In this document: positions 1 through 64,000 of the stretch, piece after piece
Layout: each line of letters starts with the position of its first letter
How positions within the stretch are numbered: the stretch's first letter is position 1
Assembly: GCA_030390025.1 (NCBI GenBank)
Contig: CM059435.1
Coordinates: 102,548,001-102,612,000 of the forward strand
Reading direction: 5' to 3'
Source: Squalus acanthias
Lineage: Eukaryota
Length of the DNA: 64,000 nt
Translations under genes and position numbers: made by a program
The notes under the pieces: generated by a model
What the model saw: only the letters and a program-made list of their open reading frames with translations
What the model was told of the DNA's origin: nothing
Database searches by the model: none

Positions 1-192
1 CGTACTATGCAATATTAGCATACAAATATATTAATACGTTTGTATGAAATTTCTTTGTCTGCAATTTTAATGGGGGCTTTAACCCATTTATTTTAAATTC
101 TTTCATTAAAATGGCAAACAAAGACATCTTATGAAGGTAAATGAATGCATTTGTAACCTGATATTGCACAGCAGACAATTTTAAAACACAGT

Positions 193-725
193 GGGGGCAA
201 AATTCGGTTATTGGGCTTACCACCCCGGCAAGGAACCGGAGCGCTATCTCCGGCGCTCCACTTCCTCTCAGGGCGGTGACTGGGGCGCAAAGCGCGGTAG
301 CGCCACGCGGCCGCTCTGCGTAGCGCTGATGCATTTCAGCGCCCCTCCCCTTCCGTTAAAGGGGAGGGCCGCTGCGCACTCTGCAGGTCGTTTGATGGCC
401 TCCACTAGCCCACCAGGGCGGCGTGGTGCCGTGGCCGCAGCCCGGCACCGAGACGCGGTGCTGAACGGCGCGATGGCGGCCACGGATCATGCCAAGGGCC
501 GCCAAGGGGTCGTGTCGCTCGCCGATAACGTCATCGGCGGCGGTGCAGCGGCCCAGGGTGCTACCGGCGGGGGCACGGCGCTATCTGTGAACGTCTCAGT
601 AGTGCCTTGCCGAATTTCTCGGCAGGCGCTATTAGTGTCCCCGCCCGGGCGATAAGCCCTTTGTGCCCCGTTAGCGCCCCCCGGAGGCGCTAACGGCGGG
701 CGCAAAGGGGGCGAATTTCGCCCCC
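193..725. mobile_element. Non-autonomous DNA transposon (MITE), PIF/Harbinger-like
   Basis: TIRs GGGGGCAAAATTCG (193) / CGAATTTCGCCCCC (725), 3-bp TSD AGT on both sides, internal hairpin CCGTTAGCGCC..GGCGCTAACGG; CpG-rich. Confidence 0.85.
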
Positions 726-849
726 AGTATCTACAGCATAAATAAAGTATTTAAACAGCGATTCAAAGAAAAAATATAAATGTAAATTTTAATCGCTAGA
801 GGGAATATAAAGAAGTGAATAAACTGTGCTTCGAAAATTAATAATGCTC

Positions 850-937
850 AAGAACAGAAAATGCTAGAAATGCAGGTCGGTCAGCTTCTGAAGGAGAAAG
901 ATAGGCTAATGTTTCAGGTGGGATGCTTCAACAGAAA
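850..937 (-). mobile_element. Penelope-like element terminal fragment with degenerate hammerhead motif
   Basis: Resembles vertebrate Penelope ends (AACAGAAAATGCT.GAAAT..CAGGTC..GTTTCAGGT..TTCA.CAGAA); the reverse strand reads CTGTTGA..GAAACATTA, a mutated CTGATGA..GAAAC core. Confidence 0.55.
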
Positions 938-1394
938 CAATTAAGAAATTCCTTTTGCCAAACTGATTACATTGCTCGAAATGAGAACTTCACTTTGTAG
1001 TATGGACAAATTGCATTAGATTGTCTTTGAAGTTAAATGGAGTTTAAGTTGAAAACCTTTTTTTCAAACAGAACAATGGAGAAGGAGTTTTCATCCTGTG
1101 GAATGCCTCCTCATTGAAAATATCCACTGGTTCTACTCATAATAACTTCTATACAATGGTTTTCTACAAAATCACAATACAGCATACGAAACGAAACACA
1201 AAAATTGAATGAAGTGAAGCACAACAAATGAATAAAATGCAATGTATTGTTCTTTGGAAAGTATAATCGGACGGGATATAAAACAGGCAGCTGATCCGAT
1301 GCTGTCTGTTTCCCACTGGGCAGGTTAGGTTAGGTTAACATGACCCCCAAGGTGTCTTGTATGAGAGTGGTATGAGCATCTCTTGCAACTTACA

Positions 1395-1556
1395 ACAGAG
1401 GTGAGGTGAGAGTGACTGTCCTTGATATCAAGGCAGCATTTGACCGAGCTCGGGACCAAGGAGTCCTAGGAAAACTGAAGTCAATAGGGATCAGGGGAAA
1501 AACTCTCTCGTGGCTAGAATTATACCTGGCACAAAGGAAGATGCTTGTGGTTGTTC
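1395..1556 (+). mobile_element. Non-LTR retrotransposon RT fragment (same family as 32213-33366)
   Basis: GGTGAGAGTGACTG.CCTTGA.ATCAAGGCAGCATTTGAC matches 32224-32265; encodes LDIKAAFD. Confidence 0.75.
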
Positions 1557-1614
1557 TCTGATATCTCTCAACCACACTTCCTGCAGGTTCGTTCCATTAT
1601 CTGAAGGACGGTCA

Positions 1615-2513
1615 GGCCGCAATTTTGTGGAGGAAGGCAGGTTGGGGGCATGGAGGGCTCCGGGGCGGTCGGGAAACCCGGGAGGCCGCATGCCCTGCCA
1701 ACTTTAACGGCAGGAAGTTATGATGAACCTTTATAAAACACTGGTTCGGCCTCAACTGCAGTATTGTGTCCAATTCTGGGCACCGCACTTTAGGAAGGAT
1801 GCGAAGGCCTTAGAGAGGGTGCAAAAAAGATTTACAAGAATGGTTCCAGGGATGAGGGACTTCAGTTACGTGGATAGACTGGAGAAGCTGGGGTTGTTCT
1901 CCTTGGAGCAGAGAAGGTTGAGAGGAGATTTGATAGAGGTGTTCAAAATCATGAGGGGTCCAGACAGAGTAGATAGAAAGAAACTGTTCCCATTGGCAGA
2001 AGGTTCGAGAACCAGAGGACACAGATTTATGGTGATTGGCAGAAGAACCAAAGGCGACATGAGGAAAAACTTTTTTACACAGCGAGTGGTTAGGATCTGG
2101 AATGCACTGCCTGAAAGGGTGGTGGAGGCAGATTCAATTGTGGCTTTCAAAAGGGAATTGGATAAGCACCTGAAGGAAAAAAATTTGCAGGGCTACAGGG
2201 AAAGGGCGGGGGAGTGGGACTAGCTGAAGTGCTCTTGCAGAGAGCCGGCACGGGCTCAACGGGTCGAATGGCCTCCTTCTGTGCTGTAACCATTCTATGA
2301 TTCTGTGAGGTTAAAAAAGAGGCTTCGAGCATCATTATAATATTTAAATTAACGTTCCGCCCCCTGGGAGTGGGTTGGTCATCCCCGTCCCGCCTCCGTA
2401 AAACCGGAAGTGGGCGGGTTGGAGGTGAGATCAGGTCGGGAATCCCATTTTTAACAACTTAACTACCCCCACATTCCAAACCCACCCATTTTTTTAAAGC
2501 TAAAATTCCCCCC
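1615..2513. mobile_element. Harbinger-like MITE interrupted by a CR1 insertion
   Basis: Left end GGCCGCAATTTT, right end AAAATTCCCCCC; the right half matches 61200-61399 and 58330-58506 (CATTATAATATTTAAA, AAAACCGGAAGTGG). Confidence 0.7.
1711..2308 (+). mobile_element. CR1 LINE, 5'-truncated 3' end
   Basis: ORF 1720-2223 (LYKTLVRPQL.YCVQFWAP..RRLRGDLIEVFKI..FFTQRVV) is the CR1 ORF2 C-terminus; ends in an (ATTCTATG)-type microsatellite tail. Confidence 0.95.
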
Positions 2514-2600
2514 TGTCTGTGAACGCCTGTGTAAGTAGGGATTTGACAATACCTTTAATGTTAATGCTGTTACCGATTCTGTCACTGCTATTTGTTCTTT

Positions 2601-3195
2601 GGGTCCGGTAGCATAGTAGTTATGTTACTGGACTAAGTAATCCAGAGGCCTGGACTAATGATCCAGAGACATGGCCGGAATTTTGCCGGTCCTCAGAGTG
2701 CGGGATTGGAGGCGGGACCGCTGTCAAAATCGCAAAGATTGACAGCGGGCAGGAAACCCACTGTCAACCCGCCTCCAATCAATCTTCCCAGGGCAGGCTT
2801 AACAAGACCAATCGATGTAAAATCATGTCCGTTGGCCGGATGCAGTTGGGGGCGGGACTGGAACCCGGAAACCAGCTGACCCGCTCCCAAGCCGCATCCA
2901 TTGGCAAAATCGCGGCCTTAGAGTTCAAATCCCACCACGGCAGCTGTGGAATTTAAATTCAATTAAATAAAAATCTGGAATAAAAAGCTAGTGTCAGTAA
3001 TGGTGACCATGAAACTACCGGATTGTTGTAAAAACCCATTTGGTTCACTAAGGAAATCTGCCCTCCTTACCCGGTTTGGCCTATATGAGACTCCAGACCC
3101 ACAGCAATGTGGTTGACTCTTAACTGCCCTCTGAAATGGCAATTAGGGATGGCTTTGCTGGCGACGTCTACAGCCCATGAATTGAATTAAAAAAA
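2601..3195 (+). mobile_element. tRNA-derived SINE with LINE-derived 3' tail, interrupted by a MITE
   Basis: A-box-like GGTAGCATAGTAGT and B-box GAGTTCAAATCC; collinear with the copy at 55333-55710; tail GCAATTAGGGATGG..CCCATGAA + A-run. Confidence 0.85.
2673..2917. mobile_element. Harbinger-like MITE nested in SINE (internally deleted relative of 25645-26451)
   Basis: TIRs GGCCGGAATTTTGCC / GGCAAAATCGCGGCC; splits the SINE sequence GACAT|GAGTTCAAAT. Confidence 0.8.
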
Positions 3196-3555
3196 GCACG
3201 TAACCCAGTATTATTCTCATAGGCCCATAATAGTTCATTAATTTCAACCACAACTTGGATTCAAATCTCTCTTCCCCAATCCCCGCCCTGTAACAAATAC
3301 CCCTGTACTGGATTTTGACTGAAGTCCTACGATTAGTAAAGATTATTTTTAAGAAATCTGACTTTTTAAAAGTAAGCTTCGCTATTCATCTTAGACTGTG
3401 CTGATTTAATGCAGTCCTGACAAGATAATGTTACTTGTAAGAAGGCAGAACATCCCATGTTGATATTTGAGATGTTTGTTGTGATATTCTTTCCTAGGGC
3501 TGGCATCACTTCAATTCATAATACACTTTCCAAACACGTCCAAATGTAGAGATGC

Positions 3556-3571
3556 CAGCACCATCTAGTGG
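3556..3571 (-). promoter_or_regulatory. CTCF-like motif
   Basis: Reverse strand CCACTAGATGGTGCTG matches the CTCF core CCACYAGRKGGCRS; motif match only. Confidence 0.45.
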
Positions 3572-4864
3572 AAATAAGCATTCATTACAACCTCGAAGAG
3601 TAGAAGTGGTCGCCTGAGCTCTATTTAAGGTGGGCATATATGTTGCATATTTGGACGATCTGGGTGAATGCTGCAGCAATTTTGTTTGCTCATGTCACCA
3701 CATTAACCCAGGAGCAATGCATGGCTGCCAATCACTATAATTTAAGTAGAATGGCATTAGTTTGCATATGAGCTAATGTAAAGAAATACTAATGATGCTG
3801 GCAGCATGATTAAGATACAAAGTCCACTTTGAGACCCCCGCCCCCGCAAATACTACACAATGAGAAAATGTCAAATTTAGTCAGCAGTGGGTGTGAAAAA
3901 CCCGCAGTTTCAATTTGGATTTTATTTTGACGAAGTGTTCAAAAAATAACAGTTTTCAGCGCAGAAAATAAACAACAAGTCCGATGGGGCCTAAATGATA
4001 TGGGATCACTACGAAGTTAGATGTACGTTCTGAAGGGTCAAAGAACAGGAGGAGTAAGTACCAGCTACTCACGGTACTTATCCCGACACTAAAGCTCCAC
4101 TTTTGTGGCTGCAGTTAATAGCCTCCAGGTTTTGGAGAATATGGCAATTGTGCTCTTAGCTGCTCTTCCTACACATAAGCACAATGTGGCTCAAATGATA
4201 TAAATCCGACAAAGTTGACAAATCATATCACTGGGAATTCCCTCGGGGCTGGTCCCGATTGGCCTCCGTAACATCAGCGGAAGATCAGTGGAAACCCTGG
4301 ACATTCCCGGCAAATACGGCTTAGGTCAGGCAGAGGTTTAAGGCACTGTGTGCAAATTGCGTTAAAATGCTGCATAACATTGAATGTAACTCTTTCTCCA
4401 ACATGTAGATTATCAAGTTTTTCTTGTTAAGCATATTATTCACATATCATTGACATAAGAGAAAGCCGAGGAGGAGAAGAAGCTATTTAGACCATTGAAG
4501 GATGCAGTTACGCTCCAAGTGTAGGATTGGCACAAAACAGCTTGACTTCGCATGGATGCTGCAGTTATAGATCATTTTTCAATTTCAAAATGCAAAATGG
4601 GTAGGCTTGCCGATGTCAGGAAATCACAGGGGTGCTGCCCACAATTTCCAGCTAAATGCAGCCACCGGGCAATGCTCCCACTGTCACTGCACCTTCATTC
4701 TCCCAGCCTAGCATACAGTTTCAATACTGTAGTATGTGCCCCACAGCCAGCTTGAGCAATATAACCATAAATGGACGTGTAACTTGTCAGAGTTCTAACC
4801 CAGTGTAACCTCTTTGAACTTTTTTTGCTTGTGTTTGGATAGGATGATATCATTAAGTCACAAT

Positions 4865-5180
4865 GGGGGAGAAATTCGGTACCTTAGCACCCCCCGTTAG
4901 CGCCTCTGGGGGGCGCTAATGGGGCGCTACCAGGCTTTGCGACTGGGCACGGCGATAGTACCGACGCCCGCAAAATTGACGTGGAGGTTTGCGGCAGTGG
5001 TAACCGTTAGTGCCACGATCTCCTGCGCCCGGTGATCGTGATGTCATCTGGCTGCGCAGCGCCCTGGCTCAGAAATTCACTCTCGACCCCTGCCTGAGCG
5101 CCTGCCATTAGCAATGACAGGTAGAGGAGGCGGTATGCAGTCGGATAAGCGCTAGAGGAGCGCTATATAGAGGCGTTAAC
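4865..5180. mobile_element. Truncated copy of the 193-725 MITE family
   Basis: GGGGGAGAAATTCGGT terminus followed by the same CCGTTAGCGCC..GGCGCTAA hairpin; no right TIR seen. Confidence 0.7.
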
Positions 5181-6038
5181 ATCTGGGGTTTTTTTAGTCG
5201 GCATAGAATGCTGCCTTGACAGTTTGACATAGGTGTCATTTACATCATTTCAACAATTAGCGCCGCAATATCTCCAATTGTGTTGCAAAGGGGAACAGAT
5301 ATCTATGAGTTTTAGGAAAATGGCCTTGGGGCTGGTTTGACTGTTGTTTTAGAAATATCTTAAATGATAAAGGTGATGTGATGCCAGGGAAACAAAGGGG
5401 AGTTGCAGTTAGAGCAAGATACGGAATTGTCATGCAATAGTGATAGGAGAAGATGCAAAAGGTTTGGATAAGGAACCTGGATTCAACCTAGGAATGGGAG
5501 CTCCTCGCTGCAACTTGCTTATTCCCCAGGCTGAGCTTATCCTTGGTCAGCAGGTATTGCTTTATGTATCAATAAAATGTCTCTCTGTAAGCGTACTTGC
5601 ATTTTCTGTTTTTACCTCTGTTGATTTATACTCTATTATTATGGCCATATATCTCAATATTCCATTTGCTATTCTATTTCCTTCATTGTATACTGGCATT
5701 TCTCAATTTTTCATTTAATACTTAAAAGTCGCCCGTTTTAAATTCCATTTTCCATTTGTCTGTCTAGTTTCATAACTTACATATCCTTCTCTGCATTCTC
5801 TTTCCTTACTCTTCTCCTTATTTCAGTATTGTCTGCACATTTAGCAAGCTTACAATTAGTCTCTGCATTCAGGTCAATTATGTAGATAAGAAGCAACAGA
5901 GGTCCACGCACTGACCCCTGAAATGGTTTACTCTATACTACTCTCCAGTCTGCCCTTACACTCTCTAAAGTATTTTCCAGCTATTATTCAACTTCTTATC
6001 CAATTCTCTCCTGGATGCCGATGGTTATTAGAAACAGA

Positions 6039-6216
6039 GGGGGGGAAATTCATCATGGGCGATAACGCAAAGCAGGCGATAGTGAATCGGCTGCCTGTTT
6101 CACACTGCAGCCAAATTTTTTCCCATTGACTTCAATGGAAAAGAAAATTGGGCAGTGTAAAATAGTTTGCCGATTTGCTATTGCCCCTACTACTGCCCAA
6201 GACAAATTTCACCCCC
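6039..6216. mobile_element. Short palindromic MITE
   Basis: GGGGGGGAAATT / AATTTCACCCCC, TSD AGA on both sides; the whole element is an imperfect palindrome centred on CCATTGACTTCAATGG. Confidence 0.85.
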
Positions 6217-6983
6217 AGAGTGCCCCTGTCAGGAAGAACCTCTTTCCCTCAATAGAATACCAACAACTGCAATTTACTTGCTTGGCATACCTTTGTCGAG
6301 TGTGGCTTATTGTGGGTTGGCACTGAGTGGAAGAAAATAGCACGCAAATTTGCACTAACACACGAGCTATTTTCCGGGAGGAAGGCCGTAATATTTTATT
6401 TTTAAAAGGTAAAAACTTAAATTAAAATACATCAATACATAATGTGTTTTCACAATAAAAAGGAAACCTTTTTTAAGTGTCAAAAAATGTACAATTACCA
6501 AAAAAGAGAATTTTCAAAAATAAGTTATGCAATAATAAAACAAAATGCCGATAAATCTCGTGAGAATTTGGAAGGCTAATGCAAATTAATATAAAGCTTC
6601 CAACTCACCATTATTTAGACATTTTAATTTCTGAACAGTCACTGGTATTTTTTAGTATTAGTTAGTTTACTGGTATATTTTGTATCAAGTCGAATAAATG
6701 AAGTGTTTGTGACAATCCAAAGTTTCTGGGGTACAAAACTAGCTTCTGAATTACAAACATTTTTTTTCTATATCTTGAACTTTTGAAACTTGGCAAAGTT
6801 TTCATCCTCATAAAATTCTCATTGGGTTGGGAGGCACAGCAATGGGCTATGTAGTCTGATGTCTGGATCTGGGAAGCAAGGGAGCCCCAGATCTAAGACT
6901 GCCCCAGGGATAGCTATTGAAGGTTTGGGAAAATACAGTGACCCGTTTACATTCAACTGACAGGATTGACTGTGGATAATAAT

Positions 6984-7723
6984 GGGCCGTATATTCCGAT
7001 CCCTACGGGTGTGTGCGCGCTGTGTACACACCCGTAGGTACATCGGAAATGCCAGTTTCAGGCATGCCAAGCGCATGCGCTGAAAACTGGCATTTTCCAT
7101 CTGTCAAGAATGCTCTTGACAGATCAGACACCTGCCCTAGAGAAGGGCCTCTGCGGGCGGATAGTTCCGCTTTCTGGAGAACCTCCGCCTGCAGAAAACC
7201 CTTAGAAATCTTACGCCTGGTAAAGGCCAGCTTTTACCAGCATAAGATTTGAAAAAAAGTTTAAAAACAATAAAAAAATGTTTCACTCATTTATCATTTA
7301 AAAATACTTTTAAAAAAGGTAAGTTTATTTTTAGCGCTGTAAAAAACTTTAATTATTTATTTCAAAAAATTAAATTTTTGTTTAAAATATTTAATTTCTT
7401 GTAATTTCAACTAATTTTAAAAATGTGATTTTTTTAAATAATTTATTTAATGTTTTACAGTGTTTTTGAGGTGATCTCCATTCATATATTTGACAGGTCA
7501 AGTGTATGAAGGGAGATTCCATGGGCTCCCCATGGCCCACGTGATCCCAGGGACGCTTGCGAACCGCATGCGCCTCTGGGATACGTGGGCCCTGCGCATT
7601 TCGAGTTGGAGAGGCCCAGGAGCGGAAGTGTCCGGACCTCGGGAGCCCTCAGGTAAGTCCGTAGATTTTTTCCAGATCGGAGGCCTCCGCACACAGGAAG
7701 CCTCCGATCGGAAAATACGGCCC
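6984..7723. mobile_element. Harbinger-like MITE with AT-rich core
   Basis: TIRs GGGCCGTATATTCCGATC / GATCGGAAAATACGGCCC, TSD AAT on both sides; related in opposite orientation to 20800-21556. Confidence 0.85.
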
Positions 7724-7939
7724 AATGTGTTTATACTGTTTCTAGACTTCCAAAAAAAACTAAGCCCAGACTAACTAATGCCATAAGCTAGCGCAGAATT
7801 GGCTTTTTTTTCTTCTTGGGACTAATAAACCAAAAAAAAAGTGGTATTGATCTGGATAACCATTTTATTTCCTCAGTTTTTTAAAAAACATAGTCTGATT
7901 GTTAAAGCACTCTTATTGCATGCAGTTCTGAACAGTCTT

Positions 7940-8457
7940 TTATAGGAAGGATATTAGAACCATGGAAAGGGTACAAAATGATTCACTAAAATTATGCTAA
8001 AAAGGAAAGGTTATAGTTATGAAGAAAGGCTTGAAAACTTGATGCTTTTTTACACTGGAACAGAAATAACAAAATTAGATCTAATAACTGTTCTCAAAAT
8101 TATGAAAGGTTTTGAGGGTAAATAGGGAGAGATTGTTTCAGCTGGCTGGCAAATCAGTAATAAGAGGGCACAGATTTAAGATTATCATCAGAACAATGAA
8201 GGGGGAAATTAAAAGATTTACTTTCAGACAGAGGGTTATTAGAAAATGGTATGCTTTACCACAAGTGGTCACTGAGGCAGAGACTATAACATCACTTCAA
8301 AGGGAACTGGGTAAGTGATTGAAAAGACAGAATATAAAAAGAGACAGGGAAAGAGCAAGGGAATTGGGTGGGATGAGAGTGGATAGCTCTTGTTGAAGAG
8401 CTGCCACAGGCAAAATGGACTGACTTGCCTCCTCCTGTGCAGTATCTTCTATGATTA
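7940..8457 (+). mobile_element. Old CR1 3' fragment
   Basis: Degenerate ORF2 C-terminus (RGHRFKI..FRQRVIRKW) and CTTCTATGATT tail. Confidence 0.8.
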
Positions 8458-8874
8458 CTGGGTTCCTGTCGTTTCCTGTTTTTCCACCTTGTTTGGAAAC
8501 ACACACATTTTCTTATGTAAGTTATATTATTAGTGCCATGTTCGGAGAAGCTCCTCAGATATTCAGGAAAATCATTCCACAGACAGAACCGGTTTGTTAA
8601 AAGGTAACGCCCCTAGGATAACTAACATTGCCAATAACTGAAAGTGCTTGAAAATGCATGTAAAAGGCTGCATATTCTGTTCAAATATAGAACAAATCAA
8701 TTTCCTTGCTGATTAAAGTGGAACTGCACTTCACTGACAGAGCAAATTCTGTATCAATCACACAAAGTTAATAAACTCCAATATGAAAGAAAAGAAACAT
8801 ATTGCACATATTAATTACAATAAATTGTCCTACACACTAAATAACAGTTCTATTGAATTTAATAGAACATTTGT

Positions 8875-9695
8875 TCATAGAATCATAGACATTTTTGGCA
8901 CAGAAGGAGGGCTTTCGGCCCATCGTGTCTGTGCCGGCCAAAAAAGAGCTAGACAGTCTAATCCCACCTTCCAGCTCTTGGTCCGTAGCCCTGTAGGTTA
9001 CGACATTTCAAGTGCATATCCAAGTACTTTTTAAATGCGATGAGGTTTTCTGCCTCTACAACTCTTTCAGGCAGTGCGTTTCAGGCCCCCACCACCCTCT
9101 GGGTGAAAAAGTTCTCCTCAACTCCCCTCCAATCCTTCTACCAATTACTTTAAATCTATGCCCCCTGGTTATTGACCTCTCTGCTAAGGGAAATAGGTCC
9201 TTCCTATCCACTCTATCTAGGCCCCTCATAATTTTATACACCTCAATCAAGTCTCCCCTCAGCCTCCTCTGTTCCAAAGAAAACAACCCCAGACTATCCA
9301 ATCTTTCCTCATAGCTAAAATTCTCCAGTCCTGGCAACATCCTCGTAAATCCCCTCTGTACCCTCTCCAGTGCAATCACATCTTACCTGTAATGTGGTGA
9401 CCAGTACTGTATGCAGTACTCTAGCTGCGGCCTAACTAGTGTTTTATACAGTTCAAGCATAACCTCCCTGCTCTTATATTCTAGGCCTTGGCTAATAAAG
9501 GAAAGTATCCCGTATGCCTTCTTAACCACCTTATCTACCTGTCCTGCTACCTTCAGGGATCTGTGGACATGCACTCCAAGGTCCCTCTGTTCCTCTACAC
9601 TTCTCAGTATCCTACCATTTATTGTATATTCCATTGCCTTGTTAGCCCTCCCCAAATGCATTACCTCACACTTCTCCGGATTGAATTCCATTTGT
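8875..9695 (-). mobile_element. CR1 LINE 3' fragment
   Basis: ORFs 9383-9691 and 9056-9379 (MEFNPEKCEVMHLG..LVRPQLEYC..RRLRGDLIEVYKI); tail CATAGAATCATAG at the left end. Confidence 0.95.
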
Positions 9696-10645
9696 TGTTC
9701 TATTTCCTGTTAATGAACCTATATTAAAATATTTTTGGCGCAGAAAGTTGAAACTCTGTTCACAAAATAGATATGGATGAGGAAGACCAGTTGGCCAATT
9801 CTACTTCATCCAAACATATCCTACAGTACCCTTAACATATTGCCAGCTGTTTTTAAATGATTCCAGGATCTATTCCTCCACTACCTCACCCAGAGGTCCA
9901 GTCCATTTATTGATCATTCCTGACCCCAGTCTGAAATTTGACTTTCACTAGTTTGAATCTGTGCCCTCTTGCCATACTGACATGATAGTGTTCCAGATTT
10001 ATTTATTCTATGAAGTTTACTATCTTTTATAACTCTATAAGACCATCTCTCAATCTCCTTCTTTCAAGCAAATACAGAAGAGTATAAATACACAAATCAC
10101 TAAAAGTAGCGACACAGGTTAACAAGGCCATCAAAAAGGAAACCAAGTACTAGGGTTTATTTCTAGAGGGATAGAATTGAAAAGTAGGGAAGTTATGCTA
10201 AACCTGTATCGAACCTTGGTTAGACCACACTTAGAGTACTGCGTACAATTCTGGTCGCCATATTATAAAAAGGATATAGAGGCACTGGAGAGGATGCAGA
10301 GAAAATTTACAAGGATGATACCAGAAATGTGAGGGTATACATATCAGGAAAGGATGAACAGGCTGGGTTTCTTTTCTCTTGAAAAGAGAAGGCTGAGGGG
10401 TGACCTAATAGAGGGCTTTAAAATTATGAAAGGTTTTGATAGAATAGATACAGAGAGAGTGTTTTCACTTGTGGGAAGAGCATAACTAGATGCCATCAAT
10501 ATAAGATAGTCACCGAGAAATCAAATAGGGAATTCAGAAGAAACTTCTTTACCCAGAGAGTGGTGAGAATGTGGAACTCGCTACCACAGGGAGTGGTTGT
10601 AGCGAATAGTGTAGATGCATTTAAGGGATGGTTAGATGAGCATAT

Positions 10646-11464
10646 CCATGTTACCGTGTTAGGGAACTGGAGCTGGAGCTGGATGAACTTCGGATCATTC
10701 GGGAGGCAGAGGAGGTCATAGATAGAAGCCTCAGGGATGTAATTACTCCAAAGCATGAAGATAGATGGGTGACGGTGAGAGGGGCTAGGAGGAAGCAGTC
10801 AGTGCAGGGATCCTCTGTGGTCGTTCCCCTCAGTAACAGGTATACCGCTTTGAATACTGTTGAGGGGGACGACTTACCAGTGGTAAGCCATGGTGACCGG
10901 ATCTCCGGCGCTGGGTCCGTCCCTGTGGCTCAGAAGGGAAGCGGGGAGAGCAGGAGAGCAATAGTTATTGGGGACTCAATAGTCAGAGGGACAGATAGGA
11001 GGTTCTGTGGCAGCAAAAGAGACTCACGGATGGTATGTTGCCTCCCGGGTGCCAGGGTCCGTGACGTCTCGGACCGTGTTTTCAGAATCCTCAAAGGGGA
11101 GGGGGAACAATCACAAGTCGTGGTACACATCGGTACCAACGACATAGGTAGGAGAAGGGACGGGGATTTAAAACAGGAATTTAGGGAGCTAGGTTGGAAG
11201 CTGAGAGCCAGTACAAACCATGTTGTAATTTCTGGTTTGTTGCCGGTGCCACGTGCTAGCGAGTTGAGGAACAGGGAGAGAGTGCAGATAAACACGTGGC
11301 TGCAGGGATGGTGTAGCGGGGAGGGTTTCAGTTATGTGGATAATTGGAGCACATTCTGGGGAAGGTGGGACCTGTACAAACAGGACGGTTTGCACCTGAA
11401 CCAGAGGGGCACCAATATCCTGGGAGGGAAATTTGCTGCGGCTCTTCGGGGGGGTTTAAACTAA
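10646..11464 (+). CDS. CR1 ORF1 protein (coiled coil + SGNH/GDSL esterase domain), N-terminally truncated
   Basis: Frame is open from RVRELELELDELRIIREAE through VIGDSIVRG, VVVHIGTNDIG and DGLHLNQRG (SGNH blocks I, III, V) to TAA at 11462-11464. Confidence 0.9.
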   Translation, partial: PCYRVRELELELDELRIIREAEEVIDRSLRDVITPKHEDRWVTVRGARRKQSVQGSSVVVPLSNRYTALNTVEGDDLPVVSHGDRISGAGSVPVAQKGSGESRRAIVIGDSIVRGTDRRFCGSKRDSRMVCCLPGARVRDVSDRVFRILKGEGEQSQVVVHIGTNDIGRRRDGDLKQEFRELGWKLRASTNHVVISGLLPVPRASELRNRERVQINTWLQGWCSGEGFSYVDNWSTFWGRWDLYKQDGLHLNQRGTNILGGKFAAALRGGLN

Positions 11465-14361
11465 TTTGTCAGGGGGATGGGAAAAAGGGCTGTAGTCCAG
11501 GAGCCAGTGGTGAGTGTAGGGAGGTACTGAGGAGGGTATCAAGGTCGCAGGAATGTACCGGCAGACAGGAAGATGGCTTGAAGTGTGTCTACTTCAATGC
11601 AAGGAGCATCCGGAATAAGGTAGGAGAACTTGGAGCGTGGATTGGTACTTGGGACTACGATGTGGTGGCCATTACGGAGACATGGTTAGAACAGGGACAG
11701 GAATGGTTGTTGGAAGTTCCGGGGTATAGATGTTTCAGTAAGAGTAGGGAAGTTGGTAAGAAAGGTGGAGGAGTAGCATTGTTAATCAAGGATAGTTTAA
11801 CAGCGGCAGAAAGGCAGTTCGAGGGGGATCTGCCGTCTGAGGTAATATGGGCTGAAATTAGAAATAGGAAAGGAGCGGTCACATTGTTAGGAGTTTTCTA
11901 CAGGCCCCCAAATAGTAATAGAGATGTGGAGGAAGAAATTGCAAAGCAGATTATGAATAGGTGTGGAGGTCACCGAGTAGTTGTCATGGGTGACTTCAAC
12001 TTTCCAAATATTGATTGGAACCTTTATAGGTCAAACAGTTCGGATGGGATAGTTTTTGCACAGTGTGTGCAGGAGGGTTTTCTGACACAATATGTGGATA
12101 GGCCGACAAGAGCTGGGGCCACGTTGGATTTGGTACTGGGTAATGAACCGGGCCAAGTGTTTGATTTGTATGTGGGAGAGCACTTTGGAGATAGTGACCA
12201 CAATTCGGTAACTTTCACTATTGCAATGGAGAGAGATAGGGCCATACGGCAGGGCAGGGTTTATAATTGGGGGAGGGGTAATTATGATGCGATTAGGCAA
12301 GAATTAGGGAGTATAAGATGGGAACAGAAACTATCAGGGAAAGGCACAAACGAAAAGTGGAGCTTTTTCATGGAGCAATTACTGCGTGTGCTTGATAGGT
12401 ATGTCCCTGTCAGGCAGGGAGGAAATGGCCGAGTGAGAGAACCATGGTTCACAAAAGAGGTTGAATGTCTAGTCAAGAGGAAAAAGGAAGCGTATATAAG
12501 GATGAGAAAACAAGGTTCAGTTGGGTCGATTGAGGGGTACAAGGTAGCAAGGAATGAGCTAAAAAAAGAGCTTAGGAGAGCTAGGAGGGGGCATGAGAAG
12601 TCCTTGGCGGGTCGGATCAAGGAAAACCCCAAGGCTTTTTACTCTTATGTGAGAAATAAAAGAATGACCAGGGTGAGGGTAGGGCCGGTCAAGGACAGTA
12701 GTGGGAACTTGTGCATGGAGTCAGAAGAGATAGGAGAGGTGATGAATGAATACTTTTCGTCAGTGTTCACCGAGGAGAGGGGCCATGTTCTTCAGGATGA
12801 GAGTGTGATAAAGGTGGATAGGCTGGAGGTGGTAGATGTTCTGAGGGAAGATGTTTTAGCAATTTTGAAGAACCTGAGGGTCGATAAGTCCCCTGGGCCA
12901 GATGGGATATATCCTAGGATTCTTTGGGAGGCAAGGGAGGAGATTGCAGAGCCTCTGGCTTTGATCTTTGGGTCCTCACTGTCCACGGGAATGGTGCCAG
13001 AGGACTGGAGAGTGGCGAATGTTGTTCCTCTCTTCAAGAAAGGAAATAGGAATGACCCTGGTAATTATAGGCCGGTTAGTCTTACTTCGGTGGTTGGTAA
13101 GATAATGGAAAAGGTCCTGAGGGATAGGATTTATGACCATTTGGAAAGGGGCAACTTAATCAGGGATAGTCAACACGGATTCGTGAAGGGTAAGTCTTGC
13201 CTAACAAATTTGATTGAATTCTTTGAGGAGGTAACTAAGTGTGTAGATGAAGGTAGAGCAGTTGATGTCGTATACATGGATTTTAGTAAGGCGTTTGATA
13301 AGGTTCCCCATGGTCGGCTCATGAAGAAAGTAAGGAGTTGTGGGATAGAGGGAAATTTGGCCGATTGGATAAGTAACTGGCTATCTCATAGAAGGCAGAG
13401 GGTGGTGGTGGATGGAACATTTTCGGACTGGAGACCAGTTACCAGCGGTGTGCCACAGGGGTCGGTGCTGGGTCCTCTGCTGTTTGTGATTTTTATCAAT
13501 GACTTGGAGGAGGGGACTGAAGGGTGGATCAGTAAATTTGCTGATGACACCAAGATTGGTGGAGCAGTGGATGAGGTGGATGGCTGTTGTAGGCTGCAAA
13601 GAGACATTGATAGGATGCAGAGCTGGGCCGAAAAATGGCAGATGGAATTTAACCCTGATAAGTACGAGGTGATTCATTTTGGTAGGGCAAATTTGAATAA
13701 GGATTACAGGGTCAACGGCAGGGTTCTGAGGAACGTGGAGGAGCAGAGGGATCTGGGGGTTCATATCCACAGATCTCTGAAGGTTGCCACTCAAGTGGAT
13801 AGAGCAGTAAAGAAGGCCTATGGTGTGTTGGCGTTTATTAACAGAGGGTTTGAGTTTAAGAACCGTGAGGTTATGCTGCAACTATACAGGACCTTGGTGA
13901 GACCACATTTGGAATATTGTGTGCAGTTCTGGTCACCTCACTATAGGAAGGACGTGGAAGCATTGGAAAGAGTGCAAAGGAGATTTACCAGGATGCTGCC
14001 TGGTTTGGGGGGGAGGTCTTATGAGGAAAGATTGAGGGAGTTGGGGCTTTTCTCTTTAGAGCGGAGGAGGATGAGAGGCGACTTAATAGAGGTTTATAAG
14101 ATGATGAGGGGGATAGATAGAGTGGATGTTCAGAGACTATTTCCTCGGGTAGAGGCAGCTGTTACAAGGGGGCATAACTATAAGGTGCATGGGGGGAGAT
14201 ATAGAAGGGATGTCCGAGGTAGATTCTTTACTCAGAGAGTGGTTGGGGTGTGGAATGGACTGCCTGCTGTGATAGTGGAGTCGGACACTTTAGGAACTTT
14301 CAAGCGGTTATTGGATAAGCACATGGAGCACACCAGAGTAATAGGGAGTGTGATAGCTTGA
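11455..14361 (+). CDS. CR1 ORF2: APE-type endonuclease + reverse transcriptase
   Basis: Stop-free frame (ORF track 11344-14361): CVYFNARSIRNK, AITETW, VMGDFNFP, SDH (endonuclease); KSPGPDG, YRPVSLTS, DFSKAFDKV, GVPQGSVLGP, FADD (RT). The true start is uncertain because there is no AUG before 11953. Confidence 0.95.
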   Translation, partial: FKLICQGDGKKGCSPGASGECREVLRRVSRSQECTGRQEDGLKCVYFNARSIRNKVGELGAWIGTWDYDVVAITETWLEQGQEWLLEVPGYRCFSKSREVGKKGGGVALLIKDSLTAAERQFEGDLPSEVIWAEIRNRKGAVTLLGVFYRPPNSNRDVEEEIAKQIMNRCGGHRVVVMGDFNFPNIDWNLYRSNSSDGIVFAQCVQEGFLTQYVDRPTRAGATLDLVLGNEPGQVFDLYVGEHFGDSDHNSVTFTIAMERDRAIRQGRVYNWGRGNYDAIRQELGSIRWEQKLSGKGTNEKWSFFMEQLLRVLDRYVPVRQGGNGRVREPWFTKEVECLVKRKKEAYIRMRKQGSVGSIEGYKVARNELKKELRRARRGHEKSLAGRIKENPKAFYSYVRNKRMTRVRVGPVKDSSGNLCMESEEIGEVMNEYFSSVFTEERGHVLQDESVIKVDRLEVVDVLREDVLAILKNLRVDKSPGPDGIYPRILWEAREEIAEPLALIFGSSLSTGMVPEDWRVANVVPLFKKGNRNDPGNYRPVSLTSVVGKIMEKVLRDRIYDHLERGNLIRDSQHGFVKGKSCLTNLIEFFEEVTKCVDEGRAVDVVYMDFSKAFDKVPHGRLMKKVRSCGIEGNLADWISNWLSHRRQRVVVDGTFSDWRPVTSGVPQGSVLGPLLFVIFINDLEEGTEGWISKFADDTKIGGAVDEVDGCCRLQRDIDRMQSWAEKWQMEFNPDKYEVIHFGRANLNKDYRVNGRVLRNVEEQRDLGVHIHRSLKVATQVDRAVKKAYGVLAFINRGFEFKNREVMLQLYRTLVRPHLEYCVQFWSPHYRKDVEALERVQRRFTRMLPGLGGRSYEERLRELGLFSLERRRMRGDLIEVYKMMRGIDRVDVQRLFPRVEAAVTRGHNYKVHGGRYRRDVRGRFFTQRVVGVWNGLPAVIVESDTLGTFKRLLDKHMEHTRVIGSVIA

Positions 14362-14576
14362 TCTTGGTCTCGGACAATGCTCGGCACAACATCGAGGGCC
14401 GAAGGGCCTGTACTGTGCTGTACTGTTCTATGTTCTATGAGGGAGAAGGGAATAGAGGGTTATGCTGATAGAGTTAGATGAGGGAAGATGGGAGGAGGCT
14501 CGAGTGGAGCATAAATATCGGCATGGACTGGTTGGGTCGAATGGCCTGTTTCTGTGCTGTATCTCCTATGTAATCC

Positions 14577-14960
14577 GTGACTGAGTTGGTAGCTATCTCG
14601 CTTCTGATTCAGAAGTTTGTGGGTTCAAGCTCCACTCCAGAGATTTGAGCACAAAATCTAGGCTGACACTCCAGGGCAGTATTGAGGTGGTCCTGCAAAA
14701 GATCCCACGACAGTATTCGAAGAAGAACAGGAGAGTTCTCCCTGGTGCCCTGGCCAATATTTATCCCTTTACCAACGTCACTAAAAACAGATGAGCTGGT
14801 CATTTGCTTCATTGCTGTTTGTGGGATCTTGCTGTGTGCATATTGATTGCCGCGTTTCCTACATTGCAACAATGACTACACTTCGAAAAAATACTTAATT
14901 GGTGCTTTCAGACATCCTGAGGTCATGAAAGGTGCTATATAAATGCAAGTTCTTATTTTT
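14577..14960 (+). mobile_element. tRNA-headed Deu-domain SINE (SacSINE1/AmnSINE-like) with L2-type tail
   Basis: GGGTTCAAG.TCCACTCCAGAGA.TTGAGCACAAAATCTAGGCTGACACTCCAG head; tail GGTGCTATATAAATGCAAGT; same family as 51577-51960. Confidence 0.75.
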
Positions 14961-16129
14961 TTTTATCTTAATGATTAGCCCAAGTTTCTCCAGTCTTTTC
15001 CCTAACTTAGTCCTCTGATGCGAGGGATCAGATTCACGCCGCTTTTCATTGGAATGTTCTCTTGTGTCTTGCTGACCATTACTGGAGACATACGCAACTT
15101 GCAGATTAACCAGAGCGCTGTACAGTTGAAGCATGGTTTCCTTCAACTACTAATCTACTATTTTGATGATGTAGTTCAGTGTTCGATTTGCTTTGTTGGC
15201 CACTATTCAGCAGATGTTGAACATTTTAAGCACCAAGTGGACTAATATCCCTAAATATTTTTCAGCTTCACCCTTAGCTATTTCAACATTATTCCTGGAG
15301 GACTTACATCAACCATTTTTTTTAATGTTTATATGAAGTATTTTACAGTATATTAATTTCATCTGTCACAGTTTTGCCCACTTACATATTTTATCTGACT
15401 CATTTTGTAATTCCCATGTGCTTCTTCAGATTGAACTGGCCCCCTGCCCCCCCTCCCCCTCCACTTTTACTATCATCTGTTATACAAGATAGGTTGAAAA
15501 CAGACAGAAAGTATGATTATGTAAAATGGAAAGGGTTAGTCTATTTTTTCTGTTCAGTGCTTTTGCATTTTTTTTCCACATAAATGCATTTTGAGTTGAT
15601 CACTTGAATAGGAATTTCATAGGCATCATGGTATTTATTAAAAGCAAACTGGAAATTGAGTGGTGCAATGGTTTAGAACTGGAGACAAGCTCTGAGGCAT
15701 TTTCCAAATCCAGTTTATTTAATCAATAGCCAAATGTTGGCTGAATTTAGTTTAGATTCAGACTTGCTTGTCTGCTAAGAAGAATTCTGGCACATAAAGT
15801 GAAACAATTTCCAATTTTTTTGGCTATTTTGCAAATGTGTAATGGTACTTTGGCACTGCACATCCTAAAAGAAATTAATATAGCATCTTTTCCTCTGGTG
15901 AGCTATATTTTCCCCTGCTCACTAATGATAATGAAAAAGTAGAGCTGTGGCATGTTAGAAAATACTAATGGACTATGTGTCCATATTTAGTGCTGATCTG
16001 TGGGTTCTCACCACTCAAAAGTGGATTAATAGGCATCAGTGAAAAGTGAGTAAAAGTCTATCTTTTACTTGTTGAGCCCTTGTTAAGGTAATTTAATGAG
16101 CAACTCAAGCAACTTTCTTCAGCTCCAAA

Positions 16130-16455
16130 TTGATGGTCGGAGAGTCCAGAACCAGGGGTCATAATCTACGGATAACGGGTAAACCATTTAGGACAGAAAT
16201 GAGGAAGAATTTCTTCACCCAGAGAGTGGTGAACCTGTGGAATTCTCTACCACAGAAGGTAGTTGAGGCAAAGTCATTAAATATATTCAAGGATGAGTTA
16301 GATATATTTCTTAAAGCTAAAGGTATCAAGGGATATGGGGAGAAGGCAGGTACAGGGTACTGTGTTTAGATGATCAGCCATGATCTCATCGAATGGCGGA
16401 GCAGGCTCGAGGGGCCGAATGGCCTACTCCTGCTCCTATCTTCTATGTTTCTATG
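16130..16455 (+). mobile_element. CR1 3' end
   Basis: ESRTRGHNLRI..FFTQRVVNLWNSLP; TTCTATGTTTCTATG tail. Confidence 0.9.
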
Positions 16456-16569
16456 AAAAGTATTTTATTCCAAGTCAGACTTGGCGCTGATGAACTTAAA
16501 GAACAGAAAAATGTTGAAGTATCACAACAGCAGTGACAGAAGTGAATATTGTAAGGCTGTATTTAAGGC

Positions 16570-17040
16570 GTAAACTTGAGGTCATCCAAAACTCGGCTGC
16601 CCGTGTCCTAACTCGCACCAAATCCTGTTCACCCTTCACCCCTTTGCTCGCTGACCTACATGGCCTCGCCCCTCCCTATCTCTGTAATCTCCTTCACCTC
16701 CACAACCCCCCTGAGATATCTGCGCTCCTCTAATTCTGCCCTCTTGAGCATCCCTGATTATAATCGCTCAACCATTGGCGGCCGTGCCTTCTGTTGCCTA
16801 GGCCCTAAGCTCTGGAATTCCCTGCCTAAACCTGTCTGCCTCGCTACCTCTCTTTCCTCCTTTAAGACGCTCCTTAAAACCTAGCTCTTTGACCAAGCTT
16901 TTGGTCACCTGCCCTAATTTATCCTTATGTGGATCAGTGTCAAATTTTTTGTCTTAAAATACACCTGTGCAGCGCCTTGGGACGTTTTACTACGTTAAAG
17001 GCGCTATATAAATACAAGTTGTTGTTGTTGTTGTTATTGT
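16570..17040 (+). mobile_element. L2-clade LINE 3' end
   Basis: IQNSAARVLTRT..GGRAF..GPKLWNSLP..SFKTLLKT; tail GGCGCTATATAAATACAAG(TTG)n. Confidence 0.85.
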
Positions 17041-17319
17041 ATTGCTGGTGAGGTTTAGCTGATTCAGACTTCTAATATGGATAGATGGTGAGAGAAAACA
17101 CAGTTGGGGAGATGGCAGGAGCAGAGGCCTTTTCAGTCTTGGTGTTGTCCTGTAGTGTGGGCTTTGGCTTTTCATCTGCTTTTCTTTATTAAGAAAATTC
17201 ATTTCTTTCCCCATCCACCCCACCACAGACACTCACAGACCAAGAATCATGCTCTGTCTGAAAGACAGAGCTGTCAACATTGAGAAAATGGGTCATTTTT
17301 AATATGATCCAATTACACA

Positions 17320-18600
17320 GCACATAATGTTAGGGAGGGGACCAAGACCGGGGGAAGAGTACATAACATCATAGTCCTCACCCAAGTGGAACACAAAACC
17401 CTGGAGATTAGTCACCCAGGCAGGCCCACGAGCATTTGAGAAGGCGAGGCTGGCAACTTATCTGAGCAGGGTGACTGCATATTACTTGTAACCCTTCATT
17501 CCCCTCAACAAATATTCATCAAGTTTCACAACTTCAAGCTGCATTTTCAAGACTGACAACTGATAATGCCCAGCTTCTCAGTGCCATCCTAACTCTTGGC
17601 CCCTTTCTCTTTCCACTCAGCCAAAAGACCTTCGTAAAGACACATTGGAGGACAATCCTCCTGAGGATACTCCATCACGTGCTTCAACAGACATTGGCAC
17701 TCTGCATGGGATAAATAGGGTGGCAGAGGGGTCTGCACATGGTGAAACACCCAGCACATGTGAGCAGCAGCAGGAACTGAGGACAGGGACAACCCACGAG
17801 GCAGCTCGCCAAAGGGAAAGGTCAACTCCCAGATCTGCTGAGCAGGACAGAGATAAGGAGCCCAACCATGAAAAGAAAACTGCTTGCCTCACACAATCAG
17901 TTATTATACCTGGTAGTGGAAGGCCTGCCAAGGAGTTTCATCACTACGGCTGAGAGTGTGGAGGAGGCTGCTTCCGGCCTATATGGTGTTATCTCACATG
18001 GCATCAGCACTTTGCAGTCTACCTTGGAAAGTGTGGCCACCTTCAGGGACACTGCAGCCGGTCTCTCACAAAGGAGGTCGGTGTCACCAGCCTTTGCAGC
18101 TTTGGTGGAGTCTCAAACGGTTGCCATGCAGAATCTGGATTCCAACCTCTGTTCCGCCTCGGAGAGACAGACCTCCGTCATGCAGAGACCGATGTCCAGC
18201 TTGGAGAAATTGGTGCAGCAAATGGATAAGGGCTTTCAAGGTTATCTTCTGCAGTCTGCTCTCCTGCAGATCAGTGGGGGCCCAAACCCCATGGGACTGA
18301 CAGTGGTGCATTGGGAGCCGTACATGCTGCCCCGTCTCAGAATTTCAACACGTCTGCTCCTTCGCCACCCCCTCAATCAATACCCACCATGGTGCCAGGG
18401 AGTCAGCTGGGCCAGACAGCCCCAGCAGTAGCTTAGGTGCAGCTGGGCCCTCCCAGGCTCACCACCCAGAAGTCACCAGCCATGAGAATCTCAAATGTCC
18501 TCACATAAGCAGCCTCCCATCAGCTTCGCTGAGGCCACTAAGGGGGAAGCTCATAGAAGTAGTAGAGTTAGGAAAGCTTTTTATAAGAAAGGCACCATGG
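17320..18600 (+). pseudogene. Decayed Myb/SANT-like (DNA-binding partner) gene of a PIF/Harbinger transposon, C-terminal exons
   Basis: 17320-17470 translates AHNVREGTKTGGRVHNIIVLTQVEHKTLEI..EGEAG (the AHN..TGGG..LT..E..LE motif following Myb/SANT-like domains); GT donor at ~17471, pyrimidine tract + CAG at 17620, then broken low-complexity/coiled-coil frames. Confidence 0.6.
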
Positions 18601-18689
18601 GTTGACACTTGGGTGAGAAATGAATGGAAGGCAATTAGTGTGTCAGGAATTAAATTCATCACCTTAATCACATGTGGCATTTTGGTCTA

Positions 18690-19252
18690 CAGTGTGCTTT
18701 CATTGCAGATTCTGGCTGGATGGTTTCAATGTTCTTTAATTCTTCGTCCGGTGAGGACTGCGGCTGTTGCTGTGCCTCCTCAGACACAAGACTCTCTGTA
18801 CGGCTCGGTTGTGCAGGATGTAACGCACTACTATGCTGCAGGAGGCTCTTTATTGGGCATATTGTAAGGAGCCCCCAAATCTGCTGAGACACCCGAGTCT
18901 CTGCTTCAGCAGCCCTCTGGTGTGCTCAATGAACATTCTGGTGGTCCACTGGCTTTGATTCTACCTGTGCTGCTGAGGCATGGTGTGGTTGCGAAAGGGT
19001 ATCATGAGTAGGAATAATCCCTTGTCCCTCAGCAGCCATCCTGCCACGTTCCTGGAAGGGTCAAACATTGGAGGGAAGGTGGACTGTCAAAGGATAAATG
19101 CATCATTACAGCTGCCTGCGTACCTTGCACAAACTTGCATGATCGTGTTTCGGTGATCGGACACAACCTGGACATTAATGGAGTGGTAGCCTTTTCTATT
19201 CATGAATTCTGCTGGCTGGTGTTCTGATGCCCTGATGGCAACATGTATGCAG
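18690..19252 (-). pseudogene. Decayed PIF/Harbinger (HARBI1-like) DDE transposase
   Basis: Minus strand reads CIHVAIRAS..FMNRKGYHSINVQVVSDHRNTIMQVCARYAGSCNDAFIL*QS..GWLLRDKG..CLSRFGGSLQY..ILHN, with stops and frameshifts. Confidence 0.9.
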
Positions 19253-20684
19253 CCCGCTGCCTGCTCCCCTTATCGTAAACTGAATTTGGCAAGTGGTCCT
19301 TCAAAAGACATTAGATCCCTCAAGTACATGTGCAAGGGGCCTAGCGCTTGTTTTAGGCGGCTGGCCGACAATTTTAGCAGTCGCCCGAATGCCTGCATAG
19401 GTTAGGTGCAGGTAGTCCCGCTGATAAATAGATATACATTGCACCTGTTTTACGCCCGAAACATGGGTGCAACACATACCAATTTCTACTCCTTTGTCTT
19501 CTTCCAATGAGAAGGATATGATTTGCATTATAGTCGCGAATAGAGCATCAGTGACCTTCTTGGTAATTAGCTGCCTGACTAATGTGGCAAAGGTCACCAG
19601 ATGTTGCCTGGAAGGATTCAGTTGTAAAGAAATTCAAGGTAGTGGTGATTTTGGGGGTACTTTTTGGTTTGGGCGTAGGTTGGAAAATGGCAGTCGTGGA
19701 TCGGTTGCCTATCTGATTTTCCTTTCTATTGACTTTACCCAATGCTGGTCATTGAAAAATATAACCCATGGAGTCAGTAGCTGGAACAGAACATTGGTGG
19801 CAAAATAAAGGAGGAATGAAGCCAGATTCCAAATTTATCTCAGCATTCATTCCTATTTAGAGCACTCTTTTTTCATTGCGAAGGGTTCGGTTCAAATTCA
19901 GCCGAGGCCTGTCTCTGATGGTCTGTTTCTTAAGATTCAAAGTGAATACAGGCATTTTTAATGCAGTTTCCGGTGGATGAGTCCATGCCACAAAATTCTT
20001 CATAAATCAACACTAATCTGTCTCTAGTGCAGTAAAGCAAACTCTTCAGTGGTTGGGTTGAGACATATTCTTTCAGCGGTGTTAGAGAAGCTCTTAAAAA
20101 CAAAATATATGTCAACCTTTTATGAGAGTGTTTGGTGCTGTCACTTGGATTCTATTCTCCAGTACTGTCAATCTTCAAGATTGCACAAAGGAGAAAAAAG
20201 TATATAAAACATTGTTATTTATTTCAGTTGAGGTCTACATTATATTGTTATGAGTGCATCACTATTAAGGAATGATACCCAGGATTTATAGAGCAGCATA
20301 TGGTGCGCACAGCTGGGGTTGATTTTGCTATGAAGTCTTAAAGTACCCTTTGTTGCACACAGTGGAATATCAAAGGGGCATCACTGAACTGCAAGCTTAT
20401 TAAAAAGGTTTTCTTGTCCCAGTCGTAAACGTATAAGCCTAGAAATTCTAATTGGGCTGCTGTGCCATGTGACCTGTGGAGGGGTGAGACTTCCACCTGC
20501 CAGTCTGCTCAGACAGTGACCCATCACAAATCCCGGGGATGGTGTCATTTGCATAAAAGGGGTGGCATCCAGACCATTGACAACACTCCATGGGTGCTTA
20601 GCCACTCTGTCGTGGGCTGCTCTGGCTGAACACAAAACTTTAACTCCTGAACTACTTTCCTATCGGTAACCGATCTTTCTGAGA

Positions 20685-21819
20685 TAGGGTTGCCAAACCT
20701 CTAGGATTGATCTGGAGTCTCCAGGAATTGAAGATTAATCTCCAGGACATTGCTGCGAGCAACCAGGGAGAAAAACCATTGGGGCTTTAAAAACAAATTG
20801 GCCCAGAAATTAGGCTCCCTGGCTTCCCGCGGGTGCAAGGATCCCGTGCGCACCTACCTACCGCGCCTGCCGTTGACCTCTGGGCCCACGGGGACTTCAG
20901 CTCCTGGGCCTCCCCCAACTGCCGGCGCGCAGTGCTTGTGTATCCCAGGGGCGCAGTTAGTGCGATGCGTCCCCTGGGATCACGTGGTCCATGGAGAGCC
21001 AATGGCAGCAGACCATCTTTCATTCATAGATTTGACAGACCTGTCAAATCTATGAATTGAAATCGGCCCCAAAACATCCCTAAAACTACAAATAAATTTA
21101 AAAAAAACATCACATTTTTAAAATAACTATAAGTTAAATAAATGAACTACTTTAAACAAAAATTAAAATTTTTGAAAAAATTAAAATACTTTTTAAGTGC
21201 TAAAAATAAACTTACCTTTCTTTAAAGTATCTAAAAAAGATCAACCTGTTGAAAAAAAATTTAAATTGTAATTAATTAACCACTTACCTTGTTGAAAACG
21301 GGTCTTGCGCCTCCTTTTTAAAAGCGCAGCTTCTTCAATACTTACCCTCCCAGAGAAACCTGAAAAAAACCTAAGTTCGCTGCGTGCGCGCAGCCTCTAC
21401 CGCGCACGCGGTTCACCTCTGAACCGCTCCCTTCACGAGACCGGAAGTTCCGGTTTCCCGCGCATGCGCAGTGCATGCAGGAAACCGGCACTTCAGGAGG
21501 CCTTACGGGTGAGTACGCAGCGGGTACTCACCCGGCAAGTGCCGAATTTTTGGCCCAGTGTGTTTCTTTTTCATTTTCTTTGAACACTGTCGCTTATTAA
21601 TTATAAAAATATTGGAGATGGGGAAAAAAGGCTGTTTGACAGAGTCAAGAATCATCCAATCAGGCAACGAAGAGTCTGTTCGCTTTCCAATTGGTGTGGG
21701 AGGCTGGTGCAGCATGTGGATGGATGTGTTGGCCGACCAATGGCAGGAGCGTGGGGGTGGGGTGGTTGGAGGCAGGAGGTCATGTGATGAAATACTTCCA
21801 ACCAGAGTTTGCAAACCTA
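20685..21819. mobile_element. hAT-family (Blackjack/Tip100-like) non-autonomous element containing a nested MITE
   Basis: TIRs TAGGGTTGCCAAAC / GTTTGCAAACCTA; 8-bp TSD TTCTGAGA (20677-20684) / TCCTGAGA (21820-21827). Confidence 0.8.
20800..21556. mobile_element. Harbinger-like MITE nested in hAT element
   Basis: GGCCCAGAAATT / AATTTTTGGCCC termini; GTCCCTGGGATCACGTGG is the reverse complement of 7536-7554. Confidence 0.8.
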
Positions 21820-22703
21820 TCCTGAGATCAATCACCATTGGGGAAATAGCATTGTGGGCCTGACCTATGACACTTGTACCTTGGCCGTACACTGGTAGGA
21901 TTTCCGGCGGAGACTATCATCCCGCCAGTCCTGCCTCTTACTGTGACGTCAGGACGGAGGAGAGCGGGTGGAAAAAGCTCCCGTACAATTTCTGTCGGAA
22001 ATTTTCAATGTGAGCCGAACAAGGCGGATACCAATCAGGAAGGGAATTACGCCCCCAATTCCCCCCTCCATGCCCAGATCGTGCAATCTTGCTGTAAAAT
22101 CATTTGTGGCATAAGAACATTATCACTTTGCGGAAAATGTGACTGCACAATAAAAATGTCATTTTGACATGTTAACAGTGCGTGTGATGCCATTTGTAGT
22201 CCATGGTTCTTCAAGTTCTTGCCCTGCCTGAAACAGCAGCAATTGTCCTTTAACCAGAGTTTGCCTTTCAGGAAATAAAATACTGACTAGTTGAGCTTTT
22301 TTTGTTGGTGTGCCGTGGTGATATTTGAGAGTCAGCAGCCAACAAAATACATGAAGCATTTATTCTGGCCCTTCAAGTAGACCTATGTCATTTCAGTTCA
22401 AAATCATTTCCAAGCCCATACATAGCCATAGTCAGTCAAATTTTGTGTTCTTTAATAACTATAAACATATACCCTGGAAGTCGGTTTCATAACCAGTTTG
22501 CCTTGCGACCTCCCTCCCTGCCTTCAACAACCTCCTAAAGTCTCTCCTCTTTGACCATGCTTTCAGTCTAATCCACTAAATTTCCTCCTTAATTCCTGCT
22601 CTGTGTACCTTCCATCTTATTAAGTACTATGAGACCTGGGAGCTCAGCTCCTGGCATTGACCTCCTCTCCTGGCATTGGCCTCCTCAGCGACCTCTTCCC
22701 ATT

Positions 22704-23900
22704 AAGAACATAAGAACATAAGAAATAGGAGCAGGAGTAGACCAATCGGCCCCTCGAGCCTGCTCCGCCATTCAATGAGATCATGGCTGATCTGATCCAA
22801 CCTCAACTCTAAAGAACACAAGAAGTAGGAGCAGGACCAGGCCACTCAGCCCCTGGGCCCGCTCCGCCACCCACAGGGCCTTGACCGATCCGAACTCAAA
22901 CTCATGTCCAATTTCCAGCCCGCTCCCCGTAACCCCTGATTCCCTTTACTTCTAGGAAACGGTCTATTTCTGTTTTAAATTTATTTAATAAAGTAGCTTC
23001 CACAGCTTCCTGGGGTAGCAAATTCCACAGACCCACTACCCTCTGAGTGAAAAAGTTTCTCCTTATCTCAGTTTTGAAAGAGGAGCCCCTTATTCTAAGA
23101 TTATGTCCCCTAGTTCTAGTTTCACCCATCATTGGGAACATCCTCACCGCGTCCACCCGATCAAGCCCCTTCACAATCTTATATGTTTCAATAAGATCGC
23201 CTCTCATTCTTCTGAACTCCAATGAGTAGAGTCCCAATCTACTCAACCTCTCCTCATATGTCCACCCCCTCATCCCCGGAATTAACCGAGTGAACCTTCT
23301 TTGTACTGCCTCGAGAGCAAGTATGTCTTTTCTTAAGTATGGACACCAAAACTGTATGCAGTACTCCAGGTGCGGTCTCACCAATACCCTATACAACTGC
23401 AGCAATACCTCCCTGTTTTTATATTCTATCCCCCTAGCAATAAAAACCAACATTCCATTGGCTTTCTTGATCACCTGCTGCACCTGCATACTAACTTTTT
23501 GATTTTCTTGCACCAAGACCCCCAGATCCCTTTGTACTGCAGTACTTTCCAGTTTCTCGCCATTAAGATAATAACTTGCTCTCTGATTTTTCCTGCCAAA
23601 GTGCGTAACCTCACATTTTCCAATATTGTATTGCATCTGCCAAATCTCTGCCCACTCACCCAGCCTGTCTATATCCCCTTGTAGGTTTTTTATGTCCTCC
23701 TCACTCTCTACTTTCCCTCCCATCTTTGTATCATCTGCAAACTTTGATATGTTACACTCGGTCCCCTCCTCCAAATCGTTAATATAGATTGTAAAGAGTT
23801 GGGGACCCAGCACCGACCCCTGCAGAACACCACTGGCTACTGGTTGCCAGTCCGAGAATGAACCATTTATCCCAACTCTCTGCTTCCTGTTAGATAACCA
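22704..23900 (-). mobile_element. CR1 LINE 3' fragment with duplicated 3' terminal module
   Basis: ORF 22902-23921 (GSVLGPQLF..FADDTK..LVRPHLEYC..) is open; (AAGAACAT)n tail at 22704. Confidence 0.95.
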
Positions 23901-23904
23901 TTGG

Positions 23905-24502
23905 CATGGGAGGTGTTGCATGGAGGGATTTCTGCCCCCTGGTGGAACGGGATCAGCATCCTCCTGTCGACAGCCTGGACCAGGGCCTCTAGAGCTACAT
24001 CCGAGAACCCAGTTGCCCTCTCTGTACCTCTTCCAGTCATTATAGACATTTCACAGCATTTCCCGGGGCTATGTCCTGCACCCCAAAGACGCTTGAAATA
24101 TGTCCTACCTTGTATTGGGTTCAGCAGATTTTCAGGTGTCCCTGGCAACCGTCTAAAATAGGAGTTAGGCTCCTTGGATATACTAATGAGGACCTAATGC
24201 CTGTTTTATGACCCCTTCCGGAAATTGGGCTGTCCTGAGCGAAATAGGTTCCAGGCCTAACAAGCGGCCATCAACTAAAGGTAAATTTAAAAAATAAACT
24301 TTCATGTAGAACTAGGAGGAGAAGGAGTGCTCCTCCTGGTTCCACAGCACTCCTGAGGGCCGCTGCCAGCCACAATCCAGGATTTACCTCCCTGGACATA
24401 CCTGAGGGATAGATTGAAATGGGTGAGCTGCCTCTGGAGGCGCAACAGATGCCGGCAGCTTGCCCCAATTATTACAAGGGGGCAAAGGTCCAATTTCAGG
24501 CT
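23905..24502 (-). mobile_element. Harbinger end carrying the 5' part of a Myb/SANT-like gene, truncated by CR1
   Basis: MTGRGTERATGFSDVALEALVQAVDRR matches the R..R.FS...LE.LV..V..R start of Myb/SANT-like (MSANTD/NAIF1-type) domains; terminus CCAATTTCAGGC at ~24502. Confidence 0.7.
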
Positions 24503-25179
24503 AGCCTCGAGCCTCCTGGTTCAGGCAAACTGTGTGCTGGTGCACCTAAGACAGACTAGAGAGGGGAGAAAACCCAGGATATATCACCACAAAGATGGTA
24601 ATATATAGCTGATAACCGGTGGGGGCGGGGAGGGCAGAAAAGTCCCTGCACAGGGGAGGGGGTATGAATTTGAACCTGAAATATTAACCTTTGGCCCTGC
24701 ACCAATCCAATTCTCCCCTCAATTTAAATTACCCGCGTGGAGACCTGAAAGAAGGTATTAGGCCTGAGTGGTCATGTGGGGTCAATTAATTGACAGGAAG
24801 GGAGAGGGCGGGGCCAGGATAATAGACAAAGGCAAAGGGCAGCATCAGTGAGAAGTGATGGAAAATACAGGTGTGAAGGAAAAAGTAGGGAATGTCAGGA
24901 CAAAAATTGGGAACGTGAGGAGAAACAGGGAATGTGAGATATACACAGGGAATGTGAGGGTAAAACAATTTGGAAACAGTGGAAGGTTCTCTCTTAACAG
25001 AGAAAAAAAGCTTAGTATTAACCCCAAAACACCCCAGGAAATGGATTACCCAGACTTTGATATATAAATTACGTTGTAATTCAACTCACTGAAATCTTTG
25101 TATTCTACAAAACAAAAAGACTGAAATATTTGATTTGACCCTTGATGATACAGAGACACTCAACTAATAGCATTTGCAA

Positions 25180-25290
25180 ACAGTGGGCAAATCTCATGTG
25201 ATCAAATGTCACATGATTGAATGCCACATGATCAAGCGCCACATGAACAAATATCACATGATCAAACCTCCAGAAATACATCCAACTTAG
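25180..25290. repeat. ~15-bp tandem repeat (CACATGATCAAATGC-like, ~5 copies) at a hAT-like subterminus
   Basis: Repeated CACATGATCAA units ending in ACCTCCAGAAATACATCCAAC, which resembles the right end of the 20685-21819 element. Confidence 0.7.
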
Positions 25291-25644
25291 AATGTTGAAG
25301 AAAGTCAGAAAAGAAAGAGCAGAGGTTCTGACCACAATCTTTCAAACATCGTTGGATATGGAAATTGTGGCAGAGGATTGGAAGGTAACAACTCCCATCA
25401 AAAAAAGAAAAAAAGGGATAAACCAGGAAACTTCAGACCAGTGGGTAAGCTTCCAGATGCCATTATACAGGATAATGTTAATACTCACCAAGAAATACAT
25501 GGGTTAATTAAGGATAGCTTGGATTTGTAAAAGGTATTTCTGACAAAGTAGTTTGGGTAAATAACAGAGTGGATTGAGGAAGGAAATGCAGTGGATATTG
25601 TGTATATGGAGGCTTTGCTTATGAGGAGAGACAAGGGAAACGAT

Positions 25645-26451
25645 GGGGGCAATTTTGCCAGCCTTGGGAGGCGGGTATAGAGGCGGGAAAATGGCAGAAT
25701 CTGGGGGCGGGTACCCATCCCGCCCCCAACCCACCTCCGTGCCATCTTCCCAGGAGGCGGGTACCTGACCCGCGCTGGGAGCCGCCTCCTCGAGGCGGGA
25801 AGGGGATTAGTGCCACAGGCAGTTTTTTGGATAATCCCTATTTTGAGCCCTAAAATGCGGGCTTCCCGACGGCTCCGAACCTCGCCAGGGTCAGCGAGGC
25901 GAGCCGTGGGTCTGCGGGGTTCGGAGGGGCCGAGATGTCCAGTGTGCAGGTGAGTGATGGGCGCATGTGTGCAGAGGTAAGTGTGTGAGGTGAGTCTTAA
26001 GTGTTTTAAAAGCTTTACTTACCTTTGTTTCTTCCTGCAGGCTTCATCCCTTCAGGTCTCGGGAGTCCCTCAGCTCACCGGCAGAGAAAGCAGAATGGCC
26101 GCTGCATTCTCAAATGCATCAGCCTTCTGCTTTCTCGTCAGGAGAGATCTCTAAGTAAGCCTGTGTCCCAGGTCTCAACTTAGAAGACAGATTGGCAGTG
26201 TTTGACAGCTTCACAGAGCTGTCAAACGATGATAATTCATCTGTCAAAAGCTCTTGACAGATGAAACGTCACTCGCTGACGTCACCAGTAACAGGCTTTC
26301 CCTTAATTGGCCTGCTAAGCCCGCTGGGCGGGCTTAACACGGTCAATCAAGGGGAAATAGCGTGGGCTGGCCGGACGTCGATGGAGACGGGACTAAAACC
26401 CGACAAGCAGCAGTCCCGCCTCCATCACGTCCCCATTGGCAAAATCACCCC
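25645..26451. mobile_element. Harbinger-like MITE inserted in an old CR1 fragment
   Basis: GGGGGCAATTTTGCCA / TGGCAAAATCACCCC termini; degenerate CR1 RT sequence on both sides (25290-25620, 26470-26600). Confidence 0.75.
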
Positions 26452-26832
26452 TGTGGTGTCTCTTCATTTTAACAAAGTAGGTTACAAGGAGATCTGATAG
26501 TGATGTTCAAAATTATAAAGGGGTTTGATTAGGTAAACAGTTAAAAAAATATTTTTTTCCCTGGTTGTAGATACAATAATTAGAAGATCATCACCAGAAA
26601 AAAAGGTTGGAAGAATTTTTTTAGGACAGGGAATGAAGTTTTAAGTATTGGTTTTGATCTGTTCAAATGTTCAATTTCCTTTGGAGAAACTAAAATGTCA
26701 TATGTTTGGTCACCTCATTCTTATTTTTAATAGCAACTGGTAGGATGATTGTTTAGATAACAAGGTTTTTACAGGCTCATTGAATAAATGTCATTAGACA
26801 TGAAATCCTAATTCACCTGCTTATGATACCAT

Positions 26833-27599
26833 GGCCTAGAAGTTGGGCCATGTAGCGCCTGTTTTTCAGGTGCTACACGGCCAACTAAGCCCCAAAATGG
26901 TGGGCAGGAAACACGCTGACTGCCATATTGGGTAATGACAAATGAGAGGTGTCCTTAACCCATGCCTGAAGCAGGCGTTGGCCCCTTTGCATATGCAAAT
27001 AAGGGGCCTAACGCTTGTTTGAGATCCCCTCTTACTGGTTTGCCCTGAGACAGCCAGCACCAGCACGGGCTGCACTCGGAAACCAGCCCTAGAGGTCACC
27101 TGCAACAAAGAAGGTATGTAACTTACCTGATTGTGGAGCCGGGAGGAGCAGGAGTGCTCCTACTTACCCCACATTAAAGGACCTGATCCCCTGCCCCCGC
27201 CCCGATCGTGGACATCTCGGCCTCCTTTCCGAACCCCCAGCCTCGCGTTGTCCCAACTCCTGGACCCACTTACGTGATCAAACCTCCAGGAATACATCCA
27301 ACCAGAGTTGGCAATCTAATCCTAGAATGTTGAAGAAAATCAGAAAAAAAAATAGCAGAGGTTCTGCCCGCAATCTTTCAGACATGGTTGGATATGGAAA
27401 GTGTGGCAGAGGATTGGAACGTAACAACTCCCATCAACCCCCGAGGCTAGCAGCAGCCCAATTGTTATTCAGACGTCATCCAGTCTTCGTGGGCAGGCTG
27501 TTACGTCACACCAGCTCTATTACAATGAGGTCCGAGGACACACTATCTCAGGAGAATCTGACGCAGGGTATTTAATGGGTGCTCCCGAATGTCTGGGCC
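26833..27599. mobile_element. Harbinger-like MITE with internal templated insertion
   Basis: GGCCTAGAAGTT / AATGTCTGGGCC termini, TSD CAT on both sides. Confidence 0.8.
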
Positions 27600-27916
27600 C
27601 ATTAGTTCTGTTTTGAGATTGCTCTTCATCTGCACCAACTATTGATCTTGTAATTTCTCAACGGACTGAGGTCTAAATGGGAAATGATGCTGGCAACATT
27701 CGTTAACCTTTATAAACCAGAAGGTGGGATGCTATTGGCAATGTCACCACTTCCTTTTTAATCATGCCCGGCACTGTAAATTTAACATTTTAATCTTGGT
27801 TTAAAATGTGATGTTGCCTCAGTTAGAAGGGCACATTTTCCTCTTCTGGCTCTACGGCGTAAGGGATCACCTGGGTAGAGCACATTGAGGACAATTGGCA
27901 GGGAGGGTCATTAAGC

Positions 27917-28758
27917 CAGTGGTTCTTGAACTTTTTTGGTTGACGAACCCCTTGTCAAATGGATTAGTAGTCGTGGACACCTCCCCCACCCCATCTAAGT
28001 TAGAATACTATATAATACTCATAATATGAAAGTGCTGCTAAAGTGTTTTAATAATGCTTTTAAGAAAACAGGTATTTATTTACAGGTATCAGTGAGATGG
28101 GTGTGCCTGCTTCTCGCTTCAATTCTGGGTACTTCACAGTAACAGACGGCCACTATTAGCCATTTAGTGCTGGACAATTTTTAAAGCCGTCAGCAGGCTG
28201 GCCAAGGTGAGCGAGGGCAGGCCGGCCAAGGTGAGCGAGGGCAGGCCGGCCAAGGTGAGCGAGGGCAGGCTGGCCAAGGTGAGCGAGGGCAGGCTGGCCA
28301 AGGTGAGCGAGGGCAGGCTGGCCAAGGTGAGCGAGGGCAGGCTGGCCCAGGTGAGCGAGGGCAGGCTGGCCAAGGTGAGCGAGGGCACGAGCATCCATGC
28401 ACATGCTGGGATGTGGGCAGGAAGAATGACTCACCGCCGTACTGTCCCACTGGCATGTTCTCTAACAGCAGCACTGTGGGATTGTACGTGTTTGAAGGGT
28501 CCCGCAGGCGCTCTGATCACGTGTCAGGAGGATGGCAGAGGATTGCGGCACCTGGGAGAGGAATCGGCTCGACCGGCAGGGAGCGCTTGTTGCAAAGTGA
28601 GTGAGAGCTGTGGGCCTCCGAGGAGGCGGGCCCAGCCGTTGAAAATAATTTGCAAGAACTGAATCAGTGTCCGTTTTTATAAAGAGGAGCAGCCTTGAAA
28701 TTGCCTCTGGTCGCGGACTCCCTGTAAAGCACCTACGGACCTCGGTTTGAGAAACACA
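27917..28758. mobile_element. hAT-Charlie-like non-autonomous element
   Basis: Left end CAGTGGTTCTTGAACTTTTT..GAACCCC; right end GCGGACTCCCTG..CGGACCTCGGTTTGAGAAACAC; flanks CATTAAGC / CATTTAAGC resemble an 8-bp TSD. Confidence 0.7.
28192..28388. repeat. 24-bp minisatellite, ~8 copies
   Basis: Unit GCCAAGGTGAGCGAGGGCAGGC(C/T)G; explains the 8-aa periodic ORFs. Confidence 0.95.
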
Positions 28759-29344
28759 TTTAAGCTACAGAGAACTGGGTGAGCTCTGCTACAGCCAGGC
28801 AATCTTCCCTGCCTTATTTTCCTCCACCCAAGCGATCCTTTATGCACAAGCACTGGAAGAGAAAAATCTGCTCCACAGAGTCCTACAGCAGAAACTTCGG
28901 ATAACATCGTAGCAGAGGATGTTTCGGGGTGACCCCTAACAGGTCCTGAGCTAAGTCAAAGACTTAAGGGTCTTGATTTTTACATACCTCTGGGTCCCCG
29001 GCAGCCTCCTGCCACCTGATTTTAACGGCCTGCCAGCTGCTTCCTGCTGGCCTCCTCCCACCTTTGGTCAGCAAGTAGCATTGCTAATGAGGCCCAGCTG
29101 TTAAGCTTGGCCGAGTCTGCCTGCTGCCACTCCCTGACAGGCCAGCCACTCACACTGCCATGTTCCCACCCGGGAGTTCGAATTGAGCCCAAGGTTTCTG
29201 ACTTAAATGGTGCATTCAAAGTTAATCGGGTTGGATATGTTGGCATGCCTGCATGGCTAGTTTGCTGGTCTTAATACTTTTGAGTGACTAAAATTGGCTC
29301 TCTCCCATTGTGTTTTTACCAAATGCAAATTATAATCCAAATAT

Positions 29345-31030
29345 AAGAACATAAGAAATAGGAGCTGGAGTAGGCCATTTGGCCCTTCGAGCCTGCTCCG
29401 CCATTCAACAAGATCATGGCTGATCATCTATCTCAACTCCACCTTCCCGCACTATCCCCATATCCCTTAATTCCCAAAAAATTATCGACCTCTGTCTTGA
29501 ATATACTCAATGACTGAGCATCCACAGCCCTCTGGGGTAGAGAATTCCAAAGATTCACAACCCTTTGAAGACATTTCTCATCATCTCAGTCCGAAATGGC
29601 CGACCACTTATTCTATGACTGTGACCCCGTGTTCTAGATTCCGTAGCCAGGGGAAACATTTTCTCAGCATTAACCCTGTCAAGCCCCTTAAGAATTTTAT
29701 ATGTTTCAATTAGATCACCGCTCATTCTTCTAAACTCTAAGGAATATAGGCCTAGTCTACTCAATCACTCCTCATAGGGCAATCCCCTCATCCCAGGAAC
29801 CAGTCTAGTGAACCTTCGCTGCACTCCCTCTAAGGCAAGTATGTCTTTCCTTAGGTAAGGAGACCAGAACTGTACACAGTATTCCAGGTGTGGCCTCACC
29901 AATGCCCTGTATAATTGTAGTAAGACTTCTTTACTCTTATACTCTAATCCCTTTGTAACAAAAGCTAACATACCTTTTGCTTTCCTAATTGCTTGCTGTA
30001 CCTGCATGTTAACTTTCTGTGATTCATGTACAAGGACACCCAGATCCCTCTGAGTGCAAACATTTCCCAGTCTCTCACCATTCAAAAAATATTCTGCTTT
30101 TTTGTTTTTCCTACCAAAGTGGATAACTTCACACTTCCCCACATTGTAATCCATTTGCAATGTTCTTGCCCACTCAGTCAACCTGTCTATATCTCTCTGC
30201 AGCCTCTTTGCGTCCTCCTCACAGCTTACTTTCCCACCTAACTTTGTATCATCAGCAAACTTGGATACGTTACACTCAGTCCCTTCATCCAAGTCATTAA
30301 TATAGATTGTAAATAGCTGAGGCCCAAGCACTGATCCTTGCAGTACCCGTTAGTTACAGCCTGCCAACCTGAAAAGGTCCCGTTTATTCCTACTCTGTTT
30401 TCTGTCCATTAACCAATCCTCAATCCATGCTAATATATTATCCCCAATACCATGAGTCCTAATTTTGTGTAATAATCTCGTGTGCCACCTTATCGAATAC
30501 TTTTTTGGAAATCCAAATACACTACATCCACTGGTTCCCCCTTATCCATCCTACTAGTTACATCTTCGAAAAACTCGAGCAGATTTGTTAAACACGATTT
30601 CCCTTTCATAAAATCATGTTGACTCTGCCTAATCATATTATAATTTTCTAAGTGCCATGTTACCACGTCCCTAATAATAGATTCTAGCATTTTGCCTACT
30701 ACTGATGTCAGGCTAACTGGCCTATAGTTCCCCATTTTTTCTCTTCCTCCTTTCTTAAATAGCGGGGTTATGTTTGCTACCTTCCAATCCTTGGGGACTG
30801 TTCTAGAATCAAGGGCATTCTGGAAGAATAATACCAGTGCATCCACTATCTCTGCAGCTATCTCTTTTAAAACCCTAGGATGCAGGTCATCAGGTCCAGG
30901 TGATTTGTTGCCACTTAGTCCCATTAATTTCTCCAGTGCTATGTCTTTACTTATACTGATTTCTTTAAGTTCCTCATTCTCTCTAGACCCTTGGTTCCCC
31001 ATTATTTCCAGAATATTTTTGTGTCCTACT
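29345..31030 (-). mobile_element. CR1 LINE, 5'-truncated, frameshifted RT
   Basis: ORFs 30490-31002, 29765-30331, 29555-29764 (KSPGPD, YRPVSLTS, FADD); ATAAGAACATAAGAA tail. Confidence 0.95.
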
Positions 31031-31484
31031 CGCAGCTCTATACTAATGCCATTCTGTAACCAGCAACTAAAGGTACTTTTACTCTGGAATGATTAAGGGA
31101 AAGCAACTGTACACAGCTGATTCCTACATTACAACAGTGACTGCACTTCAAAAGTACTTAATTGGCTGTAAAGCACTTTGGAACATCCTGAGGTCGTGAA
31201 AGGTGCTACATAAATGCAAGTCCTTTGTTTCTTTTTCTCTCTTTTTCTCACTGTTTCTCTGTGATTGGAAATACAGAGACCAGTATTTATGTGACAATGT
31301 TTGGCAAAGAGGCACAGATATGATGGGCCGAATGGCCTCCTTCTGTGCTGTAACCTTCTTTGGTTCGAAGTCATTACAGGTCTCCATTTCAATTGGAGCA
31401 ATTTATTCCAGCAGTTTTGATGCAAGTGAAAGGGAAACCTGCAATTAAGTCATCACATAGTGCATATCCACAGCAATACCCTGC

Positions 31485-31680
31485 GTGATAGGGTGGTGGA
31501 TACAGATTCAATAGTAGCCTTCAAAAGGGAATTAGATAAATACTTGAAGAAAAAATTGCAGGGATATGGAGAAAGAGCGGGGGAGTGGGATTAACTGGAC
31601 TGTTCTTCGAAAGAGCCGGCGCAGACTCGATAGGCCGAATGGCCTTCTTCTCTGCTGCACTATTCTATGTTTCTATGTTG
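31485..31680 (+). mobile_element. CR1 3' tail fragment
   Basis: Matches 2115-2300; TATTCTATGTTTCTATG tail. Confidence 0.85.
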
Positions 31681-32212
31681 TTATACAACCACTTAATAAA
31701 CATCATGACCACTTAATAAACAGATTGACACGTCCATTAAAATAAGAGAGACTTTAATATGAACATGTTAAGCATTCATGAAATAATATTGCCGACACTA
31801 ATTTCTCGGTGATGAAGCATCTATTGAAAGCTGAAAGTTTTTTTTTGTTACTCAGAGATGAAAACGTGTCTCCTAAAGCACTTGGGAGATAAGGGCCTAG
31901 ATCATTCATTGCACTTATGCCAGGAATCAGGCAAAACTCACATGCAATCCGATAGAAAATTCTTCAGGAGCAGCTCTGCCAGATCCCCACTTGCCCCTGC
32001 CACTAATGGCATTTACTGCCATAAGTGATGGGGGAGGAGTTTGTGGTTGTATAATTCATTCCAATATGGGCAGGCATACTCACAAGCTATGCAAATGATG
32101 GAAATACAGCAGAAGATGTCCTTTCCATCTTAGCAATTGAAAAGCAAAGGACGGCAGAAGAAGGAATTTATAAATGACAAGGCTCGAAAATCCTTTGCAA
32201 TCAATCATGGTA

Positions 32213-33366
32213 AGAGAAGGTCAGGTGAGAGTGACTGCCCTTGACATTAAGGCAGCATTTGACTGAGTGTGGCATCAAGGAGCCCTAGTAAAACTGAAGT
32301 CAATGGGAATCAGGGGGAAAACTCTGTGGTTGTTGGAAGCCAATCAACTCAGCCCCAGGACATCGCTGCAGGATTTCCTCAGGGCAGTGTTCTAGGTCCA
32401 ACCATCTTTAGATGCTTCATCATTGAACTTCCCTCCATCATAAGGTCAGAAGTGGGGATGTTCACTGATGATTGCACAGTGTTCAGTGCCATTCGCAACT
32501 CCTCAGATAATGAAGCAGTCCATTCCCGCAAGTAGCAAGACCTGGACGACATTCAGGCTTGGGCTGATAAGTTGCAAATAACATTTGCGCCACACAAATG
32601 CCAGGCAATGACTATCTCCAACAAGCGACAGTCTAACCACCGCCCCATGACATTCAACGGTATTACCATCGCTGAATCCCCCACCATCAACCTCCTGGGG
32701 GGTCACCATTGACCAGAAACTTAACTGGACCAGCCACATAAATACTGTGGCTACAAGAGCAGGTCAGAGGCTGAGTATTCTGCAGTGAGTGTCTCATCTC
32801 CTCAATCCCCAAAGCCTTTCCACCATCTACCATGCACAAGTCAGCAGTGTGATGGAATACTCTCCACTTGCCTGGATGAGTGCAGCTCCAACAAAACTCA
32901 AGAAGCTCGACACCATCCAGGACAAAGCAGCCTGCTTGATTGGCACCCCATCCACCACCTTAAACATTCACTCTCTCCACCACCGGCGCACCGTGGCTGC
33001 AGTGTGTACCATCTACAAGATGCACTGCAGCAACTCGCCAAGGCTTCTTCGGCAGCACCTCCCAAACTCGCGACTTCTACCACCTCGAAGGACAAAGGCA
33101 GCAGGTGCATGGGAACACTACCACCTCCAAGTTCCCCTCCAAGTCACACACCATCCTGACTTGGAAACATATCGCCGTTCCTTCATCGTCGCTAGGTCAA
33201 AATCCCAGAACTCCCTCTCTAACAGCACTGTGGGAGTACCTTCAATGCACAGACTGCAGCAGTTCAAGAAGGCGGCTCACCACCACCTTCTCAAGGGCAA
33301 TTAGGGATGGGCAATAAATGCTGCCCTTGCCAGCGACGCTCACATCCAATGAACGAATAAAAAAAT
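32213..33366 (+). mobile_element. Non-LTR retrotransposon 3' part (CR1/L2-group, family distinct from the CR1s here; clade uncertain)
   Basis: PQGSVLGPTIF..MFTDD RT motifs; SVMEYSPLAW..LDTIQDKAACLI..HSLHHRRTVAA C-terminus; tail ATCCAATGAACGAATAAAAAAA. Confidence 0.85.
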
Positions 33367-33604
33367 AACATGCCTGAGTGGTCTCCAGCTTCTCCTGGTG
33401 ACAAGCTACAGGGGCACTGAATAGGCTATGCAACTGTTATCTCAACTGCAAACCAGGTGGTGAATATAAATACTCCTGTACAAATATCCCAGTAAATACC
33501 CAAATACTCCTATTAAAAAGAAAAAGAAAACAATGAGAATGAGAGTGTTTTCCTTTCTCTTTGCAGAAGAGTATATTTACTATTTAAGTTTGAACCAAAA
33601 ACCT

Positions 33605-33676
33605 CCAGAAACAAAATACAACCACAAGAATAAAAAGCACAAATGTAGTCCCAAACCTTATCACTGGGTGTTTAAT
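33605..33676 (-). terminator. Probable slc6a15 polyadenylation signal
   Basis: ATTAAA on the minus strand (33676-33671) with a GU/U-rich downstream element (TTGTGCTTTTTATTCTTGTGGTTGTATTTTGTTT, 33641-33608) and TGTA motifs upstream; no transcript evidence. Confidence 0.5.
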
Positions 33677-34393
33677 TTCACGTGAAATATAACAAAGGGC
33701 TGCAGAGCTCTAGAAGAACTCAAGAAGCTAAACCTTCCTCCTGCAGGAAAAGTAAAGTGGTACCTTTACTATAAGGAAACCGACTTCGCAAGAGTAACAA
33801 AATTAACAAAGAATTTCATCAAAGGCCTTATCAGTGCTGGAAAAAAAGCTTTTTTTGCATCAAAATGTTCAAACAAATCCAGACAAATATACATATGTAC
33901 ACGTTGCAATATGCAATATAAATATACAGCTTGTTCACTAAATATTCTAAACCACAATAAATATCTAATAATTAGGCACCAAATTAACTGTACTGATCAG
34001 TTTGATAATAAGAGTCAGTTTTGACTCCTGAAAAATAGGACTTTACCTCTTCAAATTAATAATAGCAAACACTTTACACAAAATATACAGCCAGTTTTAA
34101 AATTACAGCTCCCTCTAGCTATCAGTAGCTCATGCCGGCCACTTACTTGTGTCCACACAGCAGAGAAGCACATAATCTCCATTTTACATACAACTGTTAA
34201 AGGGTAGATGCTGTTATCAGTCTGTCGAGGGGAAAATTCCTCTCTTTAGAAAAATAAATGGGAGTCTGCCTGTTTTCCACCAGAATTAACAAACTAGCTA
34301 AAAGAAATTGGGGTAACACACGGGGTTGACACATACATTCTGAGAATATGATTTTGCTAGGTTATTAATTATGGAGTAAAACAGGAATTCTTA

Positions 34394-35233
34394 AGGAAAA
34401 TTCCATGATTCTGTGCTCCCCAACAGGAAGCTGCAAATGCCCTTGCAGAGTGGGTGGCCCAGAAATTCGACCTCTCCAGATATTGGGCCTCGGGCCTCAT
34501 TCTAACAGCTCGCCGGCGAAGCCTAGTGAAGAATTGGGACGCTGCTAGCGCTGGTGATAAGCGGAGTCAAGTCGGGGATTTGGGGGTTGGGGCGGCAGGT
34601 AATGCGGAGCCGAGGATCAGGGGTTCGAGAATCGGGGCGTGGGAACGCGGGGCCGGGGAGCCGAGCCTGGGTCGGGGACAATGTTGGGGATCGTGGTTGT
34701 TAGTGCCTGGGATCGCAGGGGTCGGGAGTAGTGGTGATTGTGTGGGGGGGCGGAGGAGTGGGGTAAAGCGAGGGGGATCGGGTCCTTTTTAATGTAGGGT
34801 TAGGAGGAGCCCTCCTGTTTCTCACGGCTCCACATTCAGGTAAATTTATTTGCCTTCTTCGTTGCAGGCAATTCCCAGGACTGGTTTCCCCAAGTGCAGC
34901 CCGCGATTGCGCTGGCTGACTCGGCAAACCAATCTTGGAAAGGTGTCCTTTACCAGGCTTTGGGCCCCTTATCTGCGTATGCAGCGGGTCTAACACCTGG
35001 TAAAGGACACCCCTTGTTTGTCCTTGCCTAATATGGCGGGCGGTGCACTTCTGACCAGAAATCTGCGCACGCTTCCTGCCGCTATATTGGGGCTTTAGTA
35101 GTCCGAGTCGTGTCCAAAAAATGGTCGCTGTGTGAATTAATTCCTGGGCCTGTGTGTCAGAGAATTGGGAGCACCATACTGCAGCCTCAACTCCCACCCA
35201 CACTCCCTGTGGGCAGGATTGTGGAATTACCCC
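34394..35233. mobile_element. Nested MITEs (outer 34394-35233, inner 34456-35150) within the putative slc6a15 3'UTR
   Basis: Outer: AGGAAAATTCCA / TGGAATTACCCC with TSD TTA. Inner: GGCCCAGAAATT / AATTCCTGGGCC. Confidence 0.75.
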
Positions 35234-35746
35234 TTACAGAGCAAAAAAAAGTGTTCCCTCAACACCTCAAATATTTTTTTTACAATTCAGAAAATGTACT
35301 GCGGTTTGATAAGCTAGTAAATAATTTGAGATTACATCAGTTTGTATATTTAATTCAGTGATGAAAATCGTTTTAAATATTAGCATAATTTGCATAAAGG
35401 TCAGGAATGATAAACTCACAAATTTACTAATCTTACTGACGTGCTGAGAAAGAATACTTTGTGGCTAGGAAACAAACAGGTTTTCTTTGAGAAAAATAAC
35501 CATTTTGTTTTCCTCAGAGGGATCACTGAATAAAATCTGTCCGGTGCAGAAAAGTATAATGTTCAGCTTTGCTCACAGCTACTTGTAGGCAACAGTATTT
35601 CAGACAGTATCATTAATATGGAAAAATATAGTCTATCTACAGGATATACATGATACATGTGCCACGTTAGTACTTTGCGTGCTTCTGAGTGGCAATTCTG
35701 CTCAACATAGCAACATACATATAGACGGGCAAAGCTTGCTCAGAAG

Positions 35747-36115
35747 CTACAAGTCTGATTCAGGCATGTCGGCCATTAAGTACCCAATGCCATAGCGGCC
35801 GTTTGGAGCTGTGTCTGCTTCCGGAGTGGGGGATCCATTTTGCTTTCGGTAGATGCTGTTGCCAGCCACTGGGGAGGGCATCTCACTTGGGGCCTTGCTG
35901 TGCAGGAGACTGGCGTCGTCTTCCTCCAGGTTGGAGTTCTCCTTCAGGATCCGTCCTTTTTTGTATGAGACCGAGGCCAGAGAGTTGGAGCCATCGTCGA
36001 TGAGGTTGAAATAACGGAAGATAAAGACTACTGGGACAGGGAGTAATGCCACTAACATGAGGCAGATACAGAGAGCCAAACCCCACGGTGGGTAATTCAG
36101 AAACTTTTCACCACC
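35747..36115 (-). CDS. slc6a15: slc6a15 last coding exon (369 nt incl. TAG)
   Basis: Acceptor TTTTCCTAG|GGT; [50 protein letters not shown]. Confidence 0.95.
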
Positions 36116-36832
36116 CTAGGAAAATGGATAGAACAATTTTTTTATAACCGAGACACTTGAATAATCTGTAATTTGCTTCTCTTATGCGTTCGGTAATTCC
36201 TGGATTTTTAAAAAAAATTATGTAGTATTCTCTGATAAAAATTGGTCTCATAGAGAATGGGCAACCCGTTTTCCTTCCATGGAAAACACAATCGGGCGTG
36301 GTGTAAAGCAGGCTGCCGATTCACTGTGAGCCTCTTTCACCCTCCAGGCGAAGACCAATTTCACCCCCATAAATGTTACAGATTTCAATCTTGTTTTACA
36401 GTTTTCCATGTTTCTAAAACCGAGATTGACTCCCTCACACAAGCAGCCTCAGTGCAATCTAATGTGGCAATGACAGAAAAACAAATGATGCACCAATGTA
36501 TTCATTAATTAAAAGACCTAAAGGCTTCACATGATAAATCCAGGGATCCAAAAACCATTTCAGCCGTAAAACTTGCCAGCTCGCCATCTTAAAGCGTGCA
36601 ACTAACAAGGATGACGCATCCATTCATTATGGAGAGTAAACTTGTTCCCAAGAGCTTTGAAAGTGGTGCATATCCTGAGCACCATTACTTCCCAAATGTC
36701 TTCAGACAACTTCTGCTTTATTTTGGAACAGTATTAATTTATAACAATGACAAATATACCTTTCTAAAACTCTATTCAAATAATTGGATGATATGAATTG
36801 AACTCTGATTTTAAGTGGGGGGGGGGGGAGGT

Positions 36833-37493
36833 GGGGGAGTGAATTGTGGGTGTGGGTACTGAAGTGGGCGGGGATCTGTTCGCCCCACCCCCAGCCCCCA
36901 TTTTAACTCCCAGGCCTCATTTGCATGCCCCGACACTGACTTCTGCCTGAAGGTGGCGGGAATGATGTCCACACCCTCGGGCAGGAGTGGAGATTTGCAG
37001 GGAGTCTGGCTGCCACTGGGGACCCACGGAAATGGTCCCCGGGAGGTTAAGTCGGGGTGAGCGGGGGGGGCGGAAATCGGCAAAGTTCACTATCTGGGAT
37101 AGGGCGAAGCCCAGGGCAGGGGAGGCCCAAGGTATCCTTGTGGGGCCAGGAGGAGCACGCCAGCTCCACTTGGCCCACAAGGAACTGTAAAAAGCAACAA
37201 AAAAAATTTGCCTGGGCCTCCTGTGGTAGGATGCTGCCTGTTGCTGCCTTTCGTTGGCGGGTCCGAGACTGCAGCCCTTGGTCAGCCCACAGTTAAATTG
37301 GTGTACGTGGCCTGATGACATCATCAGGATGCAACTTCCCCATTTAAATTAGGCTCCGCTCCTCTGGGACAGGTAGTCTTCCCGTGCCTGATTTCAGGCA
37401 CATTAAGATGGTGCGGGACGGTGCGGGAACACTTTGCCAAAACAACCGGTATCTTAATACCTGCCCACAACATTCCTGCCTAAAATACCCCCC
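36833..37493. mobile_element. Degenerate Harbinger-like MITE (intronic)
   Basis: GGGGGAGTGAATT / AAAATACCCCCC termini; internal GGGCCAGGAGGAGCA block shared with other MITEs here. Confidence 0.6.
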
Positions 37494-37902
37494 TCTGAAT
37501 TCAAACTCTGAACTTAAATAAAGTATTTCCTTTTGAGATGTCCAACCAGACTGTCCTCTTCATCTAGAGGGTCAGCAGTTTGAACCATGGCAATACTATG
37601 GCCACTGTCAATGCTGCTCCATGATTGCATGTGTAGAGTCCAGGGCCAACCTGTTGCCTGTTTTTTTACCACCTGTAATGATAGGTTCTGAACTGCTGCA
37701 GCAGAGAGGGCTAAATGATAGGCAAGGCTGGGGTTCAAATATATTGCCTGTGGAGTACCCTACCACTCGTAATACTAGTTCATAACCCCAAATAACATCT
37801 CTGCATGAATGCGCACACGCAAATGAACTAAAGCATCACCTGAACTCACAGGCAGAATCACAGTGCAACAGAACATTACTAATGGGTTTAAACAGCACTC
37901 AC

Positions 37903-38065
37903 CAATTCACTAATCCAGGCATGGTAGCCTGGTGGGCTCAAGCACATCTGTACAAAGCTTGCCACAAGCAGAGCAATCAAAATAAGTGGAGAAATGTATT
38001 TCCATGTGTAATAGTAATATCGGAATGGAGTGAATCCAAGCATATCCTTCAAGTCCTCCATGAAC
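37903..38065 (-). CDS. slc6a15: slc6a15 coding exon 10 (163 nt)
   Basis: CATAG|[33 protein letters not shown]|GTGAGT. Confidence 0.95.
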
Positions 38066-38346
38066 CTATGAAAATGAAACACAAAATCAAAAGACCCTTT
38101 TGTATACGTACTTTCAGAAGTCTATAAAATAATAGTTCCCAAAGGTAGCGCCTCTTATAGTGTCAATTTGTTGTGGCATATTCATTTGTGACCTGATTCT
38201 CCATAGGGTGAGCTGAACTGTTTTGCGGATGGGCTGTTTTGTAAAGTGCTGAGTGGAGATAAAGTTTTTCCCTTCAGAGAAGGTGGAGAAAATCTGAGAG
38301 CGAGTCAGCCAAGGCAGTTCATACACAGCTCCTAACAGTAGTCTAG

Positions 38347-39235
38347 TGTAAGATTCTAAAAAAACGTAATAAAACTGCTGCTACCGTGTGGAGATCGAAA
38401 TTGCGACCGAATTGTGAAATGATAACAGACGGACTCAAAGTGTAGGAAGTCAGCAGGGGGTCCTTTGACTGTAAGGACTCAAAATGGTCAGCATATGGTC
38501 CTTTGTTTGTGAGACCACACGGACAGGAAGGAGCAACACTGGATGAAGAGGAAGTCCCACCACACATACATCACAGGAACATGAACGTGTCATGCAGAAG
38601 GATCTCCAATCAGGGAAGGTTGGGAGTGAAACTGACCTATCAGAGGGAGGCAGACGAAGAAATACGAGGGGGGCCGGCAGAAAGGCACTATAAAGGAATG
38701 ACCCAGAAGTGGGAAATTCAGAAGAGAGGGACAAAGAAAGCGGTTTGACTGGCCAGTCTATGTTTGCAACCTACTACTTTTTCCGGACTGATCAACTAGT
38801 GGGAAGTATATGTATGGAAGTTGGACACAAAGCAAAGATATTGCTAAAGAGTACTTTTATGTACGGTTGACTTGGAATATGAGTCGCCAGGGATTTGCAT
38901 ATAAGTTGCTAGGAAGTACTTTTGTGTATGGTTGACTGTGGGCATATGGAATGCCAAGGATTAGCATAAATTGTGGGGATGCTTTTATGTACATTTAGCT
39001 AAACTGTGTAGCATATTAATTGCGAGGGAAATACTATTACGGTAAATTGTGAGCATATTGATTGTGAGGGTGCTTCTATGTACTGCTTGAATAGTGGTTG
39101 GGGTTTTGAATCTGTCTTAGGAACAATAAAAGGTTAAAGACAGAACCGGTGTGTCTGGTGTAATTTCTCATAAGTCTCAATTCTGAACTCTATAACCTGT
39201 TGGACATGGCGAGGGGTAATTCCGCACATCTTACT
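38347..39235 (+). mobile_element. Solo LTR (gypsy/ERV-like), antisense within a slc6a15 intron
   Basis: Ends TGTAAGAT / ATCTTACT (TG..CA-type with last base changed), 4-bp TSD CTAG on both sides, TATAAA at 38689, AATAAA at 39125, internal direct repeats. Confidence 0.7.
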
Positions 39236-39665
39236 CTAGAAAGTGAAATCGTCAGTGGTGTCGATAGGACAAATCTATTTGCATAAAGTGGGAGAATAGA
39301 GAGAACGATAGCTAAATTATAATGGGTCTATATTAGCGGATTTGACCAGATTGCTCCAGTGATGTAGCCTTGAACTTGAATTCAGAGGGGCCAAGCATAA
39401 ATACTTGTCTTCAAGCAGGTGAACTCAAGTTATCCTCTTAAGAGTGAGTGTTACCGGTTCTCAATGAGGTCACTAGATGGAGCAGTGTGGAGTTACAAGA
39501 CCTACTGTGGGCCACAAAGGACAACTGCTGAAAAAAGGATTATACAATAAAGCTGGGATGTAAATTTAGAGAAAAGTATAATAAACAGAACCAGTCTTTT
39601 TTTTTTGTTACACATTTTACTAAATGAAGTAAATTTAGATGAATCATAGGGCTGCTGGTACGTAC

Positions 39666-39825
39666 TTATCTGTGCCATAAACCCAAGCGACAGCGACGTT
39701 CTCCAGGATAACCACAATCAGTAGGGGCAGGGTGGCTGAGTAATCATCAAACATGGTTACAAAGTAGTTTCCAGAGCGCTGCACAAAGAGGAGGCCAACA
39801 CTGAAAGCTATGAGACAACAGCCAA
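39666..39825 (-). CDS. slc6a15: slc6a15 coding exon 9 (160 nt)
   Basis: CTCTAG|[56 protein letters not shown]|GTACGT. Confidence 0.95.
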
Positions 39826-40967
39826 CTAGAGCAAAGGAAAATATATATTACAGACCTGACAGATGGCCAAAGTACATTGCAAATCAGCTACAAATAAGCT
39901 GACTGTAATCCTGTAATTGCTAGCAGGGTAAGCATGAAAAGGAGGCAGAATTTAAAAATCGTAAGACTTTTCCACACAGTACGATACTACAAGCGATGTT
40001 TGTTGAATAAAGGCACCAGTGTTCCTTGTCCAAAGCCTTTCATGGGTCTACATTGAAAATAAAATTTATACATTGTCCACTGTGAGAGTTTCACTATTTA
40101 TTTCTTTCACGTACAAAGTCAGGGACAGAGAGCTCACTTGTTGGCTGATTTTGAATTTGAAAAATTGCCCTCCAGTCAAAGCTAAACAATGGGATGCTGA
40201 AGCTTTAATATAATTCCCATGGAAGTTCGAGCCACTGGGTCAAAATAGGTACACTGAGTAAGCAAATTTTCTGTTAGCTCAGTCGTGGTTCTTTACAAAT
40301 AATAAGATTTTTTTTATAACGGCGGCGGAGGGGGGGGGAAACCTATTGGATTTACCATAATTTTCTACGCTCTTGATAGCAATCAGTAGGCAGCATGTGT
40401 AGCTGCGTGAGGGAATGGCGTCTGAGAGGCTCCATCAGAGCACTGATGAGTCCTTGTGGAGCTCAGCTTCAGTATCTGAAAGCACTGAGACACAGGCCAT
40501 GGATAAAACAGATGGGGCAGTATTAAGCACATGGTGCTGGCTGCTTTAGATGCTATGGGCTTTGGAGTACGGACTTCAATATTTGCTATAAGATGAAAGG
40601 TGTTGGCAAGATCCATTCCTGTCATAAGTTCAAATCGGGTGGATACCATGAGAACCAATCTATCCAACCAAAGGAACTTTAGTCCTAATATACTAATTTT
40701 CTATATAAATGTGACTTGGTATTTGACAGCCTCATAGACCAAAATATTACAAGAAATACGGTAAGATGAAAACATGTCTTCTGAATACGTGAAGATAAAT
40801 CCAATAATAATGCCTAGCCTTCCTGAATCCTATTCATATTCAGTTAAATTCAACCTGATCCAAGCAAGAATTTTCCTGACACATGTAATATACATTTATC
40901 AGAGGTTAAAATGACAGCTGATTTTGGAATGATACTGAAAGTGTCACCAAGTGACAGTGCTACTTAC

Positions 40968-41160
40968 TGGTGAGAATTTCTTTGCGCACTTTGAACGTGT
41001 CTACGAGAGGTGTGAGTATTCCTTCAATGGTACCAAACATGCTGCCCAAGCCCAGATTTACTAACATCAGGAAGAACAACACTGACCAGAAGGGGGACGC
41101 TGGGAAGTGAGTCATAGCCTCAGTGAAGGCAATAAAAGCTAAACCAGTTCCTTGTACGGC
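40968..41160 (-). CDS. slc6a15: slc6a15 coding exon 8 (193 nt)
   Basis: TTGTAG|[54 protein letters not shown]|GTAAGT. Confidence 0.95.
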
Positions 41161-41768
41161 CTACAAAACACAAAGCAAGTAAAGAGTGTGTTAAGAATAA
41201 GATGGTGGGACACTGAAACACTGCAGTGGAGTAGTAGGTTCATGTCCATGATTCTTCTAGGGCATCTTAGATACACAGGTAAATTAGACATTTTGCAGCC
41301 TGCCTGAGGGATGCCAATGAAGTTCCTTTGGTGACTCCAGAGATTGTAGTCAGGCAGATTGAAAGTGCCCTCAAAAGCTGCACAATTTATATTTAAAAAA
41401 TTGCTGCTCAAATGTCTAAATTGTGAATAGCTGTACAGGTTCAGGGCATTTCAGTGACTTTCACCTTGATTATCTGCGGCAGCCACAAACGTCTGCTTTA
41501 TTCAGGCATAGATAATGTTGAGCGCACAACGGGTGGAAATGATGAGGATTTTGGATGGATGATATTATTCCGTCATTATCCCATCATTTCCATACACCCG
41601 CTGGGAGTGGAATGAGCACTTCTTGCGCCCCCCCCCCGCCCCCGTTCCGGTAGAAATTTTCATGTCAAACGGGGTGGATCAGGGTCTTACCCCAAATTCC
41701 TCCCCCTGCCCAGATAGTGTGATCTTTGCCGAGGAATTCTTTATGAATCTGTTTTATTATAGACTGAC

Positions 41769-41961
41769 CTGGTTAAGTTCATCCTCTAGTTGACATGAAT
41801 CCAGGCCTAACTTCAGAAATTCTTCTTCCTTCACTTCCTTTATAATGTTGTACATCTGATGGTAATCTGTTGCTGAAACATCTGAGAGATTAACATGGTG
41901 AGGGATGAGATCATGACTGACCACACCTACTTTTAGCATTTCCAGGATCTTGTCTGCATTT
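41769..41961 (-). CDS. slc6a15: slc6a15 coding exon 7 (193 nt)
   Basis: TTGCAG|[27 protein letters not shown]|GTCAGT. Confidence 0.95.
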
Positions 41962-42058
41962 CTGCAATGTAACACATCGGGCCAAATCAGTGTGAGTAAC
42001 AACACGCGAACATGGGCAAAACATGGTCATAGGCATAGAATAGGGAATCGGTACCCAC

Positions 42059-42300
42059 CTCACAATGCATTTTTCATTGATAATATTTGCTTTGAAGCCC
42101 AAGACGGCAAACACCACAAGTGTTGCTAAGACAGATGTGAAGAAATTGATTAAGGACACGAGGACTGCGTCAAAGTGGCAGTTGTTATCTCGCTTGTTGT
42201 AGCTGGAGAAAGCAATCACACCACCGAATCCCAGCCCGAGTGCAAAGAACACTTGGGTTGCAGCCCCTCTCCAGACCTGAGGGTCTAACATGATCTCCAG
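42059..42300 (-). CDS. slc6a15: slc6a15 coding exon 6 (242 nt)
   Basis: TCACAG|[56 protein letters not shown]|GTGGGT. Confidence 0.95.
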
Positions 42301-42999
42301 CTGTGAGGTTTGAAAAGAGTCTGTGATTAGTGCACTGTGTGAGCTCAGTCATCCCCACAAAGAAACTCGACAAAATGTGCTTGAATCAAAACTGATAAAA
42401 GGCCTAAATAGAAATAAGTATCACTCTTGCAGTACAGCAATATATTTTTTTTAAGAAGCGCGGTAGACCTCTCCTGATATTTGCTATTGTAACGTGCGCT
42501 GGCTGGAACATCCTTGCTTTTCAACCTTGGCAATGACCATTGTCACCAGACACTCTCTGCACTAATTTCAGAGAGGTAAAGGCCAATAACAATTTAAACA
42601 CAGCTGCTGATTGTCACAGAAGCTTCCACCTGAACTTGTGCTCATTCTCTCCTTTGCTCGACTAATCTCCCCCCTTCCCACTCGCACGGTAATGGGAATT
42701 ATTTCTGTGGTTTCCTTTCAGATTTCTTACTTGTTACGCAAACAGACAAATGTACCATTTGTAGCAGATCTGTTCAAAGTGCTTTAGGAAGGGAGACTAC
42801 AGCAAAGTGAAACACGGCACGCCCTTCAATAGTTGCATTAAGTAACAGGTGCTAGGCATCATTTCTAAAAGTACACACTTATTCTGAATTTGCAAAATAG
42901 ACCAATCTTTCACTCTGTTTAATTAGGTTGGGCTTATGACTAATTTGGTAACTGTAAATAATTACAGTACAACATAAACTATAATGCTGGTATAGAATT

Positions 43000-43290
43000 A
43001 CATTATATCTAATTTACAGCACAGAAATAGGCCATTCGGTCCAACTGGTCTATACCAGTGTTTATGCTCCACACGAGCCTCCTCCCACTTTACTTCATCT
43101 CACCCTATCAGCGTATCCTTCTATTCCTTTCTCCCTCATGTACTTATCTAGTTTCCCCTTAAAGGCATCGATGCTATTCGCCTCAACTACTCCCTGTGGT
43201 AGCAAGTTCTACATTCTAACCACTCTCTGGGTAAAGAAGCTTCTCCTGAATTCTTCATTGGATTTATTAGTGACTATCTTATATTTATGT
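43000..43290 (-). mobile_element. CR1 3' end fragment
   Basis: Reverse complement of the 10500-10640 + 14438-14575 host CR1 3' end. Confidence 0.85.
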
Positions 43291-43682
43291 ACATAAGAGC
43301 CCTGCCTCTTGTAACTGCTTTTACCATTCAGGCTCCTCCATCGCAGTATGGAGATCTTTATGATATCATCTCTTTTGCTGATGTAGCTTTTTAAGCCTCT
43401 CCAGAATATAACTGGCATCTATTGTTGAAACTGTGATCTACACCAACCATATATTTATGTTGACAGATACATTAACCACATAGCATACACTTTTCTGAGC
43501 ACTACGAGGCTTGTTTGTGATTTTCTGCTATTATTCGAATAAAATTCAGTTTTGAAGAAGATTTTAAATCCTTTTATGAATTTTATATAAGATTGAGTGC
43601 ACCGTTTGATCTGACTAGATTTATTCTCGTAACAGGATAAGCTGGTTTGTGATCATCGTCCTAAAGACACTAGTTCACTGCA

Positions 43683-43749
43683 CCACTAGGTGGCGTGCAG
43701 TATAACACTCAGGAGTGTTTATCTAAAATCCCACCACCAGATGGTACTG
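43683..43749 (+). promoter_or_regulatory. Tandem CTCF-like motifs
   Basis: CCACTAGGTGGCGTG (43683) and CCACCAGATGGTACTG (43734), same orientation; motif match only. Confidence 0.5.
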
Positions 43750-43924
43750 ACAGCAGTACTGCAGGCTTCTGAGAGCACGTCACAGAAGTTATACTAGCTG
43801 GGCAGTGCTTAGCAGTTTATTCCCATTCTACTTAATATGTACATTAATAGCTGTGCCTCTAAATACAAGCATGCTGTCAGTAAGAAGCATTTCCATGTTA
43901 ACGATAAAACCGAGCGGAACACAC

Positions 43925-44035
43925 CTTCGGGGTAAACATGTAGCGGATGCCATCCATGGAACCTTTCAGAAGAAGACCTCGAACCAGAAAGCAGATAAGT
44001 ACAACATAGGGAAACAGAGAACTAAAGTACATCAC
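43925..44035 (-). CDS. slc6a15: slc6a15 coding exon 5 (111 nt)
   Basis: TTCCAG|[37 protein letters not shown]|GTGTGT. Confidence 0.95.
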
Positions 44036-44695
44036 CTGGAAAAAACAAATTGTATTGAGAGATAAATTATTTCAGCAACAAAAAAGCCACACTTTTTTTC
44101 AGATCTAAAAGATGTGTGAACACTAACAATTTGATAACTGCATTTCAGCCAAGTTGCACTTATGTAACTTTGCTACATGCAGTGATACAAAAAATATCAG
44201 GATCAGCCCTGCTGATATCTTCTGTATAGTATGGGCAATCATAGATTTTAATACAGCTGGCCAGTAGAAAATATCCAGGTAACAACAACGTTGTCTAGAT
44301 TAGCAATGCACTGAATCTACAAGGTATTCAGCAGTTAAACCTTCCTTTTTTTTATCCTCAACAATTTTCTCCTTGCCATCAACCAGATAAAGGCATTGGC
44401 TCTCTTATCGGCGTACAGTGCCACAGATACTCATCACTCTTTGGCATGTCACCTGAGTGGCTATTCTTCACAGTGAGCTTCACCGGCAAAGTTTCCTCAC
44501 CGGTGGGGGGGGCAGGGGGTGGGGGGGTCATCACTCTGGTGCCAGATCGTTTTCTCACTCAACTTTCATACAAAAACAACAACTTGCATTTATGTCGTCC
44601 TTTTAATATAGGAAAATGTTCCAAGGCTGTTTACAGAGGTGTAATTAGACAGAAATTGACACCGAACCAAAAAGGGAGATGTGACCAAAAGATTC

Positions 44696-45092
44696 CTTAA
44701 AATTCACTCCCTCCACCACCGGCGTACCGTGGCTGCAGTGTGTACCATCTACAAGATGCACTGCAGCAACTCGCCAAGGCTTCTTCGGCAGCAGCTCCCC
44801 ATCCCACGACCTCTACCACCTAGAAGGACAAGGGCAACAGGCACATGGGAACACCACCACCTCCAAGTCACACACCATCCTGACTTGGAAATATATCGCT
44901 GTTCCTTCATCATCGCTGGGTCAAAATCCTGGTACTCCCTACCTAACAGCACTGTGGGAGCATCTTCACCACACGGACTGCAGCGGTTCAAGAAGGCGGC
45001 TCACCACCACCTTCTCAAGGGCAATTAGGAATGGGTAATAAATGCTGGCCTTGCCAGCAACACTCACATCCCAAGAACGAATGAAAACAAAA
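44696..45092 (+). mobile_element. 3' end of the LINE family seen at 32213-33366, inserted in L2
   Basis: IHSLHHRRTVAAVCTIYKMHCSNSPRLLRQ..FKKAAHHHLLKGN, near-identical to 32960-33304. Confidence 0.9.
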
Positions 45093-46498
45093 TTAGCCAA
45101 AGAGATGAGTTTTAAGGAGGTCTTAAAGGAGGAGAGGGCGATCACCGAGGGAATTCCAGCGATGAGGGCCTAGATGGCTGAAGGCACGGCTCCCAATGGT
45201 GAGGCAAAGAGATTTCGAGATGCATAGTAGGCCAGAGTTGAAGGAATGCTGAGTTCTCAGAAGGTTGAAGGGCTGGAAAAGGTTACAGAGATAGGGAGGG
45301 GCCAGGTCATGAAGAAAATATTTTTTTTAATTTGAGGCATTGGGGACTGCGAGCCAGTATAGGTCAGTGAGCATAGGCTGATGGGTGAGTTTCATTGCGG
45401 GATAGGATATGGGCAGCAGCAGCAGAGTTTCGATGAGCTATGGATTAAGAAGGGTGGAGGATGGGAGCTGGCCCGGAGACCTTTGGAATTGTTGAGTTTG
45501 GAGGTGACAAAGGTGTGGATGAGGGTTTTGGCAGCAGATCACCTGAGGCAGGAACAGAGATAGGTGACGTTACGGAGGTGGAGGTAGATGGAGTGACTAT
45601 GGGTTTGGAAGCTCAGTTCTGGGTCAAATAGGACGCCATGGTTGAGAACAGCTGGTTCAACCTGAGACAGTGGCCGGGAAGGGTGATGGAATCAGTGGAG
45701 AGAGTATGGAGTTTGTAGGAGGGGGCAAGGTCAGAACGATGGCTTCTGTTTTCCCGTTGTTTAAGTGGAAGAAATTGTGGGAATGCATGTCGGACTAGCA
45801 GTGTGACAACACAGGCAATGGAGGACTCAGGACAGGTGGTGCTGGGTGTCCTCAGCATACATGTGGAACCTGACCCCATGTTTTTGGATGCTGTCACCAT
45901 GAGGCAGCATGCAGATAAGAGGAGGAGGCTAAAGATAGCTCCTTGGGGAACTCCAGAGGTAATGGCCCGGGGGTGACATGAAAAGCCATTGCTGGGGATG
46001 TTCTGGCACAGTTGGATAAGCGTGCTCTCCCACAGCAGTGCACAGAGGTGTCAGCCTAGATTATGGGCTCAAGTCGCATGAGAGGAGATAGGAGAGAATA
46101 TGGGTTCAGGGCTAGGGCAGGGGAAATTTTGGCAGAGCTGTGACTTGGTGGGCAAGAGGAAGACTGTATGTGGCAGAAGCAGCTGAACAGATGGCCTCAA
46201 TGCTGGTGACAAAGAATTCCAGGAGCTCCTCACACTTATTGGAGGTGTGGGTGCAGGGGGAAGGCAAGAGGGGTTTAAGGAGATTGTTGGTAGTAGAGAA
46301 AAGGACTGGGGTTATCTTTGCATTCCAGGATGATCCTGGAGTAGTGAGCAGTTTTGGAAGAGCACAGCAAGGCCCGATAGTGGCTGATGTGATCCAGCAA
46401 GATCTGACGATGGATGGTGAAACCAGTTGTGATGGGGAAAAAAAGCAGATAGAAGTAATGGTCTCATTCCAGAGCAACAGCCAAAATGCACATGTGAA

Positions 46499-48172
46499 TA
46501 AGAACATAAGAACATAAAAAATAGGAGCAGGAGTAGGCCATTCGGCCCTTCGAGCCTGCTCCGTCATTCACTAAGATCATGGCTGATCTTCTACCTCATC
46601 TCCACTTTCCTGCACTATCCCCATATCCCTTGATTCCCTTAATATCCAAAGATCTATCGATCTCTGTCTTGAATATACTCAACAACTGAGCCTCCACAGC
46701 CCTCTGGGATAGAGAATTCCAAAGATTCACCACCCACTGAGTGAAGAAATTTCTCCTCATCTCAGTCCTAATTGGCCAACCCCTTATTCTGAGATTGTGA
46801 CCCCTGGTTCTAGACTCTCCAGCCAGGGGAAACATCCTCCCTGCATCTACCCTGTCAAGCCCTGTAAGAATTTTGTACGTTTCAATGAGATCACCTCTCA
46901 TTCTTCTAAACTCCAGAGAATATAGGCCTAGTCTACTCAATCTCTCCTCATAGGACAATCCCCCCATCCCAGGAACCGGTCTGGTGAACCTTTGTTGCAC
47001 TCCCTCTATGGCAAGTATATCCTTCCTTAGGTAAGGAGACCAAAACTGTACTCAATACTCCAGGCGTGGTCTCATCAGGGCCCTATATAATTGCAGTAAG
47101 ACGTCTTTACTCTTATACTCAAATCCTCTTGTAATAAAGGCCAACATACCATTTGCTTTCCTAAATGCTTGCTGTACCTACATGTTAATTTTCAGTGATT
47201 CGTGTACAAGGACACCCAGGTCTCTCTGAACAGCAACATTTCCCAATCTCTCACCATTTAAGAAATACTCTGCTTTTCTATTTTTCCTATCAAAGTGGAT
47301 AACTTCACATTTCTCCACATTATATTCCATTTGCCATGTTCTTGCCCACTCAATTAGCCTGTCTATATCCCCTTGAAGCCTCTTTGCATCCTCCTCACAA
47401 CTTACATTCCCACCTAGCTTTGTATCATCAGCAAACTTGGATATTTGGTCCCCTCATCCAAATCATTGATATAGATTGTGAATAGCTAAGGCCCAAGCAC
47501 TGATCCACTAGTTACAGCCTGCCAACCCGAAAATGACCCGTTTATTCCTGCTCTCTGTTTTCTGTCCATTAACCAATCCTCAATCCATGCTAATATATTA
47601 CCCCCAATCCCATGAGCCCTAATTTTGTTTAATAACCTCTTGTGTGGCACCTTATCGAATGCCTTCTGAAAATCTAAATACACCACATCCACTGGTTCCC
47701 CCTTATCTATTCTGCTAGTTACAACCTCAAAAAAACTCTCACAGATTTGTCAAACACGATTTCCCTTTCATACATCCGTGGTAACACTGCCCAATCCTAT
47801 TATTTTCTAAGTGCCCTGTTACCATGTCCTTAATAATAGATTCTAGCATTTTTCCTACTCCTGATGTCAGGCTAACTGGTCTGTAGTTCCCTGTTTTCTC
47901 TCTCCCTCCTTTCTTAAATAGTGGGGTTACATTTGCTACCTTCCAATCTGCGGGAACCGTTCTAGAATCTATGGAATTTTGGAAAATGACAAGCATTGCA
48001 TCCACTATCTTTATAGCCGCCTCTTTTAAAACCCGAGGATGTAGGCCATCAGGTCCAGGGGATTTATCGGCTTTCAAATCCATTAATTTCTCCAGTAATT
48101 TTTTTGACTAATTCTAATTTGTTTCAGTTCCTCATTCTCGCTAGACCCTTGGTTCTCCACTATTTCCAGGAA
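46499..48172 (-). mobile_element. CR1 LINE, 5'-truncated (same subfamily as 29345-31030)
   Basis: ORFs 47739-48083, 47486-47692, 46596-47000; (TAAGAACA)n tail. Confidence 0.95.
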
Positions 48173-50028
48173 TAGATACTGAGGAGATTCAGGTTACATC
48201 GGCATGGCAAAGATTAGGAGAGATATGTCCTGGTTGTAAACATAGGATAGCGAGGAGAGAGCCCAAAATTAGAGGTCCTGTAGTGGGATGAAGTTAACTT
48301 GTAGATAGGGTGGAGTCAGCTTGGAGAATCAATGAACAAATGTCCAGGTTCGGAGACAGTTGTGGGCACTGGCAGACTTCTATCAGAGTTTGCTTGATAG
48401 CAATAAGGAGTGGCAAAACTGCCTGTTTTCCCCTCCCCAATCCACACTCCCAGGCTGAGAACAGCCAGCTAAGCACGGACTGGGAGGTCAAACCTGGGAC
48501 CTTCTTGCTCTGCATGCCCAGTTACTCAATAGGTACATTTCTTCCATTGTTTTTCAATGCTAGTGAGTTTGACCTTTGAGCCTCCACTGAGTTGTCTTAA
48601 AAAAATAAATCTGATCAACACTTTATTTTTTCTAGTGGTTTTTAAATGCCACAGGTTTTTTTAAAACAACATTTATATTGGATCACTGTCACAGCTTTAC
48701 ATTGACTAAACATAACACAAGAATAGACCAAGGGTATTATATCAGTTATTTATTTTGGGGAACAGCGTGCTCTCTTCCAGCCTTCCCTACCCAGAAGATA
48801 GGCTTCACTTGTCTTTGATGACCTAAGCCCAAAAATCGCCTTTGAACTTTTCTGATGAAATGACTGGAATATCCAGAAATATCTCCGCCTCAGGACATTG
48901 GAGCCAGTTCAGTGTATATTAAATCAACCTATTTTATTACTTTTGTTGAGTGGGAAGATCTGAATAGTTAGTATAGGTTCGGCCTATTGACCATGAGTGC
49001 ATGGCGGGCCTACCATGCAGTACGCTAAGATGGAGGAGGCTATAAGCCCATTTCATCCTTTAAATGAGGGCCTGTGGCCTCCCAAGGGGCTTTTTTTTTA
49101 ATGAATATAATGCTCCTGGAATATCTTGGCTGTTTTTCCTGTGAACATTTTCTTTCCATGATTTTCAATCTCAAAATAAGGAAGGATAGCTATATGAGGT
49201 ACGGGAGCAATCAAACCACTTTCCAGAAATGGTGCTGCACAAATGCTAGTCTGAAGAAGTGTAGGGAGTGCTTGTGGTGTCCGGCCCAACAATCCTTCTG
49301 ATACCACCAAAAATGGATGAACTGCTCATTCAGCGCATTGACATCCATTGGACATTGCTAACAGAGAGTGACTACTGCATGACAAGTCACTGCTCTCCAA
49401 AAGTCATTACTTGTGATATAAAACACCATATAAGTGTAAACATGTCTTTCGAAAATTATATACAATACGTTTTGTAGCTCCATAAATTAAGTTACGGGTT
49501 TTTTTTCCACCATATAATTGTCTGGTGCCGCTAACGATTAAAAATACAGTGGAACCATCGTTATCTGCCGTAATGAAGGCAGCAATGGAAGAGAGACTCC
49601 CCGCCAAGGGGATAATAGGTAGTCGAAAGGTCCCAAAATTTGGTCTTGCTTGTATGGTACAGCAAAATCCTTGGGATGGTAATGAAGAAAAATGTAAATA
49701 ACAACATTTGAATTTAATCTCTTTTCGACTATCGGGTTGGCTTATGCCAAACAGGAGGAGATTGGTGCTAGTGGACTGTGGAGTGTGGAGATATCCTGTG
49801 CAAGGGGTGGTCCTGCAAAAATTCTGGCAGAAAATAAGAAAGGGGATAATTGGACGCTCCACTGTGCCATCAATTTTAGGAACTGGAAATCAGGCTGTTA
49901 CCTGAATTTTCTTCTGACCAGTACACCTCTATGCTTATGGCCGGAATACTGAGGCTGAATAGCACTTATCTGCATCCACGTATTAATTTTAATATGTGTG
50001 CAAGGTGGGGCGTTCTGTCGAAGTAGTG

Positions 50029-50491
50029 CATAGAAACATAGAAACTAGGAGCAGGAGTAGGCCATTCGGCCCGTCGAGCCTGCTCCACCATTCAATACGA
50101 TCATGGCTGATCATCCAAATCCAGTACCCTGTCCCTACTCTCTCACACACAGAATCCCCACACAGAATCCCCATCGAGCCTGCACCGACACATATCCCAC
50201 CCTGTCCCCGTAACCCCACATATTTAATTCCCCCTAACATATCCCATCCTATCCCCGTAACCCCACATATTTAATCACCCCCTAACACTAAGGGTCAATT
50301 TATCATAGCCAAATCAACCTAACCCGCACATTTTTGGACTGTGGGAGGAAACCGGAGCACCCGGAGGAAACCCACGCAGACACGGGGAGAATGTGCAAAC
50401 TCCACACAGACAGTCACCCGAGGCCAGATTCGAACCTGGGTCCTTGGCGCTGTGAGGCACCAGTGCTAACCACTATGCCACCGTGTTGCCC
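50029..50491 (-). mobile_element. HE1-like V-SINE with CR1-derived tail
   Basis: tRNA-like head GGGCAACACGGTGGCATAGTGGTTAGCACTG..GGTTCGAATC; V-domain TGTGTGGAGTTTGCACATTCTCCCCGTGTCTGCGTGGGTTTCCTCCGGGTGCTCCGGTTTCCTCCCACA; CR1 tail at 50029-50140. Confidence 0.9.
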
Positions 50492-51576
50492 ACTCACTCA
50501 GGGAGCTGAGTAAGGGTTAACTAACACTGTGTGGGTAAACGAATAGTACACACTGATGCATAACACATGTTGAAGTGACATTGGGGAGGCGTAAATAAGG
50601 AAACACTCGTATATACAGAATGCTGGTGTTAAGGGTAGCTGTGCTGGAGATCACACGGTTTAAAATCACCTGATACATGTTTAGCACTGCAGTAAATGCA
50701 CAGCCACCTACTCCTCATGGGTTTCTGCTTGTGTATTGAAATAAACTTTCAGCTAGAGGTTAATGAAAGCAGAACCCGAAGGACAAAAGAGGAGCCCACG
50801 TGAAAGAAAGTTCCAGGAATTGTAAAGGGCTGTGCACAAAAGGGTGAAGAAGTGCCATGCTGTAGGGTTTTTTGTTTTCATTTCCCCCTTAATTTGTGTA
50901 TGAAATGAGATTGGACAACTGACATGGGGGTAGAAAAAAGCACGATACAAAGAAATTATTTTTAAAAATTATTAAGTCCTTTTCATTACTCAAGTCATAA
51001 ACTCCTCTGTACAGATGAAGTCCTGCTGTAGGATTAAATGAGCATCGCTGGGCAGATGGCATCATTAAAATTCTGAGTTCTGAGCAGCCAGCAATCTTAC
51101 AACCGCACTTTGGAGCCAATCTCATTTAAATCTAGCCTGCTTCACTGTGGGTGCTTTCACAGACGGATGGCTGAAGAGCTTCCTTGCTTCTAAGGGCAAC
51201 CAATGGCTACAATCAGGACCTCTGCTTCCAGGGGGGGAGGAAAGCTGGCAATATCGGAACCTAACTCCTTAGAATGGAAAATGGGGATCTTCTATGTGAA
51301 TAAATATTTAGCCTTTGTCTGCAGAGAGAGTCTGGTGTTATTTAAGTTACTTTATAGAAGAGAGCAAGGAATCAAATGTGTTTTTTATAAAAATTCCTCT
51401 GTCTACCAAGCAATGCGCGCGTGCGAAAACCGCGCAGTAATCTGCAAGGTCCCGCGTAGGCCGCTCACAAGCTTTTACATTGAAAATACCGCACAAATTT
51501 AAAGGGACTGTGCACTGAAAGAAACAGGCCGCGCAAAAACATAGTGCAGCCTACAGGGAACATTGCTACCAAGTGA

Positions 51577-51960
51577 CAGCTGTGGCTCAGTGGGTTCAAG
51601 TCCCACTCCAGAGACTTGAGCACAAAAATCTAGGCTGACACTCCAGTGCAGTGCTGAGGGAGTGCTGCCTGTCGGAGGTGCCGCCTTTCGGATAAGGCGT
51701 TAAACCGTGGGCGTAAAAGATCCCATGGCACTATTTCGAAGAACAGCAGGGGAGTTACCCCCAGTGTTCTGGCCAATCTTTATACCTCAATCAACATCAC
51801 AAAAACAAATTATCTGTTTGTGGGAGCTTGCTGTGCGCAAATTGCCATGTTTCCTACATTACAACAGTGACTACACTTCAAAAGTACTTCATTGGCTGTA
51901 AAACACTTTGAGACATCCTGAGGTCGCGCAAGGCGCTGTATAAATACAAGTCTTTCTTTT
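51577..51960 (+). mobile_element. Deu-domain SINE (same family as 14577-14960)
   Basis: GTGGCTCAGTGG..GGTTCAAGTCCCACTCCAGAGACTTGAGCAC..GTCGGAGGTGCCG..AAGGCGCTGTATAAATACAAGTCTTTC. Confidence 0.8.
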
Positions 51961-52569
51961 TTACCAGTTTAACCTGTTTAAAATAAACAGTTTAATAAAT
52001 GACAGGCAAAGGACTTCCATACAAACATGTGTCCTTTACCAATATTGGGAAACATGATTTCAACAGCATAGATTTTAATATTACATATTACCAACAACTT
52101 TTCTTTTACCAAAAAGATAGCTGCTATAAGGCAGGAAATAGCCCTATCAATCCCACTGTTGAAGATGTAGGCAGTAGCAAGGTACATTTCTGCTAATTTT
52201 ATAAATACAGATCATTGAATTGTCTACCAAGCTCTTAACTTGTTTATTTTTTCTGGTAATACATCCTAGAAATTATACTGGAAAACAAAATGTCTTCACA
52301 GGCCACCTGCTTATCCTTGTATGGTTAGATTTACATTTCTTGTGTCTGTCATGTATGTTCAGGCTGTCATCTATGTCATGACTGCCATGTCTCTGTCAAT
52401 TTGCATTTTCCTGTTGGCTAAGTGTCTGTATTCTTATTTTTTGGTATTCATCAATCATATGTACAAAACAATTCTTCCTAATTTCACATTCTCCAGCCAA
52501 CCACATTTGAGGGGGGAAAAAATTGAAACACCAGACATGACAGTTCCTCTTTCCACCCACCCCACCATA

Positions 52570-53571
52570 GAGTCATGGTCATACGGCACAGAAGGAGGCC
52601 ATTCAGCCCATCGAGTCCATGCCGGCTCTCTGTGGAGCAATCCAGTCAGTCCCACTCCCCCGCTCTATCCCCGTAGCCCTGCAAGTTTATTCCCCTCAAG
52701 TGCCTATCCAGTCTCCCCTTGAAAACATTGAGTGTCTCCACTTCCACCACTTCCGTCGGCAGCGAATTCCAGGTCATCACCACTCTGCGTAAAAATGTTT
52801 TTCCTCACATCCCCCCGTATCTCTTGCCCAAAACCTTAAATCTGTGTCCTCTAGTCCTTGTACCATCAACTAGTGGGAACAGCCTTTCCTCGTCTAGCCT
52901 ATCCAAACCCGTCATAATCTTGTACACCTCTATCAAATCACCCCTCAACCTCCTTTGCTCTCCAACCTGCCCTTATAGCTAAGATCCCCCATCCCCGGAA
53001 TCATTCTGATAAATCTCCTCTGCACCCTCTCGAGGGCCTTCATATCCTTCCTAAAGTGTGGTGACCAGAATTGGAGACAATATTCCAGTTGTGGCCCAAC
53101 CAGCGCTTTATAAAGGTTCAGCATAACTTCTCTACTTTTGTACTCAACACCTCTATTAATGAAGCCCAAGATCCCATATGCTTTGCAAACCACTCTCTCA
53201 ATATGTTCTGTCACCTTCAGGTACCTATGCACGTTAACTCCCAGGTCCCTCTGTCCCTGCACGCTCTTTAAAACTGTGCCATTAAGTGTATATTTCCTCT
53301 CCCTGTTTCTTCTGCCAAAATGTATCACCTCACACTTCTCTGTATTAAATTCCATCTGCCACTTGTCTACCCATTCTGCTAGCCTTTCTATGTCCTGTTG
53401 CAGTCGATTGATATCATCCTCACTGTTTGCCACACCCCCAAGTTTGGTGTCATCGGCAAATTTAGAAATTCTACTCTGTATTCCAATATCCAGGTCATTT
53501 ATATATATCAAAAAAGCAGTGGCCCTAGCACTGACCCTTGGGGAACACCACTGTCTACCATCCTCCAGTCT
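52570..53571 (-). mobile_element. CR1 LINE fragment flanked by a 36-bp direct repeat
   Basis: FADDTKLGG..WQMEFNTEKC..LEYC; flanks 52534-52569 and 53572-53607 match at 35/36 positions. Confidence 0.9.
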
Positions 53572-53957
53572 GACATGACAGTTCCTCTTTCCCCCCACCC
53601 CACCATAACCTAAACTAAAAGGTAAACATAAAATATTCACATAAATCATAAACATAACCATTAACTCCGCTCCAATTCCTCTCCCCTTATGATTTCCTGA
53701 ACTTCGAGTCCAGCCTTCTCACCCATACCTAACCATCTCCACACAATTACCTAACGTTCCATGTTCAGAGACCCCAACGTAAACCAACAAACTGCATGTT
53801 CACGGGAAAGACTACAATTCCTATGAACTATTGCATGGCTGGGGCTCAAACCCATAAAAAAGGATACACTTTTTTCATGTAACACAGACTCCCTGGGACA
53901 TGCATGCACAGGGATTCTGTCTCCAGTGAATGAGCTCCTGGCTTTATTTCAGTAATG

Positions 53958-54083
53958 GGGGTAAATTTTCATCTTCACCGTCTGGGTGATCACCTGGTGG
54001 GACAGAACCTCTGCCCTTTGTAAAACCTGTCTGATTTTCATTCCATGATTGCCATTCAGGGGGTGAAGATGAAAATTTACCCC
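53958..54083. mobile_element. Short MITE
   Basis: Perfect 22-bp TIR GGGGTAAATTTTCATCTTCACC; flanks ATG/ATA. Confidence 0.85.
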
Positions 54084-55332
54084 ATAGTGTTGAGAGAAGG
54101 GAAAGGGATCGATCCAATTGAGGGTGGATGGGAGAGGAAGAGAGCCCTTGAGAGGGAAAGAGAGAGCTAAAGATACAGTGGCTGATTTTGGTGTGGGGGG
54201 CAGATGGGGGCAGAGCATCTTCTCCGTTTGCTTAATAACGTTGGCAGGAGGCCCGATTGATTTTGGTTGTTATAGCCACATTTAAATAGAAAAGGCGAGC
54301 TATCAGTGAGCTGCTTATAGGGAGCTTGACATTTGGAAAGGCAGGAAATCTGGCAGGACAAATGCCCAACATTGGCATACAGCTGCACCTTAAAGGAAGC
54401 AGCGGGAGTTAAATAGAGCGGCAGACTTCAGCAGCGGAGAAATTTTATGAGCACACACGCCAGCAAGGAGATGGACTTTAAGGCTCCGAACTCTCAGGAG
54501 ATTGAAGAAAACATGTACCAGACCTGCTTCAGCTTTTCCTGACTGCAGCTAAAAATCTCTTTAAAGCATGCTATAATGGCCTCCTCCTGACCTGTACCGC
54601 CCATGGTTTCTGGGCAGGTTAAGAAAGTAACACTGCAGTGCTGACTGACAGAAAACTGGCACTGGGGTCCAGACAATGTCAGCGGACTCCTGCTTGAATA
54701 TTTTAATTATTCTCCCACCTGATTCCATTTACAGTTGTAAATGGTGGAGTAGTGAGACAAGAATTGGCCCCACTTTCTTGGAGACCTGATTTGGGGGCTA
54801 GAAAGACACTGGTGGTATGTGGAGGGAAGAAAGGTGCATTATTTAGAGTGGGGCAAGAAGAGAGGAGATGCATTGTTGTGGGAGATGGATAGAGAAAAAC
54901 TGCTTGGAGGTGGGAGGAGATGGAGGAAAAGAATAGAGCCAGGTTAGCACACTGGGCAGGCTCGAGGGGCCGAATGGCCTACTCCTGCTCCTATTTCTTA
55001 TGTTCTTAAAGCCAGAGATGCTTAAGTAGGATTATCTCTTGACCCGAAGAGCCAAAACTGAAGCTGAGCTACTCTAAGTAAACAAAACACATATCAAACA
55101 CCAATATTTGTTGGTGACGTCTGGAACAATGAGACAGTGGTCACATTTACATGTAACATTTATCCTCATTCTCAGCGTAATGGATCTGTGAACTAGTGAG
55201 CAGGTGGTGCCAAGAGGCTGCAAAGAAACTAGGGGATGTAACTGGAAGGGTGCAAATGTTATGTTGTTTCAACAGCTACACCGTTTTAGTCTCTCTACCA
55301 ATTGTTCGATGGTTGCTGGAGTGTTCTGATCA

Positions 55333-55710
55333 AGTGGTAATGTTACTGGACTAGTAAGCCAGAGGTCTGGACAAATAATCCAGTGACAAGAGTTCAAATC
55401 CCACCATGGCAGCTGGGGAATTTAAATTCAGTTAATTAAATAAATCTGGAATAAAAAGCTAGCGTCAGTAATGGTGACCACAAAACTTGTCGTAAAAACC
55501 CATCTGGTTCACTAATGTCCTTTAAGGAAGGAAATCTGCCGTCCTTACCCGGTCTGGCCTATATGTGACTCCAGACCCACAGCAATGTGGTTGACTCTTA
55601 ACTGCCCTCTGAAATGGCCTAGCAAGCCACTCAAGGGCAATTAGGGATGGGCAATAAATGCTGGCCTTGCTGCCAGCGACGCCAAATCCCCATGAACAAA
55701 TTTAAAAAAA
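55333..55710 (+). mobile_element. tRNA-derived SINE (family of 2601-3195)
   Basis: AGTGGTAATGTTACTGGACTAGTAA..GAGTTCAAATCCCACCATGGCAG..GGGCAATTAGGGATGGGCAATAAATGCTGGCC tail. Confidence 0.85.
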
Positions 55711-56423
55711 AGTGAGCCCTCATATGATTCAGCTCACATTCAAATCAAGGACATAAATTCACTGGAGCATGAATTTGTGGCATCCACCATATAGATTTTA
55801 AATACCAAACTTAGTCCAAGCCCAGCATAGGAACAGCAACAGGAGCAGCTCAAGCTTTTTTCATGGCTTGGCTTTATCTAGCAAAGAGCACATCAGTTCA
55901 AAGTGGAAGTGTTGATTTTGGAATATATTATGTATAGATTAATTACTTGTTAAGAAATATGGAAGCATTCTTATTCCCCCAAATTAAAATATCTAACCAG
56001 GTTGACAACTCTTCGTGTTAAATGAAGAAATTTAGTTTGTAGGCCTTAGTCCTGAAATTGTGAGCTTCTGTATCCAGAGGACTGGATTCTCTCAATTTCA
56101 GGGCTAAACAATATATTAAAATTAATGGCCAGAACATTGGGAGTGCTGTGAATGAAGCACACTGATCTCCATGCTTAATCCTCCAATGTGTGCTTCCGTT
56201 GAGCGAGACTCCACACTGGGAGCAGACCTGGAAATTTTCAGGACTGTAATTTCTACTTCACAATATTCTACATAAAAATATATAAATGTTAACATTCATA
56301 TTTACAGATGTGAATAGAAAAGAAATATTTTGCCTCACTGGGAAATAGGTATATTACAGACAAATTAAAGTTGGAAATCTTAATACAGTGATTAATTCTG
56401 GCAGAGTCAAGAAAAACACTAAC

Positions 56424-56605
56424 CTTTCCTGAAGATTGAATGCCTTTAATCATGGCAAGACACACCATAAGCCAAGCTATGAAGAGGCAGATAGTCATCT
56501 TCCAGTTCAGACCACCACTCTCTGAGATGGAGTTCGATATATCCAGCGCTTCTCTATACCAGAAATAGGTAGTGGCGGAGCTTTTTTCACATTCAGGCAC
56601 AACAA
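56424..56605 (-). CDS. slc6a15: slc6a15 coding exon 4 (182 nt)
   Basis: TTTCAG|[36 protein letters not shown]|GTTAGT. Confidence 0.95.
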
Positions 56606-56698
56606 CTGAAACAAACCGAAAGACATCACATTGTTTCCATCGCTTAACACACAATGGCATCTTGTGTAATAACAGGACACCTGCTGTTGTATACTCAC

Positions 56699-56825
56699 AG
56701 GTCTTGGTGCCATTTTTCTCCAAGGGACACTGATCCCAGGGCAGTGGATGCTGAAAGGACTTGGACAAGTAAAAGAAGCTCCAGCCAATAATGACATTGT
56801 AGTACAGAGCTACAAAGAAGCACAC
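56699..56825 (-). CDS. slc6a15: slc6a15 coding exon 3 (127 nt)
   Basis: TTGTAG|[43 protein letters not shown]|GTGAGT. Confidence 0.95.
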
Positions 56826-57823
56826 CTACAATCAAAACACCAAGATGTATTTTACAATCCTTTCATTCTAATAACAAAAATTCAGTGGGGTATCTTATAG
56901 TTATTAATATTTTGAAAATTTTCCTTATCATTTAGAACAATTATAATCTGCAAATTATGCTGTGCAATATTATTATCCAAATACTTAATGTAGACATATC
57001 AAATTCCTTTTAACGCAGAGCTGACGCCTGTTAAAGTAGAGATTTGACATGAATGCACAAAATTAAAGCATTCTATGTTTTCCAGTTTTCTATATCGAAT
57101 AAATTTCTTGTGCCTGTTGAGTCATGACCATCAAAGAAACGGGTTTGTTATCTATAATGTGACTTTCAATGAATTAAAAGAAATCACATTAGTAGCCTAT
57201 TCCACTTATTTAATTAATTAGTCACTAATGAAAAGGGGGCAGCAATTTTATTTACATCTGATCTGATCTTTAAGTGCAGAAAAACAATAAGCACTCTGCA
57301 TTATTTTGCATAGCTGCCCCTTTTTAATATGCAGCATTTTAACGAAACGTGAGACCTTTGAATAAATCAGTGGGAGTGTGAAAGTAAAGATGGGTTGTGT
57401 CAAAGTGGGAGGAAGTCAGTGCTGTGCATTGTGTATATGAAGGGCAACTGAGAGATTGGAGTAGCAATACAGCTTCACCAGGAACGTGCATTCTGGTATA
57501 TGCATTTATATGTATCTCTTATATTTCTAAAAGTTTTGGAACACATTCATCACACTTCCTGTGTCACGCTGTCACACATGCAAATTTCTGTTTCACACTT
57601 AAAAAATAAAGCCAATTATTTCTAAAGTACAGATAATCTTCCCCGCTAGAAATAAAACAATAAATATTTTCTAATTGATTTCAGGAGTCGCAGTTTAAAA
57701 AGTATAGAAAAACGAAAGCTAATCCGGCCTGTAATTGGCCTAAAGATGTCTAATAACAATTAGTTTCTAATTGACCAAGAAGGTACAGCAATGACATCTT
57801 GTAGCCTTAAAGGGACACATTAA

Positions 57824-58506
57824 GGCCCCGATATTTTCTCGGGGCTGGGAGGGGGGCGGGTGCCGGTTGGATTTTTGGAAGTAAAACCCGGAAGTGTGGG
57901 TTTCCCGGATGTACTGCAGAAATTAACCGCAGGACGTTGTTAAAAATGTTTTCAACAGGTCAGATTCAGAGGCTGGCTGTCTGTTGGGCGGGAAAGCTGC
58001 AGGAGAGCGAATGCCAGGTAATCCTGACATCGCTAGGGGGTTGGGCCAGACCAAACAACACAGGAGGGATGGGGGAGAAATCGTGCATCATGTGGGGCTC
58101 GGACATCGGGAGTCAAATCGGAGATCGCATAGGGATCGGCTGATCATGGGGGTCCGATCGCGTTGAGGTAAGCTTGTTAGGCCTGGGGGAAACAGTCCTG
58201 CTCCTCCTTGCCCAAAAGCAGTGCAATAAAGACACTTGCCTCATGGTTCCAGCTCTTCTCGCCTCCTTTTATCTGTCGGGATTCCCGAGGCCCGGGATCC
58301 CTGGCCTCTGTGTTGAAAATTTAAATCCAGATAAAATAGAGGCAGGCAGCCTCCTTAAAAGATTTGTGAGCGACCCACCTCCTGAGAGCGGATTGGTCGC
58401 CCAGCCCCCAACCATTAAAACCAGAAGTGGATGGGTTGGGGTCGGGTTTGAGAATTTTTAATTTTTTTACCTTGCCACCCGCCCTTGGGGGTTAAAATTC
58501 CCCCCC
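57824..58506. mobile_element. Harbinger-like MITE
   Basis: GGCCCCGATATTTT / AAAATTCCCCCCC termini with TSD TAA on both sides; same family as 60621-61399. Confidence 0.75.
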
Positions 58507-60004
58507 TAAGTTACACACAGCTGCACTTCAGCAGCAGAATAATACTGTGTGTTGCACAGTATAATGCTCCTGTCCTTTTAAAATAATGTAACCTCCAATA
58601 CTCTGAACAGCGCTATGGGACATGTATTTCCCAAGGTACTGCCGACATTCAGAGAATACGCTGATTTACACCAATAAATGTAAAATGTATCCGGATCACT
58701 GATTTATGGTGATTGAATCAGTCAGACTGCATTTTTATTGCACTCTATTATGGGAGATTTGGTGGTATTTTCCAGTTTGAATGGGTACATCCATATTTTC
58801 ATGGAATTGTAAATCAGTGGGTCTTGATCATTCTCTGTTCATTTAGCTATGCATTGAATTTTATGCCTTAAATTTTTTAAAACCCAGGATATATAGGAAG
58901 ATGATAAAGTATCCCGGTTTATAGATCAGTAAGGGTGATGTTGGGAGAGCGGTTCTGGAGTCTGGGACTCCTGGGAGAGGGGCATGAGAGGATCAAAGGG
59001 TTGTTGAGTTTTGGGAGTATTACGGAGAGGGGGGTCCTTGGGTCTGGGAGTTGTGGGAGTGAGGGGTCTAGGGTATGGGAGTTGGAAGATGGGAATCTAG
59101 AAGTAGAGGAAGGGAGTTGCTAAGGTGTGGCTGTGTTGGGAGGTTGGTCTTGGGATCTAGGAGAATTGTAATTGGGTGTGGAGCCATGGGAAGGGGGTCC
59201 CGGGGACTAGCAAAATTGGGAGTGAGATTCCCGGAAGTGGGGATGGGAACATTGACAGGGAGGTCATGGGACATGAGAGCACTGGTGGGTTTCCAGGGTC
59301 TGGGAGCAATGGGAGATGTATGGTGACTTTGTCAGTAATAAAGTATAGGCATACTATATTTACTGACATACAGTGTATATGCTCTAAGCTCTCAACTCAG
59401 TGCCAAGAAGACCTTTTGTGGCAACCTGCCCCTGCTCGCAGAAAGGCCCTATTGCCATGTTCCCGGATATGACCTGGATACCAGCTTGAAGTTCTTTAAA
59501 GCACTTAAGATGCTTTTACTAGCTCAATAAAAATGCAGCAAATGCCTTGAAGAAGTTAGTGCTGGCTCCCAGTTCACAGCTGAGAAAGTGGCAATCTGCT
59601 CTTCCTTGGAATGGGTGGTAGATCGGCAGCAGGGAGAGGGGACAACTACTGGCCTTTAGGTGGGGCAGATTGGAAGCAGGGAGATGGCATCAATTCTCAG
59701 GGTGGATCGCGAATAGGGAAAGAAAATTGGGTAGCAGCCAACAGCGGGGAGAGACAGCAAGGTTTCAAATCAACGGCCTGATTTTCATATGCCTCCGGCA
59801 AATGGAACTATTGAAAACAGTGCAACCTGCAGCTTGAAGATGCAAATTGGCAGCTCGGGGGACTGGGGTTCAAGTGAGTCACACGGGAAGAATAAACCAA
59901 TGAGGGGTAACTAGAAGAAATACAGCTATAAATAGGAAGTTTAACAAGAAAGCTTGAGAGTTATTGTGTTGTGCCTTTTTGTCCCTCCATTTTTCATGTC
60001 ACCT

Positions 60005-60110
60005 TTGGTACTACACCTGAGGAAGGAGCGATAGTTCCGAAAGCTTGTGATTTCAAATAAAACTGTTGGACTATAACCTGGTGTTGTGCGACCTCTCAAT
60101 TTTGTACACT
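60005..60110 (+). mobile_element. Penelope-like element terminus
   Basis: ACACCTGAGGAAGGAGC..CCGAAAGCTTGTGATTTCAAATAAAACTGTTGGACTATAACCTGGTGTTGT resembles fish Penelope terminal repeats. Confidence 0.7.
60014..60049 (+). ncRNA. Minimal type I hammerhead ribozyme motif
   Basis: CAC-CTGAGGA-A-GGAGC(GATA)GTTCC-GAAA-GCTT-GTG: CUGANGA box, 5-bp stem II, GAAA box, palindromic AAGCTT stem III, CAC/GTG stem I. Confidence 0.7.
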
Positions 60111-60620
60111 ACAGAAAGCCAGTGATAATTCTCATAATGGTGCTGCAAAACTGCTGAATGTTAACAATGTGTGTAAAGAATAAAATCATTGATGAATGAC
60201 AAATTCAGGTTCGTTTTCGATATCATTATGTACCAATCCTGACGAACTGGAGAGTGGGAAGGTGGAGTAATGGCTCCTCCCATCCCTGGGGAAGAAAAGG
60301 GAGAAGTTAGCTAAATAAGGCAAAGCCTAGAAGGTTCTGGGGAGAGGAATGGTGAAGTGCTGTTGCAATTACTATTAATTACACTCTGCTCTACATACAA
60401 CACCGTGTTTGGAGCTTTGGCTGAAAGATGTTATGGTGCATGTTCACAATAAGCGTCGTTGCATATAACAGAGTTAAAACTGTTGTGTTCTGTTGTGTAC
60501 CAAGGTTTTCCTTCCCCCAAAAAACAAATTAGCAAAACAGAGAGTGATATTTTTAATACTAACTTTTAGAGAATTGCAGTACTTGAAATAACTAGTGGTC
60601 TTTGGTCAAACAGACATAAT

Positions 60621-61399
60621 GGCCGGAATTTTTACTTGGAGGCAGGTAGGGAGCTGTGGGGCTGGGACCTGGGAGAACGGGTTTCCCATTTAACGGCAAG
60701 GCGGATTTATATTCTTTTTCTCTGTTTCCCACCTGCAGCCAGCCAGATTGAGAGGCTGGCTGGCTGTTGGGCAGGTAGGCCCGGGAGCAGAGAGGAGGAA
60801 GGCCAGGGATCGTCGGAGGGGGTCAGGGGCCAGGGATCGTCTGAGGGGGTCGGGGGTCAGGGGCCAGGGATCGTCTGAGGGGGTCGGGGGTCAGGGCCAG
60901 GGATTGTCGGAGGGGGGAGATCGGTCCGGGGGTGTGGGTGGAGGGATCGGAAGCCGGTGGGGGGGGGGGCGGGTGGGATAGGTAGCCTCGCGGAGGTGGG
61001 GGTAAGGTTGGGGACGGAGATCGGCGGGGTTGGTTGTAAGGGTCGGGGGTGGAGGCTGTTGGCGCGGCAGGAACTCTGAATCCAGCAGGTAAGTGGAAAG
61101 GCACTTACCCCCTGGATCCAGCAGGCCTTGCCTTCCTTTAGCTGCCGGGTTCCCCGTGGCCCAGGAAACCCGGCTGGCCACATTTAAATTTAAAACGGAG
61201 CTTCAAAATGAGGCACTCAGCCTCATTATAATATTTAAAGTGCTAACCCGCCTCCTGAGAGTGGGTTGGCCGCCCGTTCCCCAGTCCACCCCCATTAAAA
61301 CCGGAAGCAGGCGGGTTGGGGTCGGGATTCAGATTTTTTTAACACTTTAACCTCCCACCCGACCCCAAACCATCTGTTTTTTGGGGTCATAATTCCCCT
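60621..61399. mobile_element. Harbinger-like MITE with G-rich internal tandem repeats
   Basis: GGCCGGAATTTT / AATTCCCCT termini, TSD AAT; repeated GGCCAGGGATCGTC.GAGGGGGTC units at 60801-60920. Confidence 0.75.
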
Positions 61400-62183
61400 A
61401 ATAAGGCTGATTCACCCATCAAGCACTCTTGATGAGGGATCGAACTTGTAGAAAGTACTGGTTGAGGAATCATGGGCCCACAGCCCCTGGTTTTCTATTT
61501 GTACATTTTCATTGGTGCATTAATTTTTGTTGCTGGTTAGGTTTGATTTCTTGAGGCGCAAGACGTTAAAACTCGGTTTCCTCTAAAAAGTCTTACTTCC
61601 AGCTGCTACTTCATTGCAGCAACAGAAGTTGTGGCAAGTGAACACTGCATTTCCCATTAGGATAGCTGCCGATGGAAGGCCAAAGCTGTACTGAGATTTT
61701 ATGCTCATTATTCAAATAACCTGACCCCACATAACTGCAAACAATCACCTCAGTGCACTTTTGACCAACTTTTGCACAAAGAGCTAGCCACAAAATCAGA
61801 GCTTATAATTATATGCACAGTTAGTTTCAATTACAGTTGTGACTGATCTGTAATTTTATAGTAACTGTAAGCAACCCTGAACATTTTTGTTTCTTCTAAA
61901 GAACTCAAAGGGGTGAGGTGATAAAAGAAAGATGCAATTCCACGTACTGCGGAGTACTCCAATATATGATGGTACGACTTAAAACACCATGGCATGAATC
62001 ACTTCTTTCATTTTGTGAAAGAATGCTCACGTGACTGGATCAGGAAGAAATAACTTTTTCTGTCCTTTTTTACAGAAGAAATGGGGGTAAGATCAAAGTA
62101 TTTCCTCAGGCATTGTTAACATGCTTTGTGAACTTGCACAGACAAATCAAAAAAAATCATGTAAAGCAAAAAAATCAACATAC

Positions 62184-62341
62184 AATGCAGCTTGAAAATC
62201 CTATTCCTCCCAGTCTTGGACTGATGTAATTCCACACACCAATACTGCCTCGTCTGATTCTTTGGCCCACTGCAAGCTCCAGGAAAAACAGTGGTATCCC
62301 AATAATGAGCAGCAAAATCAAATACGGCACAAGGTAGGCAC
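62184..62341 (-). CDS. slc6a15: slc6a15 coding exon 2 (158 nt)
   Basis: CTTCAG|[54 protein letters not shown]|GTATGT. Confidence 0.95.
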
Positions 62342-63060
62342 CTGAAGAAGAGACAACATGGTTTTATAACCTGCCATCACCGTCTCATATCAAATCTTTG
62401 TGCAGCTCAGTCTTTGCTGATATTTTACTTTAAAAGTCCCAAAGATCTGTGCCATATTTTTGTGAAACACATTCATTTTGATCCATCAATTTTGTGACAT
62501 AAATTGGTGGAGGCTTATTACATTGAGATCAGATTTTTATACTTTTCTTTCACATAGATGTGTTTTCCACCAATATTAGGAACCATTGAATTTAACACAC
62601 AGCTATTCAAACTGACATACATTCATTCATCTGCTTTTCTTTTAACTGTGTACATAACATTTCCTAAATGTACAAGCAAGCCTTGTAGTTCAAAGCAGAG
62701 AATGGAGTCATTATGAAATGCCTGTGTCACTATAGGGTAAGTGAGGTTCATGATACTCTTCTTAGGCTTAGTAGTGATCACAAAAACTCCAGGTCCAATT
62801 AAATTATTAGACATGGCTGCACATAAATTTGAGATTGGAATGCAGACGTTAATCCTAAAACTAATTATGCTTAATTATAAGATAAAGCAGCAAGTTTTCT
62901 AAATTTCAAACACAGTGGTCACAGTAATCACAAGGTTTTGAAAAATACAAAGAATTATTTTATATGAACTAAATCTCATCTCCGTTGAGGAGAACACTAT
63001 TTTATTGCCGGATGTGTTTAGCAGCTCTAAGATAAACTATGTTGGTGGTTGTACGCTTAC

Positions 63061-63352
63061 CTCCTCCATTTTTTTGACATAAGTATGGGAATCTCCATAC
63101 ATTGCCTAAACCAACAGAAAATCCAACCTGTGCCAGGATGTACTGAAGTTTGCTATTCCAGGCAGGCCTTTCATCTTCAGCATCAGATCCTTCTTCAATG
63201 TCCACATCTTTGTCAGTCTGGGAATCATCTACATATAATGCACTCTTCTTAAACTGATCGTCATTCATGTCCTCATTGGAAAGAAGATCCTTGACAGACT
63301 CTGTGACATCTTCGTCCAGTTCCCTCTTCGCAACTTTGCTGTTTTTAGGCAT
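63061..63352 (-). CDS. slc6a15: slc6a15 first coding exon (292 coding nt), sodium-dependent neutral amino acid transporter B0AT2
   Basis: [66 protein letters not shown]|GTAAGC. The N- and C-termini match SLC6A15 rather than SLC6A17; the 11 exons sum to 2190 nt with consistent phases. Confidence 0.95.
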
Positions 63353-63536
63353 TGGAAACACTAGATCACAGATTCTGTAACACTCTACAAAAGTCTAGCA
63401 GCAATACTTTCAGTCAAATGTAACTCGATGTGAAGCAGGCGAGCGAGGAACCCAACAGACAAACAGAACACAGTTACTGAAGGCCTGAGGTGGATTCTGA
63501 GTAAGTCTGAAAGAGTATTCTGTACTTCAAAATCTG
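63353..63536 (-). other. slc6a15: Probable 5'UTR part of the first coding exon of slc6a15
   Basis: Pyrimidine tract and acceptor CTGTTTTTCCCCAG|CAG at 63537; no upstream AUG in this segment. Confidence 0.65.
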
Positions 63537-63654
63537 CTGGGGAAAAACAGTTACATTTTGGTCACCAGAACAACAAATATTCGAAACATTTTAAAGGTTT
63601 GTCATTGTATACCATAACTTTTGTTCTTCATATTATTCTTGAAGATTGGCTGCA

Positions 63655-64000
63655 AAGTAACAGCTTGCATTTGTATAACACCCTTCAGCTAGCATAACGT
63701 TTCAGCTGCTTAATGAGGAGAAAAAGGACATCATGCAGGGGGAGGAGAAATTAAGGAGACGGGCCAACAGCGCAGTCAAAGAGTTTTAAGGAGCATTTGA
63801 GGGCACGGGGAGGGGGGTGGGGGCGGAGGTGGTTTGAAGAGAGTTCCAGAGGGAAGGGATTTAGTGGCTGAAGGGTCTGTCCTAAATGGCAGAGTGGGGC
63901 AAAGGAGTCCGAGGAGTGAAAGAGGCACGCTGGGCCACATAGTCAGAAGACATTGCTCAGCTTGAGAGGTGTAAGTTCATGAGGGATTTAAAGATGAGGC
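63655..64000 (-). mobile_element. Old L2 3' fragment
   Basis: AACAGCTTGCATTTGTATA tail and GTTTTAAGGAG..GAGTTCCAGAG..GGCTGAAGG similar to 45100-45200. Confidence 0.6.

What the first reader, a model, noticed from the sequence alone, without database searches (positions are those of the whole stretch)
11440..11960. CR1 ORF1-ORF2 junction looks like a programmed -1 ribosomal frameshift site (U_UUA_AAC)
Seen: ORF1 ends GGT TTA AAC TAA (11453-11464), so the heptamer T TTA AAC (11455-11461) sits in the X_XXY_YYZ register directly before the stop. ORF2 is in the -1 frame (TTT AAA CTA ATT = FKLI). It has no AUG until 11953, which is downstream of the endonuclease catalytic motifs (NARS, TETW). Established: UUUAAAC is the canonical coronavirus -1 frameshift heptamer, whereas the studied LINE ORF2s (L1, SART1) use termination-reinitiation or translational coupling. 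Inference: this CR1 family may make an esterase-endonuclease-RT fusion by gag-pol-style frameshifting. A downstream stimulator is not obvious: only G-tracts (GGGGG-ATGGG-AAAAA-GGG) and a weak GGCT..AGCC hairpin. I cannot establish here whether this has been reported for CR1.
Basis: partly seen in the sequence, partly recalled or inferred. Interest (0 to 1): 0.78.

Follow-up and report, generated by a model that had tools for sequence, protein, structure and literature searches.

The report
Conserved ribosome slip site in CR1
In an abundant vertebrate jumping gene (a CR1 LINE), the first gene ends on the same seven-letter slippery sequence in every sub-family examined and the second gene continues one base back, in this family without a usable start codon, so the copying enzyme is likely made as a fusion protein when ribosomes slip back one base, as in retroviruses.

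Summary
Observation confirmed. A lone heptamer is not beyond chance (13 TTTAAAC in the window), but its conservation is. Of 9,628 genomic CR1 copies that keep Leu-Asn at the ORF1 end, 8,906 have exactly T TTA AAC. In nine families 58-89% alike, that Leu is TTA in 9 of 9, against 0 of 10 six-fold control columns with one codon. ORF1 proteins of sharks, rays, frogs, turtles and a bird end Leu-Asn-stop. More distant relatives end Gln-Gly-Asn or carry x-Lys-Asn, which would fit G_GGA_AAC and A_AAA_AAC (protein only, no DNA). In this family ORF2's first ATG follows four endonuclease motifs. No hairpin stimulator was found; a G-tract at +8 to +11 is conserved. Best reading: programmed -1 frameshifting giving an ORF1-ORF2 fusion (about 0.8, untested). 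Against: some families have an in-frame Met in the linker, one has TAATG, and L1 reinitiates without AUG. This copy is 5'-truncated. Not found in print in 10 searches, but the original CR1 papers were unreadable; a -1 shift is stated for Dictyostelium TRE5-A. This scan noted the same idea on other DNA seven times.

The parts
10653..14439 (+). 5'-truncated copy of a young CR1 LINE family, inserted in the 3' part of an older CR1 fragment
   Evidence: 40 of 40 scored genome matches about 100% identical over 11250-11750, 798 candidates; 5' boundary near 10653 against a copy with whole ORF1; older CR1 ORF2 hits at 10088-10667
10653..11464 (+). ORF1 remnant (start codon and zinc-finger part lost; whole ORF1 is 308 aa)
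10964..11410 (+). SGNH/GDSL esterase domain of ORF1
   Evidence: PF13472, E 5.8e-13
11452..11458 (+). Overlapping second X_XXY_YYZ heptamer (G GGT TTA), not kept in the families with GCT or GAT before TTA
11455..11461 (+). Slippery heptamer T TTA AAC, predicted -1 shift site
11462..11464 (+). ORF1 stop codon directly after the heptamer (TAA in 7, TAG in 2 of 9 family majorities)
11472..11489 (+). G-tract block (G5, G3, G3), candidate stimulator; first run of 4 or more G starts +8 to +11 after the heptamer in 11 of 11 lineage representatives
   Evidence: two-tier G-quadruplex folded in 11 of 18 representatives but not in the window copy
11455..11595 (+). -1 frame linker of 47 codons, open, no Met; 47-73 codons in other families
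11590..12201 (+). APE-type endonuclease domain of ORF2 (NARS 11596, TETW 11674, YRPP 11899, GDFN 11989, SDH 12193)
   Evidence: PF03372, E 8.1e-22
11953..11955 (+). First in-frame ATG of ORF2, inside the endonuclease domain
13042..13761 (+). Reverse transcriptase domain; ORF2 stop at 14359-14361
   Evidence: PF00078, E 7.9e-36
14362..14439 (+). 3' UTR ending in short tandem repeats, no poly(A)
   Evidence: read from the sequence

Best explanation
The junction is a conserved T TTA AAC heptamer plus stop at the end of CR1 ORF1, with ORF2 in the -1 frame, and it likely works as a programmed -1 ribosomal frameshift site. Shown: register, phase, conservation at synonymous positions, an open linker and no AUG before the endonuclease motifs in this family. 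Inferred: most ribosomes would stop and release the 308-aa ORF1 protein, while a minority would slip back one base on UUA AAC and continue through a 47-codon linker into endonuclease and RT, giving a fusion of about 1,274 aa (308 + 966). That would fix a low ORF2:ORF1 ratio and could tether the enzyme to ORF1 multimers. Weakly inferred: the pause comes from the G-tract at +8 to +11 (a weak G-quadruplex or a bound protein) and/or the adjacent stop, not from a hairpin.
For: (1) Genome-wide: 8,906 of 9,628 anchored copies with Leu-Asn in register have the exact heptamer; reversed-pattern controls 0. In a sample taken from the position-ordered list, not chosen on the junction: 48 of 70 exact in register, 56 of 70 allowing nearby indels. 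(2) Family level: 66 of 111 loci were collinear upstream and 62 of them fell in 9 families 58-89% alike. Leu is TTA in 9 of 9, Asn AAC in 8 of 9, preceding base T in 8 of 9; control columns with an invariant residue kept one codon in 0 of 10 six-fold, 2 of 11 four-fold and 2 of 8 two-fold cases. TTA is 13% of other ORF1 Leu codons. (3) In a whole-element alignment of 11 representatives, TTTAAACTA at 11455 is the only invariant run of 7 or more among 1,743 ungapped columns (representatives were chosen to have the heptamer, so this is biased). (4) Proteins: 78 of 159 unique esterase-ORF1 tails end Leu-Asn-stop, including named rays, frogs, turtles and a swallow. The residue before Leu takes 15 forms yet can have a T-ending codon in 77 of 78. 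Four proteins with an upstream frame break read FKL there, the -1 reading. (5) Distant classes: 20 tails end x-Gly-Asn (17 Gln; 20 of 20 G-ending-compatible, only 2 of 20 T-compatible) and 22 have x-Lys-Asn. These would fit G_GGA_AAC and A_AAA_AAC, which Atkins et al. list with U_UUA_AAC among the most shift-prone heptamers for mammalian ribosomes (PMC5009743). (6) Linkers of 47-71 codons are open in -1 in 11 representatives chosen as intact; shuffled linkers stay open to the endonuclease in 0.1-9.5% of cases each. (7) First Met at aa 166 in 30 of 30 family copies; another lineage with an open 975-aa ORF2 has its first Met at 178. (8) G-quadruplexes 5-8 nt after UUUAAAC stimulate -1 shifting in reporters, up to about 7% (PMC3919603).
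Against: No experiment, ribosome profile or trans-frame peptide. No Watson-Crick stimulator: z from -1.6 to +1.9 in 18 representatives, only 5-9 C in 80 nt, and no shared long-range partner; pseudoknots were not searched separately. The G-tract would form at best a two-tier quadruplex, not predicted for the window copy, and fewer quartets gave less shifting in PMC3919603. In-frame Met codons lie in the linker of several families (codons 18-21, 38-44, 52-58) and one subfamily has TAATG. Of 76 loci with both heptamer and a detectable endonuclease motif, 52 are in -1, 15 in 0 and 9 in +1; I read the 24 as decayed copies with indels but did not date them. 39 of 159 tails fit none of the three classes. 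Copies and families are related, so counts are not independent. No DNA was obtained outside this genome, so the non-shark and Gly-Asn/Lys-Asn evidence is protein-level inference, and those proteins were not shown to sit upstream of an ORF2.
Confidence: 0.8

Rival explanations
1. Termination-reinitiation: ribosomes stop at the ORF1 stop and restart close by in the -1 frame, at an AUG where there is one (TAATG, as recalled for SART1) or without one (as for L1), making a separate ORF2 protein; the conserved motif would then be a termination or restart context.
For: The stop is as conserved as the heptamer and directly adjacent. One subfamily has TAATG with the ATG in ORF2's frame, the window family has ATT at the same place, and other families have linker Mets. 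Atkins et al. describe AUG-independent initiation as likely for mammalian LINE ORF2 (PMC5009743). An open linker fits this as well as a frameshift.
Against: The codon overlapping the stop varies freely (ATT, ACT, GCT, AAT, AAA, ATG, AGT). Close sisters of the TAATG copies have TAATT (L147, L150), and all keep the heptamer. Met positions are not shared between families. TGGGA, the recalled TURBS core, lies 25-95 nt before the stop in only 5 of 15 elements, at differing places. In the x-Lys-Asn class the stop lies a variable 0-12 codons past the conserved pair, which reinitiation at a fixed motif does not predict.
Confidence: 0.12
2. The motif is an RNA or DNA element unrelated to decoding (protein-binding or packaging site), or reflects a protein-level need for C-terminal Leu-Asn, and ORF2 starts at a near-cognate codon such as TTG 11578 just before the endonuclease.
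For: Near-cognate codons exist in frame before NARS. A nucleotide-level element would also be invariant.
Against: Protein need does not explain one codon for Leu or the T-ending codon before it. Internal initiation does not explain linkers that stay open from the heptamer and differ by whole codons. A binding site has no reason to lie in X_XXY_YYZ register or to change in step to the Gln-Gly-Asn form.
Confidence: 0.05
3. Splicing: CTAAY followed by (C)AG and the G-run is a branch point and acceptor that joins a 5' UTR donor to ORF2 in a subgenomic mRNA.
For: Most junctions have an AG just before the G-run; the 5' UTR carries donor-like sites.
Against: No polypyrimidine tract and only about 8 nt from the would-be branch point to AG. 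The first ATG after the acceptor (11477) is out of ORF2's frame. Contigs of runs only guessed to be RNA bridge the junction unspliced; no joint at all in 4 of 4 runs and none with GT..AG ends among the 15 shown (40 not shown). This test is weak: contigs, not raw RNA reads.
Confidence: 0.03

Closest known systems
CR1-lineage LINEs with esterase ORF1 (type IVB, CR1 subgroup 7 of Metcalfe and Casane 2014, PMC4120745)
   Same: Zinc finger/leucine zipper plus esterase ORF1, endonuclease-RT ORF2, vertebrate range
   Different: That paper (0 hits for frameshift or overlap in the main text), a 2026 survey of chordate CR1-group elements (0 for frameshift, overlap, start codon), a chicken CR1 study and the esterase structure paper give no route for ORF2 translation in the passages searched
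Dictyostelium TRE5-A and TRE3-A (APE-type non-LTR elements)
   Same: A review states that both require a -1 frameshift for ORF2 (PMC5911963 figure legend)
   Different: Different host and ORF1; I could not read the primary paper and did not compare sequences, so neither the slip site nor experimental proof was seen
[quoted passage not shown]
   Same: Same heptamer and register, structural protein upstream and enzyme downstream (PMC5009743)
   Different: No hairpin or pseudoknot stem found 5-8 nt downstream; no protease domain among the Pfam hits to cut a fusion
Mammalian L1 and silkworm SART1 ORF2 translation
   Same: Bicistronic LINE RNA; L1 ORF2 does not need its AUG
   Different: L1 ORFs are separated by a spacer; SART1's UAAUG coupling is recalled, not read here, and TAATG occurs in only one subfamily of this CR1 group

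Membership tests
CR1 LINE with type IVB ORF1 | ORF2 with APE endonuclease and RT | tested here: met
   PF03372 and PF00078
CR1 LINE with type IVB ORF1 | ORF1 with SGNH esterase | tested here: met
   PF13472
CR1 LINE with type IVB ORF1 | N-terminal zinc finger and leucine zipper | tested here: met
   Two Cys pairs and a Leu heptad pattern seen by eye in whole ORF1s of the family and relatives; lost from the window copy
CR1 LINE with type IVB ORF1 | 3' end in short tandem repeats, not poly(A) | tested here: met
   14408-14439 read from the sequence; the feature is recalled
CR1 LINE with type IVB ORF1 | Placement in the CR1 clade on an RT tree | not tested
   No tree built; assignment rests on domains and on homologues in birds, turtles and rays
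Programmed -1 frameshift signal | X_XXY_YYZ heptamer in zero-frame register | tested here: met
Programmed -1 frameshift signal | Functional ORF continuing in the -1 frame | tested here: met
   968 codons open from the heptamer; -1 in 52 of 76 scorable loci
Programmed -1 frameshift signal | Conservation beyond amino-acid need | tested here: met
Programmed -1 frameshift signal | 3' stimulator 5-8 nt downstream | tested here: inconclusive
   No stem, no long-range partner; conserved G-tract at +8 to +11 with G4Hunter score above 95-99.8% of windows in each of 15 elements
Programmed -1 frameshift signal | Trans-frame product that depends on the heptamer | not testable with these tools
   Needs reporter, MS or ribosome profiling
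Stop-start termination-reinitiation (SART1/TURBS type) | AUG overlapping or next to the ORF1 stop in ORF2's frame | tested here: not met
   Absent in 30 of 30 copies of this family; present in one subfamily only
Stop-start termination-reinitiation (SART1/TURBS type) | Conserved upstream UGGGA motif (recalled) | tested here: not met
   5 of 15 elements, differing positions
AUG-independent reinitiation (L1 type) | ORF2 output depends on termination at the ORF1 stop; separate ORF2 protein | not testable with these tools
   No sequence signature to test

The most novel reading that the evidence does not exclude
Esterase-ORF1 CR1 elements, the dominant retrotransposons of many vertebrates, all express endonuclease-RT as a Gag-Pol-like ORF1-ORF2 fusion by -1 frameshifting; the slip site has switched among U_UUA_AAC, G_GGA_AAC and A_AAA_AAC in different lineages, and the stimulator is a short G-tract with an adjacent stop instead of a hairpin or pseudoknot, a natural signal of a type so far shown mainly in engineered reporters.
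Probability: 0.4. Interest if true: 0.85.

Novelty: new variant of a known kind. Interest (0 to 1): 0.72.

Why it matters
How LINEs make ORF2 protein from a two-gene RNA is a long-standing question, studied in few elements. If CR1 uses -1 frameshifting, its working enzyme is an ORF1-ORF2 fusion. ORF2 annotations that start at the first Met or near-cognate codon would then be wrong, and retrotransposition assays for CR1 would need the junction kept whole. It also offers a very widespread natural frameshift signal with no obvious RNA structure, testable with a simple reporter.

Tried and rejected
DNA outside this genome: the metagenome scan gave 10 weak hits (25-36% identity), none with the junction or an endonuclease match. 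Viral scans gave 0, 2 (23-25% identity, not examined further) and 0; the genome scan gave 0 and one alignment had no usable stretch. Supplements: no junction sequence in PMC4120745, PMC11303007 or PMC8665684; hits in PMC2817409 lay near the ORF2 3' end and the 2 shown of 7 in PMC4316615 were unrelated; one file each of the last two was not searched; bioRxiv supplements are closed. RNA: no RNA holder listed; the one raw RNA run laid 0 reads, so it was no test. Near-identical family copies say nothing about selection. A first anchor pattern had the wrong spacing (4 matches; those loci were not used). The 29-cluster grouping was distorted by truncations and was replaced. The codon table included two frame-broken copies. 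Rejected: the GGCT..AGCC hairpin as stimulator (not above shuffles, not shared), a long-range partner for the G-tract, a conserved TURBS core, the out-of-frame ATG at 11477 (17-codon ORF, absent in several families). The ESM Atlas placed the Gly-Asn and Lys-Asn proteins near eukaryotic esterase clusters but did not give their hosts. No structure or complex prediction was run.
Full report
What is there. Bases 10653-14439 are a 5'-truncated copy of a young CR1 LINE in a 3.7-Gb genome whose closest named ORF1 relative is from a shark (Mustelus, 82%). ORF1 encodes an SGNH esterase, and ORF2 an endonuclease and RT. ORF1 ends GGT TTA AAC TAA (11453-11464). ORF2 runs in the -1 frame for 968 codons from the heptamer, and its first ATG (11953) lies after NARS, TETW and YRPP. 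All 30 fetched family copies share the junction and the first Met at residue 166; 10 of 30 have a whole 308-aa ORF1, which the window copy lacks.

Chance. One heptamer proves nothing: TTTAAAC occurs 13 times in the window and 8 X_XXY_YYZ heptamers lie in register in the two ORFs. The near-identical family copies add nothing on selection, so I sampled other families.

Conservation in this genome. An ORF1 anchor pattern that ignores the junction has 10,727 matches. With a shorter anchor, 9,628 copies keep Leu-Asn in register and 8,906 of them (92.5%) have the exact heptamer; the exceptions I saw in the first 100 rows end in T, still X_XXY_YYZ. Of 70 loci taken from the position-ordered list (the first 30 and 40 of the next rows, picked for anchor variety), 48 have it in register and 56 within nearby indels. 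Since copies descend from few masters, I grouped loci without using the junction: 66 of 111 were collinear upstream and 62 formed 9 families 58-89% alike. Leu is TTA in 9 of 9, Asn AAC in 8 of 9 and the base before is T in 8 of 9, though that residue is Gly, Ala or Asp. Invariant-residue control columns kept one codon in 0 of 10 six-fold, 2 of 11 four-fold and 2 of 8 two-fold cases. In 11 whole-element representatives the junction 9-mer is the only invariant run of 7 or more (chosen to have the heptamer).

Conservation elsewhere, protein only. Of 239 ORF1-like proteins, 182 had a scorable tail, 159 unique: 78 end Leu-Asn-stop, 20 x-Gly-Asn-stop, 22 have x-Lys-Asn and 39 fit none. Named Leu-Asn members come from rays, sharks, Hyla, Leptobrachium, Gopherus, Macrochelys, Chelydra and Hirundo. 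The residue before Leu avoids K, E, Q, M and W, which have no T-ending codon (1 of 76 against 19.7% in the eight positions before it; sequences are related, so the binomial p of 1e-6 overstates). In the Gly-Asn class that residue switches to Gln in 17 of 20, as G_GGA_AAC would need. [quoted passage not shown] I could not get DNA for these classes, so this covariation is inferred and their link to an ORF2 is not shown.

Phase and start codons. Of 95 loci with the heptamer, 76 had a detectable first endonuclease motif: 52 in -1, 15 in 0, 9 in +1. Young families are almost all -1; I take the rest as decayed, often with changed G-run length. Linkers vary from 47 to 73 codons with little similarity past about 20 nt, yet stay open in -1. 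This shows entry at the junction but does not separate frameshifting from reinitiation. Against my reading, in-frame Mets occur in the linkers of several families, and one subfamily has TAATG. They are at unshared positions and absent from the window family and from L059, L148, L122, L052 and L123.

Stimulator. None of 18 representatives folds better than shuffles over +1..+80, and there is no shared long-range partner in 15 elements. What is shared is a run of 4 or more G starting +8 to +11 in 11 of 11 representatives, against 1-4% for a random 4-nt window, with a G4Hunter score above 95-99.8% of each element's windows. ViennaRNA folds a two-tier quadruplex starting +7 to +11 in 11 of 18, not in the window copy. 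Quadruplexes stimulate shifting at UUUAAAC in reporters, best at 6-8 nt, less with fewer quartets. So the stimulator is a lead only.

Splicing. Contigs from runs guessed to be RNA bridge the junction unspliced and show no joints; this is weak evidence.

Mechanism. Most likely (0.8) tandem -1 slippage on UUA AAC giving a fusion of about 1,274 aa at low frequency; reinitiation 0.12; non-translational motif 0.05; splicing 0.03. Register, phase, conservation and lack of AUG are shown. Slippage, fusion, ratio control and the G-tract's role are inferred.

Literature. Ten searches found no paper describing a frameshift for CR1. Passages seen through term searches: PMC11835228 and PMC5009743 (first 300,000 characters only), PMC6609765, PMC4255032, PMC1965478, PMC5911963, PMC4120745, bioRxiv 10.64898/2026.01.13.699120, PMC2734521, PMC3905857, PMC3919603. 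Supplements searched for terms only: PMC4120745, PMC11303007, PMC2817409, PMC4316615, PMC8665684. Listing only: PMC3894237, a review of non-LTR protein biogenesis that may bear on novelty. Not readable or not tried: Haas 1997 and 2001, Kajikawa 1997, Kapitonov and Jurka 2003, Marschalek 1992, the SART1 paper; SART1's UAAUG and the TURBS motif are recalled. An earlier remark in print cannot be excluded. PMC5911963 states a -1 frameshift for TRE5-A and TRE3-A, so frameshifting in a LINE is not without precedent.

Earlier notes of this scan. Seven notes reach the same reading on other DNA, two in this genome. My reading was recorded before I saw them; they gave the TRE5-A lead and are not counted as support.

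Verdict. A real, deeply conserved signal in a known element family, best explained by a known mechanism that I did not find described for it: new variant of a known kind, interest 0.72.

Noticed in passing
L024 about 455-785 (5' UTR; also L007, L012, L015, L026, L028): The 5' UTR of longer copies has GC-rich tandem units of about 76 nt (counted by eye), each with a donor-like CAG/GTARG, and two more donor-like sites plus a pyrimidine tract and AG within about 70 nt of the ORF1 ATG. No joints were seen.
   Followed up: partly
window 11452-11458: A second slippery-type heptamer, G GGT TTA, overlaps the main one in families ending Gly-Leu-Asn; absent where the codon is GCT or GAT.
   Followed up: partly
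L088, L110, L111, L124, L125, L129, L139, L142, L149: A subfamily with TAATG, an ATG in ORF2's frame overlapping the ORF1 stop, while keeping the heptamer position; sisters L147 and L150 have TAATT. A natural case for comparing the two mechanisms.
   Followed up: partly
P0094, P0112, P0146, P0151, P0157, P0206: Further esterase ORF1s end near Phe-Phe, Gly-Phe-Leu or Ser-Phe, which might hide U-rich slip sites; no DNA.
   Followed up: no
P0242: An NCBI protein labelled Carnobacterium maltaromaticum is a CR1 ORF2, 60% identical to the window's; likely host DNA in a bacterial assembly.
   Followed up: no
P0014, P0019, P0248: Gene models of rays and a catshark named ribosomal protein S24, hydroxyacid oxidase 2 and inositol polyphosphate phosphatase isoforms contain CR1 ORF1 or ORF2 sequence; likely annotation artefacts or exonised copies.
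   Followed up: no
window 10088-10667 and 14440-14580: The young copy sits inside the 3' part of an older CR1; further CR1 ORF2 fragments lie at about 1.7-2.2, 9.0-9.7, 23-24, 29.5-31, 46.6-48.1 and 52.7-53.6 kb.
   Followed up: partly
L041-L055, L087-L156 junctions: G-runs on both sides of the heptamer vary in length between old copies and often break the frame, yet the element keeps them inside coding sequence.
   Followed up: partly
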